From positions 63,874 to 127,873 of the IMG/VR virus record IMGVR_UViG_3300027608_000016: a DNA stretch of 64,000 nucleotides. One strand, 5' to 3'. Positions 1 through 64,000 of the stretch are shown piece after piece. This DNA comes from a virus. The number at the start of each line of letters is the position of its first letter. Position 1 is the stretch's first letter. Under the pieces are notes generated by a model. That model had not been told where the DNA came from, made no database searches, and worked only from the letters and a program-made list of their open reading frames with translations. The position numbers and the translations under genes are program-made.

Positions 1-854
1 CCTTTAGTTTTCGCCAATTCCACCAAAGCATCATAAATTATTCTGGTTTTTTCATCTGCTTCTTCCTCTGAATACCATTTAATTTCGTCTGGTATTTTAA
101 CAGCTTTTCCGGGAATCTCTTCAGTTTGGCTTATGTCGAAAATTGGCCTTAATTTAAATCTAGTAGTTCTTAAATCTTTAATATTTTGAGGCTGAGAAGA
201 TGATGCTTCTGGTTCTTCTTCTTCATCTTTCTTCTTTCCAATAGGAACATATATGTAAATACCTTTTTCGCCAGCTTTAATTTTTCTCCCCAATTCTTTT
301 TCCCATTTTCTCGCACCTTTAACCAAGGTCGCATTTTTATTTTGTATGAAAATCAAAATAGAATTATATAAAGAATATTTGTGGAATCTCTTCTTAAAAT
401 TTAAGAAATCTAAAACTTCTTTAGATTGTGCAGTAGATGTTACTTTATTTTTCAATTCATCTATGAACATGCTTATCCTGTCACTAAACCCTATATCGCC
501 ATATTCTTCCAACTCTTCAGCAGAATCTATTATGTCTTCTAAACCGTTTATTGTGTTTATAGCCTGTTTATATTTTGAAACGTTTAAATTAAAATCGTTC
601 AAGTTAAATGTCTTTTTAGAAATCCATTTTCTAATATTTGCTTTGTCGAAAATAAACAGGCCGGAATTTCTTATGAGGTCTAGATTTCGGAAAGTTTCAT
701 TTTGCCCCTTTGTGATGTCGGGATTGTCACTTGTCACTACGAAAACAAATTCATCATCACTAAGAGTTTTCTTTTTTAATATTAAATTTTCCCCTAGAAG
801 CTCTTCGATATTTGTGAATACTCTTCCAAAAAGTATAGAATCAAATTTATTCAT
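1..854 (-). CDS. ArdC-like ssDNA-binding/antirestriction domain protein (partial, runs off window start), with N-terminal leader
   Basis: Manual minus-strand translation from ATG at 854: MNKFDSILFGRVFTNIEE...FHKYSLYNSILIFIQNKNATLVKGARKWEKELGRKIKAGEKGIYIYVP...FDISQTE. This is the YSxxNxxLI..Q / W..LGR.IK.GEKG / FDISQT pattern of the ArdC N-terminal domain. Absent from the ORF track because no stop lies inside the window. Confidence 0.75.
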   Translation of the reverse strand, partial: MNKFDSILFGRVFTNIEELLGENLILKKKTLSDDEFVFVVTSDNPDITKGQNETFRNLDLIRNSGLFIFDKANIRKWISKKTFNLNDFNLNVSKYKQAINTINGLEDIIDSAEELEEYGDIGFSDRISMFIDELKNKVTSTAQSKEVLDFLNFKKRFHKYSLYNSILIFIQNKNATLVKGARKWEKELGRKIKAGEKGIYIYVPIGKKKDEEEEPEASSSQPQNIKDLRTTRFKLRPIFDISQTEEIPGKAVKIPDEIKWYSEEEADEKTRIIYDALVELAKTK

Positions 855-858
855 ATAT

Positions 859-1668
859 TTAAGCTCTCATGTCTTGTTTTCCGTCAGCGTGAAATTCAAT
901 CATATCGCCGCTAACTTTTATCCCTGCTATCTTGTTCAAGTCCAAATCGTATGATGTTAATCCTCCACGAAGAGAATCCTTTAAAGCGAAATTGATTTCC
1001 TTTTTGGCTTTTGCTAGATATGCCTTATCACCACCTCTAGGACTTCCATCATTATTTACAGATAATTTAAAAGGAGGTAATTCTTTAGGTTTTTCTTGTC
1101 CGTCTGCAACCACTTCGGCTTTTCCTGTTACTTGACCTAATATGTTCAAACATTTTTTTTCAGTGTTATATCTTATTCCTTTTCCCAAAGACACATAAAC
1201 ATTGGTTCCACCATCTTCTGGAACGAATGGTTTTGACAAACTTACTATCATTTCTTCTTTAGCTTTTCTTTGCCAATCGTCTTTAGGTTCATATCCCTCG
1301 ATAACTGTTTTATTATGGGCCTTAATGTTAGAATAGCTTATGCCTAAATTAACCTTATAAATTTTAGTTGGGCCATTTGCGGGTGCTCCTTTTTTAACAT
1401 CAGCAGTTCCATTGGTTTTATACATGAATGATGTAAATTTAGCACCTTTAGCTAAAGCTTTGTTCAAAGTGTTCAAAAGGTTTTTATTTTCTTCTGATAA
1501 CTCTGGAAATTTGGAAACAGTGTCTTCTGCTGGCTCTGGTTCCTTAACTTCCTTGGCTTTTTCTTCTTTCCATGCATCATTTTGTGCGCTTCCTTCTACC
1601 CTTTCTCTCTGTTCACCCCATTCATCAGCTTCGTTAATTATACTTTTATAAAGATCGTCGAATTTCAT
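859..1668 (-). CDS. Hypothetical phage protein with MKFDDL leader; paralog of 45511..46059
   Basis: Starts MKFDDLYKSIINE; TAAATA 8 nt upstream. C-terminal region shares GAKFTSFMYKTNGT, LGKGIR and IAGIKVSGDMIE with GARFMSFLYTTKGT, IGKGLK and ISGIKVNGDLIE of 45511..46059. Confidence 0.8.
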   Translation of the reverse strand: MKFDDLYKSIINEADEWGEQRERVEGSAQNDAWKEEKAKEVKEPEPAEDTVSKFPELSEENKNLLNTLNKALAKGAKFTSFMYKTNGTADVKKGAPANGPTKIYKVNLGISYSNIKAHNKTVIEGYEPKDDWQRKAKEEMIVSLSKPFVPEDGGTNVYVSLGKGIRYNTEKKCLNILGQVTGKAEVVADGQEKPKELPPFKLSVNNDGSPRGGDKAYLAKAKKEINFALKDSLRGGLTSYDLDLNKIAGIKVSGDMIEFHADGKQDMRA

Positions 1669-1691
1669 ATTTCTTATATTTATCCTTTTTA

Positions 1692-4640
1692 TTACATTTT
1701 CATGCAGCTTAAAATCTCTTCTGTAACATTTAAATTAGAAACATATAAATATCTACTAAAACTCTCGGCTAAGTCAGCAACTTCAAACTTGGTTCCTATT
1801 TCTGTTGATATTCGTTCTGCCGTTTCTTGTTTTAACTTGATTATTTCCTTTTGTGCAGCCACTATTTTATTTAATGCCTCTGAATTATCGACGTTTACTT
1901 CATTATTGTAAATGTCTCTATATTGCTGTATAATCTTTGCAAGTTTCATCTTTTTTTCCACTTTTTCATATAATTCTGAATCAAATCCAGAATCTAAGGT
2001 ATATATTATTTTAACATCGTGATTTGTGTTAATACGGTAAATTCTCCCCTCACTCTGTTCTATAGATTCAGGTGTCCAATCATAGTCATTTACTATCATA
2101 GATTTGAAGGTATTAGCGAAAGATATTCCAGTTCCTCCCATTTCAAGACTCATAACTAAAACTTTGACATTAGGATTTATAGATTCAGACTTAACAGCCA
2201 AGCGTTTACTTTTGGATGTGCTTGATAGATATGATAAAACTTTCCAATCTTTGTTGATCTTACTCAACTCGTTTTGCAACTTTTCAACTAAATCCTGTCC
2301 AGATTTTTTAAACGCTGAAAATATTAATATTTTACTGGCGGCGTAATTATTTTCAGAATCATGCTGATTTTTTGTTATTATTTCTATAGCATTTTTAACT
2401 GTGGCATCAACCTTATATATCGCAATTAGTTCTCTCTTTGCCATCAATTGAGATACTGCCAAATTCTCGTTTTTGAATTTTTTAATTTTAGCTAGATATT
2501 CATTCCTGAAATTTTCAGCTTTTGGTGATATTAAATCGCCAACCGATTTAGAAATTATCAAATCGGGCATTTTCTCTCCTCTAGCTGCTCTCATTGCATC
2601 CTTAGTGTGTCTGATATAAACCCCAAATAAATTAAGCCATTTGTTCAAACTTTCGGCAGCTTTCAATCTTTCTTCGAAGTTCGGATTTTCTTCATATGAA
2701 TTATCGTAACCAGAAGGAATCATTGCCTGAAAATCTTGCTTAAATTTTCCTACGGTTATTTTACCCAAAGGGTGATCCAACATCAATAGCTGATTTTTAA
2801 CATCTAATGGCTTATTAGCTGAAATTGTTGCAGTTGCCCCCCATTTAATAGGTATAGTTTTAGCAACTTCTGATATATTTATACACTTCTTCGGGGATGT
2901 CTCTTTAGTTTTATCACTGCTACCTTTAACCTGATGTAATTCATCTAATATTAAAATGCCCGCACCACAATTTTTAAGTTTTTCCACTATGGTTTTTTGA
3001 ACTTCACCCTTAGAGAAATTGTCATAATAGAAAATGTTCCATTTTTTAATATTGTTGATATTAGTGGATATATTATCTCTTTCGTCTTCTCCCATGACAT
3101 TAATGATTTCATCTTCGAATTGTTTCTGAACCGATTTAAGAGTTACTATTATTGTTGGGTTATGGGTTTCATTCATTTTTAATGCAGCGGCATATATTAA
3201 CTGCATTGTTTTACCTCCACCAGTTTCAGAACCTAAAATTGCATATTTCCTGTCGTATAAAAACTTTATTCCATCATATTGTAAACCGTATAATTCAAAT
3301 ATGCTGTTTTTAAATTCTTCGTCTATTGCTGTTTTAATATCTTCTTTCGTTTTTAATATATGTTTTCTAGGTGCTATAACATCAGATTTTACCATATCAT
3401 CGAAAAATTTTCTATAGTTTGATGTGTTATATCCATCACGTTTAAGAAGAGTTCCAAATATGTGATATTGATCATAATCTCCAGAAACTATATATGACAT
3501 TGGAACGGTTTCCCAATCCATATCGGGAAATGTATACTTTATTAGCTTTTTTAGATTTATTTTATCCTTTTGGAAATTGTTGAATCTTGACCAATCTATC
3601 CTTATTAAAGTTTTCCCGTTTCCGTAAACTTCAAACATTAAGCTGTTTTCAATTCCTTTTCCGTTAGAAGCTACTATAGGTAATGAGGAGAAAAAATCTT
3701 CTAATGCTGTAACATCCAGCATTTTTTCCAGATGTGGTTTTATTATGTCATAATCTTCTTTTCTGGTGCTTAACAGGTAATCACTGCTTCCGCCATATGC
3801 TAATATTTTAGGAACTATATTGGGAATAGCTTTCAATCCGAAATAGAATCCTTTAGATTTATAACTGTCTTCTCCTAATGTTATTCGCAATTTTTCCCCG
3901 AAGTTCGTTTGTTCTTTTTTGACTATTTTAATTATTGGTTTTCCATTCTCTTGTGGTGTTTTCGCGTTTTCCTGTGCCCCTGAATCATCCACTACTTCAA
4001 AATCTGGAAATATCTCAGACAAAATTTTAGGTAATAATATAGAGTCTATAAAATACGTATTTGTGTTGGCTTTATCGGCTGATAATTTTTTATATCTAGG
4101 GTATAGATAATTGCCGTAAGTATCTGGTGATTTTACTGCACCCTCTTGTGCTAGTGCTGCGTCTAATATTCTATTAAGTTTTATTAGACGAGGTTTTGTT
4201 CCAATGGGTATATAAACAGAAATCTTACCATAAGGGTCTTTTTTGTTTCTATTTATAATTATTTTCGTTCTTTCTTTTCCGCCTACATGTTCCTTGTTTC
4301 TACTCTTGTCTATTGCATCTTCTAAATCGTTGTTTAATTGTTCATAATTAGGCACTTGTGTATTTCTATAATGTCCTAAAACGTTAAGCATTTTTATTGC
4401 TGTTACAACGGAAATTACGTCTGAATTATATTCAGTAGTTGCTATCAATCTCGTATACCAATCCCAATCGCTCTTATTAAACCCTAGATCATTCCATTCT
4501 GTAGGAGCACCTTTAATATACATTTCAGACAACTCGTGTTTTAATGCATTTACAACATCTCCTCCTATCTTACCATCATCTTCTACTAGAAAATATATAG
4601 AGTTGTAGGCACTCATCAACAGGTTTAAATCTTTCGGCAT
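1692..4640 (-). CDS. SNF2/SWI2-family (superfamily 2) helicase/ATPase with long N-terminal extension
   Basis: LYGLQYDG (Q motif), ETGGGKT (Walker A), ILDELH (DExH), ATAT, GGTGISF, DWTPESIEQSEGRIYRI (motifs V/VI). TAAATA 7 nt upstream. Confidence 0.85.
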   Translation of the reverse strand: MPKDLNLLMSAYNSIYFLVEDDGKIGGDVVNALKHELSEMYIKGAPTEWNDLGFNKSDWDWYTRLIATTEYNSDVISVVTAIKMLNVLGHYRNTQVPNYEQLNNDLEDAIDKSRNKEHVGGKERTKIIINRNKKDPYGKISVYIPIGTKPRLIKLNRILDAALAQEGAVKSPDTYGNYLYPRYKKLSADKANTNTYFIDSILLPKILSEIFPDFEVVDDSGAQENAKTPQENGKPIIKIVKKEQTNFGEKLRITLGEDSYKSKGFYFGLKAIPNIVPKILAYGGSSDYLLSTRKEDYDIIKPHLEKMLDVTALEDFFSSLPIVASNGKGIENSLMFEVYGNGKTLIRIDWSRFNNFQKDKINLKKLIKYTFPDMDWETVPMSYIVSGDYDQYHIFGTLLKRDGYNTSNYRKFFDDMVKSDVIAPRKHILKTKEDIKTAIDEEFKNSIFELYGLQYDGIKFLYDRKYAILGSETGGGKTMQLIYAAALKMNETHNPTIIVTLKSVQKQFEDEIINVMGEDERDNISTNINNIKKWNIFYYDNFSKGEVQKTIVEKLKNCGAGILILDELHQVKGSSDKTKETSPKKCINISEVAKTIPIKWGATATISANKPLDVKNQLLMLDHPLGKITVGKFKQDFQAMIPSGYDNSYEENPNFEERLKAAESLNKWLNLFGVYIRHTKDAMRAARGEKMPDLIISKSVGDLISPKAENFRNEYLAKIKKFKNENLAVSQLMAKRELIAIYKVDATVKNAIEIITKNQHDSENNYAASKILIFSAFKKSGQDLVEKLQNELSKINKDWKVLSYLSSTSKSKRLAVKSESINPNVKVLVMSLEMGGTGISFANTFKSMIVNDYDWTPESIEQSEGRIYRINTNHDVKIIYTLDSGFDSELYEKVEKKMKLAKIIQQYRDIYNNEVNVDNSEALNKIVAAQKEIIKLKQETAERISTEIGTKFEVADLAESFSRYLYVSNLNVTEEILSCMKM

Positions 4641-4668
4641 AATATATTATTTAACCGAAAGGTTGATA

Positions 4669-5409
4669 TTAACTGTTTTCGACTGTTATAGGTAAGTTTC
4701 TGGCTTCTTCGTGCATAATTCCAAAAATATTGAAAACTATTGCAGCCAAATGGTCAGAATCTTTCTCTAAATCTCCACCCTCGTATTTATTAATCATATA
4801 TTTTGATATATGTCTCATTAAAGACCTCTCATAAGAATCTATAGATATACCCTTTTTGAAGTTTCCTGAACCGTATTGTTTCTTTTTGCTAGTCATATAT
4901 TCAGCATATCGTTTAAATGCCGTCCAGCTAATAGTTTCAGTATAATCTTCCTTACCTTCTTCCGAATCTCTAATTGCACCAGTTGAATATTGTCTAATCT
5001 CCTGTTTCGGTTTCTGATCTGGTTCTGTTTTAATAATCGCTTCTGCTGACGGAGGGTTAATATATACTGTAGCCCAAGAAGTTCTATCGTCATTTTCAAC
5101 AAATTCACATACTGGTATTCCACAATTTTTTGCTACAACTACCTCTAAATTGGCACCTTTAGATTTTTCCCACCCTCTCAATAAAACTACAAAATCGCTA
5201 TTCATCACTTCTGGTAAATCTATTTTCATGTAATGCAAAAACGGTTTTTGGGGGTCTGTGCTAGGGTTAAAACCGTCAGATAAATCCTTTTCAGCAGGAC
5301 TAAACACTGAATAACCAGCCTCTCTTAATATTTTAGTAACCCTGTTAAATTCTTCAAAGTTGTATAACGGTAATCCCGACATTGGGCCAGCTAGATATAT
5401 ATGCTTCAT
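4669..5409 (-). CDS. Fusion of DUF4406/nucleoside deoxyribosyltransferase-like domain and dATP/dGTP diphosphohydrolase-like (DUF5664-type) domain
   Basis: N-term IYLAGPMSG...FSPAE...LLRGWEKSKGANLE; C-term GAIRD...KQYGSGNFKKG...SLMRH...DHLAAIVFN. Start chosen at MKHIYL. Confidence 0.7.
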   Translation of the reverse strand: MKHIYLAGPMSGLPLYNFEEFNRVTKILREAGYSVFSPAEKDLSDGFNPSTDPQKPFLHYMKIDLPEVMNSDFVVLLRGWEKSKGANLEVVVAKNCGIPVCEFVENDDRTSWATVYINPPSAEAIIKTEPDQKPKQEIRQYSTGAIRDSEEGKEDYTETISWTAFKRYAEYMTSKKKQYGSGNFKKGISIDSYERSLMRHISKYMINKYEGGDLEKDSDHLAAIVFNIFGIMHEEARNLPITVENS

Positions 5410-5448
5410 TGTCGAATTATAACATATGAAAGACAAATATCAAGCAGA

Positions 5449-5922
5449 TCAAACAGTGAAATTATATCCTTGTTTAGTTTTATATATGACATCCACTAAA
5501 GGAATTTTTTGACCGAAAGATTTACTAATTTTTTGAGCCATTTTCTGAAATTTGCTTCCATGTCCCTCATCGAAGTTTTTAGTGACCATGAAATATACAT
5601 GTATCATCTCATGTATCAATATCTTATCTATTGATTTCTCTGAACGCTTTAAAGTGTTGGATATCTGTATTTTTAAAGAGTTTGGTGATATTCTAGAATA
5701 CTGATATTTAGATGTCCCAAATCCAGTTTTGAATTTTGGGGTTATTATCTTACATGTGGCTAATCCTCCAACGCCTTTTAAGTTGGCCCAAACAACAGGA
5801 ATTTTAGGCAACATGTTTTTAAAATATTTTGCGTTGAAAGTGTTATATTTACTTTTTAGATTATATCTAGAAAACGATATGTAATTCTTAGATACTTTGT
5901 TATATAGATCATCAAATTTCAT
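5449..5922 (-). CDS. SprT-like zinc metalloprotease with MKFDDL leader
   Basis: ILIHEMIHVY...GHGSKF (HExxH plus downstream His) and FNAKYF..LP; tandem paralog of the next gene. Confidence 0.8.
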   Translation of the reverse strand: MKFDDLYNKVSKNYISFSRYNLKSKYNTFNAKYFKNMLPKIPVVWANLKGVGGLATCKIITPKFKTGFGTSKYQYSRISPNSLKIQISNTLKRSEKSIDKILIHEMIHVYFMVTKNFDEGHGSKFQKMAQKISKSFGQKIPLVDVIYKTKQGYNFTV

Positions 5923-6727
5923 GTCGTTTATGAGTTTTTAATAGTTCTCCCTTTTCTTTCAAATCTATGAAGAGGTTTGAAACTGATACTACAGTGTTAG
6001 AGTCATCCATTTTATATAATTTCATCTTCCCTCTTCTTATGGAATCTGATGTCAATCTTTGTATTGGAAATATTAAGCTTACAGTGTGCCAATTTTTAGA
6101 TTTTATCGTATATGCATCTATTTTAGTCATATCCAATCTATAACTATATATCTTCAAAGATTCTAGGAATTCCGCAGACTGTAGAAGTTTATGAGACACT
6201 AATGCAAATGATTGAGTCCCATTTGTTTTAGATAGTATTATCACTCCTACTGGTTTTATAATACTATCATCTACCAAATCCACGTTTGTCATTTCATCCG
6301 TCAATGGTATAGAGAACCCTACCATTTTAGATAGTTTGTTGACCATTTCAACAAATTTGTATCCATGATTTACATCAAACATGTGTTTAGATATAAAGTA
6401 TGCATGAATCATTTCATGAATTATGATTCCATTTAAATCATCCTCAGACCTTTTCAATATGTTAGAAATTTTAATCTCTAGCGAACCTTCTATTAATGTT
6501 ACGCCATGATATCTATTATATCCACCTCTACCATTAGAAGGTTTTTTCACTTTAGCCACCGTTATTCCCCCAACACCTTTCAGTTTTGCCCAATATACAG
6601 GTATTTTAGGTATTTCTCCATTGAAAAGTGTAGTGTTATAATGATCGAACTTTTTCCCTAGATCATAATCAGAGAAATTTATAGTGCTTTCGTTTAAGAC
6701 TGTGTTTATTAAAGCATTTATATTCAT
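5912..6727 (-). CDS. SprT-like zinc metalloprotease with leader
   Basis: IIIHEMIHAY...NHGYKF; leader MNINALINTVLNE; TAAATA 8 nt upstream. Confidence 0.8.
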   Translation of the reverse strand: MNINALINTVLNESTINFSDYDLGKKFDHYNTTLFNGEIPKIPVYWAKLKGVGGITVAKVKKPSNGRGGYNRYHGVTLIEGSLEIKISNILKRSEDDLNGIIIHEMIHAYFISKHMFDVNHGYKFVEMVNKLSKMVGFSIPLTDEMTNVDLVDDSIIKPVGVIILSKTNGTQSFALVSHKLLQSAEFLESLKIYSYRLDMTKIDAYTIKSKNWHTVSLIFPIQRLTSDSIRRGKMKLYKMDDSNTVVSVSNLFIDLKEKGELLKTHKRHEI

Positions 6728-6760
6728 GCTTTAAGTATTTAACTTGGATATATCAATATA

Positions 6761-7036
6761 TTACACCAAACCGTAATCAAACCCCACTTTTATATATCCT
6801 ACTTTAGTTGGCATATAGAAATCGTATTGGGTTTCTCCCTCTTTAGCAGCCTCGAATTTGTTACAAGACTCTACATTTTCGTCCATGCAGAACCTCAAAT
6901 TTCTAGAGTTTTCGTATTCATCAGAGAGAAACGTTTTACCTAAGTGGAATAAACACGATTCTTGTTGAAATGGAACATCTGGTAGATAATTGTTCCAAAT
7001 TTCGTTCCATTGTTTTACATATGTTTCCTCATTCAT
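6761..7036 (-). CDS. Hypothetical protein
   Basis: ORF in a co-oriented run. Confidence 0.6.
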   Translation of the reverse strand: MNEETYVKQWNEIWNNYLPDVPFQQESCLFHLGKTFLSDEYENSRNLRFCMDENVESCNKFEAAKEGETQYDFYMPTKVGYIKVGFDYGLV

Positions 7037-7040
7037 ATTT

Positions 7041-7319
7041 TTATAGTTGTGCGTTTTTCTTTATATCATCAAACAATCTTTGTTTATTTTCAGGGGATAT
7101 GTTTTTACATTCCCATTCACCTAAACTGAAAAATACGTCTATTAAACTGGATAGTGTTTTAAATTTATCTTGCCAATGTGTATGAGATTTAAACACTGTA
7201 GAAATAGCCTCTAGAACATAATGAGGGTTTGCTTCTGGATGAACGATTCCACTGTTAACCAATCCAGTTCGAATTGTGTCATAAATCTCGGCTTTTCTCT
7301 CAGGAGTAGGTAAGTGCAT
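7041..7319 (-). CDS. Hypothetical protein
   Basis: ORF with TAAATA 7 nt upstream of ATG. Confidence 0.6.
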   Translation of the reverse strand: MHLPTPERKAEIYDTIRTGLVNSGIVHPEANPHYVLEAISTVFKSHTHWQDKFKTLSSLIDVFFSLGEWECKNISPENKQRLFDDIKKNAQL

Positions 7320-7338
7320 AATGTCTTATTTAATAGGA

Positions 7339-7839
7339 CTATTGAGGTAAATCAAGTTTAATTGGATGTGGTTCCCCTAAATGATATACATCCAGAGGTA
7401 TATCCTTACCTTCTTTAGAGTATTGCATCACTAAAATTTTATAATTCATTTGAAGTGTGATCATTCTCAAAACAGAGTTCAAATATTGAGGGATATATGT
7501 AATCAAATCTTTACTGGCTTCTGGTGTATAAGGTGGGCCATAATGAAATGCTTGATATTGTATTGCGCCTATTTCTCCTTCAGGCCAAACAGTCAAAGCG
7601 TATTTAATTTTATGTTTATCTAAAAGTGGTAAAATGACTTCTTCTAAAGCCTTGTATTTATCTTGTATTTCTTTTGGTAACTTAGCTATATGTTCCTTTC
7701 TAAGTCTGTCAACTGTTGTTTGCACCGCTTCAAAATGTTCTAAGTTTTTAGGTGAATTCTTGGCTAATTTATGAGAGTCAAATTCTTGAAATTCGCTCTT
7801 TTTGGATTTTGTCTTTTTATTGGTTGTTTTCTTTTTCAT
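7339..7839 (-). CDS. Hypothetical protein with Lys-rich N-terminus
   Basis: ORF; start chosen at MKKKTT. Confidence 0.6.
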   Translation of the reverse strand: MKKKTTNKKTKSKKSEFQEFDSHKLAKNSPKNLEHFEAVQTTVDRLRKEHIAKLPKEIQDKYKALEEVILPLLDKHKIKYALTVWPEGEIGAIQYQAFHYGPPYTPEASKDLITYIPQYLNSVLRMITLQMNYKILVMQYSKEGKDIPLDVYHLGEPHPIKLDLPQ

Positions 7840-8001
7840 ATTTTTGTATAACATGTTTCACATATAGTTTGTTCCACTAAAAGTTGCTGGTCATCATTTA
7901 AACATTCCATTCCGTAATAATCAACGAGATCACAAAGTTCATTATATAAATCTTGATCTGGTGTATATATTTCCAAATTACATATTTTACAGTTTTTCAT
8001 A

Positions 8002-8580
8002 TCAATTCCTTAAATCTATTCTGTCCCAATCATCCATTCTGGCACTGATACCATCACATAAATGCAACAACCAAGACACTTTAGATTTGGGTGATACTGG
8101 ACTTCCCAATTCCCTTCTGCCGTGATGTGCCAAAATAGCATGTAATACTGAATCGTGATATTTAAGACACATCTCTGGATAAAAACTTACGTTATTACTC
8201 CAATATATACCAGAACGTGAGATATGATGTATCAATCTTTTATGATCGGTAGATGTCCATTCTGAATAATCAGTTCCATCTACTGGTTCGTAATCATAAA
8301 TCTTTCCGATATCATGAAACAAACATGAGAAGAATAATTCTGCATTGTCTATGTCGGATATTCCTAATGTTTCTTTACTGTTAAAAGCGAGTAGTAAAAC
8401 TTCGTATGTATGTTTCGCCAATCCGAATTTTCCGTAATGGTGTTTATTGTTAATACAACCAGTCCAGATACAAAATTTATCATTTCGGGTTACTCTCCTA
8501 ACTAGGCGTTTCTCGTCTATTCGAGTTAAATGTTTGTCTGCCAAATCATCTATTTTTTTAATGTAATCTATTTCTTCCAT
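8002..8580 (-). CDS. HD-domain phosphohydrolase, YhaM/Cbf1-like
   Basis: HHYGKFGLAKHT...LFHDIGK...HAILAHHG..ELGSPVSP...LHLCD pattern; sigma70-type promoter upstream. Confidence 0.8.
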   Translation of the reverse strand: MEEIDYIKKIDDLADKHLTRIDEKRLVRRVTRNDKFCIWTGCINNKHHYGKFGLAKHTYEVLLLAFNSKETLGISDIDNAELFFSCLFHDIGKIYDYEPVDGTDYSEWTSTDHKRLIHHISRSGIYWSNNVSFYPEMCLKYHDSVLHAILAHHGRRELGSPVSPKSKVSWLLHLCDGISARMDDWDRIDLRN

Positions 8581-8624
8581 TTGAGTAGAAGAATAATAAC
8601 ATAGAACTTTGGGATGTCAATATG

Positions 8625-8861
8625 TTAAACCCAAGGTATAGTAGAAAGTGATAACATTTCTGTGGCACGTTCTAAAGCATCCTCGTCTGTCCAATTTCCC
8701 GCTTGTTCATATTCTTCCTCTCCATTCCATAAGAATATCTGTTTATTCAATCCTTCAATATATGCTGTTATGGTTTTTCCCTGTTTAGAATCTATTACAG
8801 CCAATACATTAACCGTTTCCAGTTCTATGTATTTTTCAGGTTCCAGTATAATCTTGATCAT
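8625..8861 (-). CDS. Small hypothetical protein, tandem paralog A
   Basis: LWNGEEEYEQAGNWTDEDALERATEMLSL aligns with the next ORF. Confidence 0.75.
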   Translation of the reverse strand: MIKIILEPEKYIELETVNVLAVIDSKQGKTITAYIEGLNKQIFLWNGEEEYEQAGNWTDEDALERATEMLSLSTIPWV

Positions 8862-8865
8862 GAAA

Positions 8866-9099
8866 TTACGCCCAACGGACAGAAGACAGACTTAGTATTT
8901 CTGTGGCTCTGGCAATAACACTTTCATTAGTCCAAACGCCAGCTTCTTCATATTCCTCTGCACCTCTCCATAACAATATTGGCCTTGGCAATCCATTTAT
9001 ACGTGCAGTGATAGATTTACTCAAGAATTCATCCCTTACGGTATTGATTACGATTTCATCTAAAGTTATTATTTCCTGTTCTCTTATTGTTATGTTCAT
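8866..9099 (-). CDS. Small hypothetical protein, tandem paralog B
   Basis: LWRGAEEYEEAGVWTNESVIARATEILSL. Confidence 0.75.
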   Translation of the reverse strand: MNITIREQEIITLDEIVINTVRDEFLSKSITARINGLPRPILLWRGAEEYEEAGVWTNESVIARATEILSLSSVRWA

Positions 9100-9101
9100 A
9101 T

Positions 9102-9458
9102 TTATTCTTTATATGCTATTATTGCACCATATCTCAGTGAAAATTGTGTAAACTGTCCCTTAAACTCAAACTGTTGAGGTAATTCATATGCCGACAAATT
9201 TCCAACTGTCACGTTCGTCCCTGTTAAACCAGTAAATTTACATGCTGATACAACCTTGAACATGGTGAAATTGCCTGTTTGCGTTGCACTTGTATCAACA
9301 AAAACACTACCACTTGAAGGATTTATACCATCAGAATTTACTGAATATACTGCTTGGGCATAAAGAGTTCTAGATGGATTATCAACAGAAACCCAAGAAT
9401 AGTTGAATCCTACATTAGGATTTGGTGGTTGAACAGATAAATTAGGCGTTAAAGTCAT
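9102..9458 (-). CDS. Hypothetical beta-rich protein, possibly virion-associated
   Basis: S/T/G/N-rich; exact TATAAATA 6 nt upstream of ATG. Confidence 0.55.
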   Translation of the reverse strand: MTLTPNLSVQPPNPNVGFNYSWVSVDNPSRTLYAQAVYSVNSDGINPSSGSVFVDTSATQTGNFTMFKVVSACKFTGLTGTNVTVGNLSAYELPQQFEFKGQFTQFSLRYGAIIAYKE

Positions 9459-9475
9459 ATATATTATTTATAAGA

Positions 9476-10261
9476 TTATGCTATTTTTACGCCATTAGGA
9501 TAAATTGGAAAGTTTTCTAGGTTCCAATTATTTTTAGCGATTTCACCTTTTAAGAACTTTGTTCTATATATGGTGTTGTTCAGAATTTTGTTAGAATGAT
9601 TTTGCAACCAGTTATGTCTAGCATTTACATATGCTATAATCCAACTTTTTTCGTCGCCGCCTTTTACTGGTGGGACTTCAGGAAACTTATCCATTAAAAA
9701 TTGTAACATACTACCACTATGAAGTATAGAATCTTGTATAACTGCTAACGATAAAGGTAGTTTAAACCCCTTATCATTAAACCATTTAGCACCTCCAGCC
9801 CAATATACTTCGTCATATACTTCGTCTTGCGCTTTTTTGAACAGTTCGTCATCTTTAGAAGCTTTTATTAAGTTCAGAAAAGTGGTATTATATGGAAGAT
9901 TTTCTTGGCACGAGTATTTTTTATATGATAATAACTGAGAAGCATTTACACCTCCTAACTTTTGATACTGTTCGAACACTTTCCAAAGTGCTCCACCACA
10001 TTCAGTAAATCCCCTTCCTAAAGTAACTTGAACCTTTTTACCGTTGTCTCCATCTCTATATTTAAAAACAGAACTATAATCAGTATTTGCACTACCAGTT
10101 TCGAAACAGTTTAAAATTTTTATTATAGTGTCTTTAAAAGGTTTTTCGTCTTTTTTAATAGGTGATTCTGGCGAAGGAGATGCGGGTTTAACTGGCTCTG
10201 GAGTAGAGTTTTTATCGGATTTGCTAGAAAATAAAGATGCTATATTTTGAAATATGTTCAT
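9476..10261 (-). CDS. Lysozyme-fold glycoside hydrolase (chitosanase/GH46-like), candidate endolysin
   Basis: FETG...Y...DGD...VTLGRGFTE...AQDEVYDEVYW...LSLAVIQDSILHSG...YVNARHNW. Confidence 0.65.
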   Translation of the reverse strand: MNIFQNIASLFSSKSDKNSTPEPVKPASPSPESPIKKDEKPFKDTIIKILNCFETGSANTDYSSVFKYRDGDNGKKVQVTLGRGFTECGGALWKVFEQYQKLGGVNASQLLSYKKYSCQENLPYNTTFLNLIKASKDDELFKKAQDEVYDEVYWAGGAKWFNDKGFKLPLSLAVIQDSILHSGSMLQFLMDKFPEVPPVKGGDEKSWIIAYVNARHNWLQNHSNKILNNTIYRTKFLKGEIAKNNWNLENFPIYPNGVKIA

Positions 10262-10302
10262 AATATTGATAATTACTTAACATATAAGGCGTTAATATTT
10301 CA

Positions 10303-10569
10303 ATGAGTTTAGAACAAGCATACAATTCAGTTCCTAATACCCCTATCACTAACTTGTCTTGTGGTGGCAGAATTCCTATAATCCAAAGGGATGTTAATAT
10401 AATGAGATTTGAAAATAATGTGTTTCAACAGATTATCAATGCTTTACCTCCTCCCACCCCAACAGAACAGAACAACGATGTTAAAACTCCTATTGTTCAT
10501 AATGTATCTGTAGAAGATGCTATAAGAGAACTAATAGAAATGGAAAAGGCTGGAAAACTTAACTGTTAA
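10303..10569 (+). CDS. Hypothetical protein
   Basis: ORF filling the gap between divergent genes. Confidence 0.55.
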   Translation: MSLEQAYNSVPNTPITNLSCGGRIPIIQRDVNIMRFENNVFQQIINALPPPTPTEQNNDVKTPIVHNVSVEDAIRELIEMEKAGKLNC

Positions 10570-10940
10570 TACTCTTCTTCTACTTCAGGTGTTGTCAATT
10601 CATCCCAATCCAACCTTTCAGTGTTAACGTTATTCCAAGACAACTCCACATGAACTGTAATATCTTCGTCTAATCCTATTCTTTTTTGCAATTTTTCATG
10701 TGCCACCTTGATTATGACAGCTTTTAACATTTTAACCTTTTCTTCAGGCTGCAATTCCTTTGAGTTTCTAATCGTTGTTGCGTCTTCTCTATCTCTTAAA
10801 TCCTCTGATAGAACCCAAATTTCTACATGTGCAGAAGCCGAAAACCTAACATCATTGGGGGTTTGGAAATCCTCTCTTAAAATGTTTCCGCCAGTGGTCA
10901 ATTTTACTATAGTATCGTTAAATAATTCTTGAAATCTCAT
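10566..10940 (-). CDS. Hypothetical protein with MRFQEL leader
   Basis: MRFQELFND...ILRE; TAAATA 5 nt upstream. Confidence 0.7.
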   Translation of the reverse strand: MRFQELFNDTIVKLTTGGNILREDFQTPNDVRFSASAHVEIWVLSEDLRDREDATTIRNSKELQPEEKVKMLKAVIIKVAHEKLQKRIGLDEDITVHVELSWNNVNTERLDWDELTTPEVEEEY

Positions 10941-10984
10941 GAGATTATTTAACCGATTTCACATTTTTAATAAATATAAATGAT

Positions 10985-11710
10985 ATGCACGATAAAGAAT
11001 CAGATAGAATTTGGAACAGTTATAAACAATCTATGATAATTGAAAGTGTTTCCTTTTCTGTTGAAGATTCATCTGATAGAGAACCTAGAACCATATTAGA
11101 CGTTTCCTTTGCAGTTTTAAACGATTTCCTGTATGATTTCTTAAAGGGTAACAATATATCACCTAAAAAAGTTTATGCTCACGATATGTTAACAAGTGAT
11201 GGTGGGGATTTCGACAAGACAGATGGGGTTATTAATTTTTACGTTTCAGATATTCCACAAGAATTGAAACAGAAAGCAATATCTGGTGTGAAATACCATA
11301 TAGGGAATTATGCAAAATTAATCGGGGAACCGATAGAAGAAAAATCTAAAATATATGATTCTTTAGTGATAAGATTTAAAATTTCAATAGAACATAAAAA
11401 CGATGTGTCAGCACCAGAAATAAATTGGAGCAACATGAACACAAATTTAATATTGAAAGACGTTTTAAATTACTCTCAAGATACTATAAACGACTATGAA
11501 TCTTTAGACGTTAGGGACTTGTTAATAAAAATAGAGTCTGTGGAAGACAACGATTACATATTACAAAAATCCGAGCGTCCATATTCTCAAGAAGGAAATC
11601 ATCATATTACTGGTTTATCTAAAGAAGAAATACAGCATAGATTATCAGAACTTAAAAAGATGTGCGAGTGGGCTATCGAAAATGGTTATAGTAAAATAAA
11701 CCTAAGTTGA
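10985..11710 (+). CDS. Hypothetical protein with second-type leader
   Basis: MHDKESDRIWNSYKQSMIIE; TAAATA 7 nt upstream. Confidence 0.75.
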   Translation: MHDKESDRIWNSYKQSMIIESVSFSVEDSSDREPRTILDVSFAVLNDFLYDFLKGNNISPKKVYAHDMLTSDGGDFDKTDGVINFYVSDIPQELKQKAISGVKYHIGNYAKLIGEPIEEKSKIYDSLVIRFKISIEHKNDVSAPEINWSNMNTNLILKDVLNYSQDTINDYESLDVRDLLIKIESVEDNDYILQKSERPYSQEGNHHITGLSKEEIQHRLSELKKMCEWAIENGYSKINLS

Positions 11711-11949
11711 TTTTATTGCTACACAATCACTTAAAACGTTTTCGTTCACCTTTTTCCAGTTCCCCAAATGTCCTTTTTTTAAATGACATTCTTTACTTAT
11801 CTCTTCGCATAGTGTAATTAAATTAGTTGGGTCTAATTCTAAAGTTGGGTCTATATGGAACGGTTTTACGTGATGAACCTCTAAATTTTTAGTTCCTCCA
11901 CAGTTCCTCCACAGTTCCCACTCTTCCCTCTATAAAGGATGTCAAACAT
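11702..11949 (-). pseudogene. Frameshifted HNH endonuclease
   Basis: Frame CGGTKNLEVHHVKPF...NLITLCEEISKECHLKKGH is joined to the ATG at 11949 only if one copy of an 11-bp tandem duplication (GTGGAGGAACT, about 11891-11912) is removed. Confidence 0.75.
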
Positions 11950-12019
11950 ATATTTATTTTATTGTTATCTAGCCAGCACAACACTGGACTTCGTTTTATT
12001 TATCACAGTTTCTCGAAAA

Positions 12020-12679
12020 TCAACTCCAAAAAGCTTCACGATTGTTTATTATCCATGTCAAACATTCCGTGTCTTTGGTTTTCAACTCTTCTTCTAATCT
12101 GTTCAATTCACCATATAACTCTTCATATGTCCCTTTCGCGTTTCTAGGCGGATAAGAATTTGAAATTTTAACATCCATTATATCTCGTTCTATGGTTATA
12201 TAAGAATACCAAAATTGTAATTCATTGTAGAATTTTTTATGTGGTTCATCGCTTTCCCAATTAATATTATCACATTCTTCTTCTTTAAATTTTTTCAGAC
12301 ATTCAAATAGGAAATTCGGTATTAATTCTGTAATGTCAGACCAAGTTCTAGGTATGATTTTTCTTAGTCTAGTATTTTGTGGGGCGAATATTGGTCGTAT
12401 ATTATCGTAATATGTATTATTCCAATAAAATTTATACCAACTCAATTTTCTGTATAGATATTCTCTGAAAAAATATTGAACGGGGAACTCCTTTTTCAGG
12501 AAATTGTAATATTTGTCTGGTTCTGTTCTATCAAAAGCCGAATCCATAGTAAATGATGCAATGTTTCTATACCACCAGCCATTAACAGTCCTCTCGTTCT
12601 TAGGAAGTTTTATGTAATCATCTACTGTCTTTGTATGTATAGATTTTGTATATCTTTTAACCGATTTTTCTATGTTCAT
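12020..12679 (-). CDS. Hypothetical phage protein
   Basis: TTGACA-16-TATAGT-6-ATG upstream; long ORF. Confidence 0.7.
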   Translation of the reverse strand: MNIEKSVKRYTKSIHTKTVDDYIKLPKNERTVNGWWYRNIASFTMDSAFDRTEPDKYYNFLKKEFPVQYFFREYLYRKLSWYKFYWNNTYYDNIRPIFAPQNTRLRKIIPRTWSDITELIPNFLFECLKKFKEEECDNINWESDEPHKKFYNELQFWYSYITIERDIMDVKISNSYPPRNAKGTYEELYGELNRLEEELKTKDTECLTWIINNREAFWS

Positions 12680-12732
12680 GATTGCACTATACACTTTTAA
12701 TGATAAATGTCAATAGTTTGATAAATAATTAT

Positions 12733-12975
12733 ATGAATTTTTTGGAACTGTGTGAGAATATTATAAAAGAGGTTAAACCTGATAGTATGGAAGATATTGC
12801 AACTAAGTTAGATATCAAATATAACGGCATACAAGAAGGTTATAAAAATATACCTCCTATGCACTTATTCACAGATTTAAAAACTGGAAGCACCTTTTCT
12901 GTAAACATAAAAGCAAAAGAAGAGGATGTATTGAAAGCATTAAGTGAAACGAGGGAAAAATTTAAAGATATTTAA
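12733..12975 (+). CDS. Hypothetical protein with leader
   Basis: MNFLELCENIIKE; TAAATA 5 nt upstream of ATG 12733. Confidence 0.7.
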   Translation: MNFLELCENIIKEVKPDSMEDIATKLDIKYNGIQEGYKNIPPMHLFTDLKTGSTFSVNIKAKEEDVLKALSETREKFKDI

Positions 12976-12979
12976 AACA

Positions 12980-13411
12980 ATGAATATAGTATCAACAATA
13001 CATAAAATATTAGAAGAATTAGAACACGGAACAGATTATTTAGGTAACTGTGTAGATTTGTGTTCACAGTTTGGGGACGATGGAGATGCAGCAGAATGGA
13101 TGCAAAATGTTTTAGGAGATGATGAAAACGTATATAGATTATCGGAAAACGATTTTTACGTTTTTGTAAATTCTGATAGTGTTCCAATTAAAGCGAAAAA
13201 CGGTTCTGATAAAGAGTTTTATTTTATATCCAACGGATCAGGACATCCAAACGGTTTCACTAATTTCATATTATACTCTACGAATAAAAGGGGTCATGAT
13301 ATTCATTATTTTTTCAATGTTTCTAGTAATATAGATATACAAGAACAAGTATATAAACTCCCTAAAATACAAAATGGGTTTGGGGCTGGAGAGAATATGA
13401 ACGAATCATGA
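12980..13411 (+). CDS. Hypothetical protein with leader
   Basis: MNIVSTIHKILEE; follows the previous gene directly. Confidence 0.65.
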   Translation: MNIVSTIHKILEELEHGTDYLGNCVDLCSQFGDDGDAAEWMQNVLGDDENVYRLSENDFYVFVNSDSVPIKAKNGSDKEFYFISNGSGHPNGFTNFILYSTNKRGHDIHYFFNVSSNIDIQEQVYKLPKIQNGFGAGENMNES

Positions 13412-13618
13412 AAACTTTTTAGGCTCTGAACTGTTCATTTCCATCAACTTTCTCAGAAAATTTAAACAATTAGAGTCTAATTTGATTTGCAATTCTTTAA
13501 GTTTATAGTCAGACTTGTTCTTCTCTTCCATTATGTTTAATTCTCTTTGTTTCGCCAGATGTGTTGGAACGGAGTATGCAATAGCCCAAACCACAGAAAT
13601 CAAACATAGGTATTTCAT
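13406..13618 (-). CDS. Small protein with N-terminal hydrophobic segment
   Basis: MKYLCLISVVWAIAYSV; TAAATA upstream. Confidence 0.5.
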   Translation of the reverse strand: MKYLCLISVVWAIAYSVPTHLAKQRELNIMEEKNKSDYKLKELQIKLDSNCLNFLRKLMEMNSSEPKKFS

Positions 13619-13653
13619 ATTTATATTTAATCAATAACGTTAAATAATAACAT

Positions 13654-14466
13654 ATGAAATTTGACAGTAAATACCAAGAGATTCTTAAAAATCAAACATT
13701 ATTCGTAAAAGAAATGTTGAAAAAATCTGGAAAAACTGACGAAGAGATAGAAATAATATTAGAAAAGGGTTGGGGAAAAGCTGCTTTGGCTGGATTAGTA
13801 GGAATGGGAGCACTTACAGGAGGATTCATGAAAAGTAAAGATGAATATATGAGTAAACATCCTCAAATACAATCTCGAATAAAAGATGCCGATATTAAAC
13901 CAGTAAATAAAGAAGACAAAAAAGAGGAAGTAAGTGTTCCAACAAAAAGAGAAAATCATGGATTCTCTCAAGATTTTCTAAACTTCGTTAAAAAATATGA
14001 AGCGGATAACGGATTTTTCAAGTTTGCTTATATGGACGGTAAGAAAGATGATGGTTCACAAAGATGGAGTATAGGATATGGAACTTTAGCTAGACCAGAA
14101 GAAGAAGGTGGCAAGGTGAAAATAACAGAACAAGAAGCTTTTAATAGGTTGATAGAGGAATTAAAAACCCATAGAAATAGAGTTTTGAGCGCAGCTAAAA
14201 AAACGAATGTCCATCTTAATAGCAATGAATTGGATGCATTAACTAGTTTCGACTACAATACAGGAGCAGGACGAAAGGCTATATTAAATTGTCGTGGTAA
14301 AAAGTCGAATATATCAAATTACATGAAACTGTTTAAAAATTTCGAGGGAAAAGAAAACATAGGATTGATGAACAGAAGGGCAGATGAAGTGGGGATGTTC
14401 GCAAATAATGATTATAACGTTAATAAAAAGTTGACATCTAATAAAAAACATATTAATAATGGATAA
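13654..14466 (+). CDS. Phage lysozyme (GH24-like muramidase) with leader and Gly/Ala-rich hydrophobic helix
   Basis: KKYE...AYMD...WSIGYG...ITEQEA...DALTSFDYNTG...GLMNRRADE; N-term MKFDSKY...ILEKGWGKAALAGLVGMGALTGG; TAAATA 7 nt upstream. Confidence 0.8.
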   Translation: MKFDSKYQEILKNQTLFVKEMLKKSGKTDEEIEIILEKGWGKAALAGLVGMGALTGGFMKSKDEYMSKHPQIQSRIKDADIKPVNKEDKKEEVSVPTKRENHGFSQDFLNFVKKYEADNGFFKFAYMDGKKDDGSQRWSIGYGTLARPEEEGGKVKITEQEAFNRLIEELKTHRNRVLSAAKKTNVHLNSNELDALTSFDYNTGAGRKAILNCRGKKSNISNYMKLFKNFEGKENIGLMNRRADEVGMFANNDYNVNKKLTSNKKHINNG

Positions 14467-14481
14467 CACCTTTTTAAACAT

Positions 14482-15078
14482 ATGGGATTATTCGACAACG
14501 TAAATTGCAAATATAAACTACCTGATATAGACCTTTCAGGAACTTCTCTCACTAAAGAAGAACTACAAGAAGAAAACTATCAAACTAAAGATTTTGATTC
14601 TTCTATGATTAGTTATACATTTAATGAAGACGGAACTGTTACATATGAAACTTACGAATCTTATGAATGGGTTGATGACGATACAGCTTTTTTAGGAGGG
14701 TATAGTAAAGGTGTAAATCTTCAACATATTACGGTTAAGGATGATCATGTAATACGTTTTTATTCTTCTATAAACAAAAATCAAGACGAAAACGATTATT
14801 GGATTGAATGGAAGGCTCTTATAATAAACGGTGTAATATCTTCGATAACACTAGAAAAACTAGAAAAAGATTCGAATGCAACTCGTAAAGAAAATGAAAA
14901 GCTTTGGAAAGAAGAAGCATTAGAAAGAAATGTTTATATGAACAGTTTCAAATATAAATACTTGATGAAGTTTGTGGAAAAGGGTAGAAGAAGGATAGGA
15001 AGATTTTTAATATCTATAACATCTTTCTGTATAAAATCTTTACATGTAGTAAACAGTTTTATATATAAACTGCTTTAA
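14482..15078 (+). CDS. Conserved hypothetical phage protein
   Basis: MGLFDNVNCKYKLP...YQTKDFD start pattern. Confidence 0.7.
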   Translation: MGLFDNVNCKYKLPDIDLSGTSLTKEELQEENYQTKDFDSSMISYTFNEDGTVTYETYESYEWVDDDTAFLGGYSKGVNLQHITVKDDHVIRFYSSINKNQDENDYWIEWKALIINGVISSITLEKLEKDSNATRKENEKLWKEEALERNVYMNSFKYKYLMKFVEKGRRRIGRFLISITSFCIKSLHVVNSFIYKLL

Positions 15079-15579
15079 TTATTCCATTCCTGCCCACTCT
15101 CTATATTCATCTCTGTCCATGTCCCCCCTAGGATTATCGTAATCTGGCTCGTCGCTTCCATCACCATCATAAGATTCTATTTGATCTCGTGTTCGTTCAT
15201 TCATGGCTTTCAGAGCTATTTTTACCAGTTCCAAAAATTCTTTTACTCCACCTACAGTTGAAGGAGTGACTGTTGTATTGTTTCCTTGCTCATCAGTGGT
15301 ATAAATTTCCATGTGAGTAACATTCTCTTCTTCTGCATCCCAAAAAGGATTGTCATATCTTCCATCTTGGCCGGGGTCATAATACATTCCATAGTCCACA
15401 TCAGCAATTCCCGTAAAATCTTCTAATTGTCCTCTTATTGGAGCCTGAAACTCGAATTCTATCTCAGACAATTCTAAAACATGATGGCTTCTTATAGAAT
15501 TGTTATCACTATAAACACCATCAGCATATTGTTCCCCAAAATTTTCCATTAACGATTTTACTAGATTATTGAACTTCAT
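15079..15579 (-). CDS. Acidic hypothetical protein with MKFNNL leader
   Basis: MKFNNLVKSLME; TAAATA 5 nt upstream. Confidence 0.75.
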   Translation of the reverse strand: MKFNNLVKSLMENFGEQYADGVYSDNNSIRSHHVLELSEIEFEFQAPIRGQLEDFTGIADVDYGMYYDPGQDGRYDNPFWDAEEENVTHMEIYTTDEQGNNTTVTPSTVGGVKEFLELVKIALKAMNERTRDQIESYDGDGSDEPDYDNPRGDMDRDEYREWAGME

Positions 15580-15615
15580 GTTTATATTTATCTTAAATCG
15601 ATAAATAATACATAA

Positions 15616-17361
15616 ATGAGAAACAAAGACGTATTATTAATAGAAAATATTTACATGAATAATGTGTTTTTGAGGGAATATCAAGAAAACGCAACTTTAA
15701 AGATGATAATGCACTTTAAGAAAACGTCAGAGCAACCTGATGCTATTATAAGAGATTATATATCTAAATTTGAAAAAATAAAGGACAAACTGCCAAAAAA
15801 AGACCCCTTTCAATATAAAACATTTCAAGAGTTTGAAAACGTTATAGATTCAAATACGAAAAATACAGTATCAAAAGCAGATATAGAAAATGTAAACGTA
15901 GACAATTTAAAGGTTTATGAAGATAAAAATATTATAGTTTATAAAGCTAGAAATGCTACAGAATCTATAAAATTGGGAAATAATCAATATTACTCCTTTT
16001 GCATTTCAAGAAAAAGCGGAAATTTATATTCAGGATATCGTTTAAGAGCAGAATCAACATTTTATTTCGTGAGATTTAAAAATAAATCCGATGAAAAAAA
16101 TGGGGACAATATGTTTGTTGATCCTAGTCATTATATAGTCATAGACGCACAATCTAGTGGAAGGTATCAATGGACTTGGGCTGATAATGGAAGTCAAGGA
16201 CATCCAACTAAAGATGTAACCGTAAACGAAATCGTAAAAGATTTTCCAGAATTAAAAACTCCTTTTAATAATGAAATATTCGAAAACGATCCTTCAACTA
16301 AAGAAGAAAAACAAAAATTGAAAAAATTTCAAAACTTGAACAACGATTTTAATGTAGAAGTTTTTAAAAGTTTAAATCCTAACGAAAAAGAAGAGTATAT
16401 TAAAAGCGGATTTAAGGTTTCTTCACTATCAATTTTAGACAAGGTTTTAAGAAATGAATATCTTGGTATGGGGCATATGTTATCAAATGATGACTTCAAA
16501 TCTTTAAATGCTAATGAAAAAAATAGATGGTTGAAATTCAGCATTCAGGTTTGCTATATTTCAGATATTGCTGAATTATACGTTTTGTCCAATGAACCAG
16601 TTCCAGAAGTTGTTTTAGACGTTATCATAAAAGATAGTTCCACTTCTCATTATTATGCAGTAATTTTATTACACAGCAATAAACCAGTTCCAGAAAATAT
16701 CGTGAACAGGTTTGCAAGTAATGGGAATTACTATTCCCATTATGCAAGACTTTTAGTCGAAAAAGGTAAACCAGTTCCAGAAGTTATATTGAACAGTATT
16801 GTAAATGATCTTGTTGCGTCTGTTAGTTACGCGACAATTCTAATCCGAAACGATATACCAGTTCCAAAAATTGTAGTAAACAGTATTGCGAAAGATAGTG
16901 AACACTCTTATGAATATGCAAAGTTTTTAATTAAAAACGATAAACCAGTTCCAGAAATTATCGTGAACCGTATTGTAAGTGATAATAATGGTGAATGTCA
17001 ATACTCTAATTATGAATACTCTTATCAGTATGCATTACTTATAATCCAGAAGAATAAACCAGTTCCAGAAATTATCATGAACTGTATTGCAGAGGATGGT
17101 GAAAGCTCTTATGAATATGCAATATTTTTAATTCTAAAAGATAAACCAGTTCCAGAAATTATCTTGAACAGTATTTTAGAGGATAGTTATATTTCTTTAG
17201 AATATGCAAAGTTTTTAATTGAAAACGATAAACCAGTTCCAGAAATTATCTTGAACAGTATTGCAAAGGATAGTATACGCTCTAGGAAATATGCAGAGTT
17301 TTTAATTCAAAACAAAAAACCAGTTCCAGAAATCATTAAAGCTGCATCCATTAAACCTTAG
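15616..17361 (+). CDS. Protein with second-type leader and C-terminal 29-aa helical tandem repeats
   Basis: MRNKDVLLIENIY...FLRE; nine (K/E/I)PVP(E/K) repeats; TAAATA 8 nt upstream. Confidence 0.8.
   Translation: MRNKDVLLIENIYMNNVFLREYQENATLKMIMHFKKTSEQPDAIIRDYISKFEKIKDKLPKKDPFQYKTFQEFENVIDSNTKNTVSKADIENVNVDNLKVYEDKNIIVYKARNATESIKLGNNQYYSFCISRKSGNLYSGYRLRAESTFYFVRFKNKSDEKNGDNMFVDPSHYIVIDAQSSGRYQWTWADNGSQGHPTKDVTVNEIVKDFPELKTPFNNEIFENDPSTKEEKQKLKKFQNLNNDFNVEVFKSLNPNEKEEYIKSGFKVSSLSILDKVLRNEYLGMGHMLSNDDFKSLNANEKNRWLKFSIQVCYISDIAELYVLSNEPVPEVVLDVIIKDSSTSHYYAVILLHSNKPVPENIVNRFASNGNYYSHYARLLVEKGKPVPEVILNSIVNDLVASVSYATILIRNDIPVPKIVVNSIAKDSEHSYEYAKFLIKNDKPVPEIIVNRIVSDNNGECQYSNYEYSYQYALLIIQKNKPVPEIIMNCIAEDGESSYEYAIFLILKDKPVPEIILNSILEDSYISLEYAKFLIENDKPVPEIILNSIAKDSIRSRKYAEFLIQNKKPVPEIIKAASIKP
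16594..17340 (+). repeat. Coding tandem repeat, 87-bp period
   Basis: AAACCAGTTCCAGAA at 16681, 16768, 16942, 17056, 17143, 17230 and 17317 (one unit has a 27-bp insert); encodes KPVPEIILNSIxxDSxxSYEYAxFLIxxD. Confidence 0.85.
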
Positions 17362-18427
17362 AATTGTTTATATATTCATGAGAATAGCTCAATGTGTTTA
17401 TTCTCATTTTATCGTTCATCCCTTTAATTCCTTTATTTGAGCTATACTTTTCTGGTCTTTTCCACCCATTCTTGCCTGTTGCTCTCCATATTTCAGGGTG
17501 TGAGTTTCTATATTCCCCCAAAATAGGATGAGAAGTTTTAGAATAATACCTATAACCCTTCCCTAACATTATATCTCCAACAGCATTCGAAATTTTGACT
17601 CCTATCCCCAAACCCCTATAATCTGGGAGAACACACAAACGATGCTCTCTCCAAGCGTTTTTGAGCGTTCCAGAGGGCATTGGTAACACTGATACAAACC
17701 CAACTATTGCTCCATCCCATATTGCCACCCAACTTCTACATGCTTTGTTTATATCACCACTTAAATAATGATGGTCACGGAAGATTCTCCAGCAATTAGT
17801 TTCACATCTGCTAATTTGTAATTCAATTTGAGGTCGCTGAAGACACCCCCTCGGAAACGATAAATTCCCTGTCAAAGTGTCAAAAATCCAATCGGGTCTT
17901 AGATATTCTATTATATCATAGTGACAAGATGAAAAAACCACACCTTTCAATCCTTTGTTGTGTATATATCTGTTAATAGCATTAGAACAACTCTTAGCTA
18001 CGTTTCTATCTACTACACTCGTAAATTCATCAAAGGATGTATTGTCTCCTATACTTTTTGCCATTCTAGCTCTGAATTGTTGACCGTTAGATAATACATG
18101 ATAAGGTTTAACCCAAGAAGGGACATCTGACAATCCAACACCTGTCAGTTTTTCTATAGACTCCTTAGAATCTCCTAATTGACTGCATATTGCTTTATTA
18201 TGTTCCCAAGTAGGTTCTTGTGTGATTCCGTAGTTTCTAGACAATAACTGAGTTTTACCTGAACCAGAACTTCCTACTATCAATCCTATACTCCAAGTTC
18301 CATCACGTAAAGGTGCTTTGAAATCTGGAAGGATATATTTAGAAGTTCCATCAAATGAATAATCAAATGGTAGTATAATTTCTTCTAATATAGAATCTTT
18401 ATCTACTATTGTGCTTAGTTCTATCAT
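17351..18427 (-). CDS. ABC-type ATPase fused to GNAT acetyltransferase
   Basis: GSSGSGKT, LSNGQQFRA, FDEFTSVVDR, SSCHYD; C-terminal HHYL...RLCVLPDYRGLGIG acetyl-CoA-binding motif. Confidence 0.85.
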   Translation of the reverse strand: MIELSTIVDKDSILEEIILPFDYSFDGTSKYILPDFKAPLRDGTWSIGLIVGSSGSGKTQLLSRNYGITQEPTWEHNKAICSQLGDSKESIEKLTGVGLSDVPSWVKPYHVLSNGQQFRARMAKSIGDNTSFDEFTSVVDRNVAKSCSNAINRYIHNKGLKGVVFSSCHYDIIEYLRPDWIFDTLTGNLSFPRGCLQRPQIELQISRCETNCWRIFRDHHYLSGDINKACRSWVAIWDGAIVGFVSVLPMPSGTLKNAWREHRLCVLPDYRGLGIGVKISNAVGDIMLGKGYRYYSKTSHPILGEYRNSHPEIWRATGKNGWKRPEKYSSNKGIKGMNDKMRINTLSYSHEYINNSKV

Positions 18428-18637
18428 TACGTTTTTTATTTTTTCTGAATATACAGAAACCTAAAAGGACTGTCATAGAACACACTGTAATAAAATCAAT
18501 TATTTTATTTTTCATAGTTTATGTGGGTTCGTTTTTGCATTTTGATAGACTCTTCAACTTTTGATACTATTACAACACCGAAAAACATGAACACTATGAC
18601 GAGAAAAGCATAGAACATTTTATCCGTTAAATCGTTT

Positions 18638-18988
18638 TTATTGTTGTGCATCATATTTATATTGTATAGGGGATAATTCTTTTTGGGCTTCTCTCTTTTG
18701 AAACATTTGATCATCAGCAGAGTTATTAGCTATTTCTAAACACTTTTTTAAAGTTTCGATATATTCGTCTTTAAGTCTGATTTCGTTCCTCAATCTTCTT
18801 ACATTAAATAATGAATCGTCTCCAGTGTCTCTAGTCAATTCTTCTAATTCCAGAATACGTTTTTTCAATATTGTGACTTGTTCCATATCCCCTAGAATCG
18901 TGTCAGGTATTATGCTTAACCCTAAAGACATACGATCTGCTCCAATACAAGCCTCATATGAAGCTATGTAATCATCTTTTGTTGGCAT
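18638..18988 (-). CDS. Hypothetical coiled-coil protein
   Basis: ORF. Confidence 0.55.
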   Translation of the reverse strand: MPTKDDYIASYEACIGADRMSLGLSIIPDTILGDMEQVTILKKRILELEELTRDTGDDSLFNVRRLRNEIRLKDEYIETLKKCLEIANNSADDQMFQKREAQKELSPIQYKYDAQQ

Positions 18989-19608
18989 TTTAAATCTCTT
19001 CTATGTTGAAATCCACAAACGGGAAAAGATATTCGTTGGTCTTCAATGTTTTTTTGTGATTCTTTTCAATCTTCATCATGCTTTTCAAAACATTGGATTT
19101 GTTTACCGTTTCAGTATGTTCTATTCCGTCTATTGTGTATGTTAAGTTATATTTTTTCATAGGAACCATTATACTGCTTTTAACGCTATTGTCAAATCAT
19201 TTCGTGTGTTGAACAATACTTCTATAATTTTCTTGGGAGGTTTTAAGATATTTCACAGACTCATTCACCATTTTACCTACAGTTAAAAATATTACTGATA
19301 TTAGTAATATAGTCCCATATTTGTAAAACCTGTTCACATAATTATTTATATGAATTTACCGCTTTTTCCAAAATTCATACCATTTTATTTTTGGTGGCAT
19401 ATATTTAAATTTGAAGGAAAAATCTTTAGAGGGGGTTTCTTTTAAAGGTTTAACTGAAATAAGCTCAGATGTTAAAAGAGTTTGCGAGATATTCTCAATA
19501 GTAGGAAAACCATTTTAGAGAAATTGAGTTTTCTTCTGAAAGGTCGAAGAAATCTTACATACCAAGGTGGTTTAATATATGGAGGTGCGAACTGGTTTTC
19601 TTGTGTTT

Positions 19609-20085
19609 TCATGTAATACTTTGTGAATTTAAATCGTTCTGGCAAGAGTCGCATATTGCTGAATTTGTGCCTGTTACCAACTTTGCATCATGATGTCCGC
19701 AATAATCACATTCATAGTCTCCGAACTTCGGTTTTCTCTTAATATACATTTTACGGACATGATCCATACTTAATTTTACCATTTCGTAATCCGTTTCTTT
19801 ATTGTTTTCGTGATCGCCAATTAAAGAATGTAAAATATATTCTAAATCTATAAGTCTTCTAACATATGCTGCACAATATAACCCCCATTGATCTGAACCT
19901 AACGGCATACCCTGAGATTCTAATAAATTAAGAAGAGTGTTTATTTGTTCATCACCATTTTTAAGATTTGCTAATCTGTAATGGGATTTAGGATATAACT
20001 TTTCCAAAGTAGATTCTTTCTGCGCTTTGAATCTTTCTGCACGTTCTTCGTTTTTAGTTTGCCGTGTTATTTTAATTTCCTTCAT
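19609..20085 (-). CDS. Hypothetical protein with C-terminal CxxC...CxxC zinc ribbon
   Basis: CDYC...CDSC. Confidence 0.6.
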   Translation of the reverse strand: MKEIKITRQTKNEERAERFKAQKESTLEKLYPKSHYRLANLKNGDEQINTLLNLLESQGMPLGSDQWGLYCAAYVRRLIDLEYILHSLIGDHENNKETDYEMVKLSMDHVRKMYIKRKPKFGDYECDYCGHHDAKLVTGTNSAICDSCQNDLNSQSIT

Positions 20086-20443
20086 ATACTTCAACGCTTT
20101 CCGAATAGTATCCGTTAGAAACCCCCAACCATCGAATTACAACCTTTCCCTTTTCTGTTATGAAAGTGAAACTTGTCCAAGTATATGATTCTGGTGCATC
20201 GTCCCAATTTTTAGGTTCTTCGTTGTCCTCATATGCTTCTATAACAGGTGTTCCTATTATACAGTTTATATCTCCTTCTATATACTCAACACCTACAGAT
20301 TCACAACAATCCTGACAATGATACATGGATATTTTTTTACCGTTTTCCAAGGTGAATTCTACCCTATCCGAATTTTCGTTAGCACCTACTATATCAGTTA
20401 TAGTTTGGTTTATTATAGATTTCAGTCTAAGTTCTGGCGACAC
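20072..20443 (-). CDS. Conserved phage protein (QDCCE...SNGYYSE family)
   Basis: MYHCQDCCESV...YTWT...IRWLGVSNGYYSESV. Confidence 0.75.
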   Translation of the reverse strand: MSPELRLKSIINQTITDIVGANENSDRVEFTLENGKKISMYHCQDCCESVGVEYIEGDINCIIGTPVIEAYEDNEEPKNWDDAPESYTWTSFTFITEKGKVVIRWLGVSNGYYSESVEVYEGN

Positions 20444-20449
20444 AGTATT

Positions 20450-20806
20450 TTAATGGTAATGAGTTAATATTAAAGTTTCTGGAATAGGTTCTCCTTTAAC
20501 ATATTCTATTAAATCGTTAGAATATAACCACTTGATAACTTCTTGTCCTCTTCCTACATTTAAACAGTCTTTAATATATGTCAACGGAATTCCATCAGAG
20601 CCAGAGCATTTCCAACAATAACCAGCTAACCAATATTTGCTACTCATCCCATCTAATAATATCCCCATTTGTCCTTCAGCCCCATCACCACACCAAGGAA
20701 AATCTAAATCGGCAAGTTTGTCTTGTTCATCCATAGACAGATTTGAATATTTATCCAAATCTAAATGAACAGCTAATAATATGTATGTTTCGTGTCTTAC
20801 TCCCAT
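20450..20806 (-). CDS. Hypothetical protein
   Basis: ORF with its own TTGACT...TATTAT promoter. Confidence 0.65.
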   Translation of the reverse strand: MGVRHETYILLAVHLDLDKYSNLSMDEQDKLADLDFPWCGDGAEGQMGILLDGMSSKYWLAGYCWKCSGSDGIPLTYIKDCLNVGRGQEVIKWLYSNDLIEYVKGEPIPETLILTHYH

Positions 20807-20836
20807 TTGAACATAATATCACAATTTAACTGTAAG

Positions 20837-21703
20837 TCAACTTAGTATTTTTAATACCGCTAAGTCTTTGGCCTTAACCTCAACATCCCAATCATATTTC
20901 TGCTGTCGTAAATAATCAGCGTCTTCATCGGTCAAATAGTCTGAATGTGAACGATCAGTAGGAGATTTCTTACCTGAACTTATATGGAATAATGGAGTGG
21001 TATCTTTCCAAGTCTCAACTGCGATATTTATAGCGTCTTCATGGCTTATAGTATTGTTACAACGATGATGATGATAATCGAATGTAATAGGAATATCAAA
21101 GTGCTTTTTAATGTTTTCCACTCTCCAACCTCCACCATCTTCATTCTCGAAAACTAATCTGCTCTTAACACCTTCAGAAAGTTTATCAATATTGGATTTT
21201 ACTATAGATGCAGTATTCTCATCTGCTTTAGTTCCATTACTGATATGTATGTTAATAGGAGCGAAATGGTTTCTAGGCAGACCGAACAAATCGAACGTTT
21301 TAGCATGAACTTCCAAATTTTTAATACCGTTTATATTGGTTTGTTCTTTGGATGATGATATAACACAGAATTGACTAGGATGAGTGCTTAATCTGCCTCC
21401 AAGTTCTAAATACTTCAATATATCATTTTTAACTGTTGCGAAATTGGTAACATCTTCGCAAAATTCTTCAAAATATTTAGAATATTCTGGATGATCCCAT
21501 AAAGGGAATAAAGAGGAGGAAATACGATATAACGGTAAATTGTTGGTTGTGTTATATGACAAAATCCTACTCAACTCTTCTAAATTGCTTTTAAACAATC
21601 TGAAAAGTTTTTGTTTCGGTTCGTTTTCTTTTTTTATGGATGTAAGAGTAGTGGTTTTAAACTTACTCTCGCCTCCTAGTGATATACAGCAATAGCCTAA
21701 CAT
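20837..21703 (-). CDS. uvsE: UV-damage endonuclease (UvsE/UvdE family)
   Basis: LGYCCI, YRISSSLFP, RLSTHPSQF, INIH, RLVFENED, FDYHHH, PLFHISS, HSDY, DVEVKAKDLA. Confidence 0.92.
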   Translation of the reverse strand: MLGYCCISLGGESKFKTTTLTSIKKENEPKQKLFRLFKSNLEELSRILSYNTTNNLPLYRISSSLFPLWDHPEYSKYFEEFCEDVTNFATVKNDILKYLELGGRLSTHPSQFCVISSSKEQTNINGIKNLEVHAKTFDLFGLPRNHFAPINIHISNGTKADENTASIVKSNIDKLSEGVKSRLVFENEDGGGWRVENIKKHFDIPITFDYHHHRCNNTISHEDAINIAVETWKDTTPLFHISSGKKSPTDRSHSDYLTDEDADYLRQQKYDWDVEVKAKDLAVLKILS

Positions 21704-21739
21704 TCTTACACTATACCATGTAACAAATAAACGTCAATA

Positions 21740-22912
21740 TTAATGTTGCCCCAACAATGTAAATCTAACATCCTTCCTCTGTGCAGGACGATCACTATCT
21801 CCTGCTGGTAATACTATAACATTATATTGATAGGGATTTCCAATTTGTGATGGTAATTCGTCCGTGTATAATATCGTATCTAAACTCAATTGACTTTTTT
21901 GATGTTCTGTCAGTTTGGGGGTTTCTTTCAGGTAATCGAATACTGCTCTCCTAATTTTTTCTTTGCTTTCAGAATCTTTGAAAATTGTTTTACCTGTTTC
22001 TACATCCTTTTCAAATCTTCCATTTCTTAAAGTTTTTAGGAACTGGCTAAAAACTCTTGTTGGTATTATGAAACTCATTTTTACGTCTTTTTCGTTTTGT
22101 AATTTGCTTCGGTCAGATTCTTTTGCACCATCACTGAAGTTCATTATCATCCCTGCACTTACACCTTTATTATACATGTCAGCAACCTTAGTGTAAGCAT
22201 AAGACTCTACTTTATATCCGTTAATCGTTAATTTTTTGGTTATGCTTATTGCAATATCCAAATATTTATTACTGAAAAAATCCCCTGCATCGTTCCATCT
22301 TATTTCCAGAGTTTTTCCCTTTCTCTTGGCATCAAATGCGAATAACTCTAATTCTGAATATGCTTTACTTTCATATAAATCAGGATGGTTCATTAATAAT
22401 TGCAACCTGTTTATAAGTTTTATGTTCTTCCCATCGTTCATGATATAAAAACCATGTCTAGCATAACAATTTGATATACACGAACCTGCTGATGGACAAG
22501 TGTTTATGACGTAAAATTCTTTATTTTCTTCATCCCATATAACTGCTCTCAATGCAGGTATTCCAGTATTTACAGTCATAATAGTTTCATCTACTGTGTG
22601 ACCAGATTTCAAACCCACATCAAATATGGTTTTAGGCATTAACATCAACTGCCTTTTAAAATTCTCCACGTTAGCATTATCAGGGATATTACCTTTGCTT
22701 ATTAAAGGGAAATTGATATTAGGTTTAGAACGTTTAGGAGATGGAGTTTCTAGTCTTTTCAGTTCATCATTAAGTTGTTTAGCTACTGCATCTGGTGTAA
22801 TACATTCTCTTTTAGCGTCTGGAAAATCCTCCTCCCATTTAACTTCATCTAACCTAGTAGGTTGTATTAAAGTATATAGCTTTTCTAACAATATAACATC
22901 CTTATTCTTCAT
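21740..22912 (-). CDS. Gp88-like Cys-cluster protein with second-type leader
   Basis: TCPSAGSCISNCYA...IRWNDAGDF...YAYTK; MKNKDVILLEKLY leader; TAAATA 7 nt upstream. Confidence 0.7.
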   Translation of the reverse strand: MKNKDVILLEKLYTLIQPTRLDEVKWEEDFPDAKRECITPDAVAKQLNDELKRLETPSPKRSKPNINFPLISKGNIPDNANVENFKRQLMLMPKTIFDVGLKSGHTVDETIMTVNTGIPALRAVIWDEENKEFYVINTCPSAGSCISNCYARHGFYIMNDGKNIKLINRLQLLMNHPDLYESKAYSELELFAFDAKRKGKTLEIRWNDAGDFFSNKYLDIAISITKKLTINGYKVESYAYTKVADMYNKGVSAGMIMNFSDGAKESDRSKLQNEKDVKMSFIIPTRVFSQFLKTLRNGRFEKDVETGKTIFKDSESKEKIRRAVFDYLKETPKLTEHQKSQLSLDTILYTDELPSQIGNPYQYNVIVLPAGDSDRPAQRKDVRFTLLGQH

Positions 22913-23299
22913 TGTTATATATTTAACCTGAAAGTGTTCTATTTTAAGTAATTGGGGTTTATACTGATGTGACCATCTTTTCCTTCTTCATCTATAGTCC
23001 ACTTGAAAATCCAATATTCTTCTTCGTCCAATGGCCCAATATATAAACAGTTTGTTTGTTATATTCATTCATAAATTGTTAACCTACTCCATTCGCCCCA
23101 AGAAGTAAAAATATTATAGCCAGTAAAAAACATATTAGAATAAAAGTCCATCCAACCAATAAAAGTTGAACTATTTTCAATATTAGAAATGACACACCTA
23201 ATATAAAAAACAAAAGCATTAAAAGCATTGAAAAGAATCCTGATAAATCGAACATGTCTTATATTATCACGTTAAGATACAAAGTCAAATAAATATAAC

Positions 23300-23710
23300 A
23301 TGAGGGAACATATAAATTTTACAGAAGCACCATACTGTGCTGTAGGAGAATATAAAAAAGGAGGTCAAGCTTTATTCGCATTAAAATCTTTCGATATAGG
23401 GGAAGAAGTAGCTAATTATTCATCTACCATACCAAAATGTATAAGGGTTAAATTTGAAGACATTCCACCAGAACATTTAGATATGTGTTGGTGGGTTGGG
23501 TTATCAGAAGATATAGCTTGTTTGTTTCCTAGAGACAGTGTGTTTATGAGAGCTAATCACAGTAGTAACCCAAATACTAAATGGTTTCCTCTAGAATATA
23601 AATTGGTTGCTTCTCAGATAATAAATGTTGGAGATGAAATAACATATGATTATAGATTGGAGATTGCGCCACCATCAGTAAAAAACCATCCTCCTATTTG
23701 GGCAATTTAA
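23300..23710 (+). CDS. SET-domain protein (putative lysine methyltransferase)
   Basis: GQALFA...IGEEV, RANHSSNPN, GDEITYDY: SET signature motifs. Confidence 0.85.
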   Translation: MREHINFTEAPYCAVGEYKKGGQALFALKSFDIGEEVANYSSTIPKCIRVKFEDIPPEHLDMCWWVGLSEDIACLFPRDSVFMRANHSSNPNTKWFPLEYKLVASQIINVGDEITYDYRLEIAPPSVKNHPPIWAI

Positions 23711-23727
23711 CGTTAAATATGGAATAT

Positions 23728-24642
23728 ATGAAATTTGATGACTTGGTTGTAAGTATAATGGAATCGGTGAAAAAAGAAGCCTTACCGACCATAAAAGTAT
23801 TACACGATTACGTTAAAGATAAACGTGTGTATAATATCCCCATAAAAAAGGTTATACACGAATTAAAACCTACAAAATGGGAAAAAGGAGAAGAACGTCC
23901 CGGAACAAAAGAATTTATAAAACGTGCAAATAAAGCAGATTTGAAATATCCAATAATAGTGTTCAGGGGGAAAACAGGAAAACTTTTTATTATGGATGGA
24001 GTTCACAGAATCTGGAAAGCTAATAAAGAAAAAAAGAAAACGATTAAAGCTCATATTTTAACTTTAAAACAAGCACGTAAGTTTAAATGGAGAGATCATA
24101 ACGGAATAACCGTTTCATTTTTGAACGAAGCTATTAACAAATTATGTAAAGGATATGTTTTCCCAAATGGAGAAATATTCAACGATATTAATCATGCAGA
24201 TGCTTGGGATAATATTCCATCAAATATAGATCATAAAAAATCTATGAAATATATCAATAATAACGGGGAGGTTGTTTTACAAGGAAAATTGAACAAATCA
24301 ATCGCTAAAACTTTTGAGGATTATGGAATAGATGTGAATAATATTAGATATGGAGCGATTGATGATGAAATGTTGGAAATTAATAAAAAATCAATTTTAG
24401 ATAAAATTTCAAAATTGGGGTGGGTTAATATTGGTGGGGGTTATAAAACTATTACAAAAATATATAATGACGAAGTATATTATACATACATAAAAACACC
24501 AAGCGGAGAATTTTATGAAGGTTTGTTTGGAGGAGTTACACCTGAATATGTTAAAATAATTGGTGGGCCAGAGAAAATAATTAAGACAGTTTTCTATAAA
24601 AAAGTTATCCCTATGGAGATATACAATTCATCATTAATATAA
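23728..24642 (+). CDS. ParB/Srx-like domain protein with MKFDDL leader
   Basis: MKFDDLVVSIME; ADLKYPIIV...IMDGVHRIWKA; TAAATA 8 nt upstream. Confidence 0.75.
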   Translation: MKFDDLVVSIMESVKKEALPTIKVLHDYVKDKRVYNIPIKKVIHELKPTKWEKGEERPGTKEFIKRANKADLKYPIIVFRGKTGKLFIMDGVHRIWKANKEKKKTIKAHILTLKQARKFKWRDHNGITVSFLNEAINKLCKGYVFPNGEIFNDINHADAWDNIPSNIDHKKSMKYINNNGEVVLQGKLNKSIAKTFEDYGIDVNNIRYGAIDDEMLEINKKSILDKISKLGWVNIGGGYKTITKIYNDEVYYTYIKTPSGEFYEGLFGGVTPEYVKIIGGPEKIIKTVFYKKVIPMEIYNSSLI

Positions 24643-24749
24643 GACGAAAATCTATTTGCAAATCTTTGGCCTTTCGATCCTCGAATATCGTCTTGCATTG
24701 CTCTGATTATTTCCATTGGGACAGAATGTATTTTTTACGTTTTCGTTAT

Positions 24750-24944
24750 TCATATGATTTGTGTTTTGCTAATATAGCCTACTCTGAGCACTTCAATCGT
24801 GACTGTATTATCGTGCGTGTCAACCTCCCACTCGTCCACCACTTTGTGCAGGGCTTGCTTTACCGCAGTTTGAGCGTCCGCAGCTTCTTCTTGCTTTCGG
24901 GTCGTGAAGTTCCCGTCGAGTTGTATTACCACTTCGTAGTTCAT
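24750..24944 (-). CDS. Small hypothetical protein
   Basis: ORF with TTGACA promoter upstream. Confidence 0.55.
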   Translation of the reverse strand: MNYEVVIQLDGNFTTRKQEEAADAQTAVKQALHKVVDEWEVDTHDNTVTIEVLRVGYISKTQII

Positions 24945-24986
24945 ATGTTTAAAAGATCATATCACCACCTTTCAAAATGTCAAAAA

Positions 24987-25388
24987 TTAACTTTTAAATG
25001 AACGAATAAAACTTTTAATTTTATACATGATTTTCATTTTTAAATGTCCTATAAGAGATATTTTCAGGTTGTCTTCTCCACTTACGAAATGCCTAAGCAT
25101 ATATTTACCATCCCTTTCAAATATTTGTAAAACTAGTATCCCCCTTTCAGATTTTAAATATTTTTCAAGTTCTTTTTTAGAGGTGAAAACTGTTTTACGT
25201 GCTTCATATACTTTAGATTTATATAAAATTATAGGGGTTTTGTATGGTAATATATAAGCTTTTTTCGAATATTGTTCTGTCACATCTTCATGTTTGGTTT
25301 CTGGTATTTCATCATTACTCGAAATGATTTTATTTAGTAAACCGCTATCAATATCAGTGTTGTTAAAATCTGTTGTGTATTTTTCCAT
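24987..25388 (-). CDS. Hypothetical protein
   Basis: Start chosen at MEKYTT, 5 nt after TAAATA. Confidence 0.55.
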   Translation of the reverse strand: MEKYTTDFNNTDIDSGLLNKIISSNDEIPETKHEDVTEQYSKKAYILPYKTPIILYKSKVYEARKTVFTSKKELEKYLKSERGILVLQIFERDGKYMLRHFVSGEDNLKISLIGHLKMKIMYKIKSFIRSFKS

Positions 25389-25407
25389 GTGAGTATTTAA
25401 ACAGTTT

Positions 25408-25821
25408 TTATTTATTGTCAACACTCCAATACTCCGCTATCTCTTTTAACGTTTCATTAGCTTCTGCATAAGATACCACAGCCGTTTCATAATTCGTTAA
25501 ATTAATCGAAAGAGCATTATAATTCACTATCTTTATAAGTGTTTCTATAGTAAGAATTAAAGCCTTTGCACTTTTACCACTCATCTTACTAACCAAAGAT
25601 ATATAAGACGCATCCACACCTTTATAAGCCCATGCAATACGTTCATAAGCCACTTTAGGATCAGGATTCACAGAAGGATATTGAATTATCTCAGCAAGTA
25701 TCTCATCCTCTTCATATGAATATCTCCATTCTCCTTGAGTTCTGTCTTTATCAGCAAGGACGACATATTGAAGTGCCTTTATAATGTCTTGTAGTTTATT
25801 TAATAGTTTTTCGTTTATCAT
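25408..25821 (-). CDS. Hypothetical protein
   Basis: ORF. Confidence 0.6.
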   Translation of the reverse strand: MINEKLLNKLQDIIKALQYVVLADKDRTQGEWRYSYEEDEILAEIIQYPSVNPDPKVAYERIAWAYKGVDASYISLVSKMSGKSAKALILTIETLIKIVNYNALSINLTNYETAVVSYAEANETLKEIAEYWSVDNK

Positions 25822-26126
25822 TTAGCTGCTATTATTATCCCTGTTATCGCCAAAATTCCCCCTATTAATTGTGTCCATGTTGGAGTAGTGCCTAGAAAAT
25901 ATAAAGCTATCATCCAACTTAAACTGTAAACAACATCATACACCAAAGCTGCAACCCAAGGAACCATAGGCATCTTGGTAATATTTGCCCACAAAGATAC
26001 AGAAATCATTCCAGCTAAAAATGGCCAAATAGCACTGTATCCCTGTGACGATTTAATTTGAGCCATTGCACCTAATACTCCTGTCATAGCCACTAAAAAG
26101 AATATAAATATAGTAGAAAAGTTCAC
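25818..26126 (-). CDS. Small four-helix membrane protein (SMR/DMT-like size and topology)
   Basis: 102 aa with four hydrophobic segments, ending QLIGGILAITGIIIA. Confidence 0.6.
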   Translation of the reverse strand: MNFSTIFIFFLVAMTGVLGAMAQIKSSQGYSAIWPFLAGMISVSLWANITKMPMVPWVAALVYDVVYSLSWMIALYFLGTTPTWTQLIGGILAITGIIIAAK

Positions 26127-26190
26127 ATCCTATATTACCATTAATTCTTGCAATGTCAATTTTAAACAGTCTATTATATTAAATAGTAAC

Positions 26191-26688
26191 ATGGGAATAA
26201 AACAAGACCTTGCTTACGCTATTGCAGAATTAAGAAGTGAAAGAGAAGCACGAATACTTCTTTTCAACACCATCAGAAATCATTTAGGTCTTGGAGACGA
26301 GGAACATACCCACTCTCAATTAGTAGCAGAAGTCAACTCGCGTATAGCAAATTATGAAAATAGATTGGCAGAATTCAAAGAGTTAGATGCTATAAAAAGT
26401 TTAAAGTTTGATGCGTTATTCAATTCTAATTCCGCTTTAACTTTAGAAATAGATAAACACTTGGACACTATTAAATCCTTGAGAGAAGAACACAAAGAAG
26501 AGTTATATAAGTCAAGAGAGGAACATAAACAAGAGCTATACAATTTAAGAGAGGAACATAAACAAGAGTTGGAGAAAATGAAGAATGGTTATGTGGCTGA
26601 ATTAGAAGAAGTTAAGAATAAACAAATTAAAACTCAAGAAGCTATTATAAAACTGTTAATGTTTCAACCCACAGAAAACATAACTTAA
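26191..26688 (+). CDS. Coiled-coil protein with 11-aa repeats
   Basis: REEHK(E/Q)EL three times; TAAATA 5 nt upstream. Confidence 0.7.
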   Translation: MGIKQDLAYAIAELRSEREARILLFNTIRNHLGLGDEEHTHSQLVAEVNSRIANYENRLAEFKELDAIKSLKFDALFNSNSALTLEIDKHLDTIKSLREEHKEELYKSREEHKQELYNLREEHKQELEKMKNGYVAELEEVKNKQIKTQEAIIKLLMFQPTENIT

Positions 26689-26908
26689 ATTTTATACCTG
26701 AATGTTGTTGGATGCCCTAATGGATTAGTAGTGAATGTGCAAGACTCTAAATCATCATCCACTTTGAAACATCCCATAACTAATGCGTGATTCCCATCTT
26801 CCCCTTTGGCTTTACCCAACATTGTAGATAATATAGATTTCTCTTCTTCTGTTTCAGGATATACTGTTATAGTAGGCTCTCCCTTGTGATTAAATATTGC
26901 TTCAGATT

Positions 26909-27148
26909 TCATAATTGTTCCCAATCGTATTGAACAGATTTCTGCTGTTCCATCATATCGTCATATACTTTATTGCTGCCATTTCCCCAATAGTCACACA
27001 ATAATCCACATTCTCTGCACTCATCCACAGACACCGTTTCATAATAAGAGGACGATCCACAATTAGGACATACAGCATCTTCCGATTGTAACTCTTTACC
27101 ATCATCTACTAAACCTTTACCGCAATTACGAGGAAATTTAATTTTCAT
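26909..27148 (-). CDS. Small zinc-ribbon protein
   Basis: CPNCG...CRECG. Confidence 0.6.
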   Translation of the reverse strand: MKIKFPRNCGKGLVDDGKELQSEDAVCPNCGSSSYYETVSVDECRECGLLCDYWGNGSNKVYDDMMEQQKSVQYDWEQL

Positions 27149-27492
27149 GGTTTCATTTCTTGTTTTTCATTGAAAGAATCTCTTAATATATACAATTCGT
27201 TTTTTAATTCCCTGTTTTCATTTTCGAGTTCGTCAACATTCTGTGCTTCCAGTGTCCATTGTGCAAAACATCTTTTCTGAGATTCTGTCATTTCATTCAA
27301 TGCCATTCTCATATCCCCTGCTGTTTGAAAATCACTCTTAATCATTTCATTCCCAACATAAGAATGAAGATGATCTAATTCAGATAAAGCTTGCCTTAAA
27401 GACTCTCTCAATTCATTCTCCGTAAGCATATCTATCATATCAGGAGTATCTTCCATTGGTTGTTCAGGTGCATTGTCGTTTTCCGTTATCAT
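27145..27492 (-). CDS. Hypothetical coiled-coil protein
   Basis: ORF; MITEN start shared with 29139..29408. Confidence 0.6.
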   Translation of the reverse strand: MITENDNAPEQPMEDTPDMIDMLTENELRESLRQALSELDHLHSYVGNEMIKSDFQTAGDMRMALNEMTESQKRCFAQWTLEAQNVDELENENRELKNELYILRDSFNEKQEMKP

Positions 27493-27498
27493 ATTATA

Positions 27499-28071
27499 TT
27501 ATTGTAAAGGCCAAGCACCACAAGAACCAGTCGTAGATGAAGTAATGGTTAAACAAGATTTGTCGTCGTTTTTCGCTTTTGCTCTGTCAAAACACTCTAC
27601 TATTTGAGTCGCAACAGCAGCAACTTGAATCAATTCTTTTCTTAAACCTTCTGCTGCCTCCCCTCCAAACTTTTCATGTAATGCTGCTTGTGCAAATTCT
27701 CCACATTCTTCAGAGAGAATAGCAGACCAAGTAATATTGTCATGATCCTGAACACCCCACTTTTTATCTTGACTCCTCCTCTCCTCTCTAATATCTTCCA
27801 ATATCTTCTCTTGCGATTCATACCTTCCAACCCTTTCTAATTGATTGAACCCTCTAAAATCAGTAATCTTATTATCCTCTAATAACTTGGAAACAACTTC
27901 TGAACAGGATGCCATCATCAATTTACCATTGTTAGTAGTAGGATCAAATTCTTTGGTATCAGGTCTTGTCTCATATCCAAAAGATGGTGCAAGTCTTTCA
28001 TATGTATCGTGAAAGAGTGTTGCAATTTCTAATGGGGTTTTACCAGCTATTAAATTGTTTTCTTTGTTCAT
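27499..28071 (-). CDS. MazG-like nucleotide pyrophosphohydrolase domain protein
   Basis: ERRSQDKKWG...ILSEECGEFAQA...ELIQVAAVA. Confidence 0.75.
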   Translation of the reverse strand: MNKENNLIAGKTPLEIATLFHDTYERLAPSFGYETRPDTKEFDPTTNNGKLMMASCSEVVSKLLEDNKITDFRGFNQLERVGRYESQEKILEDIREERRSQDKKWGVQDHDNITWSAILSEECGEFAQAALHEKFGGEAAEGLRKELIQVAAVATQIVECFDRAKAKNDDKSCLTITSSTTGSCGAWPLQ

Positions 28072-28113
28072 CGTTGCATTATATCATAAGTATGTTAAAC
28101 TTCAAATACCAAT

Positions 28114-28446
28114 ATGAAATTCGATAACCTAGCCAATTCAATATTAGAACAGATTAAACCTACTGGAATCGAAGAGCATTCTGTTCGTTTAGTTACTGAT
28201 GAAGGAGGAGACGAAACAGCAGAGGTAATGGTGCATACAAACGTTGATGATGATATTATATTAAGAGCTTATGCTTACGCTGATGAAGCTGGTAAGTTCC
28301 CCAAAGATGCTATATTAGGAAAAACTAAGAATCCTCTTTTCGTAGAAGTCGCTATCTGGTATGTCAACGATCAAATAGAATGGGTCAGAGATCAGATAAG
28401 TGATAAACGTGCAGAGAATGTTCCTTTCAAAGTAACGTATTATTAG
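28114..28446 (+). CDS. Hypothetical protein with MKFDNL leader
   Basis: MKFDNLANSILE. Confidence 0.7.
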   Translation: MKFDNLANSILEQIKPTGIEEHSVRLVTDEGGDETAEVMVHTNVDDDIILRAYAYADEAGKFPKDAILGKTKNPLFVEVAIWYVNDQIEWVRDQISDKRAENVPFKVTYY

Positions 28447-28485
28447 TTTTATCGCATAAAACTGGTTTATCGGATTTAACACATA

Positions 28486-28893
28486 TCACCTACGCGAGAG
28501 CTTATTCAATCGCCCCATAGGTTTAAGCATCTCTGCAAGGGTTTCAGCTTTCTCCATCTTCCTTTGCCACCCACTCCAAAACCATTTGGCCTCCAATGAC
28601 TTAGGAGGATATACTCTTACGCGATCTGCATATTCTTATACAGTTAATCCTTCTGCTTCCTCTATAGATAGTTGTTCACTTCTTCCATCAATGTTTAGAT
28701 ATACTGAAATGCTATATCCCTCTTCTCTAGTAACAAGAGGTATTGATTTAATCTCTGCCCATTCTCTTTTAAGTTTCTCCCAAGTAAGATTCGCACGAAC
28801 AATACAATTACTATCCCAACTACCCTCACACCTTCCTCCTCAATGATCAGCAGAGTTTGGCTTATATGCAACTAAAGAATATGACGTATTCAT
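28486..28893 (-). pseudogene. Disrupted phage gene
   Basis: TTGACA...TATTAT promoter, then ATG 28893 MNTSYSLVAYKPNSADH*GGRCEGSWDS...; a further frameshift and an in-frame TAA lie downstream. Confidence 0.55.
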
Positions 28894-29138
28894 ACAGCGA
28901 ATAATACACTATATAAACCTTTTGTCAATCCTTAAATTTAACCCCAAGAAATTCCCAATTCTTTCTCTTCAGAGGATTAAGAAGATTAGCTTTGAAAGTA
29001 GGACTTCTTTCAGCCATTAAAAGAACCTTTGTTTGAAAGTGATTGTCTTGTTCTTCTCTGAGAGATAACTCCAAATGTTTACAATATGCTTGCTTATCTT
29101 CAAGGAGTTTAATATAGTATTCAGGACTGCAAGGAGGA

Positions 29139-29408
29139 TTAAAATTCATAATTAATATCAGGGTGTAAGGTTAGCAATGTTTTCAAATCTTGCTTTAGCC
29201 GTTCCTTCTCGTTGGTGAGTTTTTCCTTCTCCACAAACCAACCATGTAGCTTATCCTCTAGCTCTTGGATTCTCTTTAACTGTGACTCGATTACCTCATT
29301 CCCAAACCCGAAAGGACGTTTTTGCTTTTTGATTTTCTCCAATTCAGCATTTACTTTGGAAAGTTCTTTGGAAAGTTCATCTGCGCTTAATGCGTTTTCA
29401 GTTATCAT
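29139..29408 (-). CDS. Hypothetical coiled-coil protein
   Basis: TTGACA-17-TATTAT-6-ATG upstream. Confidence 0.65.
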   Translation of the reverse strand: MITENALSADELSKELSKVNAELEKIKKQKRPFGFGNEVIESQLKRIQELEDKLHGWFVEKEKLTNEKERLKQDLKTLLTLHPDINYEF

Positions 29409-29439
29409 TTGAACATAATACTACAATGCATATTAAATG

Positions 29440-29796
29440 TCAATGTTTAATATTATACTTCTTGAAACGTGACAACGCTGCTATTAACTTCTTTAAGTCT
29501 GAATGATGACGATGATCACGCACAACAGGAGCAAACGCATCCAGTATCTCCTCCTCCTCCTTCGATGTAACGCCATACAGCACTTTAGTCTCTATCTCCC
29601 CTTCCACATCAGGACGCCACACATCCATCTCACTGTATCTATCTCCTGTTCCCTGAAAGAAATCCAAGTCAGATTCATCTTGTCCTAGGTAATCAGGATT
29701 ACTGCCGTAGTCCGTAGGATATGTAACACCCGTCAACGGATAGTCCAATTCAAACTCTTTTCTAGAACCTTTCAACTGGTCTATTACGATTAGTGA
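29440..29796 (-). CDS. Inorganic pyrophosphatase-like domain, in frame behind the TAG of the upstream gene
   Basis: SLIVIDQLKGS...YPTDYG...DESDLDFF...ETKVLYG resembles family I PPase motifs; no ATG after the TAG until internal positions. Confidence 0.6.
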   Translation of the reverse strand, partial: SLIVIDQLKGSRKEFELDYPLTGVTYPTDYGSNPDYLGQDESDLDFFQGTGDRYSEMDVWRPDVEGEIETKVLYGVTSKEEEEILDAFAPVVRDHRHHSDLKKLIAALSRFKKYNIKH

Positions 29797-30198
29797 CTAC
29801 ATAAAGCCACTGAGAATATATCCAAACCGTTTAGCATTGTCAACAGAATCCTTTGTGAATGAGACATATATAGGACTTATTCCTTTATCTCTCAATACTG
29901 CAAATCTATGCCTTCCATTGATAAACATAACCTTGCCAGAATCATCCACGGATACTTCTGGCGATTCTAATGTTCCTCCTGAAGATTCTAATCCTTTATA
30001 GAATTTCTCAAATTTCTCTCTACGATCTGCAATACCGCCTTTTCCAAATGCAATATAGAAACCAACATCTTTACTCCAAGCAGCGTCAAATTTTTTTATG
30101 TCGACAGGAAGCAACACATCATTATTATGTTCAGACCTTTGCGACCTCTTTGTTTGAACCGTTTCCATTATTAAATCATATAACTGCGAGAACTTCAT
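29797..30198 (-). CDS. ParB-like domain protein with MKFSQL leader
   Basis: PEVSV...FINGRHRFAVLRDKG; TAAATA 5 nt upstream of ATG 30198. Confidence 0.7.
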   Translation of the reverse strand: MKFSQLYDLIMETVQTKRSQRSEHNNDVLLPVDIKKFDAAWSKDVGFYIAFGKGGIADRREKFEKFYKGLESSGGTLESPEVSVDDSGKVMFINGRHRFAVLRDKGISPIYVSFTKDSVDNAKRFGYILSGFM

Positions 30199-30202
30199 AT
30201 AT

Positions 30203-30307
30203 CTATTTAGTCTCAAACAACTGCAGAATAACTAATTGTTTTTTATCGTCCTCATTGATTACCCCCATCATTTCTTTGATTCTATATATATTTTCCTGTA
30301 GGTTCAT
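30203..30307 (-). CDS. 34-aa truncated gene stub (MNLQENIYRIKEMMGVINE...)
   Basis: ATG overlaps the upstream TAA (TAATG); ORF ends inside the 115-bp repeat. Confidence 0.55.
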   Translation of the reverse strand: MNLQENIYRIKEMMGVINEDDKKQLVILQLFETK

Positions 30308-30879
30308 TATAAATCATTTTTTGTTAGAATCTTAATCTTAATAGGTTTGTTTGCCGCAACTGATGCATATAATCTTGTTCTACCGCCAACAACATGGTAT
30401 TTGTCGTTATGTTTCAATACAACTGGTGATTCATATTCATTATTAACAATTCTATCATAATTCTTTACAGGTTTATACCCCCTGTTTCTGTTCTCACCCG
30501 AATCTCTAATATCCATATATTCCCCATACTCTTTTCTCGAATCATCCATTTTGGAAATTTGAAGCATTTTTGATAATAAACCCTTATCGTTTGATTTATT
30601 CTCTAAATTATGGAATGTTTTTATCTGTGTGTAATCCACCTCTTCTGTTGGTAATGAATCTATAATTGGTGTTAATCTTTCCACCGATTCTTTATCATTC
30701 TTATATCCAGCTTGTTTAACCACTGATTTAATAACCTTATCGTCTTGACCAACCAACTCCCAAGCTTCTTCATCTGAGGATTCTTCAGGAAGCAACACAT
30801 CATTATTATGTTCAGACCTTTGCGACCTCTTTGTTTGAACCGTTTCCATTATTAAATCATATAACTGCGAGAACTTCAT
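30307..30879 (-). CDS. ParB-like domain protein with identical MKFSQL leader
   Basis: PVVLK...VVGGRTRLYA...PIK. Confidence 0.7.
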   Translation of the reverse strand: MKFSQLYDLIMETVQTKRSQRSEHNNDVLLPEESSDEEAWELVGQDDKVIKSVVKQAGYKNDKESVERLTPIIDSLPTEEVDYTQIKTFHNLENKSNDKGLLSKMLQISKMDDSRKEYGEYMDIRDSGENRNRGYKPVKNYDRIVNNEYESPVVLKHNDKYHVVGGRTRLYASVAANKPIKIKILTKNDL

Positions 30880-30893
30880 ATATCTATTTAGTC

Positions 30894-31178
30894 TCAAACA
30901 TCCCATCCTCCTAACTCTAACGCTTGAGGATCACCAAAGACTGCAATGGTTTGATATACACTTGGGGTTTTGTGGAGGAAGGATGGATATCTACGAGTAT
31001 GCTTCTCTACCACCGCTGCAACTTCCTCCCCATGCTCAACCATACGTTTAGCGCACATAATAGCCTCTTCTCGCGCTTCAAAATGAAAAACCTCACTGGC
31101 ATCCCCAAACTCATCAATAGAGCGGGTTTCATACTCTACGACCTTTATACTGACATTATCCTTTGATACTGTTTCCAT
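30894..31178 (-). CDS. Hypothetical protein
   Basis: ORF with TTGACA promoter upstream. Confidence 0.6.
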   Translation of the reverse strand: METVSKDNVSIKVVEYETRSIDEFGDASEVFHFEAREEAIMCAKRMVEHGEEVAAVVEKHTRRYPSFLHKTPSVYQTIAVFGDPQALELGGWDV

Positions 31179-31406
31179 GTGACTATTAAAGCAGATATAA
31201 ATGAACTGTCAAGAAATACTTAACAGTTCAATTCTACTCTGACTGCTGTTGGATACATTAAGTTCCTAACATGATCTAATAGTTCTATCAGTGAAATTAA
31301 CACTCCACCAATCCTCACTTTGATGTTCATGTCCACTTTGATTGGCTATATGCAGGTAATCTCCCTCAAACCTAGTATTATAATTTCTCCTTCTATGGTA
31401 GTAACT

Positions 31407-31928
31407 TTAACCATAATAATCATTAGGAGATATGTTATTCTCTTGTAGTAATGTCAACAAATGGTTATACATCTTCAAAACCTTAGCATGTGCAGAAAGT
31501 TCAGCTTTTTTATTCTCCTCTGTATTTTTCTTGGGTAGTCTGCATATCGAATAATCAATCAATGCGTTTTCAAAGTTTATTAATGTTGTGGCATAAGGGA
31601 AAGACTTCTCGAAATCATTAAAGAAAAAGGATTCTGGTAGGTCTTCAACTTTTAATTGTGGTGAAATGCCTTCAAGTTTAAAGTGGTGATCATTCGCATC
31701 ATTCGCATCATCAACCCATTGCGCCCATACATGTCTCCAATCAGAATCATATGCAGCTTGTATTTCATGTCGAACACTCCACAAGAAACACGCTTTACAA
31801 ACTTTCTGTATTGGAGTATGATGTTTTTGGCACTTCACTATTTTTTCTGGTGAAGGGAGGTCAGGCGTAAATCCCCAACTTTCATGTATCTTCTCAACTT
31901 TACGTTTAATATAATGACAAGTTTCCAT
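31407..31928 (-). CDS. Hypothetical protein
   Basis: ORF. Confidence 0.6.
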   Translation of the reverse strand: METCHYIKRKVEKIHESWGFTPDLPSPEKIVKCQKHHTPIQKVCKACFLWSVRHEIQAAYDSDWRHVWAQWVDDANDANDHHFKLEGISPQLKVEDLPESFFFNDFEKSFPYATTLINFENALIDYSICRLPKKNTEENKKAELSAHAKVLKMYNHLLTLLQENNISPNDYYG

Positions 31929-32482
31929 ATTGCTTATATTATCTGGAAAGTTTTGCCGTCGATTGATTGCTTTAACTTACCAGCCAGTTCTCTACACTTG
32001 GCAATAAGGAACTCTGTCTCTTTACGGTGATGATCTTCTAACTCTTGAAATGTAGCATTATCTGGAAGTCTTTTTACTTTAATCCAAGAGTAGTTATCCT
32101 CTTCTATAATCGCATCTAATTCGTCCAGCATATTAAAATGCTTTTCTACCGCTTTCAATTGTGTTTCGTTTAATCCCATTTACACATATTACCATAAACC
32201 TTATAGATGTCAACAAATCTCTATACAAGTAGGAGGAGCAGAGGTATCCTCCACAAACATTTGTCCGTCTTTTTTCCAAGGATATACAGGCCCAACACCA
32301 CCTATATCATAATGCCCCCCTTCAGTTTTATCGAATATACAAACTTCAATGTCCTCTCCATGTGCTGCTTCCATTATATCCAATTGCTTTTTCAACTCTT
32401 TTAATTTCATTTGGATATATTACTACAATCCTTTCAAATGTCAACAGAAAGATATTTTATTGAATTAAGGATAAATAAATAT

Positions 32483-32650
32483 ATGAAGTTTAATGATCTT
32501 ATCAATTCAATATTAAAAGAATCTACTGAGAAAAGAGATAGATGCTTAAAAAAGGCAGATGAAGTATATGGTAAAAAAACTAGTGCTTATAAAAGTGGAG
32601 CAGTAGTTAGATGCCGTCAAGGTAAAATTTGGAAAAAACGTAAATCATGA
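32483..32650 (+). CDS. Small basic Cys-containing protein with MKFNDL leader
   Basis: MKFNDLINSILKE..DRCLKKA...SAYKSGAVVRCR; TAAATA upstream. Confidence 0.7.
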   Translation: MKFNDLINSILKESTEKRDRCLKKADEVYGKKTSAYKSGAVVRCRQGKIWKKRKS

Positions 32651-32931
32651 ACAATTTTTATAAATTAGTTAATTCGATATTAGAATCTATAAATATATCT
32701 GAAAGTTTTGAAAAAGAAAAGAAAGAGGGATTACATGGATGGTTTTCAAGAAATAAAGGAAAAGGATGGATAGATTGCAAAACTGGAAAACCTTGTGGCA
32801 GAGAAAAAGGGGAAAAAAGAAAAGGTTATCCAGCTTGTAGACCTACTAAGAGTATGTGTAATAGTAGGAAACAACATAAAAAAAGTTCTAAAAGAATTTC
32901 TTGGAAAAAGGGTGATCCAGTGAAATCTTAG
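32647..32931 (+). CDS. Small basic Cys-rich protein with leader
   Basis: MNNFYKLVNSILE...GLHGWF...WIDCKTGKPCGR...YPACRP. Confidence 0.75.
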   Translation: MNNFYKLVNSILESINISESFEKEKKEGLHGWFSRNKGKGWIDCKTGKPCGREKGEKRKGYPACRPTKSMCNSRKQHKKSSKRISWKKGDPVKS

Positions 32932-33509
32932 AGTTCTGACCTTAAATCAAATTCATTTCTATGGTATTTTGGTGGAGAATTTATATTATAAGGAGTAACA
33001 AAATTTGCATTATGCCACCTTAAAAAGTTATTAGGAGATAAACAGTAATTTCCATTATCTAATTTAATACAATGATGTGCTTTACTATCTGCATCATTAC
33101 TGGTTGCGTATCCTATTCCATTAATGCTTAGGTCGTCTAAAGTGAATAGATATTTTCCTCTTCTCCATTTCTTATCCCTACTACAGAAATCAACATAGTA
33201 ACCTTCTAAATAAGTGAATACGTTAGAAAATATAAATTCCCCTTGTGTATCCCACCAAGATAAAAGAGAAAGTCTTTCATTTTCATCATCTGACATTATT
33301 TCAAAATCTTTTTTATGGATAAAAGCTGAAATAGGCAATGAAAAAAATATAGCACCATTTATTAATTGACAATGAAATCCTATTGGTCTATTCATTATCG
33401 CTTTCGCCCCAAACATATAACATTCAGTAATATCTTTATTAGATGAATCGTTATATAAAAAGCTATTTCTCACGTAACAATTTTGGTATGGTATATTTGT
33501 GTTTATCAT
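32928..33509 (-). CDS. Conserved hypothetical phage protein
   Basis: LPISAF...GKYLFTLD...HCIKLDNGNYCLSPNN pattern. Confidence 0.7.
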   Translation of the reverse strand: MINTNIPYQNCYVRNSFLYNDSSNKDITECYMFGAKAIMNRPIGFHCQLINGAIFFSLPISAFIHKKDFEIMSDDENERLSLLSWWDTQGEFIFSNVFTYLEGYYVDFCSRDKKWRRGKYLFTLDDLSINGIGYATSNDADSKAHHCIKLDNGNYCLSPNNFLRWHNANFVTPYNINSPPKYHRNEFDLRSEL

Positions 33510-33566
33510 TTCTATTGTATTTTGGTGGAGAATTTAAAATATAAGGAGTAACAAAACTTTCAAATG

Positions 33567-33941
33567 TCAACAGAAAGATATTTTAGGGAAGGGAGCACTT
33601 TCAATCACCAAGCTTCCAATCAACATCAGATTATTCATAGTGGCAATCAAATGAACTGCTCCAATAATATAACAGGGCAATGTTGCTATAAGTGATTGAA
33701 TATGTTTAGGTTGCTCCAATGCCATATACTTCAAAAGGTAATAAGATGCCAATACCAATGGAAGAGTTAATAGCAGTTCCCTCAAGACAATACCATTCAC
33801 TACACCAAATCGTTCCATGAAAAAGATTGCAACATTATTCCCCTCCTCCAAAGCATTCAACTTCAATCCATATATAGTAGAGATTGCATCAGTTACCGTG
33901 AAGAGGATTAAGAACAGGATAGACAGTTTAAATTTGTTCAT
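33567..33941 (-). CDS. Small membrane protein (DUF5658-like)
   Basis: DAISTIYGL...EGN motif with three hydrophobic segments. Confidence 0.6.
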   Translation of the reverse strand: MNKFKLSILFLILFTVTDAISTIYGLKLNALEEGNNVAIFFMERFGVVNGIVLRELLLTLPLVLASYYLLKYMALEQPKHIQSLIATLPCYIIGAVHLIATMNNLMLIGSLVIESAPFPKISFC

Positions 33942-35533
33942 GGCGATGATTTTAATTGAATTGCATGATTCGTCCTGTGATGTGTAATGTAAAGTTACCA
34001 TCCTCTAAGAAAACCACCACATTTGTATCAGTTTTCGCCCAAATGCCTGTAATATACTTTCTAGCAAAATTGTGGGGTTCTGGTTGTGGGTCTAGGACTT
34101 CAAGTTTATCCCCAACATTCAGCAATACAAATCGATCACCCTGAGTATCATAGTATCCTTTTTCCGTTACTGTTGCTGTTGTCATGGGGGTATTATGGCA
34201 AAAGTATATGAAAAGTCAATGTTTATTTCTCCTACGCTTCTTTTTAATTACTTGCTTTGGTTTGGAATATGGTGGTATGTTTCCAATCAGATCAACCTCT
34301 TTATATTGGTTTTTATCAGAGGGAAGTATCAGATTCTTATTTGTTTGATAGTTCAAGTATTTACATTGAAGCTTCTCTAAGAGGTTTGCATTTGCTGTGA
34401 AGGGTGTTAATGTAATCAATACTAAACACCACATTGCAAGGTTTTTACTCTTCATACGGTGTGTTATCTCGTTTGAAATCAGCTAGATATTCTTCATAGT
34501 GATATTGTTTATAGTCAGATAGGAGAGCAGCAGCATCCCCATATTCATCGTGAAAGGTTTGATACTTTTCTTCAACATCCGATTCAGAACACCATTCAAA
34601 GAAAGTAAGAGGTTGTTTCATGTTAGAAGCTTTGGTCACACGGTAGCCATCCACAGGTCGAACAAGGCTCATTGGAGGAGTAGTTGACACAATCTTAACA
34701 GTGACTAGCCTCAATAGTATCGCCATACTTGTCAACCTTACCTTCACATTCAGGGCAAATATCCTGCTTTAACTTTGTGAACTTAGAAAAGGATGGAGTT
34801 GGAGTCGAGTCAGGCATGGAAGTATTAAAGCAGGATTGTTTAAAATGTCAACATATAACTACACGACGAGGATTCTTTGGTGCTTCCTACAGCGTATTCG
34901 GCACTATTATCAAATGGTCACACTCGTAACAGGATTCCGCATTTTTCATCGGCATTTATCCATGACAACTTTTGTCAGCGTGTAATATGTTTAGAATAGA
35001 GATTTCTGTTTTAATGTCAACAAGATTCAAACTCTTTTACCACTTGACGAAACGTAATACTCTCCCCTAGTTTACGTCTAGCCACAAACGACCTAAACAT
35101 TTTGATATACTCTTCCTCTCTAGGTTGATCTGCACCACATCTGAATTGATTGACTATCTCTTGTGCATTTCTTCTGGAGCTTCTTTAAGAGCATCATATA
35201 CAACACATTGCAACTCGTAACAACCACCTTTAAGCTTCTGTTGTTCGACTATCTCTTGTGCATATTTGATGTTTTCGTTCAAAGGTCTAAGAACTATACA
35301 CAAAGAGTTTATAACATCCAGCAAAGAATGTAATCGTTCCCAACACCGAGAAAACATACAGGGAAGGTTTAAAATATGCTCCACGGTATTGATTCTCCGC
35401 TACGAAAGATACCGCTGCAATATAAGCGATAAATCTCCAAATACCATAAAGGATTCCGAGGAATGCGAGGATGTTGAAGAATGTATTTTGTGACATGGAA
35501 GAATAATATCAGAATTTAGTTGGCAGTCAATAT

Positions 35534-35899
35534 CTATTTCAAATAGTTTGGCCCATAATGATTGCACTTAGACAATCCGTTATCTGGCTCGAATATATTG
35601 CCTCTTGCATGACGAGCAGGGGTTTTCCAACTGGCAGATTTCAGAACATCCCCTCTCTTGACCTTTCCAAGTGCTTTGTTTTCAACGTCTTGTGTGGCAA
35701 TGAAGCAATAGATAGAAGCTCCCATTTCTTTACCATCGTGACCAATATCCGTTGACATGATACGAAGAAACTTGTCTCCACCATCACCAATCCTTGCACC
35801 CATATCAGCAAGGTAAGTGAATTTCATTTCTTTTCGATACTCTGAGCGTTTTTGAGCAATGGCTTTAACGAAGGATAGGAGTGCTGGTTCAGATTTCAT
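35534..35899 (-). CDS. Conserved phage early protein
   Basis: SIYCFIA...GDVLKSASWKTPARHARGNI motif. Confidence 0.7.
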   Translation of the reverse strand: MKSEPALLSFVKAIAQKRSEYRKEMKFTYLADMGARIGDGGDKFLRIMSTDIGHDGKEMGASIYCFIATQDVENKALGKVKRGDVLKSASWKTPARHARGNIFEPDNGLSKCNHYGPNYLK

Positions 35900-35946
35900 A
35901 TAAAGAATGTAATGGATTGACGGTTAAATGTCAACTATAATTCGGT

Positions 35947-36393
35947 TCAAAGTTTCAACCAACGGTAAAATGTAATTAGGCTTATATTTAAACTTTTAGC
36001 CATTGACGCTACCGATCTTGAACGATCCTTGTATAGTTCTTTAGCTTGTGCGATTTTTTCTGTGTTAATTCTATGTCTTCTGTTTTCTCTTTTAGGGGTT
36101 TTAGGGCATTTAGCATATTTATTCAATGTAGATTCACTGATTTGAAGCGTTTTACATATATCCCTTAATGTATAATCAGGATTTGAATACATTGATTTAG
36201 CTAAAGCTATTTTATCGTCGTTCATCTTTTTAGAACTGTTTTTTTTGATGTTATTAGCTTTACGATTAACCGACTCAAGATATAACAAGTATTGAAATTG
36301 TTTATACTCTTCGTAGAATTCTTTAAATTTTTCTTCGATGTTTTCTTGTAGTATGAACTCTTCCAAACTCAAAGTGGTATTGTCTAGGTTCAT
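35947..36393 (-). CDS. Tandem helix-turn-helix protein (resolvase/Hin-type HTH)
   Basis: TLRDICKTLQISESTLNKY and SVASMAKSLNISLITFYRW. Confidence 0.75.
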   Translation of the reverse strand: MNLDNTTLSLEEFILQENIEEKFKEFYEEYKQFQYLLYLESVNRKANNIKKNSSKKMNDDKIALAKSMYSNPDYTLRDICKTLQISESTLNKYAKCPKTPKRENRRHRINTEKIAQAKELYKDRSRSVASMAKSLNISLITFYRWLKL

Positions 36394-37344
36394 ATATGGT
36401 TTAGCTGAAAGTCACCCACTTAGAATCTACTGGAATGATACCTTTTGCTGTAAGTATTTTCATTTCTCTTGTGGGTTGTTTTTCATATAACTCATCCTCT
36501 GCAAACTCGATATACATTTCACCCACAGTCAAATCTTCTGACTCGTCCTCTTCACCCATCACGAAAACAGTGTTGAACTTTGGGTAATCTTTAGGCCAAC
36601 ATTCATCAAGAATTGCTTCGACTTCTGTTGAATCATGATCTTCGATTAGAGGGATAAGACTTTCAACGGTTTTAGAATCCAATTCCGTGAAAATTTCTGA
36701 TACTGGAATGACCCATCCTGCATTTGCGTAGTTTTGCATTGACATAGGGAAGTAATATAGCGAAAGGATAGAAAAGGTCAACAACTAAATCAAATGGTGT
36801 CTAAAAATCTAAAGTATGCTGATCTGCACCTGTTCAACTCTTCTTCTGCTTTCGATAGTTCTGCATCAGGACAATAAACTACCTTATCATAGGCATGGTT
36901 ATAAGCACTAAGAAGGTTGTCGTGGCGAATAATCCTTTCGTTCATGGAAGGATTAGACTTCTGTGTATGCAACGCTTGTTCCTGCACCATAGTTGATAAA
37001 GGCTTTCAGTTCAGCTTTGTTGTGATTTTTGGCTTTGATAGTTCCAAGTTCTTTACCATCTTTGCCGTAAACGATGTATGTTTTCATGTAAGTAATCTAC
37101 TATCTATGAAAGAGAATGTCAATATATATCCTTTGTTGCATAACGAGAATTTAAGAACAATTTAATCTGTTCGTCAAGATGTTTCGGCATACAATTATGT
37201 TCCTGCAATCGAAGAAAGAAGCATACTGCACAATTCATATCACTCCAAATCGAATCCCATTCCTTTTCTGTCAGCTTACGATTTTGTAACTTTAGCTTGG
37301 CGATGTTCAATAGAGGATCGTGAATCATTTTAGTGGCATTTATC

Positions 37345-37438
37345 GCAACTTTCGTAAAATCCGCCTATGCCTAGAATGAAGCCGAAATTATGCAACTTTC
37401 GTAAAATCCGCCTATGCCTAGAATGAAGCCGAAATTAT
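37345..37438. repeat. 47-bp perfect tandem duplication at the 3' end of a lipoprotein-like membrane gene
   Basis: GCAACTTTCGTAAAATCCGCCTATGCCTAGAATGAAGCCGAAATTAT twice; the gene carries LFAVTGC and GFWRGLWHG...WYNFGF. Confidence 0.9.
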
Positions 37439-38384
37439 ACCAGTTACCAGTGTTGAAAGAGTCATAGATTCCAATATCCATGCCGAACATGATACCGAAG
37501 AAGGAGAAAGGAGCACAGATACCATGCCACAGTCCACGCCAGAATCCAGCACCATCTTTAACGGTTCCTGCTAGTGTATTGGCATCAGCACAACCAGTAA
37601 CAGCGAACAATACGAGACAGACGAGGAAGAGTTTGAGAAAGGTGTTTGTTTTAATGGTTGGCAGTATAGATTGTTGTAGAAAAATGTCAATGCTAATCTT
37701 CCCAAATAGCTCCTTCAAGCTTTCCAAACTCTTCCTCGTATGCTTTATAGTTCTGCATAATGTCCAAGCAATCCTCTTTTGTAAGCGCATCGTCACTGAG
37801 ATCGATTACCGTTTTAACATCCCACATATTTGTAGCACCACTGAATTGAACCTTACGGTAAGCGTTGAATTTTTCCTTAGTCATGGAGATATATTATAGG
37901 ATTGTGTTTGTTATGTCAACTTTTCTTTTAGATGAATCACTTGCATTGGTGTAGTGCAAGGATGATAAGGAAGTTCCCATTTAATATCAGCCCATTCTTC
38001 ATTACCAATTAGAAAAACACGAGTCACTACCCCTTCATAATTCTCACATCCTCCGAGGTTAATCAGATACACTTCCTGATTTGTAAGTTTGTGATCGATT
38101 GTATTATCTGAAACGTGTTTGATCATGGGATATATTACACAGACAATCCTAAAGAGTCAAGAGCGTTTTTCAAAGCGAGCAATAAAGTCATTTGATTCTC
38201 TGGAGAGGGGTTTAAGGCTTGTTCTTTGTCTGCTTTTTTAACCTTGGGATTCTCATATATTGCAGTATGTTGTTTCCTGTTCACGTTAGTTCTGAACAAA
38301 GTGATTACAGTATTTCTAAGGGTTTCAGTGTCCATTTGAGGATTTTATCAGATTGAATTGGATTGTCACTAACTATTTTAAGAA

Positions 38385-38540
38385 TAAGCACGGCAGGATT
38401 TGAACCTGCAATGTATTGTATTTGTATTACGAATCCTTAGACTCGCAGCGTTTATTTCAATACTTCCAGTAGAAAGCTGGATGCGTCTGAACTTCGCGGT
38501 TAGTCCCGTATATCCTTTCGGAGTATTCTGCCACATGCTC
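38385..38540 (-). ncRNA. Oversized (156-nt) tRNA-like RNA
   Basis: Acceptor stem GAGCATG/CGTGCTT plus discriminator A; canonical T-arm GCAGG-TTCAAAT-CCTGC; TGGCAGAAT D-region start; about 80 extra nt forming hairpins. Confidence 0.6.
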
Positions 38541-41500
38541 AAATCAATATACTGTATTTCACTTAATTGTCAATCTTATATTGTGGATATTCTTTATAGA
38601 AGGCGTTTAGAATATCTTCGTGAACTAGAAAGGATTCATCGTAAGATACTGCACCAGAGTTACATAGCATCGAAATCAACTGGACTTCCTCAACAGTTCC
38701 TCCATGCTTTTTAACTCGAACGACATACTCCAAAGTGATTGAAGTGTCTGGATGGTATGCCTTGACTTCGTGTAGTTCCGTGGTGTATATCTCTGGAACT
38801 GGATCAAACTCGATAACTCCTACTTTAGATTTGTTCATGCTTCAAGTCTCCTAATATTATGTTTGAGGGAATATATGTAACAAACATCTCCTGCATAAGA
38901 TTTAGGATCAACAGAAACCTCAATACCGTTGAAGATAAATAGAATTTGTTTATTTTTTTGTTTAGCTTGTTCTATTGCTTCAATTGCAGCATTGAAAATC
39001 GAGTATCCCTTTGGTGGTTCATAAGTCATTTGAGTATTGTATATGTTTTCCGTTAAAGATCAAACCTTTTCTGTTACGGTTACAGTGAATGTTTTAACCT
39101 TTCCTCCTCGTGTAGTCATAGCACGCTCTACAAGGGTTTCGTTATGTCGTGTAGTGTTCAAATCCATTGCTTCTTCTGGTTTTGTAACTGAAGTCCAACT
39201 AGCTTGTCCTTGACTGTATTCAAACTCACGAACAAACCTTCCTCCTTCTGAATCCATTTGAATCACTCGAATCTCTTTAGTGTTTTGTGCTTCAACAATT
39301 CTTTCCAAGTCTTGAACAACTTCTTCCAATCTGTCTGCTTTGCCTTCACTTCTAATGTAATCGTCCTCTGTTTCACCATATGAATGTTCTCGCAGCATTG
39401 AAATATCAAATTTATAGTCAATGATCAAATCGGCAATTGTTTTACTCATTGGAGGATATTACTATGGATTGAAAGTATTGTCAATCGAAATATGGTTCAA
39501 CTGTATAATCTTCCCCTTCTGTTAGTCCTTCGATGCTTCCTTCTGTAACTCCATGCCAATCAGACACTTCCATAACTTCGTCTATTTCGGTTGTATATGG
39601 TTCATTAACAGGATAAACACAACAACCATCACCACACCTCCAAGCAAACACCTGAGTAACATCGACAGCCTTTAAGAATTTAACTTGCATCAGATTAGTT
39701 TTTGATAGATTGCCAATTTAACAGCAGCGATTGCAATGATAGATTGGATTAGGGAATTTCTTAGTCCATTTCATGTTTAAGAATGTATCTGGATTGATTG
39801 AAATGTCAATTCTTATCTGCTTGTTCTTGAAGTGCTTTGATGATTTCTTTAATATCTTGTGCAGGAAATTGAATGTAACACTGAGCGATATTACCCTTTG
39901 AGTTGATAGGGCAAATTTCAATTAACTCTGTGCCTCCTATTTGCATTTTAGAAACTGATAGACCAATCACTTTACCGTTTCCGTTTCGTCCAAGATAGGT
40001 TGTTCCTTTGCCTACCTTGACTTCTGTTGCGTGTGGATGTGCGTAATTTCCCATTGAGATATATTATATGGTTAGGAGTTAGAGTCAATCTTTATTTTAC
40101 TTGAACCTTCCTAAAGTCAGAGGGGTTTGTTCCTCCTTGGATAGTGGGGTTAGACCTCCAAGCACCTACGATTGTTTTATATCCAAGTCGTGTGTGCAAC
40201 CTATAAGTTTCAGCATAGGATTGCCACTCTTCAAAAGACAAATAGTTCTCTTGTAGTTTGCATTGATAACCTTCCAATCCCGATTTGAGTTTGACACGTT
40301 TCATAGTGGAAATATGTTAGAGTCTTTCATGTGGTTGTAAGGCGTTTCTCGAAGGCTTTAATACAAGGAAGCAAGTCACTCACCAAATCGGATAATTTTG
40401 ACTCTATTTCGTCTTGACCATAAGCATGACCATCTTCATAAGCCATGTATGAAAGACGAGACTTGAACTCTTCTGGAACATCCCTTAGAAGATAATCAGT
40501 CTTTTCGATTTCAGTGAAGGTTAGATCGTCAACTGTATCACATCCTATCTGATATGCAACATTCTCTTTAGATGTTCCTGTTCTAGCGATGCCCCATTCT
40601 TTGTGGTGTCCGACGAATATTTTGCTCATAGTGGAAATATGTTATAGTTATTCTTTAAGAATTGCAAGAGTTATTTTAGTTTCCTCCACACAGTTGACCT
40701 ATTTCTTCCATTGTGAGAAGTTCAGAGCATTGTGTTACACCTTTATGAATATCTTCAATGGTTAAAAGAGTTGGACATAGACCGATTGTAGTGCAATTCC
40801 AATGGTGCATCCATATTCTACATCCAATGAAAAAACCTTCTGCATATCCTACAGAAAAAATGACAGGAGATTCGGATTTCTCGATCTTCCCTTTTATTTT
40901 AAAGGTGTATAACATGAAAGGATTCAAACAGAACAGGGGAAAATGTCAATCCGAAACTTCGATGAACTTGTAATGGTAATAGGTATCTCCACCTGTTCCA
41001 CTGTCAGCATTTGCCATATAATACCTTGCTGCTTCTTCTGTCAGAAACTCTTTATCTGCATCAGGATTATACTGGAAGTCAGCATTACCCAATTTGTATT
41101 TACTCCACCTCTCCACTACATATTTACAGTTTTTAACAGGGGAAAGAAACCCTTCAAACTCTGGAGTATCCAAAATGGAATGATACTCGATATTATCATC
41201 TTTAGGAACTTCTACAGTTGGAATACCTTCATCGAGAAGGAGATATGAACCACTGTGACTAGTTTGATATTTCGATGCCATTTCATCAGCAACTTCTGTA
41301 GTAGGTGCTTCACATACAATGAAGCAAGGGACGATAAATCTTTTCTGTGTCATGGAGATATATTATATACTATGGTTTCAATGTCAAAACATTTTTCAGA
41401 TTTCATTCACTTCCATTGTTTCAAACTCAAACCCTCTGGCGTGAATAATCGGAGTGTTACTGGCATCTAACAGCGTCACGTTATCCAGATGCAAGTCTAA

Positions 41501-53522: not shown

Positions 53523-53966
53523 TTACTTCAAGCTATAAGCATAACCTTCTTTTTGGTTTTTCTCAATATTGCAAGGAATGTTTTTCAAAAGTGCATGAAT
53601 TGACATTGTTGTAGTATTAACACCTACATTTGAAAGATTGCGTTGAATTTCTTTCAATTTCATCGGAGCAGTAGCATCTTTTAAGACACTCAAAATTTTG
53701 CTCGATACTGGAGAGGGCCATACTTTATTTTTAACAGCCTTAGAATTTTTAACGATACTAGGTGCTTTATAAGAAGTATTGTGGTTTTTCGCATACATCT
53801 TAAAGAGGGTTTTAAGTTCACTCTTTTTCTTTTTCAGTTTATCCGTAAGTTTGACAATACTTTCCGTTTGAGTTTTTACCAAACGATTGAAGGTTTTTTC
53901 AATTTGAACATCTAGGATTTGACGATGTTCGTTGAATTTTTCAATTAGTGATAGACGTTTTTTCAT
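53523..53966 (-). CDS. Basic coiled-coil protein with possible C-terminal winged helix
   Basis: Start MKKRLS after a CA-rich leader; ILSVLKDATAPMKLKEI. Confidence 0.55.
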   Translation of the reverse strand: MKKRLSLIEKFNEHRQILDVQIEKTFNRLVKTQTESIVKLTDKLKKKKSELKTLFKMYAKNHNTSYKAPSIVKNSKAVKNKVWPSPVSSKILSVLKDATAPMKLKEIQRNLSNVGVNTTTMSIHALLKNIPCNIEKNQKEGYAYSLK

Positions 53967-54046
53967 GGTGTGTGTTTTTGTGTTTTGTGTGTGTTTCGAT
54001 TGAGCTTTTAATATAAATATTCGTGGAAATATTGCAAGATTATTTT

Positions 54047-54436
54047 TCAATATTCGCTAGTGAGCATTACAACCCTCAAACCGTTCTCCCCACGGTTAGC
54101 ATAAAGTTTAACGTGATTAAGAGGAAAATCAGTGTATTCAATCAGTTGAGTGTAAAGAACATTCCCGTTTCCATCATCCACTTTAACCACTGCTTTAGGA
54201 TTTGAAACTTGTGCTTTATTCTGAATAGTCAATTCAACAACTGTAAATGGTTCATTGGCAATAATTTCCTCAATGCTGCCAATAATATCCATGAGCCAAT
54301 AACATTCTCCATTATCAGCCAACCATTTAGCACCATCAGTGAGAACAGTTTTAGGAAAGAGGATGCTAAATCGGTGGTATTCTTCTGTTCCAAAGAATCC
54401 ATCCATTCCAGTTCTAAGTTCGTGTGCAGATTTCAT
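54047..54436 (-). CDS. Conserved protein (DUF6876-like)
   Basis: FFGTEEYHR...LTDGAKWLA...YWLMDII...DDGNGN...IEYTDFPL...MLTSEY. Confidence 0.75.
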   Translation of the reverse strand: MKSAHELRTGMDGFFGTEEYHRFSILFPKTVLTDGAKWLADNGECYWLMDIIGSIEEIIANEPFTVVELTIQNKAQVSNPKAVVKVDDGNGNVLYTQLIEYTDFPLNHVKLYANRGENGLRVVMLTSEY

Positions 54437-55885
54437 TTAAAGAATATACGCTCTATTTCAAAGATTGTCGAACATTTTCTACAAGTTGTTTAGAAGTCCA
54501 GAAATTTGTATGTCCTAATGCTCCTAGAATCCTTGACATTTCGATTCCAATATGTTCTTGCTCTGGATATTCATACCTTTCATTACGAGGAAAGTTCTTC
54601 TTATCGTTGACAAAATCCAAACACTTCTGCCATTCTCCAGCTTCAAACAGGTCACAAAGAGTTAATAGAACCTTTCGTTGCCTTTTATTAAACGTGCCTT
54701 TATGATTGATTCTGGCACGTTCTGCTACCATGTCAACCTCAATTAGCTTGTAGATGTTCATGTTACTTTGCAATCTTAATCAGTTGCTGCAAGGCGTAGT
54801 AATCAGGGTTAATGATATATACAATACTGTCGAATATACCATCAAAAGCCATAGTCCCGAAAATGACACAAATAGCAATGATCAATACCTTAATCACTTT
54901 TTTATCGAATTCCTCACTTCGAGTGAAAAAACCGTCAGTGTCAGTATCAGCCTTGAAAAGAGGCCAAACTTTCTTTACTCCAATAGTCAGAGCTACTATC
55001 AGAATGGTGAAAATGGTAATATTCTGGATTGCTGTGACTTTAGCTTGGAATCGGAGAACTTCCCAAAGGTGTTCAATGGAAGTTCCAAGTTTAGTTGATA
55101 GTAATGTTAGTGATTTGGCGAGTTCGTCGTTCATGGTTTTAGATTATAGATTTCTGTTTAAATGTCAAATTTATTCGCTTTCATCGCAGGTTTCATCCCC
55201 TTCATCAAAATCTTGCTCACCACTTTCCATATCGTGAGAGAACTGTGCATTACATTTATCACATTGGAAATAGGTCATTTGTGCAAAGGGAGAGCCAACA
55301 TCAACCCATGTGTGACCTTCTGGTAAGAATGTAGTGTTTTTAGGCATGGTTTGAATATATTACATCTGTGGTCGAGTGTCAATAGAAATCAATTCAGATC
55401 GAACTAACTGTAAAGCAGCACACAAAGATAGAATAGCATCATACAAAAGTTCTTCGTTATGAGTAGGGTTTGGACTCTTATTCGAGTAAATTTCATTGGC
55501 TTTGTCACTAGCGTCATCAATAAATTTTTGAATGTTTGGATTTACTTTCATGCTCTGAATATATCTAAAAACGGAAATATGTAAAGATTTATTCCTCTTC
55601 CAGTGTTAGTTGATGCTCTTCATACCAAGAAATCTGTCCATGCCCATCTACATCCAAACAATAACTCTTCACATGATTCCCTCCAAATGCGTGAGCGTAA
55701 GTGTGCATAACTGTCGCAAGTTTATCTGAAGGGAAATGACTCATACCCGCCCCCAAATCCTTAGCTATTTTCACACGGCTACCTATCGGAAATTTCTGGT
55801 CTTTAGGTGCTTTCGTCTTGGCAACCTTTCGCAGTCCAAATTGGTGATAAGATTGAGCTTCGTTAGTTCGTTGTTGTTGCGTCAT

Positions 55886-56219
55886 AGTCCAAACACTTTA
55901 CCTATATCCCAAAAACTTACAAGACATTTTTAATGGAATGTTTCGTTCTTTGTTCTTGTCTTTTATAATATAGATGATAGTATATTTACATAATAAAGAA
56001 CTGGAAGAGCCTCGAACCTAAATCAGGGCTAACAGGAGATAAACCTCCGAGGGTAGGGCACCGAAGGCTGCTCAAATTACAAGAAGAAAAAAATTCAGAA
56101 TTGTCTTGAACATAAAGGGAAAACATATAAGGTGGTTGGTTCTGACATACATATCACGTATTAAAAAATTATCAAAAAGAAAGTCTTGCAAATAGAAAAA
56201 AATTGTCCATTATCGAAAC
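55886..56219. promoter_or_regulatory. Divergent intergenic region where gene orientation switches
   Basis: Genes to the left are on the minus strand, genes to the right on the plus strand; TCTTGC...TATCGA promoter-like element before 56220; GC-rich hairpin cluster at 56007-56073. Confidence 0.6.
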
Positions 56220-56963
56220 ATGAAAACCGCATTAACTCTAGTAAGTGGAAACGCAAAAATTGGCCCTATTCCAGTTACCATTACTTCAAACGTATCTTGT
56301 CCTCCTAGTTGTCCTTTGAATCATGCTAACAATGGAGGGTGCTATGCTGAATATGGCCCTCTAGCTATTCATTGGAAAAAAATCTCTACTGGTGAACGTG
56401 GAGACGATTACGACACTTTCATTGAAAAGATTAAAAACCTTCCTACTGGTCAATTCTTCCGTCACAATGCTGCGGGTGATTTGTATGGCAATGGGGAGAA
56501 TATCGAAGTGAATAAGCTGGTAGAGTTGGTATTGGCAAACACTGGAAAAAAAGGCTTCACTTATACACACAAGTATAACACGGAAAAAAACATGAAGGCA
56601 ATTAAGTTTGCAAATGAAAACGGTTTCACTGTAAATATCTCTGCTAACAGTATTGAACACGCTAACGAAATGGTTGGTAAGGGTGCTCCTGTTGTCACTA
56701 TCCTGCCATTAGAATATCAACGCAAGTATAAACAAGGGGGAGAGTGGTTGGAAACGGAAGCAGAATATAAACAACGCATTAGTTCCTTGCCACAAAGGTT
56801 GGAAAAAGGAAACAAGGTTACTGTGTGTCCTGCAACTTACAAAGACAATGTAACTTGCAATTCATGCCGCTTGTGTCAAAAGGCAAACCGTTCCACTGTG
56901 GTTGGTTTCCCTGTTCATGGAGCTAAGAAAAAAACCGCTGAACTTATAACAATTAAAAAATAA
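56220..56963 (+). CDS. Gp88-like Cys-cluster protein without leader
   Basis: SCPPSCP...GCYA...FRHNAAGD...FTYTH...CPA...CNSCRLC. Confidence 0.75.
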   Translation: MKTALTLVSGNAKIGPIPVTITSNVSCPPSCPLNHANNGGCYAEYGPLAIHWKKISTGERGDDYDTFIEKIKNLPTGQFFRHNAAGDLYGNGENIEVNKLVELVLANTGKKGFTYTHKYNTEKNMKAIKFANENGFTVNISANSIEHANEMVGKGAPVVTILPLEYQRKYKQGGEWLETEAEYKQRISSLPQRLEKGNKVTVCPATYKDNVTCNSCRLCQKANRSTVVGFPVHGAKKKTAELITIKK

Positions 56964-57715
56964 ATCTTGCCATTAGAAAAAAATCAGATACTATAAAAGA
57001 CTATGCCAAATCATACCTCAAACGTCCTAGAACTTCTTGATAAGTCTCTTAATCTCATAGAAATCTTGAAACCATATACAAAACTTGATGAAGGTGATGA
57101 TATGAACAGTATTTCCTTCGATAAAATTAGTCCTACTCCAGAAGAACTAAAAGGTTTAGATGCTCCTGCAAAGGTTAAAACACAAGAGGAAATAGATGTT
57201 TCTTGGAAAAAATATAATGATAATTTTGAGAAACTTTCTGAACATGAAAAAAGTCTTGGTCGTCCTTTTAATTTGGGAATGACACAAGAACATAGTGAAG
57301 GACTTATTGCCAAGTATGGATTTAATAATTGGTATGATTGGAATGTGGCGAATTGGGGGACTAAATGGGACGCATACGATACTTATACGTTTAATGAAAT
57401 TACTACAAGTTTTAATACTGCTTGGAGTCCTCCTATTAAAGCAATTCAGAAACTCGCTGATTTGACAGGACACACTTTCGTTCTCACTTATCTAGGAGAA
57501 GGTGGGGAATATATCGGAAGGGCTACTTGTTCGCCAAATGGAGAGGTCAATGATGAATACCATGACGATATTGAATGTGCGCCAGATGAATTAAAGGAAT
57601 TTATGGGATACGAGGAAAATGTTGATGAAGAGGATTGAGAAAAAAACCGCTGAATTGGTAACGATTAAAAAATAAATCTTGCCATTAGAAAAAAATCAGA
57701 TACTATAAAAGACTA
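56926..57715 (+). repeat. 78-bp near-identical direct repeat (56926-57003 and 57638-57715) flanking gene 57003..57638
   Basis: AGAAAAAAACCGCTGAA...ATTAAAAAATAAATCTTGCCATTAGAAAAAAATCAGATACTATAAAAGACTA twice. Confidence 0.9.
57003..57638 (+). CDS. YubB/DUF1281-like ferredoxin-fold protein
   Basis: MPNH..N...WYDWNVANWGTKWDA...FNTAWSPP. Confidence 0.8.
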   Translation: MPNHTSNVLELLDKSLNLIEILKPYTKLDEGDDMNSISFDKISPTPEELKGLDAPAKVKTQEEIDVSWKKYNDNFEKLSEHEKSLGRPFNLGMTQEHSEGLIAKYGFNNWYDWNVANWGTKWDAYDTYTFNEITTSFNTAWSPPIKAIQKLADLTGHTFVLTYLGEGGEYIGRATCSPNGEVNDEYHDDIECAPDELKEFMGYEENVDEED

Positions 57716-57735
57716 ATAAACAACCAAACAATACT

Positions 57736-58284
57736 ATGAGCACACGAGCATTTGTCGGATATAAACACAGAAAACAAAAACCTAAAGGATGGTATTCACA
57801 TTCAGACGGATACCCCTCCTATCTTGGGGATGAAGTCTTGAAAAAGGCTAATGCATATACTTCAAAACAATTGCTTGCTTTCTTCAAACGTATCAAATGG
57901 GTTAAAGAAAATGAAAATCGTGATGCGTATGATAACCATAAGTCCATTTTAGATGAAGATTGGAACACCTTTAATCCTGTTTTGGTAAGTGGGGGTGAAT
58001 TCTATAAAGATGGATTGTTTTGTGAATACGCATATATCTTCAACTTTGACAATGACACGTTGGAGTTCTACACTGGATTTGGCACTGAACCTACTACTGG
58101 ATTGGAGAAGTGGGTTTGTGAAAGTGGAGGCACGAAATACTATGTTAAACGTGCTCATGTATTTAAGTTGAAAGATGTATTCAGCTTATACAATGGGAAA
58201 GTCAGTCTCACAAAACTGGTGCAGATAATGGAACTTACTTCTAAACTCGCTAAGAACGACTTGGAAGAGATTGAACTTGACTAA
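57736..58284 (+). CDS. Conserved phage protein
   Basis: MSTRAFVG...YSHSDGYPSYLG...CEYAYIFN. Confidence 0.75.
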   Translation: MSTRAFVGYKHRKQKPKGWYSHSDGYPSYLGDEVLKKANAYTSKQLLAFFKRIKWVKENENRDAYDNHKSILDEDWNTFNPVLVSGGEFYKDGLFCEYAYIFNFDNDTLEFYTGFGTEPTTGLEKWVCESGGTKYYVKRAHVFKLKDVFSLYNGKVSLTKLVQIMELTSKLAKNDLEEIELD

Positions 58285-60321
58285 ATTACTACAATGCACG
58301 AATATATCAGAGTGAAATATTTGAAATTCCTCTTCATCGCCTTTTGTGTGATTTATACGATTATATCATTGTTTAATGGAAGCATTGGGAAATTTATTCG
58401 TTGACACTTTTCACAAAACCTGTAATATACAAACACTATGCAACTCAAAAAGATAACCACTGGATTCGTAATTCAAACTATTGACACCGAAACTGGAAAA
58501 CTGATCAATCAAGAATTCATTGCAGGAGATCAATGTGATTATGAAGATGAAGAGGGAAACACTATTGATCCAGAAGAGTGTTTCGATGATGATGTGCCTT
58601 ATTTCCCCTATGATATGGTTCAACCCTAATCTATGAAACTTGAATTCCCAAAGGATAATGTTGATCTAGGCACAAGACTGTTTAGGAACAATCTTGAAAT
58701 CACTAACAATGGTGGTTGGTTGAAGAGGATGTTTGCCAATGGACAGATTGCAAGGTTCTTTTATAAGAGGTGGAATATCTTCTTCAAGTGAAATTTATAT
58801 TGAAAATAATCAATTGGTTAAGAGGTTTTCGTTGACATTTTAAACCGAATCTATATTCTAATTATATGAAACTAACACTAGACACACCCGCTAAAGTAAA
58901 AGCCTTTGCTGAAAAGGTTAAAGCATCCTACAAGAAACTATCAGATGGTTTGTCTGCTGGAGGATTCACTTTTGATGATTGGGATAAAGAGCAAAACGAA
59001 TTGGAAGCGGAATTGGATGAAGCACAGAAGTTACTTCCTAGTGGTCTTTGCGTTGGAAGAGCGGTTCATTTCGGTGTTGCTGATGGATATGCAACTTATC
59101 TAATCACCAAGCTAGGCAAACGTATCTCTAAAGTAGTTCACCTTCCATTTGGGGATGCTTATCGTTATCAAGGGGTGGAAGCTGATGGAAGCGTTTTCAC
59201 AAGTTGTCTGCGCTAAGGTTTGAACTTGCATTAAATCGAAAACAATATACAATACTACCATGAACACTGAACAAACTATTACCCTTGTCATAATCTCTTC
59301 AATCCTTCTTATTGGGATAATTCTCGTCCTATTGGAACGGGATTGGGATCATCCTAATAGAGGTGCTTTAGGAATTTTCATCAATATCATCATACTGTTT
59401 TTTGGATTTGGGGTATACGGAAATACTGCTGATTTCAAACAAGTCAAGGAAGAAATAACAGTGGAATTATCTTATTCATCCACTATTGTTATTGGGGTTT
59501 ATGAAGGGGAAGTTGTTTGGAAATCTAATGACTATAAAACAGTGACAGAAACTAAAAATCTTACTCATGCTAAGTTGGTAAAGACTTCATCCTACAATCT
59601 TTACAATTCTAGGAACATGAACCCTCCTAAATACGAACTTGCTCGTTGACATTTTCATCTGATTTCTGTAACGTAATTCCATGACACCAACAATTCAAGA
59701 CATTCAGGCTCACTATGATAAAACCATTGGAGCATTTCAAACAAAGGTAGGAAAATTAAACCCTGTGATTGGACGCATACAATTGAATAGAACTACTGCT
59801 TGTCGAGTTGTAGATGTAAATATCCATGTTAGTGTAGATGAAGCACAAGCAGACGAATTTAGGGAGTGTGTGAGAGCGTTTTTTAAGAAGTATCTCATTA
59901 AAACAGATGTGATTCGTTGCTGGTTTTCTGGATATAACAAACGTATTCATATCGTAGCACAAGTTCAAAACTGGATGAACTTATTCGATACTGTCCAATT
60001 TGAAAATGGAAATCTGCGTCTCGTATTGGATGTGGTAGATAAAAACAAAAGTAATTGACAATTTTAGATAAATAGTTCAAAGTATTTAAACATGAAAGAT
60101 AACAAAGGTAATCCACTAGAAATTGGCGACAAGGTATTTGCATACAATCCAGAAAACGGAAACGAGTTTGTAGGAACAATCGAAGGAATCAAGAAAGACA
60201 ATGATGGGTCTTTTTATGCAGAGGTTTCAGATCAAGACTACGAAATTTTCTGTCTCAATTCAGAGGATTTGATTTTAGAAACTGTTTGACAATATATCTG
60301 AAAAGTATATAGTTCTATTCT

Positions 60322-60804
60322 ATGGACAAATATACACCAGAAAATATCACAGAACTTGAACCTAATGAAATTTTTGTATTTGGATCGAATTTTCTCGGCC
60401 ATCATTCCGGTGGAGCGGCAAAGGTAGCACATGAGAAGTTTGGAGCAGTATGGGGAGTTGGTTATGGACATACTGGACAGTGTTTTGCCATTCCTACTCT
60501 AAAAGTTGGTGCTTCCAGTGGTTCATTGGAGAAACTTGAACTGTGGGAAATCGAAGCAATGGTCAAAGCGTTTTTCCTATATGCCAAATACAACCCTGAT
60601 TTGACTTTTTACTTCACTAAGATTGGTTTGGGGATTGCAGGATATGAACTAAAGGATATTGCAAGAATTGTAACTACCGAGTATAATTGGGTAGCAGATG
60701 AATTTATTCCTTTTATTATCCCTTCAAATGTCATTCTCCCCAAAGAGTTTATGGACTTTGCAGAGGGCTTTGCAGAAGAATATAAAAATAACTCTTGCAA
60801 TTAA
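60322..60804 (+). CDS. Phage non-structural protein with macrodomain-like IFVFGSN motif
   Basis: EIFVFGSNFLGHHSGGAAKVA...GQCFAIPT...FYFTKIGLGIAG. Confidence 0.75.
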   Translation: MDKYTPENITELEPNEIFVFGSNFLGHHSGGAAKVAHEKFGAVWGVGYGHTGQCFAIPTLKVGASSGSLEKLELWEIEAMVKAFFLYAKYNPDLTFYFTKIGLGIAGYELKDIARIVTTEYNWVADEFIPFIIPSNVILPKEFMDFAEGFAEEYKNNSCN

Positions 60805-60832
60805 ACAAATAATAGCCTACTATACACGCCTT

Positions 60833-61153
60833 ATGAAAACAGATACAACTGACACAACTGAAACTACAACTGAAACCGCAACTGTGGATGTTAATACTTC
60901 TGCAATTCCTACCGCTACTAAACCTGCTGCAAAGCGTGGTAAGAAACGCATGGATGTTACACTGGTCTTTAACGAGCCGCAAATGTCCATCAAGGAGATT
61001 GCAGAGGCTTCCAAGGTGTCTCATGCTATCACCTATCTTCGCATCCGTGAAATGATTGGTGCTGGCAAGGTGGCAATCGTTGGTAGCCGTCGCAAGGAAG
61101 GTGCAAAGGGCAAGGCAACCATCATCTACGGCAAGACAGAGAGTTTCGCCTAA
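60833..61153 (+). CDS. Small winged-helix DNA-binding protein with Thr-rich N-terminus
   Basis: MSIKEIAEASKVSHAITYLRIREMIGAGKV...GKATIIY; hairpin follows. Confidence 0.65.
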   Translation: MKTDTTDTTETTTETATVDVNTSAIPTATKPAAKRGKKRMDVTLVFNEPQMSIKEIAEASKVSHAITYLRIREMIGAGKVAIVGSRRKEGAKGKATIIYGKTESFA

Positions 61154-61167
61154 GCTGGAAAAAAATC

Positions 61168-61200
61168 GGGCGGTAGGTAGTTTGAACTGCCTACCGCTTC
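61168..61200 (+). terminator. Intrinsic terminator-like hairpin
   Basis: GCGGTAGGTAG-TTTGAA-CTGCCTACCGC followed by a T-rich tail. Confidence 0.7.
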
Positions 61201-61611
61201 TCGATTTAATTTGACTTCCTTCCCATTTAATTTATTATAAAACTATGAAAGAAATTTACATGATCTTTGAGGATGTTCCATATTGTGAAGATGGGAACTA
61301 TGGAGTGGAATCTAGGGCTTGCCACAATTTCGGATTCTTCACTGATCCTTATGCAGCAGAAGATTACGCTAAAGAAGTAAATGATAACCCTGTTCAGAAC
61401 GATCCTGATTCAGACGATTTCGATCCAGAACGGTTCTTCTTCAAAGCTGTTAAACTTCATGAACAATAATACTCTATCGGAATTGGATGCTTTCATTGCA
61501 GAGATTGTAATGGGAACTTCCGTAACTTGGGGAACTCGAAGAATAGAGGATGTTCAAGATTGACAAATTTTTAATATATGATAACATGAGAGTGAATAAA
61601 TAATGTAATAT

Positions 61612-61892
61612 GGGTGTATAGTCCAACGGCAGAGACAACAGACTTTTTGTAATATAATAAAAACTTGAGCTTCATTTGAGAAATCTTATGAATGTCGCCT
61701 TTCAAATTCGGTGAAAGCTTAACTGCCAATACCGAGCCAAGCCTAGAAATAGGAAGGTGTAGAGACTTGACGGAAGGAACCTAAAGCAGAAGCTATGGTT
61801 AAGGTAAAGTCCAGCGCACAAATCGCAAGAATAACGAAAGTTATAGTGTGAAGAAAATCTGTAAAGTGAAAGTTCGAATCTTTCTACACCTA
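61612..61892 (+). tRNA. trnL: tRNA-Leu(UAA) interrupted by a group I intron
   Basis: Exon 1 61612-61645 GGGTGTA-TA-GTCCAACGGCAGAGAC-A-ACAGA-CTT; exon 2 61854-61892 AAAA-TCTGT-AAAGT-GAAAG-TTCGAAT-CTTTC-TACACCT-A; spliced loop CU-UAA-AA. Confidence 0.9.
61646..61853 (+). ncRNA. Group I self-splicing intron (IC3-like, 208 nt, no ORF)
   Basis: IGS TTGAG pairs with exon CTT; P AAATTCGGTGAAA, Q AATACCGAGC, R GTGTAGAGACTTGACGG, S AAGGTAAAGTCC; terminal G at 61853. Confidence 0.9.
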
Positions 61893-61930
61893 CCTCCTAA
61901 TAAACATCTTGACAAACATATAAACGTCCT

Positions 61931-62410
61931 ATGAAACTATTGAATTTGCCTTGGAAGAACATTGAAGAATTGTATGGTAAGAATTTAACTATAAAGCACG
62001 TTTTCTTATTGGATGTTGATGAAAGAGGAGTTGAGACATTTGATCATTATCTTTACAGTATTAAACCAGATGTCGGAATAATACATAAAAAACAGATGTT
62101 ATGGCTGTGGTGTTATAAGAACCATAATTATTCTGTGCCACATCCAAGGTTTGATAGTTCTGTGCCTTCTAAGGAATCTCTTTATTATCTTGACCTTGAT
62201 GATCCATCTTTGAAATGGAGTGACGGAACTCCTCGCAAAGATTATTTATATGCTTTAAAATGGGACGACGATATTTACGATAAAATGTATACACCCTCTC
62301 ATGATTATAAAGAAGAGGGAAGATGGAAACCTTGTAATGGATATGGGGATGGCCCTAGGTTTTTAAACTCTATAGGCAACAAAAAGTTTTTGGCAATAGG
62401 TAAGAGATAA
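61931..62410 (+). CDS. Hypothetical protein
   Basis: ORF after TTGACA. Confidence 0.65.
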   Translation: MKLLNLPWKNIEELYGKNLTIKHVFLLDVDERGVETFDHYLYSIKPDVGIIHKKQMLWLWCYKNHNYSVPHPRFDSSVPSKESLYYLDLDDPSLKWSDGTPRKDYLYALKWDDDIYDKMYTPSHDYKEEGRWKPCNGYGDGPRFLNSIGNKKFLAIGKR

Positions 62411-63048
62411 CGATTGACAAATTTCTAATTTAATATATAAAAGACCTATGAACTTGTATAGAATATCACAACCTGAAGAGAATGTTAGTTACGACACCTT
62501 TGATTCTGCTATTGTAGCTGCTGAATCTGAAGTGGAAGCTGCTGTGATGCATCCTAATGGGCATCGGACTATTCCTGTTACAAGCGGTTATGTGAGTGGA
62601 TGTTGGGTGAATGATCCTAACCAAGTCAGTGTTGAATTTATTGGAGTTGCAAAAGAGGGAACTGTTGCTGGAGTTATTCTTTCTTCATATAATGCTGCAT
62701 AAGAGTTGACAAAAACATTCAAATATATATTATATAACCATGAACGAGATCGAAACTAAACTTGATAGGCTGGATGACCTTGAAGCGGAAAAGCAACGGA
62801 TTTTTCAATTCTTATATACTCGTTTAAAGCCTTTGCTGGCTCATTTAGAAGTTGAGGATTTTGACAATATTGAAAATGGATTCAACGGTCAATTTTATGT
62901 TACATATTCTGTTCTTGAGTGTGGTGAAGGTGGTGATGAATATTGGGGTAAAAGGGTTATAGTGGTTGATACTAAATACTTCGATAATCCTGAAGAATAC
63001 ATCGAAAAAAATTTGACAAAAACTGCAAAATCTGTATATTGATTACCC

Positions 63049-63459
63049 ATGAACGAGATCAAAGAAAAAATAAAACTGTTTGTAACACGTAGAAGTGAAG
63101 CAGCAGAGGCGTTGAACAGTATCACCCCTCTTTTGAAGCCTTATATGGATTTCATCAAATCAGATCATGATTGGGTGGATTATGTTCAATATGAAGATGA
63201 AACCAATCAAGTTGCGATTCATTACGAAGATTGGGATGAATTTTATCCTGAAGATAGGAGTAAAACAGAAAGAGTTGGATTGGATTATTTCGATGATCCT
63301 GAAGCATACGTTGCTAAACTAAAAGGGCAAAAGGAAAAGGCTGAAAAGGAAAGGGCAAGGCGTGATAAGGAACGCAAAGAAGAAGAATCACGAAAGGCTA
63401 AACTTGCTGAATTTGAACGACTTAAAAAAGAATTGTTCCCTGATGAAAAATCTGATTGA
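63049..63459 (+). CDS. Hypothetical protein, distant paralog of 62740..63042
   Basis: Both start MNEI and share (K/D)YFD(N/D)PE.Y. Confidence 0.65.
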   Translation: MNEIKEKIKLFVTRRSEAAEALNSITPLLKPYMDFIKSDHDWVDYVQYEDETNQVAIHYEDWDEFYPEDRSKTERVGLDYFDDPEAYVAKLKGQKEKAEKERARRDKERKEEESRKAKLAEFERLKKELFPDEKSD

Positions 63460-63530
63460 CGTTCTGGTTTATATTGATATACTTAAATTTAGTTCTGGAC
63501 ATTCATTCAATTTTAGAATACATTTAAACC

Positions 63531-64000: not shown

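Follow-up and report, generated by a model that had tools for sequence, protein, structure and literature searches.

A tRNA-shaped RNA gene in an uncultured freshwater phage, apparently a divergent relative of T5 RNA1

The RNA gene and its surroundings

The 64,000-nucleotide stretch of DNA that was analysed (the window) comes from an unclassified, uncultured freshwater phage. This phage has been seen in freshwater and lake metagenomes from 13 studies, and its proteins have only remote matches. The G+C content of the window is 30-41%. Its minus strand carries a 156-nt RNA gene at positions 38385-38540, where the position in the RNA is 38541 minus the position in the window. The gene occupies a 227-nt gap between two small minus-strand open reading frames (ORFs), 38563-38838 and 38135-38335, and lies 22 nt after the first and 49 nt before the second. 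The gap belongs to a series of small phage genes of the early type. Neither of the flanking ORFs has relatives in IMG/VR, and close protein relatives of the upstream ORF number only two.

A sigma-70-like promoter sequence is found at 38546-38573 (minus strand). It consists of TTGACA, a 16-nt spacer and TATATT, with 11 of 12 matches, and the end of its -10 box is 6 nt from RNA position 1. It ranks best among the eight promoter-like sites in 38100-38900. A second site of this kind (10/12) precedes the downstream ORF. This upstream sequence is identical in three copies from other strains (L052, L057 and L059).

The acceptor stem is formed by RNA positions 1-7 (GAGCAUG; 38534-38540) and 149-155 (CGUGCUU), with all seven pairs made, including two G.U. 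The 3' strand together with the discriminator, A156, covers 38385-38392, and CCA is not encoded. This stem and a canonical T arm surround the four hairpins named in an earlier note on this DNA: UCC-GAAA-GGA (RNA 19-28), CGG-GACUAA-CCG (33-44), UCCAG-CUUUCUA-CUGGA (60-76) and GCGAGU-CUAAGG-AUUCGU (95/97-110/112). All of these elements are present on the minus strand; their pairing is predicted by folding, and a covariance model of related RNAs matches the gene over its full length.

The acceptor strand is followed by U8, G9 and the 5' part of a D arm, which begins GCAGAAU (RNA 8-16, UGGCAGAAU; 38525-38533). The 3' strand of the D arm, AGACGC, is situated at RNA 53-58 (38483-38488). Comparison with the D arm of the related RNAs suggests that the 36 nt in between (RNA 17-52; 38489-38524) are an insert in the D loop. 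The insert contains the hairpins with the GAAA and GACUAA loops, which have pair probabilities of 0.84-0.92. The D stem can be formed by G10-C58 and C11-G57, A12 and C56 being mismatched, and its predicted probability is 0.01.

The anticodon-like arm (RNA 60-76; 38465-38481) has a 5-bp stem and a 7-nt loop, CUUUCUA, at 38470-38476. It is followed by a 51-nt variable arm (RNA 78-128; 38413-38463), in which a GUAUUG/CAAUAC closing helix encloses a UAAG-loop hairpin of 8 bp (94-113). A spacer of 3 nt leads to the T arm (RNA 132-148; 38393-38409), which reads GCAGG UUCAAAU CCUGC.

Standard detectors do not recognize this gene. ARAGORN makes no tRNA call on the window copy, whether introns are allowed or not, and no tmRNA call. 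Rfam gives no match to the gene at gathering scores. The Rfam tRNA model (RF00005), when run at E up to 10, reaches 14.7 bits on the 3' part alone, compared to its gathering score of 29. Covariance models of group I introns and tmRNA have no match at gathering score or, within 38250-38650, even at E up to 10, in agreement with the earlier observation that group I core motifs and tmRNA features are absent. A BLAST search with 38300-38640 against 50,697 phage records returned no match, and a search of IMG/VR for an exact 27-mer gave none.

Predicted fold and variation among strains

The minimum free energy of the RNA is -42.9 kcal/mol. The mean for 200 shuffled sequences is -32.6 (z -2.7), and a single one of them is equally stable. 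The base-pair probabilities are 0.85-0.92 for 19-28, 0.84 for 34-43, 0.83-0.90 for 60-76 and 1.0 for 97-110. In the variable arm, the inner hairpin has a probability of 0.85-1.0 and the closing helix (78-83/123-128) a probability of 0.49.

Two parses of the RNA had been proposed. Parse (a) is a Leu-like tRNA with an insert of about 60 nt in the D loop closed by AAUACU/AGUAUU, and parse (b) combines an anticodon arm, whose loop is CU-UUC-UA, with a huge variable arm closed by GUAUUG/CAAUAC. The helices of parse (a), AAUACU/AGUAUU (14-19/77-82) and GCAG/CUGC (10-13/93-96), are present in the sequence and have predicted probabilities close to zero. When the fold is constrained to parse (a), its energy is -35.8 in the form drawn and -39.7 in the most favourable form, whereas parse (b) reaches -42.8. 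Because of these energies and probabilities, and because AGACGC (53-58) lies directly before A59 and the 60-76 hairpin, parse (b) is favoured as the probable layout. The RNA would then have a D-loop insert, as had been suggested, but of 36 nt instead of about 60 nt, along with the 5-bp/7-nt anticodon-like hairpin and the 51-nt variable arm. The overall L shape is an assumption, as the D stem is weak and G18G19 have no evident place.

A competing state is also predicted, in which the 60-76 arm is extended through 50-54/81-85 and 44-46/91-93 (probability 0.35-0.47). The proposal of a two-state RNA therefore stands as a thermodynamic prediction only, and the states are other than the pair originally drawn.

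Copies of the window subtype (L052, L057 and L059) are all near-identical. The gene of L059 differs from that of the window at a single position out of 156, while the 500 nt upstream of it contain 80 differences and the 262 nt downstream contain 8. The gene of L052 also has one difference, compared to 15 in 708 flanking nucleotides. In X5 and L057 the gene is joined to a different downstream sequence, which begins immediately beyond the acceptor stem, so that a mosaic junction among strains lies at 38385/38386. At the acceptor pair 6:150 the window has U.G, L057 has U-A and an X6 allele has C-G. The discriminator A is changed to U in L057.

Eight positions of the RNA vary among strains (6, 9, 19, 65, 69, 70, 150 and 156), three of which are inside the 7-nt loop of the anticodon-like arm (hypergeometric p 0.003, calculated post hoc). 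Near-identical strains have four alleles of this loop: CUUUCUA in the window and L057, UUUUCUA in L052, L059 and X20, and both CUUUUAA and CUUUC-A in X6. The variation is compatible with relaxed constraint as well as with diversifying selection.

In the RNA run X20, one 151-nt contig spans 38387-38530 and covers nothing else of the 1.2 kb compared. Its depth is 2, the library may contain DNA, and the contig shows neither the ends nor the levels of the RNA. Another RNA run, X19, covers only 38671-38984, in the upstream ORFs, leaving the gene uncovered. The promoter-like site, the conservation of the gene where its flanks diverge and the retention of acceptor pairing all indicate, at the level of sequence, that this is a genuine and selectively maintained gene.

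The tRNA-Leu-frame family and known phage RNAs

A 23-mer from the 3' end of the gene matched six IMG/VR contigs, of which five carry the 5' block UGGCGGAAUG-N-AAAGACGC. A search with this block found 47 IMG/VR stretches and, with the window added, 51 elements were obtained, 44 of them unique and 74-274 nt long. The elements share one layout, consisting of an acceptor stem, a Leu-type D arm, a centre, a T arm and the acceptor 3' strand. The centres are 23-223 nt long and unrelated between lineages. Among the 44 sequences there is one true tRNA-Leu(UAG) and one element with a Leu(CAA) arm (L012). In L032, and in L104, its relative among the reference genomes, a Leu(UAA) arm survives behind an insert of 42-48 nt. 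Because a true tRNA-Leu(UAG) and these Leu arms persist among its members, the family frame derives from phage tRNA-Leu genes. The Leu-like ancestry noted earlier is thus borne out, the acceptor, D arm and T arm of the family being of tRNA-Leu type.

Most members, however, lack an anticodon arm. Under a strict test for this arm only 2 of the 44 sequences pass, compared to a mean of 1.18 after shuffling, leaving 42 without one. ARAGORN, with introns allowed, makes calls in half of the sequences (22/44), and the anticodons and intron sites called are mutually inconsistent. A scan of 24 family loci for intron families, group I or other, gave no match.

In an alignment of 32 members, 99.4% of the cells are paired, both-sided changes occur in all seven acceptor pairs and in two of the five T-stem pairs, and the covariation score was reached by none of 500 shuffles. 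The D stem is invariant in this alignment because it was fixed by the search pattern. The covariation among homologues that had been proposed as a check is thus found in the family frame. The copies of the window subtype are too alike for this, and the insert, the anticodon-like arm and the variable arm of the window RNA show no covariation of their own.

The centres of two related members, L014 and L041, have 25 differences, which consist of 13 unpaired positions and six compensatory pairs, with no pair broken; the structure was predicted from these same two sequences, which favours a compensatory outcome. These compensatory pairs suggest that the centres are functional structures rather than junk. 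The only words enriched in the centres are of the GAAA type, such as GAAAUG (8 occurrences, 1.4 expected), and CUAAG is not general. A recurrent H-type pseudoknot, suspected by eye in L003, L039 and L022, was dropped, as only 2 of 16 elements tested had p <=0.05.

Among the 43 unique viral sequences of the family, 31 have A as the discriminator and six encode CCA. The D loop of the family has a single G at the G18G19 site. No further canonical tRNA or tmRNA was called by ARAGORN in the stretch around the element at 33 of 46 loci. No neighbouring gene is shared by at least four loci, other than a spurious ORF overlapping the RNA. In 185,579 reference genomes, the D-loop motif occurs in 56 stretches, only four of which have tRNA-like ends (L068, L071, L104 and L110). 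The other 52 lack a T arm and acceptor closure within 450 nt and were set aside; by eye they seem to be coding sequence. A BLAST search with one family member against the same phage collection as above matched 266 records, and none of the 40 matches listed covered at least 80% of the query.

For the covariance model R1, 32 IMG/VR relatives were used and the window was excluded. It matches the window over the full length of the model at exactly 38385-38540 on the minus strand (47.9 bits, E 1.9e-11), which is more than chance would give. This is above the scores of ordinary tRNAs, namely 32.9 bits for T4 tRNA-Ser and at most 22.6 bits for the true tRNAs of T5. The T arm equals the family consensus, with the loop UUCAAAU and the acceptor strand directly 3' of the T stem, and most members have the identical 17 nt. 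The D arm of the family, UGGCGGAAU...AGACGC, has a 3-bp stem. Both halves are present in the window RNA, its 3' strand being the consensus, and the differences are the mismatch created by G12 -> A and the 36 inserted nucleotides. The R1 alignment leaves the D stem of the window RNA unpaired. The R1 match above ordinary tRNAs, together with the acceptor stem, the D-arm halves and the T arm, marks the window RNA as a probable divergent member of a family of phage RNAs with a tRNA-Leu frame, which includes T5 RNA1.

T5 RNA1 (NC_005859, 30501-30644) scores 40.3 bits (E 1e-09) with R1. It is annotated as a "tRNA-like stable RNA with unknown functions"; the same record describes RNA2 in this way as well and RNA3 as a putative tRNA-like RNA. 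Like the window RNA, T5 RNA1 has a type-II, Leu-like acceptor stem, D arm and T arm around a long centre that is not tRNA-like, is of similar length (144 nt as against 156 nt), and lies among small early-region genes. It differs in having an uninterrupted D loop with GG (AAUUGGUAGAC), a location inside a tRNA cluster and a centre of unrelated sequence. The window RNA is solitary and adds the D-loop insert, the 5-bp/7-nt hairpin and the long variable arm. The earlier suggestion of a novel tRNA-derived non-coding RNA can be kept as regards its derivation, but not its novelty, as the long-annotated T5 RNA1 shares the frame. The window RNA is an architecturally unusual new example of a kind of phage RNA that is already known.

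An element of Bacillus phage SPP1 (NC_004166, 6647-6756, plus strand) is also matched by R1 over its full length (40.0 bits, E 2.1e-09). It has the same frame and is, like the window RNA, solitary and intergenic, in a phage without an annotated tRNA. However, it is only 110 nt long, has an unrelated centre and carries extra bases in the T stem. The element is unannotated in NC_004166, and the word "tRNA" is absent from the main text of the 2018 genome revision.

RNAC (species 1 RNA, 139 nt) and RNAD of phage T4 are likewise phage stable RNAs from a tRNA region. RNAC resembles the window RNA in its acceptor-like ends, canonical T arm and long structured body. However, RNAC and RNAD have no Leu-type D arm, and RNAC scores only 15.6 bits with R1 (E 0.028), so that the layout is common to both RNAs but the family is not. 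In the text available from PMC3014915 their "biological roles are unknown", and that from PMC9697503 gives them "yet unknown functions" and late expression.

The window RNA shares its acceptor stem, U8, D-arm sequence, T arm and discriminator A with type-II tRNA-Leu, and the same D loop accompanies the Leu anticodon arms of L012 (CAA) and of L032 and L104 (UAA). It is unlike these tRNAs in its length of 156 nt, its interrupted D loop, its loop with UUC or UUU and U37, and its rejection by tRNA finders. Its variable arm is about twice as large as the largest among the true tRNAs compared. Its tRNA-like ends, an acceptor stem and a T arm around a large structured centre, are also those of tmRNA. 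However, a remnant of a D stem is present, and no reading frame for a tag was identified. The man-made tRNA scaffold of Ponchon and Dardel, designed for recombinant RNA and outlined in PMC3753655, retains the acceptor, T arm and D arm, as the window RNA does, and has a foreign structured RNA substituted for the anticodon region. The window RNA still has an anticodon-like hairpin, its extra sequence being placed in the D loop and the variable arm.

No description of the tRNA-Leu-frame family was found in the literature covered, which lay mostly outside subscription journals; the supplementary tables of PMC10690425 may include the family. The main text of that 2023 catalogue of viral structured RNAs, as far as available, mentions tRNA-like candidates in general terms. 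A 2026 preprint describes three bacterial families of tRNA mimics which, in the part available, have other motifs.

Function of the RNA

The explanation that fits best, and that is preferred here with moderate confidence, is that the gene is genuine and selectively maintained, and encodes a non-decoding, tRNA-shaped stable RNA of the T5 RNA1 family. The RNA most likely acts as a tRNA mimic. The absence of decoding is suggested by the four loop alleles in near-identical strains, because a decoding tRNA should hold its anticodon loop constant.

An oversized tRNA that does decode is an unlikely alternative, although the anticodon-like arm itself is well formed. The 60-76 hairpin would be a true anticodon arm, with UUC or, in one allele, UUU, reading GAA or AAA codons for an AT-rich phage or in place of a host tRNA cut by a defence nuclease, and the additions would be at sites which the ribosome tolerates. 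The hairpin has a perfect 5-bp stem and a 7-nt loop with C32, U33 and A38, which sets it apart from most of the relatives, and starts one nucleotide after the D-arm 3' strand; the CUUUUAA allele resembles a normal Lys loop. In the strict anticodon-arm test the window copy has the hairpin in place and fails only at position 37, which is U. The low G+C content of the window and the discriminator A, which is common in the family, also agree with decoding. According to the portion of PMC5397188 available, the E. coli ribosome accepts large variable-arm inserts: an aptamer in the variable loop of tRNA-Tyr was tolerated, and the resulting 183-nt tRNA decodes in E. coli. The same aptamer between positions 16 and 18 of the D loop, the site of the insert in the window RNA, made the tRNA undetectable and inactive. 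In addition to this and to U37, the loop alleles include an anticodon change and a 6-nt form, the acceptor and D arm are of the Leu type and not Glu or Lys, both ARAGORN and the Rfam tRNA model reject the RNA, and nearly all family members are without a strict anticodon arm.

A cis-acting processing signal in an early polycistronic transcript seems slightly more doubtful still. RNase P and the 3' tRNA nucleases would cut at the tRNA-like frame, separating or stabilising the neighbouring mRNAs, and the freed RNA itself would be without a function. Such a signal would explain the position of the gene between closely spaced ORFs on the same strand, where there is no terminator before the downstream ORF except the RNA's own T arm and U-rich tail. 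Across the family, conservation is limited to the frame, the search for a conserved neighbouring protein gave none, and most loci have no other canonical tRNA or tmRNA call nearby. However, the RNA has its own strong promoter-like site, which places the start at position 1 and leaves little or no 5' leader to be cut, and the downstream ORF has a promoter-like site as well. Among strains the entire body is conserved and not just the frame, and the centres of related members change by compensatory pairs.

A decaying tRNA-Leu pseudogene with random insertions is improbable. The damaged D stem (G12 -> A), the freely varying loop and the failure of every tRNA finder to accept the RNA would be expected of such a remnant. 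Decay is at odds with a gene that is better conserved than its flanks (1/156 nt as against 80/500 nt), keeps its acceptor pairing through three pair types, retains a promoter and folds better than its shuffled versions, and with a frame that recurs throughout the family and covaries in every acceptor pair. A decayed tRNA with a random insertion was also the outcome to which, in the earlier note, a lack of expression and of covarying homologues would have pointed; covarying relatives exist, and the RNA data amount to the single depth-2 contig. Non-canonical introns spliced out to leave an ordinary tRNA-Leu, another early suggestion, are very improbable despite the Leu-type frame, the helix-closed inserts and the likeness of CUAAGG in hairpin 97-110 to a Leu anticodon loop minus one base, since no intron family is matched in the window or in the family loci scanned, a group I intron would need far longer inserts, ARAGORN makes no call on the window copy when introns are allowed, removal of the inserts leaves no 7-nt Leu anticodon loop, and the idea depends on parse (a).

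If the RNA is a non-decoding mimic, its transcription would begin at or beside G1, from its own promoter-like site. The minihelix of acceptor stem and T arm may then recruit the host tRNA-maturation enzymes, so that the 3' end is trimmed, CCA is added and the RNA is protected. This would be the principle of the tRNA scaffold, in which, as presented in the accessible part of PMC3753655, the frame recruits cellular processing and shields the insert. The body would display modules particular to the lineage, which here are the two-hairpin D-loop insert, the anticodon-like hairpin and the very long variable arm. As a bait or a competitor, the RNA might engage a host factor by which U-rich anticodon loops of the Glu/Lys type are attacked or modified. 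This is the most specific guess that can be made, and a weak one; it is suggested by the anticodon-like loop being the sole hot spot of strain variation.

[quoted passage not shown] The D loop of the family has a single G, as stated above, and that of the window RNA is interrupted. Antisense targets in the window were considered and dropped: complementary 11-mers number 5 (7.2 expected) and 12-mers 1 (1.9 expected). A scan of 38 proteins of the window revealed no enzyme of tRNA processing or repair.

A bolder version of the mimic hypothesis, which is speculative and on balance unlikely, regards the Leu-tRNA frame as a natural display platform for exchangeable RNA effectors against host defences. 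The effector in the window RNA would be a bait in the form of a Glu/Lys-type anticodon stem-loop, with a loop shaped by an arms race against an anticodon nuclease or a factor that depends on the wobble uridine. The RNA would then be a counter-defence made of RNA only, and not a component of translation.

Because standard tRNA finders and Rfam miss genes of this family, phage annotation leaves them blank. A single covariance model now links an uncultured freshwater phage with T5 RNA1 and with an unannotated element of SPP1. The family combines a covarying frame with unrelated structured centres, and bears on the tRNA-like RNAs of T4 and T5 to which no function has been assigned. This linkage makes the old question of the role of phage tRNA-like RNAs experimentally approachable.

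Genomic setting of the tRNA-Leu-frame RNAs

The phage tRNA-Leu-frame RNAs, in which a Leu-type acceptor stem, D arm and T arm surround an unrelated centre, extend to a model phage. SPP1 carries an unannotated 110 nt tRNA-like element with a Leu frame at positions 6647-6756 on the (+) strand. This element is situated in the interval between genes 9 and 11 and overlaps "gene 10", a doubtful gene on the minus strand.

Members of the family occur as tandem pairs in contigs L010 (listed with L030 and L042) and L043. The tRNA array of contig L015 holds two family members together with a true tRNA-Leu, and a phage tmRNA is encoded on the same contig. Genes for tmRNA are also present in L022 and L045.

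Many family members have ..AATTT or ..ATTTAT directly before the element and A-CCAATTT, TCAATTT or ACCTTT after it. Together these flanks form a short direct repeat on either side of the element, which could represent the spacer of an array, a site of processing or the footprint of an insertion.

In the window, the 3' end of the 156 nt RNA gene (38385-38540 (-)) is separated by 46 nt, at 38339-38386, from the promoter region of the next ORF. Other sequence occupies this position in a DNA run (X5) and in contig L057. The replacement marks a mosaic boundary at which the RNA gene ends.

tRNA bodies with long anticodon-loop inserts

At 61612-61892 (+) lies a class-I tRNA body whose anticodon loop contains an insert of about 208 nt. 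ARAGORN made no call here, and no intron in Rfam matched at the gathering score. The anticodon loop could be read by eye as CUUUU...AA, of Lys type. The family covariance model R1, built from 32 IMG/VR relatives with the window sequence left out, matches the 3' part of this region with 20.4 bits.

Type-II tRNA-like genes whose D loop is normal are present on nine metagenome contigs (L053-L056, L058 and L060-L063), which range in length from 1.4 to 437 kb. In these genes the anticodon-stem strands CUAGC and GCUAG are separated by about 80 nt, and an ordinary variable arm comes next. By eye, the intervening stretch looks like a long anticodon-loop insert.

tRNA-like calls within ORFs of the window

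The sole ARAGORN call in the window, a tRNA-Ser(GCU) at 43008-43100 (+), sits within a 59-aa ORF (42996-43175 (-)), lacks Rfam support and is probably a false positive. A weak R1 match at 26587-26686 (+) (20.8 bits, E 0.001), contained in ORF 26191-26688, has acceptor-like ends and UGGCUGAAU and is missing the T arm. This match is probably due to chance.

Mini tRNA-like genes without an anticodon arm

A tRNA-like gene of 58 nt at 42814-42871 (-) consists of an acceptor stem, a D arm and a T arm, the anticodon arm being absent and a 9 nt connector, GUUCUAACU, being present. It scores 46.1 bits with the Rfam tRNA model. The pattern of this form matched 73 stretches in IMG/VR, where the acceptor, D and T stems all pair in 42 unique matches of 57-66 nt. 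These paired forms indicate that predicted mini tRNAs without an anticodon arm are recurrent among viral contigs.
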